Below are positions 1 to 49,292 of a stretch of DNA of 49,292 nt, one piece after another. Numbering within the stretch: the stretch's first letter is position 1; each line of letters begins with the position of its first letter. Source of the stretch: Nitrospira japonica (GTDB taxonomy: Bacteria > Nitrospirota > Thermodesulfovibrionia > Thermodesulfovibrionales > SM23-35); the NCBI GenBank assembly GCA_020725385.1, contig DYFC01000016.1:1-49292 (forward strand), read 5' to 3'. Both the position numbers and the translations under genes were made by a program. The notes below the pieces were generated by a model that had not been told where the DNA came from, ran no database searches, and saw only the letters and a list, made by a program, of their open reading frames with translations.

Positions 1-235
1 AATTTATTTTTCGATACCTTAGTGTACGTTTAAAGATGATTTGCCATGAACTTTTTTATGTATAACCAAAAAATATCTTTTGATATAAAAATCATCGAGT
101 TAAATAAATTTTTGAGCAATGTCTGCATTTTTTGGGTTAAAATTTATACCGGGCTATAACTTATTTTATGTTAGAATATTTTCATTTAGAAACAAAACAA
201 TATTTTAGCTTATTTCATTATTTAAACTTATTAAA

Positions 236-1957
236 ATGAACATAGAAACTAACAAACAAAATATTTCACAAAATAATAAGACTGAAACCAATGAGCCCCG
301 TGATTTTATTCGGGCAATCATAGATGCAGACATAAAATCAGGCAAGTATGAATCCCGTGTCCACACCCGTTTTCCGCCTGAGCCTAATGGTTATCTTCAT
401 ATAGGACATGCAAAATCTATCTGTCTAAATTTTGGAATAGCCCGGGAATATAATGGTTTATGCAATCTCCGTTTTGATGATACGAATCCCTCGAAAGAAG
501 ATATTGAATACGTAAATTCCATAAAAGAAGACGTAAAATGGCTTGGATTTGATTGGGGAGATAGAGAGTTCTATGCTTCTGACTATTTCGATCAGCTTTA
601 TGAATATGCAGTACAACTTATAAAAAAAGGTAAGGCATATGTATGTGATTTAAGTCCTGAAGAGATAAGAGAATATAGAGGAACGCTAACTGAACCGGGT
701 AAAGAAAGTCCTTATCGCAATCGTTCTGTAGAAGAAAACCTTAATCTTTTTGAACGCATGAAAAAAGGTGAATTCCCGGAAGGCTCAAGAACCCTTCGCG
801 CCAGGATAGACATGTCTTCTGGAAATATAAATATGAGAGACCCTGTGATTTATCGCATATTATATGCAGAGCATCACAGAACAGGTAATAAATGGTGCAT
901 TTATCCAATGTATGATTTTGCACATTGTTTTTCGGATTCTATCGAAAGAATAACTCATTCAATATGCACTCTTGAGTTTGAAGACCACAGGCCATTATAC
1001 GACTGGTTTTTAAATGAGCTTGATGTATATCATCCGCAACAGATAGAATTTGCAAGGCTGAATCTTAGCCATACTGTCTTAAGTAAACGCAAATTGATTC
1101 AATTAGTATCAGAGGGTTTTGTAAAAGGATGGGATGATCCAAGAATGCCTACAATTTCAGGATTAAGAAGAAGGGGATATACACCTGAAGCAATTCGGAA
1201 TTTTTGTAACAGAATAGGAGTTGCGAAACGAGACAGCACTGTAGAAATAGGATTGCTCGAGCATTGTATTCGAGAAGATTTGAATAAAAGAGCGCTCCGT
1301 GTAATGGCTGTATTGAACCCATTGAAAATTGTAATAGAAAATTATGAAGAAGGTTTAACAGAAGAACTCGAGGCTATTAATAACCCGGAAGATATATCAA
1401 TGGGCACAAGGAAAGTTCCATTTTCACGCACAATTTTCATAGAAAGAGAAGATTTCATGGAAAATCCTCCCAAACAGTTTTACAGACTTGCACCCGGACG
1501 TGAAGTTAGACTTCGTTATGCATATTTCATAAAATGCATTGATGTTATAAAAGACAGAACAGGTGAAATAAAAGAGCTTAGGTGTACATATGATCCTTCA
1601 ACACGTGGAGGTGATGCACCTGATGGAAGAAAGGTTAAGGCAACATTACATTGGGTTTCAGCCGAACATTCGATAGAAGCTGAAGTAAGGCTTTATAATT
1701 CTTTATTTACCAAAGAAGACCCTGATGATGTTGAAGAAGGTAAAACATTTCTTGACTATATTAATCCAGAATCATTGACTGTTCTTAATTCATGTCGTGT
1801 TGAACCTTCGCTTTCAGGTGTTAAACCCGGCGGTATATATCAGTTTGAAAGACAGGGTTATTTTTGCGCAGACCCTGATTCTATAGCAGGCAGACCTGTT
1901 TTTAACAGGACTGTGACATTAAAAGACACATGGGCTAAGATTCAGAAAAAACTATAA
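236..1957 (+). CDS. glnS: Glutamine--tRNA ligase
   Basis: [15 protein letters not shown] (HIGH), LSKR (KMSKS equivalent), GWDDPRMPT and QFERQGYF motifs of GlnRS. Confidence 0.97.
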
Positions 1958-1959
1958 AG

Positions 1960-2065
1960 GTTTACATAGTTTACAGGGTTTACATAGTTTGCACAGTTGA
2001 AATAAGTTGAAATTTTAAACTAAGTAAACTGTGTAAACCAAGTAAACTAAGTAAACTTGGTAAAC
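1960..2065. repeat. 9-bp-period mirror microrepeat (GTTTAC units then GTAAAC units)
   Basis: GTTTAC/GTTTGC at 1960, 1969, 1978, 1987; GTAAAC at 2024, 2033, 2042, 2051, 2060. Confidence 0.9.
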
Positions 2066-2087
2066 TGAGTCAAGAAAGGATAGGATT

Positions 2088-3083
2088 ATGAGTTACATTA
2101 CAGTAATTGGAGCTGGAAGCTGGGGAACCACTCTTGCCTGCCTTCTTGCAGATAAAAGTTATGATGTGACTCTCTGGGCATACGAGAAAGATATTGTTGA
2201 TGAAATAAATGAACAAAAAACAAATAAAACATACATGCCTGATGCAATAATTCCTGATAATTTAAAAGCTTCAAATAATTTAGGCGAAGCATTAAAAAAG
2301 GCTCGTTTTATTATAAATGCTGTGCCAGCACAATTTACACGTTCTGTATTTAAAGAAGTCGCTCCTTTATTGAATGGCGAGGCTGTGATAATAAGCGTAG
2401 CAAAAGGCATCGAGAGGGGCACTTTATTGACTGTTTCTTCTATACTTAATGAAATTACAGGACGTCCTGTTGCAGTTTTATCTGGACCGAGTTTTGCAAA
2501 AGAAGTTACAAAAAAACTTCCTACAGCAGTAACTCTTGCGATAAATAACATAAATCTCGGGTTGATTCTTCAGGAGATATTCAATACAAATTATTTCAGA
2601 GTATATACTCACAATGATGTTATAGGAACCGAAATTGGAGGTGCCTTAAAGAATGTAATGGCAATAGCATCCGGGATTTGTGAAAGTCTCGGACTTGGCA
2701 ATAATGCTAAAGCGACTTTAATTACAAGAGGCCTTGCTGAAATGACCCGGCTTGGTGTTGCAATGGGTGCTTCTGAAAGAACATTCTCCGGACTAAGCGG
2801 CATAGGTGATTTGGTTCTGACATGTACAAGTACTTTATCAAGAAATTATACTGTAGGTATGAAAATTGGACAGGGAATGAAATTGAAAGATATTTTAAGT
2901 CAAACAAAAAGTATAGCAGAAGGAGTACCAACAGCTGAGTCTGCTCATGAACTTTCTAAAAAATACGGGATTGAGATGCCAATTATTGAGCAGGTTTATA
3001 AAGTGCTCTATGAGGAAAAAGATCCATTGGAAGCAGTAAAAGAACTTATGGAGCGTTCTTTGAAATCTGAATTTTATAAATAA
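2088..3083 (+). CDS. gpsA: NAD(P)H-dependent glycerol-3-phosphate dehydrogenase
   Basis: GAGSWGT Rossmann motif, LSGPSFA, GGALKNV, GIGDLVLTC, SRN. Confidence 0.97.
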   Translation: MSYITVIGAGSWGTTLACLLADKSYDVTLWAYEKDIVDEINEQKTNKTYMPDAIIPDNLKASNNLGEALKKARFIINAVPAQFTRSVFKEVAPLLNGEAVIISVAKGIERGTLLTVSSILNEITGRPVAVLSGPSFAKEVTKKLPTAVTLAINNINLGLILQEIFNTNYFRVYTHNDVIGTEIGGALKNVMAIASGICESLGLGNNAKATLITRGLAEMTRLGVAMGASERTFSGLSGIGDLVLTCTSTLSRNYTVGMKIGQGMKLKDILSQTKSIAEGVPTAESAHELSKKYGIEMPIIEQVYKVLYEEKDPLEAVKELMERSLKSEFYK

Positions 3084-3820
3084 TGGATGAGCTAAGAATT
3101 AAAAGAATCCTTGAGAATATTAAAAACAACAAAATAACGATTGAAAAAGCTTTAGAATATCTAAAACACCTTCCATTTGAAGATCTTTCATTCGCTAAAG
3201 TTGATCATCATAGAAATATAAGACAGGGAATTCCTGAAGTAATTTTTGCTGAAGGTAAAAACCCTGACGAAGTTGTTGTGATAGCAAAATCCATCTATAA
3301 AAAAAATAAAAAGTTCTTAATTACAAGAGGTTCGGAAAAAATTTACAGCAGATTGAAAATTAAAGAAGCAATTTTTCATCCTGCTTCCAAAGCAATTTCT
3401 GCAGGAGGTGAAAAAGATAAAAAAGGATACATACTGATATTATCAGCAGGTACTTCTGATATTCCGGTAGCTGAAGAAGCTCTGGTAACAGCAGAATTTC
3501 TCGGCAATAAAGTCGAACATGTTTATGATGTTGGTGTTGCCGGAATTCATCGTCTTTTTCATATAAAAGAATCATTAAATTCTGCCCGTGCGATTATTGT
3601 TGTTGCCGGTATGGAAGGAGCTCTTCCTTCAGTTGTTGGTGGGCTAACGGACAAACCAATAATAGCTGTTCCTACTTCTGTAGGCTATGGCACAAATCTT
3701 GGTGGCTTAACTCCATTGTTTGCCATGCTCAATTCCTGTGTTCCTGGCATAGCTGTTATGAATATTGACAATGGCTTTGGCGCAGGATGCCTCGCACATA
3801 AGATAAATAAACCAAAATAA
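3083..3820 (+). CDS. larB: Nickel pincer cofactor biosynthesis protein LarB (AIR carboxylase-like)
   Basis: AGTSDIPVAEEA, DVGVAGIHR, AGMEGALPSV, VPTSVGYG, NIDNGFGA. Confidence 0.92.
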   Translation: MDELRIKRILENIKNNKITIEKALEYLKHLPFEDLSFAKVDHHRNIRQGIPEVIFAEGKNPDEVVVIAKSIYKKNKKFLITRGSEKIYSRLKIKEAIFHPASKAISAGGEKDKKGYILILSAGTSDIPVAEEALVTAEFLGNKVEHVYDVGVAGIHRLFHIKESLNSARAIIVVAGMEGALPSVVGGLTDKPIIAVPTSVGYGTNLGGLTPLFAMLNSCVPGIAVMNIDNGFGAGCLAHKINKPK

Positions 3821-3833
3821 TGCATTTTAAGGC

Positions 3834-3848
3834 TGACAAATTTTGTTA
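3834..3848. promoter_or_regulatory. Putative enhancer-binding-protein site (UAS) for the downstream sigma54 promoter
   Basis: Near-palindrome TGACAAA-T-TTTGTTA about 115 bp upstream of the -24/-12 element; weaker TGACA copy at 3857; IHF-like ATTCAAGCAGTTA on the minus strand at 3913-3925. Confidence 0.5.
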
Positions 3849-3961
3849 CCTAAAAATGACAGAAATAGCCTGTATTATTCTAATTTAATGTAACTTCTTA
3901 TAAATCTGCATATAACTGCTTGAATTAAAAGGATATTCAATACACAAGAAATATTATTCTA

Positions 3962-3977
3962 TGGCACGAAGCTTGCT
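3962..3977 (+). promoter_or_regulatory. Sigma54 (RpoN) -24/-12 promoter
   Basis: TGGCACGAAGCTTGCT matches TGGCAC-N5-TTGCW exactly, 28 bp before the ATG at 4006. Confidence 0.85.
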
Positions 3978-4005
3978 CTTTTTATCCTTAAGAAGGTAGA
4001 AATTT

Positions 4006-4434
4006 ATGGTTATAAAGGGGAAAGCGCATATAACAAACACTGCTTCTAAAATATTTTCCCTAACTGTTTTTATATTACTCGTTATAAATATTACTGAAGG
4101 ACAAACAATGAATAAAGCTTTAATCACAAAAGACGATAATAATAAAGAAATAACTATCAAATCCGGTGACCTGATTCAGATTGAGCTTGAAACATCCGGA
4201 GCCACTGGCTATACATGGCACATTAATAATTTAGACAGAGAATACTTAGATTTAATATCAGAAGGCATAAAAGAAAATACTGTGGAGGGGAAAGTTGGTG
4301 CTCCAATTGTTAGATACTGGCAATTAAAAGCTCTTAAAAAAGGCATTACCGAACTTCAAATGCTTTACTTTAGACCATGGGAGGGCGCTGGAAAGTCAGT
4401 GGAAAAATTCAGGATTAAATTGAATATAGAATAA
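4006..4434 (+). CDS. Protease inhibitor I42 (chagasin-like) family protein
   Basis: ATGYTW loop, GKVGAP loop and YFRPWE motif typical of chagasin/ICP; hydrophobic N-terminal segment; alternative start at 4108. Confidence 0.88.
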   Translation: MVIKGKAHITNTASKIFSLTVFILLVINITEGQTMNKALITKDDNNKEITIKSGDLIQIELETSGATGYTWHINNLDREYLDLISEGIKENTVEGKVGAPIVRYWQLKALKKGITELQMLYFRPWEGAGKSVEKFRIKLNIE

Positions 4435-4448
4435 AAAAGGGGGACAAA

Positions 4449-6590
4449 ATGTTTAAGCGTAAGTTTATAGTTTTGGTTACAGCCATAATAGCGTTTCTTT
4501 TCCTTGCCAATTCTTATGTAATTGCAGGGGATCTTTACAAAATACAATCAAAAATAAAATCCCAAAAAGCAGGCTGGGTTGCAGGGGAAACATCTATTTC
4601 AAAGCTGCCACTAAAGGACAGGCAGAAACGACTCGGACTTTATTTTCCAGAAAAAGCGCCTGACGATATGATGATAGCAGCCAATATATCATCACTAATT
4701 AAAACCCAGGTTGTAATTCCATCATCTCTTGACTGGCGAAATAATGGTGGCAATTTTGTTACACCTGTGAGAAATCAGGGCAATTGTGGAAGCTGCTGGG
4801 CATTTGCAACAGCAGGAGCCCTCGAATCAGCAACATTAATTGCAAGCAATACTCCAGGTCTTGACTTAAATCTTGCAGAGCAGATTCTTGTTTCATGTAG
4901 CGGTGCCGGTGATTGTGGTGGCGGATATATAGACTCTGCTTCAGACTTTATTCAATCTATAGGTCTTCCTCCTGAAACATGTTATCCTTATACTGCTACG
5001 AACGGTTATTGTGGAAGTGCATGTTTAAACTGGGAATTAAACACATTCAAAATAAATAACTGGCAATGGATTGCTACACTATATCCTACAGTTGAAACAC
5101 TTAAGGCTGCTCTTAACGCTTATGGCCCGCTTGTTACAACCATGAATGTATATTATGACTTTTATTATTACAAAAGTGGTATTTACAGATATGTTTCAGG
5201 TGGTTATCAAGGAGGGCATGGTATTCTGCTCGTCGGTTATGATGATGCAGGTCAATATTTTATTGCAAAAAATAGCTGGGGCACTGGTTGGGGTGAAGCA
5301 GGATTTTTTAAGATTGCTTATTCTGAAATCTCGAGTGTCGTAAATTTTGGAAGATGGACAATAGCATATACAGCTTTGCCAGATACCACTGAATCATCTA
5401 CAACTGTTGTTTCGCCAAACGGTGGAGAAACCCTATCCGCAGGCAGCTCAAAGACAATCACATGGATATATACCGGTGACCCCGGATATTTAAAGATTGA
5501 ACTTTTAAAAGGTTCTTCAGTAGTAAGTACCATAGCTTCTATGGCTAATAAAGGTGTTAATGGTTCTGGCTCGTATAATTGGACAATACCTGTTTCAATC
5601 ACCACAGGGTCCGATTATAGAATAAAAATAACAAGCAATTCAAATAGTTCTGTTAGTGATATAAGCGATGATTATTTTACAATCAATGGTCCATATGTAA
5701 AGATAACCTCACCCAATGGTGGTGAAACATGGACAGCAGGTTCTTATAAAACAATCACATGGACATATACAGGAGAGCCCGGGTATTTGAAGATTGAATT
5801 GCTTAAAGGAACTTCTGTTGTAAGCACAATCTCTTCATATGCATATAAGGGAAGCAGTGGTTCCGGTTCATATAACTGGACAGTTCCTTCCAATATAACT
5901 TCAGGAACTGACTATAAAATAAGAATTACAGGAACTTCAAATCCATCAATGACAGATATGAGTGATAATTGTTTTACTATTGTTGGGCCTTCTGTAACTA
6001 TAACCACACCCAATGGTGGTGAAACATGGACAGCAGGTTCTTATAAAACAATCACATGGACATATACCGGTGACCCAGGATATTTAAAGATTGAATTACT
6101 TAAAGGAACTTCTGTTGTAAGCACAATCTCTTCATATGCATATAAGGGAGGCAGTGGTTCTGGCTCATATAACTGGACAGTTCCTTCTAATCTTTCCTCT
6201 GGTTCTGACTATAAGATTAGGATAACAAGCACATCAAATGCAACAATTTCTGACACAAGTGATAATACTTTCTCAATAGCAGGACCTCCACCTCCTTCTG
6301 TTATAGTAACCTCGCCAAATGGCGGAGAGACATGGAAAATCTGGACATATAAATATATAACATGGAAATATACTGGTAATCCGGGTTATTTGAAGATCGA
6401 ACTTGTTAAAGGTAACACGGTTGTTAAAATTCTAAAAACATCTGTTTATGTTGGTTCAAACGGGACAGGTTCTTCATATATCTCAATGCCAAGTGTAACA
6501 CCGGGTTCGGATTATAAAATAAAAATAACAAGCACATCCAATGCATCAATAACAGATACAAGCGATAATTTCTTTACAATCACAAATTAA
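4449..6590 (+). CDS. Secreted papain-family (C1A) cysteine peptidase with four C-terminal Ser/Thr-rich Ig-like repeats
   Basis: Signal peptide; LDWR; QGNCGSCWAF (catalytic Cys), GGHGILLVGY (His), KNSWG (Asn); four ~99-aa SPNGGETW repeats. Confidence 0.93.
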   Translation: MFKRKFIVLVTAIIAFLFLANSYVIAGDLYKIQSKIKSQKAGWVAGETSISKLPLKDRQKRLGLYFPEKAPDDMMIAANISSLIKTQVVIPSSLDWRNNGGNFVTPVRNQGNCGSCWAFATAGALESATLIASNTPGLDLNLAEQILVSCSGAGDCGGGYIDSASDFIQSIGLPPETCYPYTATNGYCGSACLNWELNTFKINNWQWIATLYPTVETLKAALNAYGPLVTTMNVYYDFYYYKSGIYRYVSGGYQGGHGILLVGYDDAGQYFIAKNSWGTGWGEAGFFKIAYSEISSVVNFGRWTIAYTALPDTTESSTTVVSPNGGETLSAGSSKTITWIYTGDPGYLKIELLKGSSVVSTIASMANKGVNGSGSYNWTIPVSITTGSDYRIKITSNSNSSVSDISDDYFTINGPYVKITSPNGGETWTAGSYKTITWTYTGEPGYLKIELLKGTSVVSTISSYAYKGSSGSGSYNWTVPSNITSGTDYKIRITGTSNPSMTDMSDNCFTIVGPSVTITTPNGGETWTAGSYKTITWTYTGDPGYLKIELLKGTSVVSTISSYAYKGGSGSGSYNWTVPSNLSSGSDYKIRITSTSNATISDTSDNTFSIAGPPPPSVIVTSPNGGETWKIWTYKYITWKYTGNPGYLKIELVKGNTVVKILKTSVYVGSNGTGSSYISMPSVTPGSDYKIKITSTSNASITDTSDNFFTITN
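5400..6587 (+). repeat. Intragenic tandem domain repeats, about 297 bp period, 4 copies
   Basis: Near-identical DNA starting CACCCAATGGTGGTGAAACATGGACAGCAGG at 5710 and 6007; more diverged copies near 5410 and 6310. Confidence 0.9.
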
Positions 6591-6597
6591 GATTCAA

Positions 6598-6634
6598 GGA
6601 AGGAATTCAGGAAAGTTTTTACTGGGTTCCTTCC
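6598..6634 (+). terminator. Stem-loop after the peptidase gene, possible terminator or stabiliser
   Basis: GGAAGGAATTCAG pairs with CTGGGTTCCTTCC (with G-U pairs); no clear U-tract. Confidence 0.4.
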
Positions 6635-6808
6635 TCCCCCATAATATTAATTGTTTTTCAGTATATTAATAAGTTAGAATAGCATTAAAGTTTTAAGAAA
6701 CATTTCACTTGATTTTTCAAAAAACATTTTCGATACATAGAGTAAGCTCCCTATTTAAGGAAGGACACTTTTACTTTCTAATTTTGATAAAAAATAATTT
6801 TAGGTATC

Positions 6809-8284
6809 ATGACCCGTAAATACAAGTCCATTTTCGAAAAATTAATAGAAATCAATCCATGGCATTTTATATGGATTGTATTTGTTGCAGCACAAATCAT
6901 TACACTTTTTTCGAATATAGTACAAAGTATAATCAGATGGGGATACATATGGCCTGAACTTATACTCATTGGCATTGTTGATGCAGGAATAAATACCCTA
7001 ATTATTAGTCCCCTTGCAATTTATTTTTTGCGACATACTCACCGGATAGATGAAATAAATAAACATTTAGAAGCTGAAATTTCTGAAAGAAAAAAGGTTG
7101 AGGAAGCTCTAAGAAATTCCATTGAACAACTTAAGAAACTCGAGACACAATTAATACAGGCACAAAAACTTGAGGCAATTGGAACTCTTGCCGGAGGAAT
7201 TGCGCATGATTTTAATAACATACTCTCTGCTATTATGACATACTCAAATCTTATGTTAATGAAAATGCCGCAGGACTCAAATCTGAAAAGTTATCCCGAG
7301 AATATTTTAAAAGCAGGTGAAAAAGCTGCCAACCTTGTCAGGGATTTACTTGCTTTTAGCAGAAAACAAATATTAAATCCGGTTCCTTTGGATTTGAACC
7401 GGGTTATTAAAGGCTCTCAAAATCTTTTAAAACATTTATTAACAGAAAATATCAAATTCGAAATTATATTGTGTGACGAAAAACTCGTTGTTTTGGCAGA
7501 TGAAACACAATTAGAACAGGTTTTGATAAATCTAACTACAAATGCAAGAGATGCAATGCCAAATGGAGGCGTATTTACAATAAAAACTGAATCTGTGTAT
7601 CTGAACGATGATCTTATAGATGATTCCGGATTGGAGAAGGCGGGTGTATATGCACTGTTAACAGTTCAGGATACAGGACAGGGGATAGACGAATATATAA
7701 GAGATAGAATATTTGAGCCTTTTTTTACAACAAAAGAGGTTGGTAAGGGTACAGGATTAGGGTTGGCAACTGCTTACGGTATTGTAAAACAACATTCCGG
7801 AAATATTTTGTGTTCGAGCAGCGTAGGACAGGGCACTGAATTCAGAATCTATTTGCCACTCATTGAAAATATTCCTTTGCAGGAAAAGAAAGATATTGCT
7901 TTTGAATTCAAGACCGGTAATGAAACTATACTTTTGGCTGAAGATAATGATGCAGTAAGAGAATCTACAAAAGAGATACTTGAAACTGCTGGATACAGAG
8001 TTATAGAAGCCAAAGATGGTGATGAAGCAATATCAAAATTCATGCAAAATAACAGAGAAGATATAAAACTATTACTTTTCGATATAATAATGCCGCAAAA
8101 AAACGGTAGAAGTGCTTTTGAAATAATAAGACATTTCAAAGCAGATATAAAGGTTTTATTTATCAGCGGGCATACCAATGATATAATTCATAAAAAAGGT
8201 GTGCTTGAAAAAAACCTGCCTTTTATCGAAAAACCTTTCACTGCCGAAAGTCTGTTAAACAAAATAAGGGAAATACTTGATTAG
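6809..8284 (+). CDS. Membrane-anchored hybrid sensor histidine kinase (HisKA-HATPase-REC)
   Basis: Two N-terminal TM segments, GGIAHDFNN H-box, NARDAM, PFFTTK, GTGLGL, C-terminal receiver with LFDIIMP. Confidence 0.93.
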   Translation: MTRKYKSIFEKLIEINPWHFIWIVFVAAQIITLFSNIVQSIIRWGYIWPELILIGIVDAGINTLIISPLAIYFLRHTHRIDEINKHLEAEISERKKVEEALRNSIEQLKKLETQLIQAQKLEAIGTLAGGIAHDFNNILSAIMTYSNLMLMKMPQDSNLKSYPENILKAGEKAANLVRDLLAFSRKQILNPVPLDLNRVIKGSQNLLKHLLTENIKFEIILCDEKLVVLADETQLEQVLINLTTNARDAMPNGGVFTIKTESVYLNDDLIDDSGLEKAGVYALLTVQDTGQGIDEYIRDRIFEPFFTTKEVGKGTGLGLATAYGIVKQHSGNILCSSSVGQGTEFRIYLPLIENIPLQEKKDIAFEFKTGNETILLAEDNDAVRESTKEILETAGYRVIEAKDGDEAISKFMQNNREDIKLLLFDIIMPQKNGRSAFEIIRHFKADIKVLFISGHTNDIIHKKGVLEKNLPFIEKPFTAESLLNKIREILD

Positions 8285-8299
8285 TCTATAAAATGTCAT

Positions 8300-8329
8300 T
8301 TGACAATATGTTTAAGACTTATCTATACT
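8300..8329 (+). promoter_or_regulatory. Sigma70 promoter of the thi operon
   Basis: TTGACA (8300) - 18 bp - TATACT (8324), directly before the riboswitch. Confidence 0.7.
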
Positions 8330-8335
8330 GAAATT

Positions 8336-8430
8336 AACCCAGGGGGTGGCTAAAAGCCTGAGATTCTCCTGAATATCCAGGAGTGACCCCTTGAACCTGA
8401 TACGGATAATACCGGCGTAGGGAATGGGAT
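8336..8430 (+). ncRNA. TPP riboswitch (THI element)
   Basis: GGGG...CTGAGA...ACCC-TTGAACCTGATACGGATAATACCGGCGTAGGGAA consensus, upstream of thiamine genes. Confidence 0.96.
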
Positions 8431-8434
8431 TGTC

Positions 8435-8495
8435 AACCGTATTTTCCTTCGCCGGGAAATTAACAAATGGGTGAAGGGATACGGTTTTTGTTTTT
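8435..8495 (+). terminator. Riboswitch expression platform: intrinsic terminator hairpin
   Basis: AACCGTATTTTCCTTCGCC pairs with GGTGAAGGGATACGGTT, followed by a T-tract ending at the thiS ATG. Confidence 0.75.
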
Positions 8496-8696
8496 ATGAG
8501 ACTAATAGTAAATGGCGAACCTTATGAAACATTAAAAGCTGACACTATACAGAGCCTTTTAGATGAACTCGGTGTTTCTTCTGTTAAGGTTGCTGTAGAA
8601 GTAAATTTAAATATAATCAAAAAAGTTGATTATTCAAATTATAAACTCAAAGACGGTGATAGGATTGAGATTGTTAATTTTGTTGGAGGTGGATAA
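8496..8696 (+). CDS. thiS: Sulfur carrier protein ThiS
   Basis: 66 aa ubiquitin-like, ends IEIVNFVGGG. Confidence 0.96.
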   Translation: MRLIVNGEPYETLKADTIQSLLDELGVSSVKVAVEVNLNIIKKVDYSNYKLKDGDRIEIVNFVGGG

Positions 8697-8751
8697 AAAG
8701 TAAAAAGATTATAGTTTTTAGAAAACAAGTTCTTAAAAGGAGATAAAGAAT

Positions 8752-9525
8752 ATGAATGATAAGTTAATTATTAAAGGCATTGAATTTAAATCAAGACTCT
8801 GGGTGGGTACCGGGAAATATAAAGACTTTGAAGAAACAAGAAAAGCTGTCGAAGCTTCAGGAACTGATGTTGTTACTGTTGCTGTAAGAAGGGTAAATAT
8901 TACTGACAGAAAATCAGAAAATTTGCTTGATTATATAGATCCTAAGAAATACAAAATACTCCCAAACACTGCGGGCTGCTATACAGTTGAAGATGCATTA
9001 AGATATGCCCGGCTTGCAAGAGAAGCAGGTATTTCTGATTTAATAAAGCTTGAAGTAATAGGTGATGAAAAAACCCTATTCCCCGACACATGGGGATTAC
9101 TAAAAGCAACCGAAATTCTTGTCAAGGAAGGGTTTATTGTTCTTCCATATACAAATGATGATCCAATAATGGCAAAAAGACTTGAAGATGCAGGAGCTGC
9201 TGCTGTTATGCCTCTTGGTGCTCCAATTGGTTCGGGTCTTGGATTAAGAAATCCATACAATATTAAAATTATTCTTGAAACAGTCAAAGTACCGGTAATC
9301 GTAGATGCAGGAGTTGGCACAGCATCGGATGCAACAATTGCAATGGAACTTGGTTGTGATGCTGTTCTTATTAATACTGGGATTGCAGGAGCAAAAGATC
9401 CTATTTCTATGGCTGAAGCTATGAAACACGCTGTTATTGCCGGAAGGCTTGCTTTTAAGGCAGGTAGAATTCCTAAAAAATTATATGCAACAGCAAGCAG
9501 TCCTCTTGAGGGTATGCTTTTATAA
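8752..9525 (+). CDS. thiG: Thiazole synthase
   Basis: [36 protein letters not shown]. Confidence 0.97.
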
Positions 9526-9539
9526 GGAAGGATTATTCA

Positions 9540-10169
9540 TTGGTAAATAAAATTGATTTTAATCTTTATCTTATAACTGACAGAAAACTTTTTAAGGCAG
9601 GCTGTTCAATGTATGTTGCACTTGAAACCGCACTTGAAGCAGGAATTAAGGCAGTACAATTGCGCGAAAAGGATTTACCTATAAGAGAAATCCTTGATAT
9701 GGCTTACTGGATGCGTGAGCTAACCGATGAATTTGATGCAAAACTTTTTATAAATGACAGGGTTGATATTGCTATGGCTGTTAAGGCTGATGGAGTACAT
9801 TTAACACAGAATAGTATGCCGGCTTACGCTGTAAAGAAGATTTCCGGAGGCAGACTTATTATAGGTCAATCAACACATAGTGTTGAAGAGGCTTTAAAAG
9901 CACAGGATGAGGGTGTTGATTTTATAACACTCGGCCCTATCTTTAAAACACCATCAAAAATTCAATACGGAGAACCTATTGGTATAGAGACGATAAGAAA
10001 TGCAAAAAAAAGTTTATCTATACCTGTATTTGCGATTGGCGGGATAAAGCCTGAAAATGTAAAAAAAGTAAGAAATGCGGGTGCAGATGGTATAGCTTTA
10101 ATATCTGCAATCCTTGCTGCTGAAGATAAGAGACAAATATCAGAAGAAATTTTGAGGTTATTAAAATGA
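9540..10169 (+). CDS. thiE: Thiamine phosphate synthase (TTG start)
   Basis: LYLITD, QLREK, INDRVDIA, GVHL, STHS, AIGGI. Confidence 0.93.
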   Translation: MVNKIDFNLYLITDRKLFKAGCSMYVALETALEAGIKAVQLREKDLPIREILDMAYWMRELTDEFDAKLFINDRVDIAMAVKADGVHLTQNSMPAYAVKKISGGRLIIGQSTHSVEEALKAQDEGVDFITLGPIFKTPSKIQYGEPIGIETIRNAKKSLSIPVFAIGGIKPENVKKVRNAGADGIALISAILAAEDKRQISEEILRLLK

Positions 10170-11452
10170 CAAGAATCGAACTTGCAAGAAAAGGATTAAT
10201 TACAGATGAAATTAAAGAGGTTGCGTTATCCGAGAACATATCACCAGAACAGCTTGCGTCTGATATTTCTTCAGGTGTTTCGGTTATTACAAGAAATGAA
10301 ATTCATAATATAAAGCCTCTTGGTATTGGTAGAGGCATGAGGATAAAGATAAATGCAAACATAGGAACATCCAAGGATAAAATATCTTTCGAAGAAGAAC
10401 TCAAGAAGCTCGATGTTCTTGTTCAATATGGAGCTGATGCAGTGATGGACCTTTCAACAGGTGGACGCATAAAAGATATGAGAAGACTTCTTCTAAGTAA
10501 ATCTCCTGTAGCAGTTGGTACCGTACCAATCTATGAAGCTGTTGTGCGTGCTGTTGAGTCTTATGGAACTATAGCAAAAATGACAACAGACACTATATTT
10601 CAGGTTATAAAAGAGCACTGTGAAGAAGGAGTCGATTTTATAACAGTGCATTGTGGAGTAACATTAAGAGCAATCGAGAGATTAAGAGAAGAAGGTAGAG
10701 TGCTGGATATTGTCAGTCGAGGAGGCTCTTTTTTACTTGAATGGATGATTTACAATGAAAAAGAGAATCCTCTTTATGAATATTATGACAGGCTCCTTGA
10801 AATAGTAAAAAAATATGATGTGACTTTAAGTCTCGGTGACGGTTTGCGTCCCGGCTGTCTTGAAGATGCTACAGACAGGAGTCAGATAGAAGAATTACTT
10901 ACTATCGGCGAATTAAGAGATAAGGCATTAGAAGCAGGAGTACAGGCAATTATTGAAGGTCCCGGTCATGTTCCTTTGAATCAAGTCGAGCTTAATATAA
11001 AACTTCAAAAAGAAATCTGCAAAGGTGCTCCTTTCTATGTTTTAGGGCCATTGGTAACAGATATAGCTATGGGGTATGACCATATCGCTGCTGCTATTGG
11101 AGGCGCAATCGCAGGAGCAGCAGGTGCTGATTTTTTATGTTACGTGACACCTGCAGAACATATTTGTTTGCCTGATATTGAAGATGTTAAAGAAGGAGTT
11201 ATTGCATCTAAAATTGCCGCTCATGCTGCAGACATTGCAAAAGGGGTTCCAGGAGCGATTGAGCTTGATAAAAAAATGGCAAGGTACAGAAAAAACCTTG
11301 ACTGGAACGGACAGATTGCATTGAGTTTCAATCCTGAAAAAATCAAAAAGTTGCGTGCTGAAACCCCGCCTTCAGAACAGGAAGTATGCAGTATGTGTGG
11401 TGAATTTTGTGCAATTAGGACTGTAGAAAGGGCATTAAGAAAAAAGAAATAG
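10166..11452 (+). CDS. thiC: Phosphomethylpyrimidine synthase (short form)
   Basis: KINANIG, MDLSTGG, VSRGGS, LGDGLRPG, EGPGH, CSMCGEFC. Confidence 0.97.
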   Translation: MTRIELARKGLITDEIKEVALSENISPEQLASDISSGVSVITRNEIHNIKPLGIGRGMRIKINANIGTSKDKISFEEELKKLDVLVQYGADAVMDLSTGGRIKDMRRLLLSKSPVAVGTVPIYEAVVRAVESYGTIAKMTTDTIFQVIKEHCEEGVDFITVHCGVTLRAIERLREEGRVLDIVSRGGSFLLEWMIYNEKENPLYEYYDRLLEIVKKYDVTLSLGDGLRPGCLEDATDRSQIEELLTIGELRDKALEAGVQAIIEGPGHVPLNQVELNIKLQKEICKGAPFYVLGPLVTDIAMGYDHIAAAIGGAIAGAAGADFLCYVTPAEHICLPDIEDVKEGVIASKIAAHAADIAKGVPGAIELDKKMARYRKNLDWNGQIALSFNPEKIKKLRAETPPSEQEVCSMCGEFCAIRTVERALRKKK

Positions 11453-11459
11453 AGAAGTT

Positions 11460-12224
11460 ATGACAAAAACAGCACTTACTATAGCCGGGTCTGATCCAAC
11501 CGGCGGTGCAGGACTTCAGGCTGATCTTAAGGTTTTCAGATATTTCAATGTGCACGGACTTTCTGTTGTTACATCCATAACAGCCCAGAATACTCAAGGA
11601 GTTGATTCTGTTTTTCCTGTCGGGAGGGAAGCGTTTCAAAAACAACTGGATGTTATCTTATCCGATATTAAGCCGGATGCTCTTAAAACAGGAATGATTT
11701 ATAGTAAATGGATGATTGATGTTGTTGTTAGGGTAATTAGGGAATATTCACTTAAGAATCTTGTGATTGATCCTGTATCTGTTTCTTCTTCAGGTAAAAG
11801 TCTTATGGAAGATGGCACTCTGGATGAAATAAAAGATAAATTATTCCCTTTATCAAAAGTCATTACTCCGAATATTTACGAGGCATCTGTTCTAACAGGA
11901 ATGCTGATAGAAGACAGGTCAGGTATGGAACAGGCTGCAAAAGCTCTAAAAAATATGGGGCCAGAGATTGTAGTAATAACAGGCGGTCATTTAAATAATA
12001 CCGCACTTGATCTTTATTATGATGGCGAATTCCGTAAAGTCGAATCAGAAAAGATGAAGGGTGAATATCATGGAACAGGCTGTGCCTTTTCTGCGGCTAT
12101 TACAGCGCTTCTTGCCCTTAATTATACCCCTCTTAAAGCAGTACGAAAAGCAAAAGAATTTATCAAAACAGCCATTAAAGAATCTTTCCGCATAGGAAAG
12201 GGAACGGGATTACTAAATTTATAG
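11460..12224 (+). CDS. thiD: Hydroxymethylpyrimidine/phosphomethylpyrimidine kinase
   Basis: TIAGSDPTGGAGLQADLK, TPNIYEA, HGTGC. Confidence 0.96.
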   Translation: MTKTALTIAGSDPTGGAGLQADLKVFRYFNVHGLSVVTSITAQNTQGVDSVFPVGREAFQKQLDVILSDIKPDALKTGMIYSKWMIDVVVRVIREYSLKNLVIDPVSVSSSGKSLMEDGTLDEIKDKLFPLSKVITPNIYEASVLTGMLIEDRSGMEQAAKALKNMGPEIVVITGGHLNNTALDLYYDGEFRKVESEKMKGEYHGTGCAFSAAITALLALNYTPLKAVRKAKEFIKTAIKESFRIGKGTGLLNL

Positions 12225-12226
12225 AA

Positions 12227-12772
12227 TTACCCGCTTATATCTGACGAAGAAATAATCTTTACCCCTGCTTTTTCCATTTCTTTATAAGCCCTATCTACAT
12301 CTCCTGCCTTCAATTCTACACCCTCTACTGCTTCTTTTATTACAAATGTAATGAATCCTCTTTTAACAGCATCTATTGCTGTTTCCTTAACACAATACTC
12401 TGTTACAAGACCGGTTATATAAAGTTCGTTTACTCCGTTGTCTTTTAGAAATTTTCCAAGATCAATATCAATACCTTCAAATATAGAATAACCTTCTTCC
12501 TGATCTAATGTACCCTTAAGAACAATCCTGTTAATTTTTTCTTTCTTCAAATCAGGATGTAATTCAGCGCCTTTTGTGCCTTGAACACAATGCTTAGGCC
12601 ATTTATTAAAATGTACAGTTTTTTCAGGATGCCAGTCTTTTGAAGCAATAATTAAAGGAAATTTATCCAATAAATCGTTTATAACCGGAACAACCCTGTC
12701 ACCATAAGGAGCAGGCAGGGCGCCACCCGGACAAAAATCATTCTGCACATCTACTATTAGGAGAGCTTTCAT
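12227..12772 (-). CDS. pncA: Nicotinamidase/pyrazinamidase
   Basis: VDVQNDFCPGGAL, DWH, WPKHC, EYCVKETA; adjacent to pncB. Confidence 0.94.
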   Translation of the reverse strand: MKALLIVDVQNDFCPGGALPAPYGDRVVPVINDLLDKFPLIIASKDWHPEKTVHFNKWPKHCVQGTKGAELHPDLKKEKINRIVLKGTLDQEEGYSIFEGIDIDLGKFLKDNGVNELYITGLVTEYCVKETAIDAVKRGFITFVIKEAVEGVELKAGDVDRAYKEMEKAGVKIISSSDISG

Positions 12773-12775
12773 TTG

Positions 12776-14206
12776 CTAATAACCTCCTCTCTTATATTTA
12801 CTACGTATATCTTCAATAATAGATGAACGCAAATCCATTAATTTTCTACTTATCCCCACTTTATATATATGTGGATTCTCAAAACGTTTATGTTCATCGG
12901 GCAGTTGCTTCAATCTTGTGCGAACATATTCAGCTATTTCTGAAGTTTTCTTTCTATCGATTATTATCTTTCCTTTCTCCATTACCTTATGGTGGATATT
13001 TTCCCTTTTATATGATTTAACCGAACAATTTTTATCAGGATAAAGAGGATGATAAATCATTTCTATATCTTCTTCGCCGGCAAGCGAAATACAATCAGCA
13101 TAAAAATTTCCATCATTATCAATATATCTCCATAAATTCTTTATGCCTGGAAGGATAATCTTTTCGGGATTCTCCGAGATTTTTAATCTTGGTTTGTTAT
13201 CGCTCATGCAAAGCTTATATACACCATCGAGAGCAGCATCCTCCTGCCCGGTAACAAGCTTTGTTCCAACACCAAATGCATCAATAGGTGCGCCCTGTTC
13301 AAGAAGGCTCCTGATAACATATTCATCGAGCTGGTTCGAGGTCATTATCTTAACATAATTCAATCCGGCATCATCAAGCATCTTTCTGGCTTTTTTGCTT
13401 AAATATGCGAGATCTCCGCTATCGAGACGGACTCCTAATAATTTTTGGCCATAAGCTTCCATTTCTTTAGCAACCTTAATGGCATTTGGTATGCCTGATT
13501 CAAGAGTATCATACGTATCGACAAGAAAAACACATTTTAGTGGAAATGCTCTCGCGAAATCTCTGAAAGCAGTAATCTCGTCATCATAAGATTGAACCCA
13601 TGAATGTGCCTGGGTACCTGCAGAGGTAAGACCAAACATAAATGCACTATAAACATTTGATGTGCTATTTGCCCCTCCAATTATAGCAGCCCTGCTTGCA
13701 TGAATTCCTCCGAGTCCTTGAGCCCTCCTGAGTCCAAAATCGATAAAAAGCCTTTCACCTGCTACATATCTTATACGCGCTGCCTTTGTGGCTATAAGTG
13801 ATTCAAAGTTGAGTAAGTTAAGGAGCATTGTCTCGATAATCTGGGTTTCTATAATATTGCCTTCGACCCTGACAATTGGTTCATAAGGGAATACAATCTC
13901 TCCTTCTTGAGGAGAATATATGTCAGCCATAAACCGGAACTCCCTTAGATAATCGATAAACTCCGAAGCAAAACCGATTGATTTCAAATAATCGAGGTCT
14001 TCATTTTCAAATTGCATATTCTCGAGAGTTTCCAGAAGATCGTATAATCCTGCGAAGACTACATATCCACCTTTGAATGGATTTTTTCTGAAAAAATAAT
14101 CGAAACATGCAGGAATGTCTTTTTTGTTATTCAATAAATAACCCTGCGCCATCGTAAGTTCGTAATGGTCTGTATAGATACCTGCATGCTTCTTAAGTAT
14201 TGACAT
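12776..14206 (-). CDS. pncB: Nicotinate phosphoribosyltransferase (start reassigned to 14206, MSILKKH...)
   Basis: TDHYELTM, DFGLRRAQ, GTQAHSW, LVDTYD, VRLDSGDL; GGAG SD upstream of the ATG at 14206. Confidence 0.95.
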   Translation of the reverse strand: MSILKKHAGIYTDHYELTMAQGYLLNNKKDIPACFDYFFRKNPFKGGYVVFAGLYDLLETLENMQFENEDLDYLKSIGFASEFIDYLREFRFMADIYSPQEGEIVFPYEPIVRVEGNIIETQIIETMLLNLLNFESLIATKAARIRYVAGERLFIDFGLRRAQGLGGIHASRAAIIGGANSTSNVYSAFMFGLTSAGTQAHSWVQSYDDEITAFRDFARAFPLKCVFLVDTYDTLESGIPNAIKVAKEMEAYGQKLLGVRLDSGDLAYLSKKARKMLDDAGLNYVKIMTSNQLDEYVIRSLLEQGAPIDAFGVGTKLVTGQEDAALDGVYKLCMSDNKPRLKISENPEKIILPGIKNLWRYIDNDGNFYADCISLAGEEDIEMIYHPLYPDKNCSVKSYKRENIHHKVMEKGKIIIDRKKTSEIAEYVRTRLKQLPDEHKRFENPHIYKVGISRKLMDLRSSIIEDIRSKYKRGGY

Positions 14207-14408
14207 TAAAAATACTCCGGAACTACAAAGACACTTAAAAATTAAATTCTGTATTGTTACAAATTTACATTTAGTATTGATTAGTATAATAACTTTCAAA
14301 AATAACTTTTGCAAATCATCCGGTTCAAATACAGACAATAAAAGATTTGACATCTGATAAAATAAACATTGAAGAAAAAATACTAATTTAGTAAAAGAGG
14401 AGGCAATT

Positions 14409-14759
14409 ATGGTTGAAGAATGGATAACCGAAGTCAAAAAGAACGCGGATTTCAATGAATTGGGCATGATTCTTATCCACAACGGGATGGTAAGGGCTAC
14501 ATCAAAAGAGGGCAAACCGGTAAAAGGAATGCATCTAACGTATAACAAGAATAAGTTACAAAAACTTATCGGAGAATATTCTAAAAAAGAGGGAATCATT
14601 GCTATAAAAGCATGGATTAACGAAGGCAATTTGACCATTGGAGATGATATTATGTACCTCCTCGTTGCAGGTAGATTCAGGAAGTTTGTCCTGCCTGTTT
14701 TTGAAGAAGTGCTCTCAAGAATTAAAAATGAAATTGTCTCCGAAAAAGAATTTTCTTAA
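14409..14759 (+). CDS. moaE: Molybdopterin synthase large subunit (MoaE)-like protein, short form
   Basis: GMILIHNGMVR, GNLTIGDDIM..VAGRFR, K.EIV.EKE pattern; GAGGAGG SD. Confidence 0.7.
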   Translation: MVEEWITEVKKNADFNELGMILIHNGMVRATSKEGKPVKGMHLTYNKNKLQKLIGEYSKKEGIIAIKAWINEGNLTIGDDIMYLLVAGRFRKFVLPVFEEVLSRIKNEIVSEKEFS

Positions 14760-14806
14760 GAAAAATATTTATAATATATCAATGAGATTACAATAAGGAG
14801 AAATTA

Positions 14807-14992
14807 ATGGAAAATAAAGAATCCAAGTGCAATGTTAGAAAACCAGCACCCGAGAGACTTCAGGCACTAAGGAGTCTTCCTGCTGATATAGTAAAATCAT
14901 TTTCCAAAGAAGAAATGAATGCATTTTTATTTGAAGACGACTGGCCTGATTCATTGCAGGAAAAATTAAAAGACTACATGGTTGAGGAATAA
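14807..14992 (+). CDS. Small hypothetical protein (61 aa)
   Basis: AAGGAG SD, fills the gap co-directionally before radA. Confidence 0.65.
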   Translation: MENKESKCNVRKPAPERLQALRSLPADIVKSFSKEEMNAFLFEDDWPDSLQEKLKDYMVEE

Positions 14993-15009
14993 TTTTTAAT
15001 AATAATTAA

Positions 15010-16374
15010 ATGTCAAAAGCAAAAACTTTTTTTCAGTGCCAGGCCTGTGGTTATATGAGTCCAAAGTGGCTTGGAAAATGCCCTGACTGCGGTGCGTGGA
15101 ATAGTTTTGCTGAAGAAAAAAAAGAGATTTCATCACGTTATTCTTCCGTTGTAGCACATATCGGGAAATCAGAGCCTAAACCTCTAAGTTCGGTAAAACA
15201 TGAAACCGGCAAGAGAATTATAACCGGGATTAATGAACTTGACAGGGTTTTAGGAGGAGGTATTGTCTCCGGTTCAGTAATTCTAATAGGAGGAGATCCC
15301 GGCATCGGTAAATCGACCCTGCTTATACAGGCTCTTTCCAGAATTTCAAAAAAGCATGGTATTGTTTTATATGTATCTGGAGAAGAATCACCCGAGCAGA
15401 TAAAAATAAGGGCTGACAGGCTCTCCATCAATTCTGACAACATAATACTTCATGCAGAGACTTCCCTTGAATCTATTTTACATTCTGCCGTTAATCTTAG
15501 ACCAAAAGTAATGGTTATTGATTCTATACAGACAATATATACAGAAGAAATCATGTCTGCTCCGGGGTCGGTCAGTCAGGTTCGTGAATGTGCTGCAAAA
15601 CTTATGTTATTTGCAAAAAAATCCGACCTGCCTGTCTTTATCGTAGGGCATGTAACAAAAGAAGGTGCGATTGCAGGTCCACGCGTGCTTGAGCATATTG
15701 TTGATACTGTGTTGTACTTTGAAGGTGACAGCGGACACTCATACCGTATTCTTCGGGCTGTTAAAAATCGTTTTGGCTCTGTTAATGAGATTGGTATTTT
15801 TGAAATGTCAGATTCAGGATTGCTCGAGGTAGAGAATCCCTCGGAACTTTTCTTGCTCGAGCGGCCTGTTAATGCATCGGGGTCAACTGTTGTTGCAACA
15901 ACAGAAGGCACACGGACATTAATGGTCGAAATTCAATCACTCGTTACCCAAACAACTTTTGGCATGCCACGCAGAACCACTATAGGTGTTGATTTTAACA
16001 GGGTAAATCTTCTTATCGCTGTACTTGAAAAAAAGGTTGGAATGCATCTCGGAGGTATGGATGTTTTTGTTAATGTAGTTGGAGGGCTTAAGATAATAGA
16101 ACCCTCTGTTGATCTGGGCATAATTACTACTATTGCCTCATCATTCAAAAATATACCGGTTAATCCGGGACTCTTTGTATTTGGTGAAGTTGGTCTTTCC
16201 GGAGAGATACGTGCAGTGGCCCAGGCAGAAAATCGCCTTAAGGAAGCATCAAAAATCGGGTTTAAAACAGCGGTGATTCCTTATGGTAACTACCAAAAAA
16301 TCAGAGGAGATTTTGGATTACAAATTTCAGGAGTTAAAAATGTACAGGAATGCATCGAGATTATTTTTTCTTAG
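15010..16374 (+). CDS. radA: DNA repair protein RadA/Sms
   Basis: CxxC...CxxC zinc finger, GDPGIGKSTL, KNRFG, GEVGLSGE. Confidence 0.98.
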   Translation: MSKAKTFFQCQACGYMSPKWLGKCPDCGAWNSFAEEKKEISSRYSSVVAHIGKSEPKPLSSVKHETGKRIITGINELDRVLGGGIVSGSVILIGGDPGIGKSTLLIQALSRISKKHGIVLYVSGEESPEQIKIRADRLSINSDNIILHAETSLESILHSAVNLRPKVMVIDSIQTIYTEEIMSAPGSVSQVRECAAKLMLFAKKSDLPVFIVGHVTKEGAIAGPRVLEHIVDTVLYFEGDSGHSYRILRAVKNRFGSVNEIGIFEMSDSGLLEVENPSELFLLERPVNASGSTVVATTEGTRTLMVEIQSLVTQTTFGMPRRTTIGVDFNRVNLLIAVLEKKVGMHLGGMDVFVNVVGGLKIIEPSVDLGIITTIASSFKNIPVNPGLFVFGEVGLSGEIRAVAQAENRLKEASKIGFKTAVIPYGNYQKIRGDFGLQISGVKNVQECIEIIFS

Positions 16375-16969
16375 TATCCTGATCATGCTCTTTGCGTGTG
16401 CACCAAAACGTGTTGAAATACCTACTTACGAAGGGAGCAGTCTGACAGATGTTCTTTCTTCTTATAAGGATATTTACTCAATTGATACAACTTTTTCTGC
16501 AACTTTTGAAAGAGAAGATACAGAAATCAGAGGTGATGGCATTGTAAGAATTTCAGATTCGGGTGATATGGATATGAGAATTTATTCTTTTGGTTTTCTT
16601 GCTTTTGAACTTTCTTCAAAAGACGGGGTAATAAAAAGCGAACCCCGGATCGATAATAATAAGTCAACTATACTCACATATGGTCTTCGGGATTGTCTTT
16701 TCTGGTGGGATATAAAGGATTATGATCTTGATGAAAGCCTGAATGACTATATCCTGATAAACAGCCAGCGCCATGTCTGGATAAATAAAAAGACAATGCT
16801 TCCAACAAAACAGGTTATTTTTCTGGACGATGGAAAGGAATTAGATATTATTTATGAGAATCCGGAAAAATTCGGTGACCTCTGGTATCCTTCGAAGTTA
16901 AGAATTGAATTTGCAAAATATGCAGTCGTGCTGAGGTTAAAAGATATGTCAGTTATCAGGAGAGGCTAA
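16340..16969 (+). CDS. Putative lipoprotein, LolB/LolA-like fold (start reassigned to 16340)
   Basis: AGGAG SD at 16329; signal peptide with lipobox LFAC; beta-rich body ending WYPSKLRI. Confidence 0.65.
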   Translation: MYRNASRLFFLSILIMLFACAPKRVEIPTYEGSSLTDVLSSYKDIYSIDTTFSATFEREDTEIRGDGIVRISDSGDMDMRIYSFGFLAFELSSKDGVIKSEPRIDNNKSTILTYGLRDCLFWWDIKDYDLDESLNDYILINSQRHVWINKKTMLPTKQVIFLDDGKELDIIYENPEKFGDLWYPSKLRIEFAKYAVVLRLKDMSVIRRG

Positions 16970-17773
16970 CCCAAGATCAACAGCTACTGTTTTTATTGTT
17001 GTAGAATCAACTCTCGGTAACTTTGCCAGGAATCCTTCAAGAAGAGCATTATCACATACAGCATTAATCAATCTTGGAGTTCCTTTTGTGTAAAGAAAGA
17101 TTGATTTTATAGCTTCCGGTGTAAATATTTCTTTGCTGCAACCGGCAACACCCATGCGATGTTTTATGTACTCACCTGTATCGGACTCGGTAAATTGTTT
17201 AAGTGTAATTTTCATTGCAACTCTCTGTTTTAAAGGTTCATCAAGGGCTAGAACTTTCTCGAGATCAGGAAGACCAAAAAAAAGAAAATTTATCATTTTG
17301 CCATCAGGAGATTCCATATTTAAAATACCCCTGAATTCTTCCATTATCTCTTTTGAATTGAGCATCTGAACTTCGTCAACCATTACAACAGCTTTCTTGC
17401 CTTCTTCATTTATCTCATAGAGCCTCCGGTAAATTTGTGTCAGAAGTTCGACTTTATCATCTTTCGGGTCCTTAATCCCGAGCTGGAGTGCGAATTTTTT
17501 AAAAAGCCACTCGGAACTTACACTTGAATGAACAACTACGAGTAAAGCAGCTTCATATTCATTTTCATCAAGTTCCTCAAGAAATCTTCTTGCAAGAGTT
17601 GTCTTGCCTGTGCCAATATTTCCTATTACAACTGCCAGACCTTTTCTTGTATCTACAGCATATTTAAGCTTAATCAATGCATCAGAATGCTGGGGGCTGT
17701 TAAAATAGAATCTATTATCCACAACATTGGAAAAAGGATGTTCTTTCAGACCAAAATATTCAAGATAATCCAT
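16949..17773 (-). CDS. ExeA/GspA-family AAA ATPase
   Basis: YLEYFGLKEHPFS, GNIGTGKTT, VDEVQ, GTPRLINAVCDNALL. Confidence 0.9.
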   Translation of the reverse strand: MDYLEYFGLKEHPFSNVVDNRFYFNSPQHSDALIKLKYAVDTRKGLAVVIGNIGTGKTTLARRFLEELDENEYEAALLVVVHSSVSSEWLFKKFALQLGIKDPKDDKVELLTQIYRRLYEINEEGKKAVVMVDEVQMLNSKEIMEEFRGILNMESPDGKMINFLFFGLPDLEKVLALDEPLKQRVAMKITLKQFTESDTGEYIKHRMGVAGCSKEIFTPEAIKSIFLYTKGTPRLINAVCDNALLEGFLAKLPRVDSTTIKTVAVDLGLASPDN

Positions 17774-17775
17774 AC

Positions 17776-20043
17776 TTACAGGTAAGAAACCCTATCCTTT
17801 CTGTCTCTCGTTTTCTTTTCACCCTTATCTGTCATTAAAGCCCTAACCTGATCTATCTTTGAGGAAACTGCTCTGAACTTTGAATTCCAGCCAAATACCT
17901 CTGTATATAAATCTAAAGCTTCCTTAAGATTGCCATTCTTTTCATATGCTTCGGCAAGATCATATTTCATTGCCCAGTAGGATTCTCCCCGATCTTCCAT
18001 TTTTTCGACCGCATTTTTTAATACATCTATTGCAAGAGAATAAAGCCCTTTTTCTAAATAACACACACCAAGCATATTTGAAGAGTGTATAAATCTTTTC
18101 GGGTCATTCCGTGAAGCTTGAAATTCACGGATAGCATCATCTATAAGCCCCATCTCTTTATATGCAATACCAAGATTGTAATGAGTCTCATAATCTTCAG
18201 GTTCGAGTTCTTTTTCCAGACCCTTTTTAAATTCGTTGAATATATCAAGAACATCGCTATCCAATTCTGGTTCAGTAATATCGAGTAATTCAGGTACTTC
18301 TTCAACAGGGTGTGGTTCAACAGTACTTTCAATAATTTGCTCGGGTTCTTCTGTTAATGGTATCTGTTCGAGCGAAGCCAAGCGCTGGTTAATTTCTTCA
18401 TTATCAGGAAATAGGCTTTGAAGCCTTTCAAGAATCGCCCTTGCTTCATCAAAAAGTCCCTGTCTTGCATAAAAAGCAGCCTCTGAAAGTTCTTCGGTGT
18501 AATCATCAATTACAGGACCTTCAGGAACCAATGGTTCAGGAACTTTTTCCGAAACCTCTTCAGGAGAAATATGAGCAAGCTTTGGATTATCGGGGTCAAT
18601 TTCAAATGCTTCTCTTAACATCTGGGCACTTTTATCCGGCTCTCCGTTCTGTCTATAAATATGGTAAAGTCGCAAACATTCATCGATTGCGTTGTCTTTT
18701 TCGTCATTTTCAAAATATAGAGTCTTTAGCCTCTGGTGAAGAATAACATGCGCGGGTTCTTTATCTTTGAGTGACTCAAGGAGTTCCCTTGCGTTCTCTT
18801 TTAGTCCATACTTTAAATAAATGTCTGCCTCAAGAATTGCCTCATCAACAGTTTTTTCAACTTCCGAAGGTAAGGTTGATTTTAATATTTCTTTTTCGAG
18901 TTCTATAAGTCTTAATTTTATTATTTCGTCATTTGGGGTTATATTTAAAACTTCTTTTAGACAATTTAAGGCTTCACTTTTCATATCCCTTAAAATAAAA
19001 ACATCGGCGAGTGAAATCAGTTCACGCGCTACATGTTCCTGCTCCCCTATTTGTCTATATAGAGAGACAAGACGCTTGCCTGTTTCAAGAGGATCTATAT
19101 CTTTAAACGATTCCAGAAGTTTTATCGCATCCTCATATTTTTCTTCAAGGATCATCTCATCGAGAACAGGCAAATATTCACCCCATGCTTTTTCTCTTTG
19201 ACCCTTTTTATTATAAACATCACCAAGAAGTCTTCTGGCTTTTATATTAGAGGGTTCCTTATCAAGGGTTTTTTGAAGATATTCGACTGCATTATCATAC
19301 ATGTTGTTAACAATATATATTTCGGTAGCTCTCATTAAAATGTCGGTATCATCAGGAAATAAGCTTACAGCCTCTTTCATATATTCGATGGCTTTATTTA
19401 AATCGCCAGTTCTTTCATACAACTCGGACAATCCAAGAATTGCCTGCTTATTAACAGGCTCTAAGTCAAGCACCTTCTGGTAATAAAAAATTGACTTATC
19501 AACTTCACCCTTTTCCAGCAATAGCGCAGCGATTTGTAAATATTGTTTGGAAGCCTCGCTTAATAATCCGTCGCGCACATATATTTCTGCTACCTTACTC
19601 CTTAGCGGGACATTTGAAGGTGACAGGGATAGTATTCTGCTGTAGATTTCAAGAATTTTTTCTTTTTTGCCTTCCTTTGAAAGGCTGTCTGCAGCAGCAA
19701 GATAAAACTTTATTGCATCTGTTATCAACCCTTTAGCTTCATTAAGTTCACCTAAAGAAAATAAAGCAACTGTATCATTGGGCATTATATTGAGTATTTT
19801 TTTGTATAAAGCCAGAGCCTTAAGTGCAAAACCCTCCTGCTTGAAATAAGAGGCAGCCTTATGGAATGATTCAACAGCAGTAGAGCGGCCTCCTTTTTTA
19901 AGATATAAATCGCCTAATGTATTGAAAGAATTACCATCAGGGAACTCTTTGACAAGTTTTTCCCACTCGGAGATAGCTCTATCTATCTGACCCCTTGCAA
20001 GATATTTTTGGGCTTCTTTTATAATCGCTGATTTATCTGACAT
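17776..20043 (-). CDS. Large tetratricopeptide repeat protein (SgmX-like architecture)
   Basis: N-terminal TPR array, acidic Pro/Glu linker, C-terminal TPRs beginning DYETHYNLGIAYKEMGL. Confidence 0.8.
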   Translation of the reverse strand: MSDKSAIIKEAQKYLARGQIDRAISEWEKLVKEFPDGNSFNTLGDLYLKKGGRSTAVESFHKAASYFKQEGFALKALALYKKILNIMPNDTVALFSLGELNEAKGLITDAIKFYLAAADSLSKEGKKEKILEIYSRILSLSPSNVPLRSKVAEIYVRDGLLSEASKQYLQIAALLLEKGEVDKSIFYYQKVLDLEPVNKQAILGLSELYERTGDLNKAIEYMKEAVSLFPDDTDILMRATEIYIVNNMYDNAVEYLQKTLDKEPSNIKARRLLGDVYNKKGQREKAWGEYLPVLDEMILEEKYEDAIKLLESFKDIDPLETGKRLVSLYRQIGEQEHVARELISLADVFILRDMKSEALNCLKEVLNITPNDEIIKLRLIELEKEILKSTLPSEVEKTVDEAILEADIYLKYGLKENARELLESLKDKEPAHVILHQRLKTLYFENDEKDNAIDECLRLYHIYRQNGEPDKSAQMLREAFEIDPDNPKLAHISPEEVSEKVPEPLVPEGPVIDDYTEELSEAAFYARQGLFDEARAILERLQSLFPDNEEINQRLASLEQIPLTEEPEQIIESTVEPHPVEEVPELLDITEPELDSDVLDIFNEFKKGLEKELEPEDYETHYNLGIAYKEMGLIDDAIREFQASRNDPKRFIHSSNMLGVCYLEKGLYSLAIDVLKNAVEKMEDRGESYWAMKYDLAEAYEKNGNLKEALDLYTEVFGWNSKFRAVSSKIDQVRALMTDKGEKKTRDRKDRVSYL

Positions 20044-20224
20044 TGTATGTATTATTCAAAGTATCACATATAGATTAAGCTGTCAATATAACATCCGAAA
20101 CGGATTATAATAATTCCAGTCGCAAATATCTTATTCATACCCCTGCGCCAATCTTTTCTATTTTATCACAAATTATTATTGATTAACCCGAAAAATGCAG
20201 TTGAGGTAATGCAAATGTTATAAA

Positions 20225-20283
20225 ATCCGTTATCCGCAGTCCGTTGTTCGTTAATCGTACAAAAACGGATACGAGGAACGGTT
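20225..20283. repeat. 7-bp-period degenerate microrepeat with inverted copies
   Basis: ATCCGTT ATCCGCA GTCCGTT GTTCGTT AATCGTA, then AACGGAT and AACGGTT. Confidence 0.7.
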
Positions 20284-20301
20284 ATTTGTGCGATGCCTGT
20301 A

Positions 20302-20622
20302 TTATTCGGGTTTTGTTATATCATTGAGCCATTTGAGATATTCGTCTGAACCTGTAATTATTGGTAACGCTATAATTTCTGGCACAGTATAACTGTGAAG
20401 TTCTTTTACTTTCTTAGAAAGCTTTTCAAAAAGATGTTTCTGTGTCTTAGCAATCATTAAAACTTCAGGGTCATCTTCTATCTTCCCTTCCCAGCTATAA
20501 ATAGACCGGATATTTTTAATTATGTTCACACAGCCGGCAAGTTTTTCTTCTACAAGTATTCTTGCGATTTTTTCCGCTTCTTCTTCCTTTGAAGCAGTTA
20601 TATAAACAACAATATTTTCCAT
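20302..20622 (-). CDS. cutA: Divalent-cation tolerance protein CutA (start reassigned to 20622)
   Basis: LAGCVN, SIYSWEG, HSYTVPEII, YLKWL; GGAGGT SD before MENIVVY. Confidence 0.93.
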   Translation of the reverse strand: MENIVVYITASKEEEAEKIARILVEEKLAGCVNIIKNIRSIYSWEGKIEDDPEVLMIAKTQKHLFEKLSKKVKELHSYTVPEIIALPIITGSDEYLKWLNDITKPE

Positions 20623-20845
20623 TCCCCTACCTCCAGCTAAGATAATTATAAATATTGTGAAAACCTTCTGTGTTATTCCGGACAAAGCGAGAAATCTTAT
20701 AAAAGACCATTCATGTAATTTGATTTTATAACCTTAGCGCATATCTTGGAATAAAAAAACGTCTCATTCTTATTCAACTTGCTCTTATTATCTATAAAAA
20801 TTACAAAAATACTTCATAAGTATTTTATGAATAAAGCGGGTTAAG

Positions 20846-23800
20846 TCAATGAGATTTTTGTTCGTCTATATATTGTTCTGTTTTTTTGTTTTGATCTCTT
20901 ATTATCTCTTTAATTTTTTCAATATTCAATGAAGGAGAAGATGAATTCCCGGTCTCGCCGTAAGGTGCGGGTTTGTTTTTGTTTTGTGTTGCTTTACCAA
21001 CACCGGTACTGTAAACAGAATTCGCCCATGAGCCGCCACAAATCTGATTTGGGTTGCCAGAACACTTCATATCACAATTGTTTGCTGTTCCTGATTTTCC
21101 GTAACTATTTCCGCAAAAACACCATGAACTACACTGGGTACCTGCGTAAGCAAAACCTTTTTCTATGCAAATCGATATACACATCTCTGTTGTCATTTTT
21201 GAGTCATTGAGAACAAATTCCGAAATATCCCGGCCTCCTGTTCCGTAAGGATCTCCCTGGTCCCTATAACAGCCAAGATATTTGTATCTATCGGTCCTGG
21301 GAATTTGTTTTTCTTGAGAAATTGTACCAATAGAAGATTTATTAATATAATCTTCAACAATTTTAATATGGCTTGCTTTTGCATCTGTCGGTAAGCATTC
21401 ATAACTTGCTTTGAATTTTGCTAATGCCTCCTGCAAACGATTCTGCTTTTGTAATATAGCTCCTTCATTCCATTTTTGAGCACAGAGATTAATCTCATTT
21501 ATCCTGTTTTCTACTTTTACAATATGATCTTCAAGTGCAACGTTTGGCCATATCTTTACACTTTCTCTGTATTTATTCAGAGCTTCCTGTAATTTGCCCT
21601 GGTTCTGAAGCACACCTCCTTCGTCTATTAGTTTCTTCGCATTTGCCTTTGCTGCCTCCATCTTTCTGACATAGTCTTGTCTCATAGTATCAGGCCAGAT
21701 TTTTATACTCTCCCTGCATTTTGACAAAGCTTCTTCCATCTTTTTTTGGTTATAGAAATTCGTACATTCAGACCACAACCTATCTGCTGTTTGTGCCCTG
21801 TTTTGTATATCAGCTATCCTGTCTTCAAGTTCCTTGATATGGCTTTCAAGCTTTGTATCAGGCAGGTATTTCAGACTTTCCTTATATTTTGGAACTGCAT
21901 CTGTCAGTTTTCCTTGTTTTTCGAGCGAAATGCCTTTGTTTCTAAGCATGTTTGCAGTTTCTATATTATTCTGCTGTTCCTGCATCATCTTATACGCTTT
22001 GCTTTGGAGTTCGACATAATGTGTTCGCTCCGGGTCTGTCATACTCCAGTAGTTCCTTTCATCAATAAGCCCTTCTTTCAAGGATTCATATGCTCCTTTG
22101 TAATCACCGGCGCTGAATCTTTCTTCACCTTTTCTGAGTACTCCCCTCTTTTTTCCCTTAATAGCTTCCATTTTTGCAGTCCACTGCTCTATCTGCTGTA
22201 ACTTCTGAGCATCCACTGGCTGAAGTTTCATTGTCTGCTGAATATTCTTTATAATTTCTAATGCATTACTGAAATTTTTCTCATCGTTAGCCTTCTGTAC
22301 TTCGTAAAACCTGTCTCTGACCAGGGTGTTATACTTTGTTATCTGATTTCCAATGTAATGTTGCACTTCCCAAACCGGTTGATATTTACCGTATTTATTG
22401 AAAATCTGTGTAAAAGACTTCTGGGCTGCATCGAATTGCGCCTGATCTGTAAGATCTTTGATATTCTTAATCTCTCTAAGTATATACTGTCTTTCCTTTA
22501 TTAATTGAGCTGCAAGATTTGACGCTTCAATGTTTTTCGGGTCAAGCTGTTCTGCCTCTTCTGCAGCTACAATCGCTTCATCAAGCTTCCCCTGTTTTGC
22601 AAATTCTTTGGATTTTGCAAGTTTCTCCGATGCCTCTTTTCTCTTGTTTGAATTTTTCATTTCTTCCTGAGAAATTGTGATATTGACGCTACGGGAAACA
22701 CTACCTATCTCTGCCTTTATGCCTTCAATCTCTTTTGTTACGGTAACACTGGCAGTATAGGTGCCGGTGAGACTGCATTTGAAAGTCAAATCCTGTGTTA
22801 TGTCATTCATAAGGGTACATCCTTGCGGGAAAACTGTCCATTTATAATTCACGCCGTCCAATTTGGGCAAGACCTCCGCTCTCATAAGGATGTCATAATC
22901 AACGGCAAATTCATAATCTACTTCAACATTACCGCATGATCGTGCACCACCGGACCGGGTATCGCATTTCCATATTACAGGTTTGGACTGGCGGTATCTG
23001 GGTTCGGATATTGTTACAGTATAAGGTGAAGCCGTATACTCATCTGATATTGCTCCACCAATTGGGGTTCTGTAGTAAGGAACTTTCGGCGCAACAAGAA
23101 GTTTGACAGGTTTTGCATCTTTTGGTATGAACCCGATTTTTCCAGCGTTAGCCTCATACTGTTTTCTTTTTGAGAATTCAGGCTCAGACCATTCATAATC
23201 AATCAGCTTTGAATCGATATCAGGGTCAGTTTTCAGGGTTGCACTTATCTCCTGACCGACCTTTCCCCTTCCCTTGTCAGGATCAAAAAAGAGCATGAAT
23301 TTAGGCGGAACAACGTTCACTTCATACTGCGGTGTTTCAAAGCTTTCTGTTTTGTCTTTTTCAACTATTGCCCATATCTTAACTTTGCCGTTGTCTCCCA
23401 TACTGTTGAACAGGGCAGTTGTCGGACCTTCACCTGAAGGAGGGTCAAACTGGATATTTGGCGAAGATTGCCATGTAACAGTAATTCCTGAAGACCCTGT
23501 TTTCGGACGGCACCTTGTTATGGATTTTGTCTTTCCTTTCTCCAGAGCAGGACAACTATAGCAACCGTTCCAATCCTCTTCGTTCGGGTCGTACGCCTTT
23601 GCACATTTCAATCTCTTCATTTCGTCCTCGAATTTCTTTAATTCAGAAGATGATGCTTTATCGGTGCCCGGAATTTTTGCGATTAATGTGTGCTTTGTCC
23701 CGTATACAACTTGTTTAGGCAGTCCTTCAATAGTTACCTCTATACTCTCAACCTTCAGAGTTATCTCACCGTTTGCTTTCTTCCCTTCACTATCGAACAC

Positions 23801-26800
23801 TGTAACAGATATAACATAATCGCCCTTTTTCTGTGATACAAACTGAACGTTTGCACCACTTCCTGAAACATTTTCGCTCCATTTGTAAGTATAGGGCGAC
23901 TTGCCTCCGGAGGCTACTGCTAATATAGTTGCAATATTGCCGGGTTTTAGGGTTATCCTGTTGGTGCTTAGCTCTACAGTCAATCCGTCTTCTTTGTCCG
24001 GATCAACAATATCAAGGCAATAACTCTGGTATTTAACAGGTGGCTCAACTTTTATAGGGTAAGGTCTCGGCAGGCCATATTTACTTGCCGTGTCTTCTAT
24101 TTTCTGTAGTCTCTGCTCTATTATACCTTCTTGCAGTGAATGAATAACCCGCGGCATCTCGGTCTCTATTTTTTTAATCCGGTCCTGCTGTTTGTTGTGG
24201 AGGTTTTTTGGTTCTTTTATACATTCGTCAAATTCACCGCAATATTTTGGACATGCCCCGCCTGTACTACATTGCCTGCACCGCACTTTTTCATCTGTAA
24301 GTCTGAAGAGGGCCTCCCGCAGTTTCCCGAATGCCTCTTCATCAGCTTTCCTGAGAGAATCAATATAGGGTTTATAACCCTGTATCCATTCCATCATCTC
24401 CTTCTCAATTTTTTCAAGACCCTTATTGATTGCTTCCAGAGTGCTCTCAATATTCTTGCTGTCTCCACTTAATAGTTTTTTCTTAAGTTCAATAAGTTTT
24501 CGCCAGTCTTTTTCTTTTTCTATTTTTTCCTTCTCTATTTTTTCTTTTTCAAGCTGTTTCTTTTCGGGTTTTTTTCCTTCAGTGTCTTTTTTGTCAGGGT
24601 TACAGGCTCTCTGGGTCTCTGGTTTTTCTTTTTCAATACAGCCCTCAGGTGTTTTTTTGATTAACTTGCGCGTCTGTATTTTTTTAATTTTGTCACATTC
24701 ACCCCAGTCAGTGTATTGATAGGTGCATTCTGAAATTTTCAAATTTTTAAGATATTCTTTGTATTGAATTAGCCTTTCATTAATTGCTTGCACTGTATCA
24801 GCTTCACAGGTATCAATACTCCTCTCTTTGCAATCATCAAAGAGATGCTCAATTTCAAAACCAAGCTGTGCAAGCTTCTTAAGGTGTTCAAGTTCCTCTT
24901 TGCTCTTCGGGTTATGTCCTAAGGCATCAGAAAGATCTGAGTCAATTTTCCGGCCCCTGTTTCTATGTGCAGGAAGGGCAGCCTTTGCCTTATCGAGATC
25001 ACTCACTATATCAAGTGTTAGCCTCGGTGCACAATTCTTTCTTCCTCCTATAATCATCTTTAAAGGAGGATTTATCATCTTCTGCCAGTCAACTCTGTAT
25101 TCCTCGGTCCATAGTTGTATAATCTGATCCTGCATCCTCTTAATCTGACTGTAGGCATCATAATATTTCTTATAAACAAATACACCATAGTAGTCCTTGT
25201 TTATCTGAGACTGTACTTCCTTTTTTATTGCATCCATCATGCCATTATTCAGTCCTCTCAGGTCAGAAAGATCGTATCCGGCAAGATTTAGATCAGATTC
25301 AAGCTTTTCTAAATCTTTTACAAGTTTTTCCAAATCCTTAGGTGGTGTTGCAGACGCCTCAAGAAGATAAAGCAAGGATTTCCACATCTGCCTTTCAACC
25401 TGACTCTCCATCTGGGAAATCATCTCTTCCCTTTTTTGTGCAAGCTTTTGACCTGCAAGATTGGTAAATGCAGGAGCATTGTTCTTGTTTTCAAGAATCA
25501 GAACAGCGGCAAGCAGGTCTTCGTTGTGTGAAAAATATTTTCTTAATTTAGCATATTTCGCCTTTTTGCCAGATAAATCCATGCCATCAAGGCCGAGTTT
25601 CTTTCCTATGTTTGTTTCCCCGGCATCTTGCAATGTTTCATCGCCTTTGTCCACAAAATCACTGCCGTATCCATAGCTTTTTGGACTTCTCGGGATGAGA
25701 GTCAGCCAATACCGGAATTCAGGCAATTCATCTCCCGATATAAGGTTTTCACCCTTCATGAAGAAGTCGGCAAAATTGTCTGCCCGCTGCTGCAGATCCG
25801 GTGAATATTTATATTCTAAGATATCACCGTATTTGGAACTGGTTTTAATACCAATAACATGCCCTGTTTTAGGGTCAAAATTTATCTTGCTTCGCATCTT
25901 ATCGAGATATGAAAGAAATTCCTTGTCTCTCATTAATACATCAAAACGCTGAAGTTTTTCACCCAGTCCCCAGAATGCACCTATAGTGGGAAAATAATAA
26001 AACGCAAATGATTTTATGGCAGGCCCTGTATCTCCTGTCTGGTATGCCTGCAGTATGCCCTCGGCAACTGAAAGGCTCGGGAAGTCACCTGTGGCTTTTA
26101 TCTTTAAAATAGCACCCGCTGCTTTAACAGCACCTTTTGCATGGGTGTCCTCATTCATATAAGCATCGTATACACTAATGGCCTGGTCTGCAAAGTCAAG
26201 GGATTTTAAAAGTTTGCTCCCCTCAATGGTATTGGACCAGTCTTCATTAAAGTCTTTTATTTTTTTGTGTATCTTCGCAAAAGTCGGCAGACTTTCTCCC
26301 ATGTTCTGGTAATCTTTTTTGAGCCTGTCATATCCTCTGGCAAGTGATGGATATTTTTTCCGCAAATCTTCTATGAATTTACTTACTTTCTCCTCTGTCC
26401 ACTTCATCTGCTCTCTGAGATAAATGCGAAGATCCCGTGCATCATCCGGTGAAAAAATATACTCGATAATCCCTTTGTTTATCTGGTAGTTTTCCTGCCT
26501 TAATGCTTCTATAAGGTCATCCATTGTCTGTTTAACAACATCAGCGCTCCATTTGTCACCCTGCCTGAGTTTCTCTGAAAGCCATATAATGTCTTTTATC
26601 CCGCCCTCGGGGTAATCACCGACATGATGTTTATAGGTCTCAAGTTCCTCATGCATCTGTTCGAGCATATCGTCCAAATTCCTGTTTCTTCTACTTTCAT
26701 CTTTTACTGAGGCAATCTCCCTCAATCTCAGTGCAAGTGCTACTTCTGCGTTCTTGACAATTGACTTCTTTGAGCGCACAAGCAGTTCATTTATAGCTCT

Positions 26801-28027
26801 ATCAGAAGCTTCTTTATCTCCACCGCTTATTTCCGCTAATTTTAGTTTGTCTTTGTATTTTTCAAGAACCTTTGCCATCTCAATAGCAGCATCCCTTGCC
26901 TGTTTTGCCTTTGTCAGTTCCACAGCAAATTCACCAAGCATATGGTCATTGTCATCAAAGGGATCCCACTCACCTCTATAGGCTGCTGTTGCCTTTTGAT
27001 TGTAGAGATAGCTCCTCTCCACATACTTCATTATCTTTACCAGTTTATCGATTCCGCTGTAATTGCCCTTTTCTATGTCTGCTATTAGATGCCTTGACAT
27101 CTCAAGGCTCAACATAGGTTCTGTTTGCATAGTAACTTTTGGAGGGTCAAAATCCCGGGCCTCCATAAATGCTCTCCACCAGAAAAGCTGGCTCCCGGGC
27201 ATCTCTTTGGTCACTATATCAACAACCTTAATTCTGCCACCCTGCTTCCTTATTTTTTTTGCTTCATCAGGAGCAATTAATCTGCCGTCATCGAGTTTCA
27301 GAAGAATCAATTTCCACTTGCCTCTTGAAAGCAGATCCATCTCCGCAAATGTCTTTCCCCATTCACCTATAAATACTTCTGATGATGCTTTACCGTGAGG
27401 AGTTATCAGTGCATCCATATTTATCATTATTCTCTCATCAGAGACACCGGTTATCTTTTGAAGATTCTCTTTAAACATATCCCTCAGTTTCATGTTAAGA
27501 TGGTCGTCTGTCGACAGACTGCTTAAGTCAATATCTTTATCGAATTGAAGGGTCTTTGTCTGCATCTTTACCCATGTTCCGATATCCATCTCTCCGTATA
27601 TCGTTCCTATTGCTTCAGGATTATCGTTATAAAATTGTATCAGGGTATCTTTTAAAACCTTTTGAACAATCAATGCCCTGCCCATCATCAACGCACGCTC
27701 AATACCAATATAGTCGGTATTCCAGTTAGGCAATTTCCCTCTCAGGGATTGATATGCCTGTGTACCTTTTTTCATGGTCAGCAGTTCATTGAAAAATGAG
27801 CCTGTCTCCGCTATAAGCCTGCTTTCATCCTGGCCAAGCTTTACAGTTTCATTATCTTTCGCCCTCATCATCTTGTTTGTAATTTCAGGCATATGAGATT
27901 TGTACCTGTCAAGAAGGGCAATAAGCTTTTGTTCTTCCTCTGAAATGTTACCGGCTGCATAAAGAAAAGTATGGAGAGATAATAGGATAAAAAATACGCA
28001 AGAAAAAAGAGAAAAGTTTTTTTTCAT
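20846..28027 (-). CDS. Giant secreted multidomain protein (2393 aa): unknown N-terminal region, TSP1-like, PKD/Ig-like, TPR array, WSC domain
   Basis: Signal peptide; [11 protein letters not shown]...QTR...C...QRAC; [11 protein letters not shown]...SVTVFDSEG; TPR-like helices; YLGCYRD...MTTEMC..C..KGFAYAG.Q...CFCGN...C...[11 protein letters not shown]. Confidence 0.85.
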
Positions 28028-28067
28028 TATATCCGTGATTTATCCCCCTTTTCTGAGGAGGAATTTT

Positions 28068-28179
28068 TGTCTGTGGTCTATAATCTGTTGCATCTTACCT
28101 GTTAAATCGTACCCCTTCTTGCATCGTGTCTCCTGTCCATGGTCTGTTGTTTCGTAAATATCGTATCTTGCATCCTGTT
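28068..28179. repeat. Degenerate ~7-bp-period microrepeat upstream of the giant gene
   Basis: TGTCTGT GGTCTAT AATCTGT ... TCTTGCA TCGTGTC TCCTGTC ... TATCGTA TCTTGCA TCCTGTT. Confidence 0.5.
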
Positions 28180-28204
28180 AAGGCAATATCTGTATTATAT
28201 AGAT

Positions 28205-28708
28205 TTATCCTTGCTTTTTCGACAATTTTATATAATACTCCATATCCAGCAACCTTCTTTTTATAGCCGGGCCTGCTGAAAAACCACCTATTGAACCATC
28301 TGACTCAATTATACGATGGCAGGGAAGTATAATAGGAACCGGATTTCTGCTAAGAGATTGTCCCACAGCTCTTGATGCATTTGGATTACCAATTTTTTCA
28401 GCAAGCCATTTATAAGTGCGGGTTTCTCCAAACGGAACTTCTTTTAATGCAAGCCATACTTTATGATCAAAATCGGTTCCTGCAGTAAAATGTACCTCCT
28501 GACTAAACACATCAAGGCCGTTATTAAAATATTCTCTCAATTCACGATGGATGGCATGTTTGGATGAAGGTTTTAAAGGTATATTTGATGGCTTATCAAA
28601 TCTAATTCCGGTTAATTTTTTACCGCTAAAAATTAAATATAAAATTCCTATAGGGCTGTCGAATATCTCGTAGAAGGAATCAATATTGCTCGACCTCTTC
28701 TTCTTCAT
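28205..28708 (-). CDS. ogt: Methylated-DNA--protein-cysteine methyltransferase (start reassigned to 28708)
   Basis: VPFGETRTY, RAVG, NPVPIILPCHRII; GGAG SD before MKKKRSS. Confidence 0.93.
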   Translation of the reverse strand: MKKKRSSNIDSFYEIFDSPIGILYLIFSGKKLTGIRFDKPSNIPLKPSSKHAIHRELREYFNNGLDVFSQEVHFTAGTDFDHKVWLALKEVPFGETRTYKWLAEKIGNPNASRAVGQSLSRNPVPIILPCHRIIESDGSIGGFSAGPAIKRRLLDMEYYIKLSKKQG

Positions 28709-31700
28709 ATTGCTCCCTTGAATAGACCTCAACCCTATCTCCACCTTTTGTAAACGCCCTCGCCAGAGCTTTTTCAGCGCATAAAATAAATTCTTCCGTG
28801 GATTGACCATCCAGAAAAGTCAGCCCTATGCTTGCGGTTATGTGTCCTTTGGGCTGTGAATTCTCAAATATGAAAGGATAGTTCTTAATTATTGCATTAA
28901 ACCTGTTACTCATTGAGAGTGCAGCGGATACAACTGTGTTAGGCAAAATAATAGCAAAGGAATCACCGCCGTATCTTACAACAACATCCGAGCCCCTGAT
29001 ATTCTTACGTATCAACTCCGCAACTTTCTTTAAAGTAATATTTGCATAATATTCACCATATTGTTTGCTGTATTGACTGAATCCGTCAAGATCAAGAAGA
29101 AGTAGATTCAACGGAATTTTATATCTTGTCGAACGTTCAACTTCCTGTGCAAGTCTTATTTGAAAATACCTGTGGCTGAATACTCCTGTAAGTTCATCAA
29201 TCAATCCTGCTCTTTTCGGATAAAGTATTTCGAGTTCTTTAATGTGTCCCACAAGTTCTTTAATATTAAAGGAATATTTTTGTACTATTCTTTCAATTTT
29301 TCCTACATAAGCAATTCTGTCTTCAACAGAAATGTCTTTTTCCGTAAGTATAAATATTGGTATGTCTTTAGTAGAAGGATGCTCTTTGATTTCTTTGATA
29401 ACGTCATATCCGATCATATCCGGCAATTTAAAATCAAGCAGTATTACCGCGGGTCTTAATGCTGATGCGAGTTCAATCCCTCTTCTTCCTGTTGTAGCTG
29501 TATATATAAGAAATCCCTGTTGTTCAAAAGGGTCTTTTAAAGATTTTGTGACTTTATCATCCGATTCTATAATCAAAACAGAAACCGGAAGAACTTTTTT
29601 ACCTTTAGAAATTGTTATTTCTTCAAGTTTTGATATTAAAGCTTCTCTTTCAAGAGGTTTAAGAAGATAATCGGTGGCACCGAGCGCAAAAGCTAGTTCT
29701 TTATTATCAACTATTGAATGAATTATTACCGGTATCTCGGAAGTTGTACGGTTGCTTTTTAAAGCCTGCAATACTTCCCACCCGTCTTTTTTGGGCAATA
29801 ACACGTCAAGGGTAATCGCAAATGGCTTTAAATCCTGTGCTTTTTCAAGAGCTTCATCTCCGTTAAAAGCATGAGCAACTTTATAACCAGCCTGTGTGAG
29901 ATTGAGGGTAAGGAGTTCGGCTGTGGATAAATCATCTTCGACTACAAGAATAAGAGGAGCTTCTTCTTTTGCCCACGGAGTATTAAGGATAATCGCCTCA
30001 TTTTTGATTTTTTCTGATTCAGCAGGCAAAGGCGTAGTCATTGGAATAGAGAAAGTAAAAGTGCTTCCTTCTCCGAGATTGCTCTCAACAGATATATTTC
30101 CTCCATGTAACTCGACGAGTTTTTTCGTTAAGGCAAGTCCGAGACCAACACCACCATATTTTTTTGAGAGTGTTGATGTCGCCTGTTCAAATTCATTAAA
30201 TATCTTCTCTATATCCTCAGGGCTAATACCTATGCCTGTGTCCTGAACCGAGAATTTTATGCTTTGAAATCCTGAACCATTTCCTGAATAATCTGTACCC
30301 ATCCTACCTTCACCGGAAACATCCACTTTGACCAACCCGCCTTCTGGTGTGAATTTAATTGCATTTGACAGCAGATTGTAGAGAATTTGTTTCAATTTAA
30401 CACGGTCGGCTGTTATCAGATTTACACCTTCCCCTACCGAAACCATTACTTCAATAAACTTAGCTTCAGCAAGTGGCTTCATGACATTTATTATTTCGTT
30501 CATGAGATCATCAACAGGCATGGTCTCGTAAACCATTTCGTATTTCCCTGCTTCAATTTTCGCAATATCAAGTATATTATTTACTAATTCCAAAAGATGT
30601 TTGCCGGAGTTATGTATATTCTTAAGATAACGTTCCTGATGTTCTGTAAGGTCACCAAAGGTTCTATCGAGCAAAACTTCAGAGAATCCGAGAATTGAAT
30701 TTAAAGGAGTCCTTAATTCATGACTCATATTTGAAATAAATCTTCCTTTAAGCTGGTTTGCATACTCAAGGTCTTTGTTTATTCTTTCCAGTTCTCCTGT
30801 TCTTTCAAGTACTTTTTTCTCAAACTCCTCTTTAATACATTCGATAGATTTTTCTTTTTCTAAAATGGTTTCTTTTAATTCTTCTTCGTTTTTTAAACTA
30901 TGTATAACAAATAACCAGTCGAATTTTCCCCCGTTTTCTTTTTTTAAAGCAGCAGCATTTATTTTTACAGGAATTTCCCCTCCGCCTGAAATAAGTAATC
31001 CCGAGTCGAATTCTTTAATAATATTACCTGATGAAAGCTTATTAAAAATCTGTTCCCAGTAATTCGCTTTCATGAGTGATTGAATAGATTTGCCGAGTAA
31101 ATAATTTTTTGAGTAACCAAGAATTTTCTCGACTATCTCGCTTGTTGCATAAATCTTTCCTGATGAATCTGTTAAAAGAACAATATCAAAAGAGTTTTCT
31201 AAAAATAGAATTTCTTTATTCTTGAGTTCTTCTAATTTTTCTTGAATATTAAGTTTGTCTATAAATATAGACAAAAGGCCGGCAATGAGCTTAATAGATG
31301 TCTTTTGCCGGTCCGAATATTGACGGGGTTTAAAATCATCGAGATATAATATGCCCACAGTATTTCCTCTGAGAACAATAGGACATGCGAGCAAAGAACG
31401 TATTTTTTCACTTATTAACGATGGATTATTTTTTGTATATTCTGTTTTTGTTGTATCCGATATAGCAATTATTTCTTTTGTTTTTATTATAGTATCCGCA
31501 AGGCCTCCCTGTATGATTCCTCCGGATGTACTTTCAATAAATCTTTTACTCAAACCTTTGCTCGCGATAAGGTTTAAACCATTGTCTTTTAGTAGAACAA
31601 TACTTCCGGCAGGAGTGTCTGTTATTTCAATTGCCCTATCAAGAATGAAGTTAAAAAAATCACTTAAAGGAGGAAAGATTCCAATTTTTTCTGTAATGTT

Positions 31701-32069
31701 GAAAAAAATTTTTTGATTTTCTATAGTCTTAAAAACTTCAAGATTTGCTCTTTTCTGTTTTTCAATAATTTCCCATAAAAGACGCGCTCCTGTGCCTTCG
31801 ATTACTTCTATTTTATATGATGAAGTTTTTCTTATCTCATTGCTAATTTCAAAATTGCCTGTGACATTAATTACAATTTCAGGAGCAGCATTGCAAAGTG
31901 TTTGAATATCTTCAAAAACAGGTATATTCCATTTTTTAGCAAGAATTGAACCCGGAGAATCTATTTTCTTGTCGTAAACACCGATTAATTCGGTATTTGT
32001 ATCTCCCTTAAGTAATGAAATTAATGCGCTTGCTCCAATATTTCCACCGGCTATAGCGACTCTAAGCAT
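28680..32069 (-). CDS. Cytoplasmic hybrid histidine kinase: Rossmann-like, GAF, PAS, HisKA, HATPase, REC, REC, degenerate GGDEF
   Basis: SHELRTPLN, NLLSNAIKFT, GVGLGL, ITLDVLLP, ILLDFKLP, DELTG, RGSD..RYGGDSF. Confidence 0.92.
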   Translation of the reverse strand: MLRVAIAGGNIGASALISLLKGDTNTELIGVYDKKIDSPGSILAKKWNIPVFEDIQTLCNAAPEIVINVTGNFEISNEIRKTSSYKIEVIEGTGARLLWEIIEKQKRANLEVFKTIENQKIFFNITEKIGIFPPLSDFFNFILDRAIEITDTPAGSIVLLKDNGLNLIASKGLSKRFIESTSGGIIQGGLADTIIKTKEIIAISDTTKTEYTKNNPSLISEKIRSLLACPIVLRGNTVGILYLDDFKPRQYSDRQKTSIKLIAGLLSIFIDKLNIQEKLEELKNKEILFLENSFDIVLLTDSSGKIYATSEIVEKILGYSKNYLLGKSIQSLMKANYWEQIFNKLSSGNIIKEFDSGLLISGGGEIPVKINAAALKKENGGKFDWLFVIHSLKNEEELKETILEKEKSIECIKEEFEKKVLERTGELERINKDLEYANQLKGRFISNMSHELRTPLNSILGFSEVLLDRTFGDLTEHQERYLKNIHNSGKHLLELVNNILDIAKIEAGKYEMVYETMPVDDLMNEIINVMKPLAEAKFIEVMVSVGEGVNLITADRVKLKQILYNLLSNAIKFTPEGGLVKVDVSGEGRMGTDYSGNGSGFQSIKFSVQDTGIGISPEDIEKIFNEFEQATSTLSKKYGGVGLGLALTKKLVELHGGNISVESNLGEGSTFTFSIPMTTPLPAESEKIKNEAIILNTPWAKEEAPLILVVEDDLSTAELLTLNLTQAGYKVAHAFNGDEALEKAQDLKPFAITLDVLLPKKDGWEVLQALKSNRTTSEIPVIIHSIVDNKELAFALGATDYLLKPLEREALISKLEEITISKGKKVLPVSVLIIESDDKVTKSLKDPFEQQGFLIYTATTGRRGIELASALRPAVILLDFKLPDMIGYDVIKEIKEHPSTKDIPIFILTEKDISVEDRIAYVGKIERIVQKYSFNIKELVGHIKELEILYPKRAGLIDELTGVFSHRYFQIRLAQEVERSTRYKIPLNLLLLDLDGFSQYSKQYGEYYANITLKKVAELIRKNIRGSDVVVRYGGDSFAIILPNTVVSAALSMSNRFNAIIKNYPFIFENSQPKGHITASIGLTFLDGQSTEEFILCAEKALARAFTKGGDRVEVYSREQYEEEEVEQY

Positions 32070-33066
32070 CTATTTTAAAGCCTTTATTGATTAATGAGCC
32101 AATCATTTCCATAAAATAATTGAGCAGTTCAGAATCCCATTGTCCATCATATTGCTCGGATTTCATAGTCTTGATAGTCTCGCTAACAGACCTCCTGTTA
32201 CGATACGGCCTTACCGAAACCATTGCGTCAAATGAATCTACTATAGCAAGTATTCTTGCCATAAGAGGAATATCTTCGCCGGCCAGTCCATCTGGAAATC
32301 CCATCCCATCCCATCTTTCGTGGTGATGTCTTATAGCAGGAAGTATTCTTCTCATTGAGACTAGAGGTCTGCAAAGATCCTCACCAAGAATAGTATGGGT
32401 TTTTATCATCTCAACTTCTTCTTTTGTTAATGGACCGGGCTTCCTGAGCAGTGATTCGCTTAAACATATTTTGCCTATATCATGTAATATGCCGGCTTTT
32501 TTCATTTCCTGCCTGTCTGTTTCCGGAAGACCGAGATAGGCTACAAATTCTGCTGCAAGTTTGCTAACCCTCGTGGAATGTCCTTTGGTATATGGATCCC
32601 TTGCTTCCATCGCTACAGCAAGTGTCATTATTATATTTTCAGAATGGTCAAGATCATCATTAAGTGATTTCACTTTCAGCAAGGACTTTATTTTTAAGAT
32701 GAGTTCTACTGTATCAAAAGGTTTTGATATAAAATCATCAGCTCCTGATTCTAATCCTTTCAATTTACTATTCTTATCAGTGAGAGCTGTTAGAAGTATA
32801 ACCGGGAAAAAACGCTTTCCAGAGATATTTTTTAGTTTACTGCATAATTCAAAACCATCTATTTCTGGCATCATTACATCGAGGACAGCAACATCTATTG
32901 GATAGGTTTGGAATTTATTAATTGCTTCACGGCCGCCAAGAGCAGTATAAACTTTAAATCCTTCCTTGATAAAAACAGCTTCCATAAGTTCAAGGTTAGA
33001 CTTATGGTCATCTACGACCAGAATAGAGGGCTTTTCTTTTTCTATAAGACTAGTAAAAGGTCCCAT
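32062..33066 (-). CDS. Response regulator with HD-GYP c-di-GMP phosphodiesterase domain
   Basis: REC (VLDVMMP); EARDPYTKGHS, LHDIGK, HHHERWDGMGFP, VDSFDAM, RPYR. Confidence 0.93.
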   Translation of the reverse strand: MGPFTSLIEKEKPSILVVDDHKSNLELMEAVFIKEGFKVYTALGGREAINKFQTYPIDVAVLDVMMPEIDGFELCSKLKNISGKRFFPVILLTALTDKNSKLKGLESGADDFISKPFDTVELILKIKSLLKVKSLNDDLDHSENIIMTLAVAMEARDPYTKGHSTRVSKLAAEFVAYLGLPETDRQEMKKAGILHDIGKICLSESLLRKPGPLTKEEVEMIKTHTILGEDLCRPLVSMRRILPAIRHHHERWDGMGFPDGLAGEDIPLMARILAIVDSFDAMVSVRPYRNRRSVSETIKTMKSEQYDGQWDSELLNYFMEMIGSLINKGFKIDA

Positions 33067-33152
33067 TACAAAAATTAAACCATTAGGGAAACAAATTTGT
33101 CAAGAAAAATTATTTATTAATAGTATGTTACAAAGGAAAGTTAACCTTTTTC

Positions 33153-33374
33153 TTAATATTGCAGGAGATGAAGTCCGGCATAATAACAACAGCATTCATT
33201 ATCAAGATCATTTATAAAAGACCTTTCAATTCCATCAGAAAATAGTACTCTTACAATACATATGCCACCGGGAAGTGTGGAATGTTTTTCTTCGATAACC
33301 TTTCCATTGCCCCATGATTCATAATGGATATGTTTCACAGAATCGCCGAGTTTTAAATAGAGTCGCGGTTTCAT
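33153..33374 (-). CDS. Small SH3/Tudor-like protein (DUF3553-like) with a CCC motif
   Basis: GDSVKH...WGNGKV...VRVLF; start overlaps the upstream stop (4-bp overlap). Confidence 0.65.
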   Translation of the reverse strand: MKPRLYLKLGDSVKHIHYESWGNGKVIEEKHSTLPGGICIVRVLFSDGIERSFINDLDNECCCYYAGLHLLQY

Positions 33375-34414
33375 AAATTATATATAATAGTATAAACGAA
33401 ATGACCGTTTATAGTATATGATTCCATGCCCCAAGACTCGGGCAATGGCCAAAAAGGTGAAGCATCCTTTAAAGCTTTCAAGGCAGCGTCATCGAGGTCT
33501 TTATAACCAGAGGTTCTTACGAGTTCTATTGAACCGAGTTTTCCATTTTTATTTATTGTAAAACGTATAATTAAATCTCCGGAAATTCCCCTTGCAGCAG
33601 CGCCTGGCGGATAAATCCATATATGTTCGATACGTTCTTTTAATTTCAAATTATAAAGGAGAAATTTTAAATCTGATACATCAAAAGACAGACCTTTTTG
33701 AGGAGTAAAAGTTCTTGCATCTTTAAGAGCTTCTCTGAGACTGAATGGCTGTTCTTTTTTCAAATCATTTAGTGGAATGTTTTCATTTTTATTTTTGCTA
33801 TTACTTTCATCTTTGCGTTTTGCTATATCACCAAGTATTCCTTTATCAAAGAGTTTTTCTTTAATCGATGGTAGTGGTTTAACCGGAACATGACTTTCTG
33901 TTTTCTGTTGTTCTTGTTTTTCGGCTCTGGGATGAGGAAATTCTTCCTGTTTTTTTACAACCTTTTTTTCATTTTTTTCAGGGGAAATCAAGAAAGGCAT
34001 AACAGGTGCTTTTTGTTCGGGTTTCTTTTCAACAGGTGCTTGTTCTACAGCTAATGATTCCCTGAAGGAATTTTTCTTTTCTGTTGATTCGGGTAATGGT
34101 TGAACAGGTACCGTTGGATTTATATTTTCTGAAGGTTTTGAATGAACTTCAGGTTGAACAGGCACATAAATTTTTGGTTGCACAGAACTTTGAGGAATTG
34201 TATAAGGTTGAGAATTAGAAGGTGGTAAAAATTTTTCAATTGGTTTTGAAGAAGATATAATAGGTTTTGTCTCCTCCGGTGTTATAAGACTTGCGATTAA
34301 ACTTTTCCCTGATTTAATAGTTTTATTCGGAACCAATAAAAAAGAAATACTGAATAGAAATAATAAAACTATATGAAATAAAGATGATAATATCAGTGAT
34401 TGTTTTAAGTTCAC
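33371..34414 (-). CDS. TonB/TolA-family energy transducer
   Basis: N-terminal TM with SSLFH, Pro/Lys/Glu-rich linker, C-terminal YPPGA...RTSG..LDDAAL..ASPF.PLP. Confidence 0.88.
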   Translation of the reverse strand: MNLKQSLILSSLFHIVLLFLFSISFLLVPNKTIKSGKSLIASLITPEETKPIISSSKPIEKFLPPSNSQPYTIPQSSVQPKIYVPVQPEVHSKPSENINPTVPVQPLPESTEKKNSFRESLAVEQAPVEKKPEQKAPVMPFLISPEKNEKKVVKKQEEFPHPRAEKQEQQKTESHVPVKPLPSIKEKLFDKGILGDIAKRKDESNSKNKNENIPLNDLKKEQPFSLREALKDARTFTPQKGLSFDVSDLKFLLYNLKLKERIEHIWIYPPGAAARGISGDLIIRFTINKNGKLGSIELVRTSGYKDLDDAALKALKDASPFWPLPESWGMESYTINGHFVYTIIYNL

Positions 34415-35502
34415 TTTAATAAGTTCCCTATTAGTTTTATATAGTCCATCAGGCTTCCCTTACTACTTTCTTTTGCCAGCCACAAACGAAGAGAGGCATC
34501 CTGTATTTCAGCTCTTCTATGTATTGAAACAAGCCTTTCGGTTGATTCATCATTCTTAAGAAAATAATCCCGTAGTTTGCACATCAGCAAGAATCTTTTC
34601 TGAAATCTGGATTTCCATTTCTTTTTATAATTGCTAACCTTATTATCTATTATAGCCCGGGCAGCATATTCTGCGGATTTCATGGCATAATATATACCTT
34701 CATATGTAAGTGGAAGGACATGCCCAGCAGAGTCACCAGCAAAAAGTATTTTATCAATATTGAATAAATCTCCCTGCCATACAGGAATCCTGTAAACTTT
34801 TCTTATGCCATGCTTATTAATTCCGACTCTTTGAATAAATTTATCAAAAAAAGCATGAATCGTTCCCTGAGAAAAAGTGCCTGTGCCGATAGATATTCCA
34901 TTGTTTGCAGGGAATACCCATGAATATGCATTTGGAGCATGTGAGGAGCCAAACCAGAATTCACAATTATCTACAAATATATCACTTATATATTCTGATA
35001 TTGTAAAAAAAGATTTTATTGGTTTTAACCCGAGTATAGTTCTTGTCTTTGAATTAACACCATCTGCTGCAACAATGTATTCTGCCTCAATCTTATATAA
35101 ATTTCTTTCTCCTTCAGCTATAATTTCATATTTGCTTTTACCATGAATATCTTTCAATTCTGCATTTATAATTCTTGCTCCACATTTTTCAGCCTGCTTT
35201 CTGAGAATCCTGTCAAATTCACCCCTTTCAACTATTGCAATGTTATTATCCTTTAAATTTATCTCAAGTCTTTGACCGGAAGGAGAAACAAGAATTATGC
35301 TTTTGGTAGTCTTTTTAATCGCATCATATGGAATTTCGAACTCATCAAAAGAATTAATTGATAATCCGCCTCCACATGGTTTGATATAGTTAAGATTTCT
35401 TTCAAGCACAATAACATCTTTCCCATTTTTTGCAAGGAATCTTGCTGCGGTTGACCCTGCCGGACCTCCGCCGATTATAAGCGTATGCGTTTTAATCGTC
35501 AT
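34411..35502 (-). CDS. Geranylgeranyl reductase-family flavoprotein
   Basis: IGGGPAG, KPCGGG, AADGVNS, YSWVFP, GDSAG, EGIYYAM. Confidence 0.88.
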   Translation of the reverse strand: MTIKTHTLIIGGGPAGSTAARFLAKNGKDVIVLERNLNYIKPCGGGLSINSFDEFEIPYDAIKKTTKSIILVSPSGQRLEINLKDNNIAIVERGEFDRILRKQAEKCGARIINAELKDIHGKSKYEIIAEGERNLYKIEAEYIVAADGVNSKTRTILGLKPIKSFFTISEYISDIFVDNCEFWFGSSHAPNAYSWVFPANNGISIGTGTFSQGTIHAFFDKFIQRVGINKHGIRKVYRIPVWQGDLFNIDKILFAGDSAGHVLPLTYEGIYYAMKSAEYAARAIIDNKVSNYKKKWKSRFQKRFLLMCKLRDYFLKNDESTERLVSIHRRAEIQDASLRLWLAKESSKGSLMDYIKLIGNLLK

Positions 35503-35661
35503 ATGTGATTATCCCTGTAAAAACCCTCTAAATATTATTTTAACCAAAAAATGCAGTTCGTGCTGTAAAACCTCTCAAATACCGGAGACATTAAAATAAA
35601 CTTGCCTTGATGATAGGTGAGAATTCAGCTTGACATTGGTTATGCTTAAAGCTTCGAAATT

Positions 35662-35688
35662 TGTCATTCTGAATTCGATTCAGAATCT
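35662..35688. repeat. REP-like palindrome
   Basis: TGTC-ATTCTGAAT-TCG-ATTCAGAAT-CT, perfect 9-bp stem. Confidence 0.5.
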
Positions 35689-35759
35689 CCAACCGTATTT
35701 TGCGGGTTAAGGATGGCGGGCTTCTAATTCTATATATAATTATATTTTTCATTAAAATC

Positions 35760-35905
35760 TCCTTTAACAATATAATTGTTCTAACTTCATGTTCTACATG
35801 ATAAGTTTTCGCAAACCTAACGGGTTTTTCGACAGAAAATATATTTGCGAGAAATTCTCAAAATTTTATTGCAAAACATGTTGTTTTTTTGCTATTTTAA
35901 GAACG
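35760..35905 (+). promoter_or_regulatory. CRISPR leader with candidate promoter
   Basis: AT-rich; inverted pair TTTTCGCAAA (35806) / TTTGCGAGAA (35844); TTGCAA (35869) - 18 bp - TATTTT (35893) preceded by TGn. Confidence 0.65.
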
Positions 35906-36450
35906 GATGCAGTAGCGAGCCCTATGACGAGGGAACTGAAACAAAATCTATAGAACAGATGGAACAATTAAGAGTCTGAGATGCAGTAGCGAGCCCTATG
36001 ACGAGGGAACTGAAACTATAATATCCATTAAAATTTCTGAATTAATCTCACGATGCAGTAGCGAGCCCTATGACGAGGGAACTGAAACATATAAAACCTT
36101 TACCTGATGGTTTAACGGATTTAGCGATGCAGTAGCGAGCCCTATGACGAGGGAACTGAAACAACTGAATTGCCTCTAATGTATTTTTAAATTTAAGAGA
36201 TGCAGTAGCGAGCCCTATGACGAGGGAACTGAAACTCTTTTCTTTCTTTTTATATTTATCATAATAAGACGATGCAGTAGCGAGCCCTATGACGAGGGAA
36301 CTGAAACACATCAAATTCTGGTGGTCTCTTTGATTGCTTATTAGGTTGATGCAGTAGCGAGCCCTATGACGAGGGAACTGAAACTCATAAACTGGATTAC
36401 CAGAAATAGTTACTTTAGGATGCAGTAGCGAGCCCTATGACGAGGGAACT
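35906..36450 (+). CRISPR. CRISPR array: 8 repeats (37 bp; last truncated to 32 bp), 7 spacers of 34-40 bp; no cas genes in the window
   Basis: GATGCAGTAGCGAGCCCTATGACGAGGGAACTGAAAC at 35906, 35980, 36052, 36126, 36199, 36271, 36348, 36419 (partial); CCCT/AGGG hairpin; GAAAC 3' end. Confidence 0.98.
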
Positions 36451-36455
36451 TCTTT

Positions 36456-36633
36456 AGAGCAGAAGCGCGGAAGAACAGAAGCGCGGAAGTTCGGAAGAGC
36501 AGAAGAACAGAATCTTTTTGAAGCTTTAATGAATGAAGTTTGGCAAGCTTTTATGGAGTTTCTATCGATCTTTGTAATGAGACATCAATGTACTGCTGAC
36601 TTCCGGGCTTCTGAACTCCCGAACTCCCGTTCT
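36456..36633. repeat. 8-bp-period mirror microrepeat at the CRISPR trailer
   Basis: Seven AGNNCRGA units at 36456-36511; reverse-complement-like units TCCGGGCT TCTGAACT CCCGAACT CCCGTTCT at 36602-36633. Confidence 0.85.
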
Positions 36634-36689
36634 GTCGCAAGACCGTCTTACAAAGATGATGGAGCTGAAATATCTAATGCTTTCCAGAA

Positions 36690-36733
36690 AATAATGCCTG
36701 CAGGATCAACAGATAAATCCTGCAGGCATTATT
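36690..36733. terminator. Perfect 17-bp inverted repeat, likely bidirectional terminator between the CRISPR transcript and the usp operon
   Basis: AATAATGCCTGCAGGAT - 10 nt - ATCCTGCAGGCATTATT, followed by CATTTTT on the plus strand. Confidence 0.75.
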
Positions 36734-36761
36734 CATTTTTATTAATTTTTTAACTATATGA

Positions 36762-37208
36762 CTAATATTTAGGCAATCTAACTGTTAGAACAGGGCATGG
36801 AGCATTTCTTACAACCTGAGCTGCTGTGCTACCGAAAAGGATTCTGTCAATCCCTGTTCTTCCATGTGTACCAAGTATAATCATATCTACTTTTTTGTTG
36901 TTTGCAAAAGCAACTATTTCCTGGTGTGGTATTCCTGTAATAACAACTCTTTCAATATTTTTTATGCCGGAAAGTTCTTCTACTCCAAAATTATCGAGTT
37001 CTTTTTTCGCTCCTTCCTGAATGTCCTGATATAGTTTGTCCATAGAAATATGCGGAACATACCAGCCCGATGCTTTTGCCACATCATAAATAATGTGAAC
37101 TACATAGAGTTTTGCATCATACTTTTTTGCAAACTCAACAGCATACTTTAATGCTTCTGCCGAACCCTCTGAAAAATCTGTCGGGAAAAGAATACTTTTA
37201 ATTTCCAT
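36762..37208 (-). CDS. Universal stress protein
   Basis: ILFPTDFS, DMIILGTHGRTG, LFGSTA, APCPVLTV. Confidence 0.95.
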   Translation of the reverse strand: MEIKSILFPTDFSEGSAEALKYAVEFAKKYDAKLYVVHIIYDVAKASGWYVPHISMDKLYQDIQEGAKKELDNFGVEELSGIKNIERVVITGIPHQEIVAFANNKKVDMIILGTHGRTGIDRILFGSTAAQVVRNAPCPVLTVRLPKY

Positions 37209-38224
37209 TATCCAACCTCCCTTAAAAATTTTGCTGCATTCTCAGGCGATGTGGGAAGGATATACAATCCTGAACCCCATTCAAACCCACTTGTCCTAAT
37301 AATTCTCGGAATAATCTCAAGATGCCAGTGGAAATCTTCACCAAGAGTATGCCAGTGATTCCTTCTTGGCACCATATTTGGCGCAGTATGAATAAAATAG
37401 TTGAAAGGTGGCTCATTCAAGACCTGCCTTAGTTTTTTCAGAACAGTCATTAAAATAAGCCCGAAATCCTCTGTTTCTTCAACGGTAATTTCAGTGAACG
37501 AGCAACTATGACGTCTTGGAATTATCCATATCTCAAAAGGAAACTGCGCGGCAAAAGGACAGAAAGCGATAAAATTCTTTGTTTCATATACAATTCTTTC
37601 ACCTGTACGCAGTTCTTCGTTAATAATATCACAAAAAATACATCTTTCCTTATAAGCAAAATATTGCTTGGCATTATCGAGTTCATCCTTTACAACCTTA
37701 GGTATAACAGGAGTTGCCATGAGAAATGTTAAAGGATGGGTATATTGCTGACCCGCACATCTACCCGAATCCTTATATATAAGAATATATCTCAGTCTTG
37801 TATCCTTTTCAAGATCCGAGATGCGATCACGATACATTTTTACAAGCCTTATCATCTGCTCGAGTCCCATATCCTCGGGTCTTTTATCATGATAAGGAGA
37901 TTCAACTATAATCTCATTTGCTCCTATACTATTCATTTTGTCATAAATACCAACACCCCGTCTGCCAAGTTCACCTTCTACCCTAAAGACAGGATTAAAA
38001 CTCGGCAGGTCCCTTATCCACCATCCGGCCGTGTTTGGAGATGTTCCTGCCTTTCTTATAGATGTTATTTCAGATGGAGTTTCATTTTCTCTGCCTTCGC
38101 AAAAAACACAGTTTTCTTCAACCGGCTCTTCAAAAGGTATCTTTGGATACTCGGAAGGCAGTTTTGATTCTGAAAGAACAGCAACCCATCTGCCAAGTAA
38201 TATATCTTTTCTAAGTTCATGCAT
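37208..38224 (-). CDS. Galactose-1-phosphate uridylyltransferase (GalT)-like protein with degenerate active site
   Basis: ELRKD, CVFCEGRE, RCIFCD, HWHLEIIPR, GFEWGSG; HPHxQ replaced by HPLTF. Confidence 0.85.
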   Translation of the reverse strand: MHELRKDILLGRWVAVLSESKLPSEYPKIPFEEPVEENCVFCEGRENETPSEITSIRKAGTSPNTAGWWIRDLPSFNPVFRVEGELGRRGVGIYDKMNSIGANEIIVESPYHDKRPEDMGLEQMIRLVKMYRDRISDLEKDTRLRYILIYKDSGRCAGQQYTHPLTFLMATPVIPKVVKDELDNAKQYFAYKERCIFCDIINEELRTGERIVYETKNFIAFCPFAAQFPFEIWIIPRRHSCSFTEITVEETEDFGLILMTVLKKLRQVLNEPPFNYFIHTAPNMVPRRNHWHTLGEDFHWHLEIIPRIIRTSGFEWGSGLYILPTSPENAAKFLREVG

Positions 38225-38981
38225 GACAATTTCTCATATACAGAATTTTCAAACCATTAATAGTGAGATAAGGAATGATTTTATAATTCCTTTTTATGTA
38301 TTTGGAAATAAAACTACAAAAACCACCTGTTAAAACTAATTCAAAACTCATATTAGTCTCTTTCTCTATCTCATCAATAATTCTCTCTACAGCTCCGGTT
38401 GTCCCGTAAATAATTCCTGCTTGAATACAACTTTTTGTATCTATTCCGAGTGCTCTATCAGGCTTTTCTATATTAATATCAGGAAGTTTCGATGTTTTCA
38501 TAAAAAGACCTTCCTTCATCATTTTCATTCCAGGAAGAATCGCCCCGCCAATGAAATCTTCGTTCCTGCCTTTAAAGCTTAAGGTTGTAGCTGTTCCGAA
38601 ATCAATAACACAGACAGGATTTTTACAGATTTCATTTGCTGCTACTACATTTGCAATTCTGTCTGCCCCGAGTTCTTCAGGTTTCGGAACAGAAAAAGTT
38701 ATTCCTGTATCTATTTTATGACTAACCAAAATAGGTTCTGAACGGGAAATTTCTTTCATAGTCTCAAATAGAATTCCTGTTAGTTCGGATACAACAGAAC
38801 ATATTATACTTCCTTCTGGATTTTTGTTTTTATTAATTTCTTTTATGAATCCATTAATCAAATCTTCATATTCATTATTCTTCAGAACAGGGGAAGCCGG
38901 TATGTTTTTTACAATCAACTCTTCATTAATGAAAAAACCTACTTTAATTGATGAATTTCCAATATCAAGAGCAATAATCAT
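38217..38981 (-). CDS. coaX: Type III pantothenate kinase
   Basis: LDIGNS, LGADR, IDFGTATT, GGAILPG, LTGG. Confidence 0.95.
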   Translation of the reverse strand: MIIALDIGNSSIKVGFFINEELIVKNIPASPVLKNNEYEDLINGFIKEINKNKNPEGSIICSVVSELTGILFETMKEISRSEPILVSHKIDTGITFSVPKPEELGADRIANVVAANEICKNPVCVIDFGTATTLSFKGRNEDFIGGAILPGMKMMKEGLFMKTSKLPDINIEKPDRALGIDTKSCIQAGIIYGTTGAVERIIDEIEKETNMSFELVLTGGFCSFISKYIKRNYKIIPYLTINGLKILYMRNCHA

Positions 38982-39751
38982 GACAATATTGTTAAATCAC
39001 CGGAGATTATCTTCTTTTGTTCACCATTTTGTAGTTTTAAAATAAGAGCACCTTTTTCGTCAATGTCCTGGGCAATTCCTTCAAAAGTTTCTTGTACAGT
39101 TACAACTTTTACTTTTTTACCAATTGTTGAAGTCAATTCTTTCCATTTATCTACGATTACTTTTCTATTAGTTAATAATACTTCATACCATTTGTTTAAC
39201 TCATTCAGTAGCTCTATTAATACCTCTGTTCTCGAAAAGCTTTTTTTTGTTTCATCTCTTAGAGAAGTTGCAATGTTTCGTATATCTTCGGGGAAATCTT
39301 TTAAATCCGCGTTTACATTGATACCAATTCCTAAAACAGCAAAAACAATTTTTTTATGTTCACTTTTAAGTTCTGTAAGTATCCCGCCGATTTTTCGATT
39401 TCGAAATATCAAATCATTAGGCCATTTAATTGTTATTTCAAGTCCGCTTATTTTTCTGAGAGTTATAGTGCATGCAACAGCAGCCATAATAGTTATAAGA
39501 GTCGCATCTGTCAATTCAATTAAAGGCTTAAGAACTATACTCATGTAAATATTTAAACCCGGTGGAGAAACCCATGTTCTACCCAGTCTTCCTTTGCCCT
39601 TTAGTTGACTCTCAGCGAGTATTACCAGACCTTCTTTAGAGTTGAGTGCTTTTTCAAAGGCTGCTGTATTGGTTGAGTCAATTACAGGGTAAAACAATAT
39701 TTCTCTGCCTATATTTCCTTTTACACCCTGTCTTATTTTTTCTATATTCAA
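38978..39751 (-). CDS. birA: Biotin--protein ligase (no N-terminal HTH)
   Basis: DSTN, Q.KGKGRLGRTW.SP, KWPND, KIGGILTE, GIGIN. Confidence 0.95.
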   Translation of the reverse strand: MNIEKIRQGVKGNIGREILFYPVIDSTNTAAFEKALNSKEGLVILAESQLKGKGRLGRTWVSPPGLNIYMSIVLKPLIELTDATLITIMAAVACTITLRKISGLEITIKWPNDLIFRNRKIGGILTELKSEHKKIVFAVLGIGINVNADLKDFPEDIRNIATSLRDETKKSFSRTEVLIELLNELNKWYEVLLTNRKVIVDKWKELTSTIGKKVKVVTVQETFEGIAQDIDEKGALILKLQNGEQKKIISGDLTILS

Positions 39752-39754
39752 ATT

Positions 39755-40456
39755 CTATTCTTGCTTTAAAATTATAACCTCGATTTTCCCTTTAAGAGCA
39801 TCAGCAAATTTTTTTGCATCATCTTTTGTGCCAACGATTGAATCATAATGCATAGGTATTGCAATAGATGGTTTAATATCCAATGCTGCTTTCACTGCTT
39901 CATCTGCGGTCATTACATAGGTGCCGGAAACCGGTAGTAGAGCAATATCTGCCTTAAAGTTTTTCATTTCAGGTATGTAGTCAGTGTCGCCTGCGATATA
40001 AATTCTTTTGCCTTTAACAGTAAAAATATATCCAACCCAGTTATTGGATTTTGGATGGAATTTTTTATTTGTATTATAAGAAGGGACGGCCTCTATCTCG
40101 ATGCCTTCAATATTTAATTTATCTCCTGGTTTTACTGTTTTTACCTTCCCAGATAGTTTTTTGACACAATCTTCCGTTGCTACAATAACTGTGTTTGGCC
40201 CCTGTAACATTTTTACGTCGTCAGGTGAACAATGATCAAAATGTTCATGGGTTATTAAGATAATATCAGCAACGTCTTTCTTTTTAATTTTAAAAGGATC
40301 GGTATAAATAACTTTTTCACCCACTATTTTGAAGGTATCATGTCCGAGCCAATGTATATCTTTTATCATTGTCTGAACCTCCTTCCCCCCTGCCAGTGTT
40401 AAGACAGGCAGCAGAGTAAAAAACATCGTTAACAGAATAGAAACAATACTTTTCAT
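39755..40456 (-). CDS. MBL-fold metallo-hydrolase; signal peptide, alternative start at 40369
   Basis: WLGH, THEHFDH, AGDT, AIPMHY. Confidence 0.9.
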   Translation of the reverse strand: MKSIVSILLTMFFTLLPVLTLAGGKEVQTMIKDIHWLGHDTFKIVGEKVIYTDPFKIKKKDVADIILITHEHFDHCSPDDVKMLQGPNTVIVATEDCVKKLSGKVKTVKPGDKLNIEGIEIEAVPSYNTNKKFHPKSNNWVGYIFTVKGKRIYIAGDTDYIPEMKNFKADIALLPVSGTYVMTADEAVKAALDIKPSIAIPMHYDSIVGTKDDAKKFADALKGKIEVIILKQE

Positions 40457-40541
40457 AATATAATCCCTTTCCTTTTTAGGAAATTATAGCATAAATGACA
40501 TGGTATAATAATATATTTATCAAGCAAGTTAAATAAATAAT

Positions 40542-41321
40542 ATGGGCAAAGTTATTACTATAGTCAATCAAAAGGGCGGGGTTGGAAAAACAACAACTGC
40601 AATAAACCTTTCAGCTTCTTTAGCTCTTGCTGAAAAGGAAATACTTATAATAGATACTGACCCTCAGGGCAATTCAACATCAGGACTTGGCATATCAAGA
40701 GAAGGAATCGAAAGAAGTCTTTATGATGTATATATGGGAAGGTGCTCAATTATTGATGCTTTACAGAGTACCCAAATTGAGCATTTAAGCATAGTACCTT
40801 CCACTGTTGATTTACTTGCAGTGGAAGTTGAATTAGTTTCAAAAGAAAGACGTGAATATATTCTATCGAGTTCAATAGAAAGTATAAAAGAAAAATACCG
40901 CTATATTTTTATTGATTGCCCTCCTTCATTAAGCCTTCTTACTCTGAATGCCCTTGTTGCTGCAGATTCAGTGATTGTTCCTGTTCAATGCGAATACTAT
41001 GCTCTTGAAGGATTGGGCTTGCTGACAAGAACCTTAAGGCTTGTTAGAAACTCATTTAGACCCGAACTTGAAATTGAAGGAATTCTTCTTACCATGTTTG
41101 ATTCAAGAAACAATCTATCACAGGAAGTAGCAAATGAAGTGAGGAAACATTTTGGTGATAAAGTATATAATACTGTTATTCCAAGAAATGTTACTTTGGG
41201 TGAATCACCGAGTCACGGCAAACCCGCAATATTATACGACATACGCTCAAAAGGTGCTCAAAGTTATCTAACCCTTGCTAAGGAGATATTAAATGAAAAC
41301 GGCATTGGGCAAAGGTCTTGA
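40542..41321 (+). CDS. parA: Chromosome partitioning ATPase ParA/Soj
   Basis: NQKGGVGKTTT, DPQGN, DCPPSL, QCEYYALEG, IPRNV. Confidence 0.97.
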   Translation: MGKVITIVNQKGGVGKTTTAINLSASLALAEKEILIIDTDPQGNSTSGLGISREGIERSLYDVYMGRCSIIDALQSTQIEHLSIVPSTVDLLAVEVELVSKERREYILSSSIESIKEKYRYIFIDCPPSLSLLTLNALVAADSVIVPVQCEYYALEGLGLLTRTLRLVRNSFRPELEIEGILLTMFDSRNNLSQEVANEVRKHFGDKVYNTVIPRNVTLGESPSHGKPAILYDIRSKGAQSYLTLAKEILNENGIGQRS

Positions 41322-42111
41322 AGCTTTAATACCCGAAAGGGGAGAAGAAGTAATAAATATTGATATTGAACGCATATTTCCAGGGGAACAACAGCCGAGA
41401 AAAACTTTTAAAGATGAATCACTTAAAGAACTTGCTGCTTCAATCAAAGAAAAAGGTGTATTGCAGCCAATAATAGTATCGAGAGTAGGAGATGGTACAT
41501 TCAGATTAATCGCAGGCGAACGTAGATGCAGGGCTGCATTGCTTGCAGGACTTAAGAAAATTCCTGCTTTAATAAAGAATGTTGCTTCAAAAGATTCACT
41601 TGAAATTGCTCTCATAGAAAATATTCAACGTGAAGATTTAAATCCTGTTGAAACAGCAGAAGCTTTTAATAAACTGATTTCTGATTTCAATCTTACACAG
41701 GAAGAACTTTCAGAAAGAGTCGGAAAAGACAGGGCAACAATAGCAAATTATTTGAGATTACTTAAACTTCCCGATGAAGTAAAATCCCTAATGTATAACG
41801 GTTCTTTGAGCATAGGACATGCAAAGGCTATTCTTTCAATTGAGGGAAAAACAAATCAAATAGAGGCTGCACGAAAAATTGTTCAAAAGGGATTAAGCGT
41901 TAGGGAGGCCGAAGCAATTACAAAAAAAGTAATAAAGACCCGTAAAAAAGAAGTTATAAAAGACCCCCAGATAAATTTGCTCGAAGATAAATTAATAAAG
42001 AACCTGGGGACTAAAGTTAGGATTATTTCTCATGGTAAGAAAGGGAAAATAGAGATTGAATATTATTCCTATGAAGAACTTGAAAGGCTACTTGATATAT
42101 TATTGGGTTAG
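41293..42111 (+). CDS. parB: Chromosome partitioning protein ParB/Spo0J
   Basis: ALGKGLEAL, QPRK, IAGERR, ENIQREDL, HTH (GKDRATIANYLRLL). Confidence 0.97.
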   Translation: MKTALGKGLEALIPERGEEVINIDIERIFPGEQQPRKTFKDESLKELAASIKEKGVLQPIIVSRVGDGTFRLIAGERRCRAALLAGLKKIPALIKNVASKDSLEIALIENIQREDLNPVETAEAFNKLISDFNLTQEELSERVGKDRATIANYLRLLKLPDEVKSLMYNGSLSIGHAKAILSIEGKTNQIEAARKIVQKGLSVREAEAITKKVIKTRKKEVIKDPQINLLEDKLIKNLGTKVRIISHGKKGKIEIEYYSYEELERLLDILLG

Positions 42112-42119
42112 GAGGATAT

Positions 42120-43067
42120 ATGCAGGAAGAGACAACTCTTTATGATGTAACTATAATTGGCGGCGGTCCGGCAGGTCTTACAGCAGGACAATATGCTTCA
42201 AGGGCAAAACTAAAGACAATAATTCTTGATAAATCCAAAACAGCAGGCGCGCTTGCATATTCAAGCAAGATAGAAAATTATCCCGGGCTTACATCACCCT
42301 TGCCTGGCAAAGATTTGCTTGATATTATGCGTCAACAGGCGATTAAGTTCGGTTCTGAATATATCGAGACACAAGTTGTAGGAGTCAACCTGTCAGGTGA
42401 GATAAAAGAAATCATTACAATGGATAAAACATATCAATCCAAAACAGTAATAATTGCAACAGGTTCTATGGGAAGAAAAGCAACAATTAAAGGTGAAGCT
42501 GAGTTTCTGGGCAGGGGTGTTAGTTATTGCGCAATATGTGATGCTGCTTTCTATAAAGGCATGACTGTTTGTGTAATAGGAAATTCAGAAGAAGCAGTTA
42601 AAGAAGCAGGCGTTCTTACAAAATTTGCCGATACCGTATATCTTATTTCTCCAACATCAAAGCTTAGTGTAGATGAACATCCTGCTCTTTCAGAGCCAAA
42701 AATAAAGATTCTCACAGGATATATTGTAACATCTATCGAAGGCAGCGATTCTGTTGAAAAAATTAAAATGCTTGACCCTGATAAAAAAGAATTTGAACTT
42801 CCTTTATCAGGAGTTTTTGTGTATCTTCATGGCAATAAACCTGTTGTTGATTTTCTATATGGAGCTATCGAAACAGGCGAGGATGGTTGTATACCTGTCA
42901 ATAATATGATGGAAACATCAATACCGGGAGTTTTTGCAGCAGGAGATGTGACATGTACAGAAGTAAGACAGGTTGTTATCGCTGCCTCACAGGGCTGCCT
43001 TGCAGCACTTTCAGCAGAAAAGTTTATTTATAAAAGAACAAGATTAAAAATGGATTGGGGCAAATAA
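42120..43067 (+). CDS. trxB: Flavin thioredoxin reductase, probably NADPH-independent (FFTR/DTR type)
   Basis: GGGPAG, GVSYCAICD, FAAGD; NADPH-binding motifs absent; C-terminal DW. Confidence 0.85.
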   Translation: MQEETTLYDVTIIGGGPAGLTAGQYASRAKLKTIILDKSKTAGALAYSSKIENYPGLTSPLPGKDLLDIMRQQAIKFGSEYIETQVVGVNLSGEIKEIITMDKTYQSKTVIIATGSMGRKATIKGEAEFLGRGVSYCAICDAAFYKGMTVCVIGNSEEAVKEAGVLTKFADTVYLISPTSKLSVDEHPALSEPKIKILTGYIVTSIEGSDSVEKIKMLDPDKKEFELPLSGVFVYLHGNKPVVDFLYGAIETGEDGCIPVNNMMETSIPGVFAAGDVTCTEVRQVVIAASQGCLAALSAEKFIYKRTRLKMDWGK

Positions 43068-43141
43068 ACAAAATTAAAATGCAATATTTTATATTTCAAT
43101 ATAACCCCATCTTGATGAAAAAGTCATGCTTTTTGAAGTAC

Positions 43142-43861
43142 TTAATGACTTAATTTAATTTTTACCAAATCCTTTAAACATTGCAGAGAATCTTTGAAAG
43201 GTTTGACTTTAGAATCAGGCGAATTTAACCATTTGATCGGCACTTCTTTTATTTTGTAACCTTCTTTTTTTGCTATATAAAGAATTTCAATATCGTAAGC
43301 AAACCGATCAATTACTGCTTTTCTAAAGAGGCTCCTTCCAATTTCTCCTCTAAATAGCTTAAATCCACATTGCGTATCCAAAAAATCAATACTTGCTATT
43401 GTTCTTACAATTTTATTAAATGTTCTACCCATAAATTCACGCCACCATGGTTGTCTTATTACTATTTCACTTTCTTTTAGAGCCCTTGAACCAATAGCAA
43501 TATCATATTCTTTTTCACAATAAACTATGAGCTTTTCAACTTCTTCAATCGGAGTGGATAAATCAGCGTCAGAAATTAGAATAAAATCACCTTTTGAGAT
43601 GTTTACACCATATTTAAGTGCAAATCCCTTCCCTTTGTTAATATCATACCCGGTAACATGTAACGTCTTGATGCTATTTTTAGCCTGCATAAGAACTTCT
43701 AATGTGTTGTCATTGCTTCCATCATTAACAACAATTATTTCAAAATCTCTAAAAATTTTGCCGCAGTATTCATTAATCTTAAAAAGTGTAGAAAGAATAC
43801 GTTTAGATTCGTTATAAGCTGGAATTATTATCGAGATAGAGTTCTGTTTTTTGTTAAGCAT
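43142..43861 (-). CDS. GT2 dolichyl/polyprenyl-phosphate beta-glucosyltransferase (ALG5/DPG-synthase-like)
   Basis: IIPAYNE, VNDGS, NKGKG, DADLSTP, AIGSR, DTQCGFKLF, FAYDIEIL, EVPIKW; ATG at 43861 preferred over TTG at 43876. Confidence 0.88.
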   Translation of the reverse strand: MLNKKQNSISIIIPAYNESKRILSTLFKINEYCGKIFRDFEIIVVNDGSNDNTLEVLMQAKNSIKTLHVTGYDINKGKGFALKYGVNISKGDFILISDADLSTPIEEVEKLIVYCEKEYDIAIGSRALKESEIVIRQPWWREFMGRTFNKIVRTIASIDFLDTQCGFKLFRGEIGRSLFRKAVIDRFAYDIEILYIAKKEGYKIKEVPIKWLNSPDSKVKPFKDSLQCLKDLVKIKLSH

Positions 43862-43998
43862 TTGAATATTAAACAATATTTTTTTAAAAAAGTCTATTTA
43901 TGTCCTTATTACTACTTAATATTCTGGAATAAGATTTCGATTTACCTGAAAGTAATGAGTCGTAATTCTGCCCTAACCCTTGCATTTATTCGATTATT

Positions 43999-45225
43999 TT
44001 AAAGAAAGAACAATCTATTTCTAATAAGATAAAAAAATATAGCTGAAATTATAAAAAACCATAATACTGTAACATATTCAACAAAATTATTATCACTTTT
44101 TTTAAATAAAATAAATAAGGAGTATGGAATTATGTAATATCTTTGTTCTATAAAGGAAGAAGGAATTAAATATACAAGTGTTAAAGGATACAGAAAATAA
44201 TAATACTTTTTTAAAAGACAGGTTACTCTAATGGAGAGAATGGAATATGCAATTGGCAAATAGAATAGAGCTTTAAAAATATCAGATTGGAAGTAACTTA
44301 ATAGTATATTTCTCAAAAAAAACAAGCCATAATTATATGGGTGTAATTTAAATGTAATAAAATATATTGGAAACATTAGAAAAATTAATAGTAAAAATTT
44401 TTTATCTGTTTTAATCATATTTTTAATCCTTTGAAAATTTTGGATATTTAAAGGTAGAAAAAGAAAGAAAAAAATAAAAAGCATAAAGAATATATTGCTA
44501 CTTGAGAGAGATAATTTATGCATTTCTTTATCTCCTATTGCTACTCCTTTGTTGAGAATCACAAAGATAATAAAAAGAATAATAACAATAATAAAAACAA
44601 AAGAATCTTTAATAAAAATCTTCAATTTATCGATTATAAGTTTAGAATTGTAATTTTGAGAATATATAATTGAAAGTGCAAATATTATCCAAATAATATT
44701 ATTCTGTCTTATAGTTATACTTAATAATCCAATAATACCTGAAATATAATAATTTTTTCGAATGGCCAGAAGAAGTGTTAATAAAACAAAAGATAAGGAA
44801 ACCATATCTGTATAACATAAAAAGAAGAATGGGAACGATATTGGTAAAAAAGAAAACTGTAATAATTTATATTCGGAGATTGAATGGTTGATATTTTTTA
44901 AAAGGAAGAAAAAAAATATGATTGAGGTTAGAGAAAGTATGAAAGAAAATAATCTAAAAGTCGCTATATTGGATGTATGAAAAAGATAAGATAATCCGGC
45001 GATAAAAATATGATAACCCGGCAACATTGTTAGTTCGGGGATTAAAGTGAAATCATGACATAAGAATTTTACTATTTGATTAAAGTGAACATCTTCATCA
45101 GCTATTAAGTTGATATTTTTTATCAATAGAAAACAAAAAACAAAGACCGTTAAAATAAAAATTAATCCAAAATACAGATTTTTATAAATAACTAAATTAT
45201 TAGTAAGTTTTTTGAAGTGATCCAT
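43999..45225 (-). CDS. ALG10/DIE2-like GT-C membrane glucosyltransferase
   Basis: Multi-TM; ordered motifs DEDVHFNQ, LTMLPGY, FLCYTD, RQNNIIW, NKGVAIGDKEMH, HPY, EQRYYIIPY. Confidence 0.78.
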   Translation of the reverse strand: MDHFKKLTNNLVIYKNLYFGLIFILTVFVFCFLLIKNINLIADEDVHFNQIVKFLCHDFTLIPELTMLPGYHIFIAGLSYLFHTSNIATFRLFSFILSLTSIIFFFFLLKNINHSISEYKLLQFSFLPISFPFFFLCYTDMVSLSFVLLTLLLAIRKNYYISGIIGLLSITIRQNNIIWIIFALSIIYSQNYNSKLIIDKLKIFIKDSFVFIIVIILFIIFVILNKGVAIGDKEMHKLSLSSSNIFFMLFIFFFLFLPLNIQNFQRIKNMIKTDKKFLLLIFLMFPIYFITFKLHPYNYGLFFLRNILLSYFQSDIFKALFYLPIAYSILSIRVTCLLKKYYYFLYPLTLVYLIPSSFIEQRYYIIPYSLFILFKKSDNNFVEYVTVLWFFIISAIFFYLIRNRLFFL

Positions 45226-45508
45226 TTTAAAAACAAATATCTATTTAAAATAGTTTTTATCCGATCATTGCTTATTATTTGTATCACCCAAATTGTAAAA
45301 ATCTATATAAAATTAAAACAAGCCTGGTTTTAATATAAAATTCCTCTCAGTAAAATATATTGCAACATCATATTATAATGAATTAACATTTATTGAAATG
45401 TTATTAAAACGGTTATGTAAAACCTGTTACTCTATTTGAGAAACTTTCACTAAAAGATGTAAAGATTTGCAAATCAAATCATATTTAAAATAATGAATTA
45501 GAATTTAC

Positions 45509-47053
45509 TCATTTAGCTTTTTGTTTTAATAAAATATTTATCATAGGTCCAATAACAAGAAAAACTATCCAGCCTAAAGAATGAAGATAACGTACTGTTA
45601 CTCCCTCACAAAAAGTACATGAGACAAGAACTATTAAAAATGATATATAGAAAACAAAGAAATTGAGTATTCTGTAATCTTTGCCATATATGAATATATT
45701 TAGAAATGCAAAAAAAGGTAAACAAAGTAAAAATAAATACCAGAACCATATTTTCATATGATATTTAACAATTAATGTTCTGAGAAAAGGCAATTTTTCT
45801 CCATCAAGATTGAAATTATCTTTTAAGGCTTTTAACATATATTCTGGTAGTGGTCTGTCTCCCTCGTCATTTAATAAACTACGCTTTAAATATGATAAAT
45901 TCCAAAAATCTTTAAATGTTTTAAAAATAACTGAAATAACCCCGAAGGGGTCTCTCTTTAAAGCATTCAATGCAGTTTTTAGGGCTAAATTATCAGCCTT
46001 AATAGAATCAGGAAAAGCTTCGTTCAAACGGGCAATAATTCCATCAGATTGCCAGTGATGAAATACCCGATTATAATGATTTTTTGGATCATAATTTAAA
46101 TCTTTGAAAATTCTTTCTGCTACTTCAGGTATGGGAAAATCTTCTTGTTCAACTACTGGTAGAAAAGCTACCATCATGATGGTTCCACTTTTGTATTGAT
46201 AAGCAGGAGGATTTTTAGATAAATATCCATTAAGATTTTTATATCCGAGGTGAAAGATAAATGTTGATAAAACAGAAACAAGAATATGAAAAGCAATCAT
46301 ACTGATAAGCCATCTTTTTTTAAAAGTATCTTCTGAAAAAATATACTTCTTAAAAATCATTGGATAGAAACTAAATTGAGTTCTTTGAAAGAATAAAGCA
46401 AGAATAGGAAGCATTAAAGTGTTAATTAAAACAATAGGAAGATAGCTTAACCTTAAACTAATTAAACATGTGCCTATAATTTGTATAATTACTAACAATA
46501 ATAAACGAGGTTTTCTAAAATAAAGAAATATTATAAGTATGTATATTGTGAATAAGAACAAAGAAAATGCCTCTGTCATTACAAAACGCTCATACATAAG
46601 CTGTAAAGGTTCTAAAGTACAAATTAAGGCTGATAGAAAAGCTCTTCTAAAATTAAATGAGAAAAAAGTAATAAGAATGTAAGAAATAATAATAGCATTA
46701 AAACAACTCGTTGCAATCTGAATTGATATTAAAGTAGTAAGTGAATGAGATGCAATGGCTGTATATTTGATAATAAACCCATAAATAAATGACCTATCCG
46801 GAGGAATCCAATTATTAATAGCGGTAGATAAATAGCTCCATGAATCACCTAAAAAAAACCTTGGTATTGGATCTATGCAAAAAATAATAAATTTAATGAA
46901 AATAATTGTAAGTAATAAAAATAACCAATATAATTGATTAGATTTATTATTTAATTTTGATAAATCTTTAATTCCCAATTTTAACATTTTTAAAAATTCA
47001 AAAATTCGCTTAATAATATAACATAAAATAAAAAGCTTTATTATTTGTCTCAT
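45509..47053 (-). CDS. Multi-pass membrane protein, GT-C-like glycosyltransferase (start uncertain; 46987 possible)
   Basis: GDSWSY and PDRSFIYG in the first loop, ERFVMTEAF, late VRYLH, many TM segments. Confidence 0.62.
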   Translation of the reverse strand: MRQIIKLFILCYIIKRIFEFLKMLKLGIKDLSKLNNKSNQLYWLFLLLTIIFIKFIIFCIDPIPRFFLGDSWSYLSTAINNWIPPDRSFIYGFIIKYTAIASHSLTTLISIQIATSCFNAIIISYILITFFSFNFRRAFLSALICTLEPLQLMYERFVMTEAFSLFLFTIYILIIFLYFRKPRLLLLVIIQIIGTCLISLRLSYLPIVLINTLMLPILALFFQRTQFSFYPMIFKKYIFSEDTFKKRWLISMIAFHILVSVLSTFIFHLGYKNLNGYLSKNPPAYQYKSGTIMMVAFLPVVEQEDFPIPEVAERIFKDLNYDPKNHYNRVFHHWQSDGIIARLNEAFPDSIKADNLALKTALNALKRDPFGVISVIFKTFKDFWNLSYLKRSLLNDEGDRPLPEYMLKALKDNFNLDGEKLPFLRTLIVKYHMKIWFWYLFLLCLPFFAFLNIFIYGKDYRILNFFVFYISFLIVLVSCTFCEGVTVRYLHSLGWIVFLVIGPMINILLKQKAK

Positions 47054-47285
47054 CAGATTTTTAGGTCATATTCGAATTTCTTATTTGTTTTGGATAAATT
47101 ATAATATCGAAAAAAAATTAATTGTGTTTTTATTCAATTTGATGTAGAGTCATAAACGATATTATATTTTCAATGTAATCTATTAGATGTTTTTGAGACT
47201 AAAATAATAAATCATGATATAAAGCGGAACTAAAACATATTAATGTATTGATGTCAGAAATGAATAAAAATACTTAAAAAATATT

Positions 47286-49292
47286 ATGGGAAATAATATT
47301 TTTTCAAATATCTTGTTGCAATATACTTTTCTTATACTTACTCTTGCCAGTATAATCCTTTTTTTCAAAAGTATTTACAATAAAATTAAAACAAAACAAA
47401 TTTTATTAAGCCTCATTTGGATTACAATACTTGTTTTTTACTTAGCCATATTCATTATTAAATATCTTTTTCCCACAGAAGGTGTTGTCGGATGGGATGA
47501 TGCATCTAATATGCTCCGGGGGATAAACATTGCAGATGACATTTTAAATGGCCGATTTTCAGAATTTTGGCGCGACACAAATATGCAAACAATATGGGGG
47601 CCGGGTTATGCATGGCTTTTTGCATGGCTTTATATTGTTCTGGGGAAAATAAAGCTTGCTGGTTCTTTTCTATCTGTTTTGTCTTTTGTTATGAGTACTT
47701 TTGTTATATATCAAATAGGTCTTAAAATGAACCAGAAAAAAGGCTGGCTGGTAGGCAGTATTGCCGTCATATTTATGATTACTACGCCATATGCCATAAA
47801 ATTGTCAGCGATAGCCATGATAGAGCCTGTTCTATTATTTCTGCTTCCTTTTGTAATACTTGTAAGAATTAATAATGATGAAAACAACTCAAATATTAAT
47901 TCCATTATTTTTTCCCTTCTGGTTGCATTTATTTTTTTAACAAAATATAACTATGGTTTCTTGCTCATTGTAGCTAATTTGATTGCTGATTTTATTTTTT
48001 TTATTCGATCTACCGATAATAATAAAATCAAATTAACATCGAAAATCTTAATTTATAATTATGTTCCTTTATTTCTAATTATAATTCTTTGGTTTCTTTG
48101 GGAAACCAATTCAAAAATTGAAGGTTTTCTTTTTTTTATGAAAAATGTTCCAAGAATTGAGTCAGCCCTTTTCAGTGAATACAGGCTGTTTTATTATCCA
48201 AAGCTATTTTTATCCGAATATTCTTTTTTAGGAAAATTCTCACCAATAATCATACCATTTTTCATTATTGGTTTATTGAATAGTTATCGCAAGCCTTTTT
48301 TAAGAATGTCTTTATTTTTTATCATCTCTTTCATTGCTGCAACAATACACCCTTTGAAAGATACAAGATATTTTATTCCTTTTTTGCCATTTCTTTGGTT
48401 GCTTGTTTCTCTTGGTATTGTAATTTTTACAGAATGGATATCAAAATTATTAAAAGAAAATATATTTTCTAAAATATTCTATTTCACGACTATAACTTTT
48501 CTCATTTTGATTTTACCTCTTTATCAATTTAGCCGTCTTGATACCAAAGCCCGTTATTTATCAAGCGGGACATTATCCCCTAATTATTTTATGGCTAAGT
48601 CAATAAAAGAAATCTTAACAAAGATAAAATATGAAGCTAATGAAAGGAAAAAAATTATAATAGTTGGCACATTTGCCGAAATAAGTCCTGCTCTAATTAA
48701 ATTACATTTACATGGAGATATAAAGGAAAATACAAATTATGACATTCTCATTGATACATTTGAGAAAGAAGCGTCTAATTACGAGGAATTCTTAACCTCA
48801 TGGATAGATTCTCATCCTGAATATAGTATTGCTACTATACGCTTATCAGACAACTCACCATTTTTTGGACAAGACTATGAAAAATTTAATCTCTGGAAAA
48901 GAGAATACATTGATATTATTAATAAAAACTATAAAAAGTACGGCCTTGACCTCTACCATGAAAAGTATTTTTCTGAATATGGAATTGAATTTAAAATTTA
49001 TAGACAGAAACAGAAAGATATGCTTTCAGCTATAACATACAACTTTGAGCAGAATAAAAAAGGATGGAGTACAGACAGAATTAATATTAATGTTGGTATA
49101 ACAGACTTAAAAAAACATAAAGGCAGATTTAGCTTAAGGATAGCAGGTAGGGGCGAAACAGGGCAATGGAGCTTTGCGAGGTCTGAAAAGAATATGATTA
49201 TACCGGGGAAACTCTACAAATTTTCTGGCTGGATGCTTATTGATTCTATCAGTAGTGATACATCTAATTTCAAGTGTGAATTCTGGTCAGGG
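47286..49292 (+). CDS. GT-C (ArnT/PMT-like) membrane glycosyltransferase with C-terminal CBM-like domain; 3'-truncated by the window edge, absent from the ORF track
   Basis: Translated by hand: open from ATG 47286 (MGNNIFSN...) to the window end; GWDDA, WGPGY, AMIEP, TKYNYG, KDTRYFIPFLP, then YNFEQ...GW...HKGRFSLRI...PGKLYKFSGW. Confidence 0.85.
   Translation, partial: MGNNIFSNILLQYTFLILTLASIILFFKSIYNKIKTKQILLSLIWITILVFYLAIFIIKYLFPTEGVVGWDDASNMLRGINIADDILNGRFSEFWRDTNMQTIWGPGYAWLFAWLYIVLGKIKLAGSFLSVLSFVMSTFVIYQIGLKMNQKKGWLVGSIAVIFMITTPYAIKLSAIAMIEPVLLFLLPFVILVRINNDENNSNINSIIFSLLVAFIFLTKYNYGFLLIVANLIADFIFFIRSTDNNKIKLTSKILIYNYVPLFLIIILWFLWETNSKIEGFLFFMKNVPRIESALFSEYRLFYYPKLFLSEYSFLGKFSPIIIPFFIIGLLNSYRKPFLRMSLFFIISFIAATIHPLKDTRYFIPFLPFLWLLVSLGIVIFTEWISKLLKENIFSKIFYFTTITFLILILPLYQFSRLDTKARYLSSGTLSPNYFMAKSIKEILTKIKYEANERKKIIIVGTFAEISPALIKLHLHGDIKENTNYDILIDTFEKEASNYEEFLTSWIDSHPEYSIATIRLSDNSPFFGQDYEKFNLWKREYIDIINKNYKKYGLDLYHEKYFSEYGIEFKIYRQKQKDMLSAITYNFEQNKKGWSTDRININVGITDLKKHKGRFSLRIAGRGETGQWSFARSEKNMIIPGKLYKFSGWMLIDSISSDTSNFKCEFWSG

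Follow-up and report, generated by a model that had tools for sequence, protein, structure and literature searches.

In eukaryotes, ALG10/DIE2 (CAZy family GT59) is the Dol-P-Glc:Glc2Man9GlcNAc2-PP-Dol alpha-1,2-glucosyltransferase, and its donor is supplied by ALG5, a Dol-P-Glc synthase that has a transmembrane (TM) segment. The Gtr O-antigen modules of Shigella and Salmonella phages consist of the flippase GtrA, the Und-P-Glc synthase GtrB, which carries C-terminal TM helices, and the serotype-specific GT-C transferase GtrC. Teichoic-acid glycosylation of the CsbB/YfhO and GtlA/GtlB type makes use of a C55-P-sugar synthase together with a YfhO-family membrane transferase, and the known YfhO systems use sugars other than glucose. 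ArnC is the Und-P-L-Ara4FN synthase and ArnT the GT-C transferase of lipid A aminoarabinose, and the protein O-mannosyltransferases (PMTs) possess an Asp-Glu pair in loop 1. As to the evolutionary range of ALG10, the BLASTp searches described in the text of one study gave no prokaryotic homologues for the lumenal ALG transferases, ALG10 included, and its additional files may list distant ones (PMC4973528), and these transferases are assigned to the emergence of Eukaryota in the text of a recent preprint (bioRxiv preprint 10.1101/2024.10.30.621208).

The window analysed here, i.e. the whole stretch of 49,292 nucleotides from a Nitrospira japonica assembly, contains near its 3' end a gene for an ALG10-like protein, which is surrounded by the following features:

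43142..43876, (-) strand: short GT2 without TM segment, of the polyprenyl-phosphate sugar synthase type (Dpm1/GtrB/ArnC-like), 244 aa, PF00535
43877..43998: spacer between the ALG10-like gene and the GT2, 122 nt
43999..45225, (-) strand: ALG10/DIE2-like GT-C membrane glycosyltransferase, 408 aa, ATG start, Pfam DIE2_ALG10
45509..47053, (-) strand: multi-pass membrane protein, 514 aa, co-oriented with and upstream of the ALG10-like gene
47286..49292, (+) strand: PMT_2-like GT-C membrane protein with a C-terminal CBM_4_9, divergent, its ORF open at the 3' contig end

The GT2 lies downstream of the ALG10-like gene in the same orientation, 122 nt away, and in a scan of positions 42800-47500 no terminator-like site was found in this spacer; the two terminator-like sites of the region are both inside the 514-aa gene, and the promoter-like sites of the scanned region number 42 versus 34.6 +/- 5.9 in shuffles. 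The gene order is real, since three junctions are spanned by contigs from independent runs, which belong to different studies, namely TrxB-GT2 (run X3, 42886-43618), GT2-ALG10-like gene (run X4 record 19, 43225-44264) and ALG10-like gene-514-aa gene (run X4, 44354-46027). In X4 and X8, some parts of the stretch had no contig covering them.

The initial annotation, made from the sequence alone, had recognized in the 408-aa protein an ordered series of strings (DEDVHFNQ, LTMLPGY, FLCYTD, RQNNIIW, HPY and EQRYYIIPY among them) and had likened them to the motifs of eukaryotic ALG10. All seven strings are present in that order, one copy each, at residues 43, 65, 135, 173, 225, 295 and 360, and the sole Pfam family matched at E <= 1 is DIE2_ALG10 (PF04922; E 2.7e-35), the one to which ALG10 also belongs. 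In the profile search, a check that the initial annotation had suggested, the protein reaches 122.8 bits versus a cut-off of 27 over two stretches (profile positions 5-168 and 200-390), a match that by these scores lies far beyond chance. When a profile of 27 prokaryotic ALG10-like sequences is compared by hhalign with one of 20 insect ALG10 sequences, insects being the only eukaryotes used, the alignment is nearly full-length (probability 99.95, E 1.4e-37, 371 columns) and includes all the conserved loop motifs (DE..H, T.PG.Y, YTD, RQ.N..W, N.G...GD...H, HPY and.RY..IPY). The seven blocks of the 408-aa protein correspond to invariant or near-invariant columns of insect ALG10, in keeping with the motifs given in the initial annotation. 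Ten residues are invariant in the 27 prokaryotic sequences (D43, E44, R91, P128, D140, R173, W179, N298, R362 and Y363). Unlike the insect enzymes, which have 430-500 aa, the prokaryotic ones are about 400 aa long, with gaps at the extra loops of the insect proteins, and identity between the two groups is only 24%.

For the 408-aa protein, Pfam lists none of PMT_2, PMT and GT87 at E <= 1, nor any ArnT-type family. By hhalign its profile resembles the six PMT_2 proteins of its own genome over 160 N-terminal columns (probability 92, E 6.8e-7), which points to a distantly homologous N-terminal GT-C module in the PMT/PMT_2 (GT39-like) O-mannosyltransferases and is far weaker than the match to ALG10 (1.4e-37, 371 columns). 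A generic bacterial GT-C family (PMT_2/GT39-like or GT87) was considered for the protein and rejected, the ALG10 match being stronger and nearly full-length. Since the DIE2_ALG10 match is significant and no generic family matches better, the two sequence-based points on which the initial assignment turned, membership is upheld, and the 408-aa protein is assigned, as a genuine member, to the DIE2/ALG10 (GT59-type) branch of the GT-C membrane glycosyltransferases.

The predicted model of this protein (pLDDT 93.9, pTM 0.93) has the GT-C fold of a multi-pass membrane protein, as expected of an ALG10 relative. Compared by VIA-align with 48161 chains, it finds GT-C enzymes in all of the best 20 (Z 21.1 to 10.1), among them ALG12 (21.1), AglB (19.4), Pmt4 and ArnT (both 18.4), Pmt1/2 (18.2) and EmbA/B (10.1), and the first row below this set is an unrelated chain at Z 8.6. 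With Foldseek, the tool suggested in the initial annotation, nothing in the PDB was found at E <= 0.001, the top rows being again GT-C enzymes (best ALG12, 9.5e-3), and it was VIA-align that settled the fold. A phmmer search against PDB sequences gave nothing at E <= 10, and an ALG10 structure was not found in the PDB by phmmer, Foldseek or VIA. D43-E44, the putative catalytic pair, follows directly after the first TM helix (residues 15-35), and the protein is probably an active enzyme.

The 408-aa protein is part of a large prokaryotic subfamily whose members have about 400 residues. An ALG10-like gene was located at 58 loci in prokaryotic species genomes, the homologues fall into 150 or more clusters when grouped at 50% identity, matches occur in 22 of the 151 genomes of one gammaproteobacterial family, and isolate genomes are represented too. 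Microbulbifer litoralis, Corallococcus praedator, Dyella dinghuensis and Uliginosibacterium flavum are among the carriers in culture. In the tree, which is unrooted and has insects as its only eukaryotes, the prokaryotic sequences form a large and deep clade of Bacteria and DPANN Archaea, mostly coherent by phylum; the 408-aa protein, whose closest relatives are prokaryotic (identity up to 61%), falls inside it, and the insects are split off with support 100 and a long branch. A search seeded with P0076 gave only insects among the best 120 of its 826 matches, and a word-indexed search that used the alignment likewise reached no diverse eukaryotes. The novelty implied by the initial annotation is reduced by the hundreds of prokaryotic homologues already in databases, some automatically named ‘alpha-1,2-glucosyltransferase’; no characterised prokaryotic member of the family was found in the literature searched.

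The 244-aa neighbour matches Pfam Glycos_transf_2 (PF00535) with E 6.6e-26, and is read from a TTG start codon with an ATG five codons inside. Among PDB sequences, the seven that match it best are ArnC (E 1.2e-17), GtrB (sll0501; 1.5e-17) and Pyrococcus DPM synthase (3.8e-14), all of them polyprenyl-phosphate sugar synthases, and the protein is therefore assigned to this type, in agreement with the lipid-phosphate-sugar synthase originally proposed. NCBIfam yields ArnC, PgfS, PpgS and a haloarchaeal dolichyl-phosphate hexose transferase, none of which reaches its equivalog cut-off; even ArnC, top match here as in the PDB, scores 75.9 versus 529 bits. No hydrophobic stretch of the protein passes the threshold for a TM segment, a difference both from ALG5 and from GtrB with its C-terminal helices.

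Orthologues of the GT2 are encoded in 47 of the 201 genomes of the phylum sample, the protein nests among these relatives in the tree (SH-aLRT of the clade 97) and the GC content of its gene, 30.5%, is ordinary for the genome; distribution and phylogeny show the GT2 to be native to the phylum. Among the other 200 genomes, 46 have the orthologue and an ALG10-like gene was not seen in them, which means that the GT2 serves, or also serves, other transferases. A YfhO-family gene adjoins the orthologue in two of five relatives' loci, as in the CsbB/YfhO systems, from which the present locus differs in having an ALG10-like partner instead of YfhO; moreover, the organism encodes TonB, and this suggests an outer membrane rather than a teichoic-acid wall. 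None of the five relatives' loci showed synteny of the GT2 with TrxB.

Several observations link GT2 and ALG10-like genes beyond this genome. With a phmmer threshold of E <= 1e-5, a GT2 homologue is present in the locus DNA examined at 16 of the 58 loci, versus about 3 of 58 expected by chance (estimated from the 11 matches in the 2.46-Mb genome of the window); at seven loci no more than 100 nt separate it from the ALG10-like gene, and six loci have strong orthologues (E <= 1e-40). The adjacency extends over several phyla and two different GT2 subfamilies. In five genomes out of five, picked for having an adjacent GT2, the latter is the best match of the genome to the GT2 of the window, and Microbulbifer litoralis has in its 5.0 Mb no further match than this GT2, which is co-oriented and sits 86 nt upstream. 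A natural fusion of an ArnC/GtrB-like GT2 domain with a DIE2_ALG10 domain was also found (P0225, 659 aa), as a single metagenome gene call that may be a sequencing or calling artefact. The recurrent adjacency and this one fusion, neither of which is a feature of the eukaryotic ALG10-ALG5 pair, support the view that the two genes function together, and with it the donor-synthase and transferase pairing of the initial annotation. As regards conservation of the neighbourhood, a check that it had suggested, the excess over chance stands, but the adjacency is no rule of the family, since no GT2 homologue was found in the locus DNA examined at the remaining 42 of 58 loci. Of the 104 genes immediately adjoining the ALG10-like genes of these loci, the most frequent are PMT_2 genes (17), ahead of GT2 (9), further DIE2_ALG10 (4), PMT (2) and GT87 (2).

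On this basis the 244-aa GT2 is a candidate donor synthase for the ALG10-like enzyme and its likely partner, and we consider it reasonably probable that the two proteins are the halves of a two-step extracytoplasmic glycosylation module. At the cytoplasmic face, the GT2 would charge polyprenyl phosphate with a hexose taken from a nucleotide sugar; after the flipping of this lipid-phosphate-sugar across the membrane, the ALG10-like enzyme would pass the sugar to an extracytoplasmic acceptor by means of the acidic D43-E44 in the first periplasmic loop. Family, fold, conserved loop residues, GT2 type and recurrent gene linkage were established in the analysis; which way the sugar flows, and the topology, we infer. 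The acceptor would most likely be a surface or periplasmic glycan, or a lipid-linked precursor of one. Such a module would resemble the Gtr modules, where a GT2 lipid-phosphate-sugar synthase likewise adjoins a GT-C enzyme that modifies a periplasmic surface glycan, except that the transferase is of the ALG10 and not of the GtrC family and that a search of the whole genome (96.6% complete) at E <= 0.01 revealed no GtrA-type flippase (GtrA_DPMS_TM, PF04138); the same search gave matches in 8 of 14 control genomes. Neither was STT3 matched over cut-off in the genome, so that the acceptor context of the eukaryotic enzyme is not evident there and the ‘alpha-1,2-glucosyl’ label is unsupported; Alg6_Alg8 had no match either, a weak result as control genomes are likewise blank. 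That the transferred sugar is glucose is conceivable, if somewhat doubtful, and undecaprenyl phosphate, named in the initial annotation, would be one candidate for the lipid carrier.

The base composition and distribution of the two genes bear on how they came together. The ALG10-like gene has a single carrier among the 201 genomes of the phylum sample, the genome studied here, and its GC content of 22.4% is lower than that of 99.98% of the 4002 windows, each 1.2 kb long, taken from the genome. Much of this low value is a matter of amino-acid composition, since 46% of the residues are L, I or F and GC3 (0.196) is close to that of neighbouring genes (about 0.23), so that the case for acquisition leans mainly on the phyletic pattern. 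Horizontal acquisition, one of the two origins initially envisaged for the pair, fits the ALG10-like gene but not the pair as a whole: the GT2 being native to the phylum, the ALG10-like gene looks like a later addition beside it, as probably does the 514-aa gene. In relatives the GT2 adjoins GT-C-type partners of other kinds, YfhO for example.

The same contrast between a resident GT2 (47 of 201 genomes, nested among phylum relatives, GC 30.5%) and a lone ALG10-like gene (1 of 201, GC 22.4%) would be expected if the ALG10-like protein were an active GT-C transferase supplied by another synthase, with the GT2 feeding PMT_2 or YfhO enzymes and its nearness incidental. The genome has ten other GT2 matches and six PMT_2 genes to offer, and 42 of the 58 loci show no GT2 in the locus DNA examined; chance proximity, however, would hardly be repeated in several phyla with two GT2 subfamilies, nor would it be predicted to bring the best match of the genome beside the ALG10-like gene in each of the five chosen genomes, including the sole match of a 5-Mb one, or to be accompanied by a GT2-ALG10 fusion, and we regard this explanation as unlikely. 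Distinctly less probable is that the direct acceptors of the 408-aa enzyme are proteins, as for PMT/GT39 and the PMT_2 enzymes of bacteria, and not a glycan or a lipid-linked oligosaccharide. To this reading belong the resemblance of the 160 N-terminal columns to PMT_2, the high structural rank of Pmt4 and Pmt1/2, the prevalence of PMT_2 among the neighbours and the invariant D43-E44, comparable to the loop-1 Asp-Glu pair of PMTs. Against it, the ALG10 match is much stronger and spans the full length, the 408-aa protein is without the large soluble MIR-type loop of PMTs, and the only characterised relatives, the eukaryotic ALG10 enzymes, act on a lipid-linked oligosaccharide according to the text of PMC4973528.

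Very improbable, in our estimation, is a catalytically dead GT-C fold with a scaffolding or transport role, for which PIG-U of the GPI transamidase offers a precedent: PIG-U chains do appear among the structural matches (Z 13.6 and 13.3), but in prokaryotes the acidic loop-1 pair varies little or not at all, the same holds for nine further residues, polar or aromatic ones, these residues align with invariant ones of insect ALG10, and the gene is linked to that of a donor synthase. As for eukaryotic contamination or a chimeric join at a low-GC contig end, the gene does lie within 6 kb of that end, with a GC content below nearly all windows of the genome and no second carrier in the phylum sample. 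Its frame is nevertheless uninterrupted, its closest relatives and its tree position are prokaryotic, homologues exist in isolate genomes, GC3 differs little from that of the neighbours, and the junctions on both sides of the gene and beyond the GT2 are bridged by contigs of different studies, which together make this explanation practically negligible. The two-step module of GT2 and ALG10-like enzyme thus remains our preferred reading.

Whatever the donor, ALG10 has, as judged from the alignments, close and full-length prokaryotic homologues that retain all its conserved loop motifs, and these make up a large and unstudied branch of a family that the literature, as far as the texts cited above go, treats as exclusive to eukaryotes. 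Phylogeny can therefore now address where at least one of the steps in eukaryotic N-glycan assembly came from. Tentatively, and with rather low confidence, the prokaryotic clade may be the ancestral stock of eukaryotic ALG10, so that the module would have been inherited ready-made and not invented during eukaryogenesis; if true, the last glucosylation of the N-glycan precursor and its ALG5-type donor supply would be a prokaryotic two-gene heritage, contrary to the published preprint text, in which every lumenal ALG transferase is assigned to the origin of eukaryotes. The small bacterial orthologues may also suit structural and biochemical work, and the distribution of the family flags an uncharacterised envelope-glycosylation activity in CPR bacteria, DPANN archaea, cultured Gammaproteobacteria and Myxococcota.

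In the window, the ALG10-like gene belongs to a small and probably acquired island of membrane glycosyltransferases, which is likely to alter the surface glycans of the organism. The 514-aa protein has no Pfam or NCBIfam match, and hhalign gives no significant similarity either to the ALG10-like profile (probability 0.25) or to PMT_2 (4.8). Its nearest Atlas clusters are named RgtA/B/C/D-like or PMT, a lead by which it may be another GT-C transferase dependent on a lipid-linked sugar; its AlphaFold model, built from a 3-sequence alignment, has a pLDDT of 43.5. Its gene (GC 26.4%) occurs in one of the 201 phylum genomes, and a metagenome scan found one relative only, in two tandem copies adjoining a GT2. 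The divergent protein at the contig end, 2 kb from the ALG10-like gene, combines a carbohydrate-binding module (CBM_4_9, E 7.7e-6) with a PMT_2-like GT-C part, whose Pfam match (19.4 bits) is below cut-off and whose residues 1-560 align by hhalign with the six PMT_2 proteins of the genome (probability 95.4, E 1.7e-8, 336 columns), in accordance with its PMT_2/GT39 Atlas clusters. Two more pairs of a GT2 with a GT-C-type gene are found in the same genome, on contigs C63 and C71, and on the latter a YfhO gene is followed by the GT2, in the manner of the CsbB/YfhO systems.

The contig that makes up the window is one of 71 in an assembly of 2.46 Mb (96.6% complete, 34.7% GC), and it closes with three genes on the minus strand followed by a divergent one:

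43142-43876, minus strand, ORF, GT2 glycosyltransferase gene (244 aa)
43999-45225, minus strand, ORF, ALG10-like gene (408 aa)
45509-47053, minus strand, ORF, membrane-protein gene (514 aa)
47286-49292, plus strand (divergent), ORF, membrane-protein gene (at least 669 aa, open at the contig end)

The genes directly to the left are birA, coaX, parA, parB and trxB (named from their translations). Contigs of independent sequencing runs bridge the TrxB-GT2 and GT2-ALG10-like junctions as well as that between the ALG10-like and 514-aa genes, so that the gene join did not arise merely from assembling a single data set. The divergent product is a PMT_2-like GT-C protein (hhalign probability 95.4, E 1.7e-8), and the CBM_4_9 carbohydrate-binding domain that Pfam finds in it is a hint that the island may act on a polysaccharide. 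Over parB/trxB (41805-42753), contigs of run X1 show 7-8 differences from the window per ~450 nt, and zero over 43628-47500 (ALG10-like gene, 514-aa gene and start of the PMT_2-like gene); a like contrast is seen in run X4 (8 differences in 540 nt vs 2-3 in 1040-1676 nt). The island may be younger than its flank or have been recently exchanged among strains.

The assignment of the 408-aa protein to the DIE2/ALG10 family is solid. The seven motifs on which the initial annotation had based it each occur once and in order (residues 43, 65, 135, 173, 225, 295 and 360), and DIE2_ALG10 is matched at E 2.7e-35 (122.8 bits vs a cut-off of 27) over profile positions 5-168 and 200-390, as the sole Pfam family at E <= 1, with nothing found in NCBIfam. 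When the protein is aligned with 26 prokaryotic homologues, ten residues are invariant (D43, E44, R91, P128, D140, R173, W179, N298, R362 and Y363). Profile-profile comparison of the prokaryotic alignment with 20 insect ALG10 sequences, so named by NCBI or UniRef, gives a probability of 99.95 and E 1.4e-37 over 371 columns (24% identity), and all motif blocks fall on invariant or near-invariant insect columns. A better match to generic GT-C enzymes was not found: against the genome's own six PMT_2 proteins the profile gets no further than E 6.8e-7, over 160 N-terminal columns.

The confident AlphaFold model of the protein (pLDDT 93.9, pTM 0.93) gave zero Foldseek matches at E <= 0.001, and in an exhaustive structural comparison against 48161 chains its top 20 matches were GT-C enzymes (Z 21.1 to 10.1), the first unrelated chain scoring 8.6. 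The best was ALG12 (Z 21.1), followed in order by AglB, Pmt4, ArnT, Pmt1/2, STT3, PglB, ALG3, AftB, PIG-M, AftA, PIG-U, ALG9, ALG6, DPY19, PimE, AftD and EmbA/B (Z 10.1); no chain of ALG10 itself came up in any of these searches of the PDB, whether by sequence, with Foldseek or by the wide structural comparison. Lysines at the N-terminus precede a helix (15-35), directly after which the invariant D43-E44 pair follows, and by the positive-inside rule and the example of other GT-C enzymes this pair would lie on the membrane's outer face.

As the initial annotation had proposed, the neighboring GT2 resembles lipid-phosphate-sugar synthases. It matches Pfam Glycos_transf_2 (E 6.6e-26), its seven best PDB sequence matches are to ArnC, GtrB (sll0501) and the Pyrococcus Dol-P-Man synthase (E 1.2e-17 to 7.4e-14), and its NCBIfam matches, all far under equivalog cut-offs, are ArnC, PgfS, PpgS and a haloarchaeal dolichyl-phosphate hexose transferase. 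It has no transmembrane segment. As judged from its sequence matches, it is of the polyprenyl-phosphate sugar synthase type.

The most likely mechanism, to which we give reasonable though not high credence, is a two-step lipid-phosphate-sugar module, in which the GT2 synthase would supply the lipid-phosphate-sugar and the ALG10-like GT-C would use it to decorate an extracytoplasmic glycan. The pairing is borne out in part by other genomes. The DNA surrounding the ALG10-like gene carries a GT2 homologous to the window's (E <= 1e-5) in 16 of 58 loci, where ~3 would be expected by chance, a rough estimate drawn from the 11 such matches in the 2.46-Mb own genome; in seven loci it lies <=100 nt away (L007, L010 (twice), L014, L020, L036, L040 and L044), and six carry strong orthologues (E <= 1e-40; one Elusimicrobia, five Peribacteria). 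In 5/5 genomes, picked for having an adjacent GT2, this neighbor matched the window's GT2 better than any other protein of the genome, and in the 5.0-Mb Microbulbifer genome it is the sole match. P0225 (659 aa), one of ten long family members examined, has a DIE2_ALG10 domain fused to a GT2 domain whose nearest matches are again ArnC, GtrB and DPMS. A strict rule is nevertheless countered by the 42/58 loci in which no GT2 homologue was found near the ALG10-like gene. The Pfam tally of 104 immediate neighbors (PMT_2 17, GT2 9, two of them entered by hand, DIE2_ALG10 4, LPG_synthase_TM 3, PMT 2, GT87 2) thus places prokaryotic ALG10-like genes among lipid-sugar-dependent membrane transferases and donor synthases. 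The nine other long members (P0054, P0071, P0073, P0219, P0271, P0291, P0294, P0313 and P0333) have N-terminal extensions of ~140-370 residues without Pfam match, with a similar-looking soluble segment common to P0054 and P0073.

In the own genome, 96.6% complete, neither GtrA nor Alg6_Alg8 was matched and STT3 had no match over cut-off, and the ALG10-like enzyme is therefore unlikely to cap an N-glycan precursor for an oligosaccharyltransferase as its eukaryotic counterpart does. The genome does carry genes for PMT_2 (six), YfhO (two) and Wzy_C (one), as well as two further pairs of GT2 and lipid-sugar-dependent membrane transferase (GT2 with PMT_2, C63:7565-9435; YfhO with GT2, C71:457-2974).

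The horizontal acquisition suggested by the initial annotation fits the ALG10-like gene but not the GT2, which is native to the phylum. The ALG10-like and 514-aa genes each occur in 1/201 phylum genomes, and the GC content of the former (22.4%) is under that of 99.98% of 4002 genome windows of 1.2 kb, compared with 26.4% for the 514-aa gene, 30.5% for the GT2 and 29.5-31.7% for six other PMT_2 membrane genes; the contrast in GC3 is smaller (0.196 vs ~0.23). The GT2, on the other hand, has orthologues (E <= 1e-30) in 47/201 phylum genomes, with identity up to 58%, nests among phylum relatives in its tree (clade support 97), and adjoins a YfhO-family gene in two of five relatives' loci. In the simplest reading, acquisition of the ALG10-like gene, probably along with the 514-aa gene, brought it next to a native donor synthase. 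The sole relative found of the 514-aa protein (L068:1397-3714) is a tandem pair of paralogues with a divergent GT2 fragment alongside; both carry a conserved block directly behind the first helix, a position that would suit a GT-C-like loop-1 site.

The ALG10-like gene belongs to a large prokaryotic subfamily. A word-indexed search gave 59 clusters, all with PF04922, of which the few source-named ones are from Thioploca ingrica and MAGs of Nanoarchaeota, Spirochaetes, Gammaproteobacteria and Moranbacteria, and JGI names such clusters "alpha-1,2-glucosyltransferase". A profile search of 1.84 billion representatives returned 3337 proteins at E <= 0.001 (1952 at <= 1e-10, 892 at <= 1e-30); the best 150 of these each score >356 bits vs 103 bits for an insect ALG10 against the same profile, and the prokaryote-type clade thus comprises at least 150 clusters (50% identity). 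The 58 loci, from a scan with a single peptide pattern that took one genome per species, belong to Patescibacteria (Peribacteria, Moranbacteria, others), DPANN archaea, Gammaproteobacteria, Myxococcota, Omnitrophota, Chloroflexota, Elusimicrobia, Spirochaetes and Verrucomicrobiota, and include isolates, among them Microbulbifer litoralis, Corallococcus praedator, Dyella dinghuensis, Uliginosibacterium flavum, Marinimicrobium and Luteimonas. Across whole genomes the distribution is patchy: the window's genome alone among 201 of its phylum, 6/201 (over cut-off) in the class to which a Peribacteria carrier belongs and 22/151 in the family of M. litoralis, some with two copies. Two separate copies occur in G499, G443 and G479 of that family, and the four DIE2_ALG10 genes among the 104 neighbors likewise indicate occasional duplication.

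A quick maximum-likelihood tree of 70 rows (62 prokaryotic, 8 insect; the short rows L055, L057, L058 and L060 dropped) separates insect from prokaryotic proteins with support 100; with insects as sole eukaryotes it is uninformative about the root. Rows of the same phylum label mostly group together, and the window's protein has a metagenome protein as its sister (61% identity). Near-identical proteins occur in bins assigned to different phyla, L003 (Patescibacteria) and L004 (Gammaproteobacteria), with end branches of 0.04-0.06, and likewise L027 (Chthoniobacterales) and L037 ("delta proteobacterium"), with 0.10-0.19, a sign either of very recent transfer or of contigs that were wrongly binned or labelled.

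The literature searched (GT59, ALG10, DIE2, PF04922; bacteria, archaea, Asgard, carrier taxa) yielded no account of ALG10 homologues in prokaryotes. Passages of one study state that the lumenal transferases "appear to be unique to eukaryotes", with no prokaryotic homologues by BLASTp and only distant PMT-like ones by HMM (PMC4973528); ALG10 is assigned to the emergence of Eukaryota in part of a 2024 preprint (bioRxiv 10.1101/2024.10.30.621208) and named solely as a eukaryotic enzyme in the relevant passages of others (PMC6801728; PMC8476585; PMC13503287; bioRxiv 10.1101/209106). The papers treat the family as eukaryote-specific, and the prokaryotic subfamily is already annotated in databases. 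The gene is of value chiefly for tracing how the eukaryotic N-glycan pathway arose and as a tractable model for ALG10.

Two further genes of the window encode domains better known from fungi:

4449-6590, plus strand, 713-aa protein with Peptidase_C1 (papain-family cysteine protease, E 5e-52) and three Kre9/KNH-like domains (E 2e-38)
20846-28027, minus strand, 2393-aa protein with TPR repeats, a PKD domain and a C-terminal WSC domain (E 8e-18)

Kre9/KNH is known mainly from fungal cell-wall glucan assembly, and WSC is a carbohydrate-binding domain typical of fungal wall sensors. The GC content around 20846-28027 (0.39-0.42) is above that of the rest of the window.
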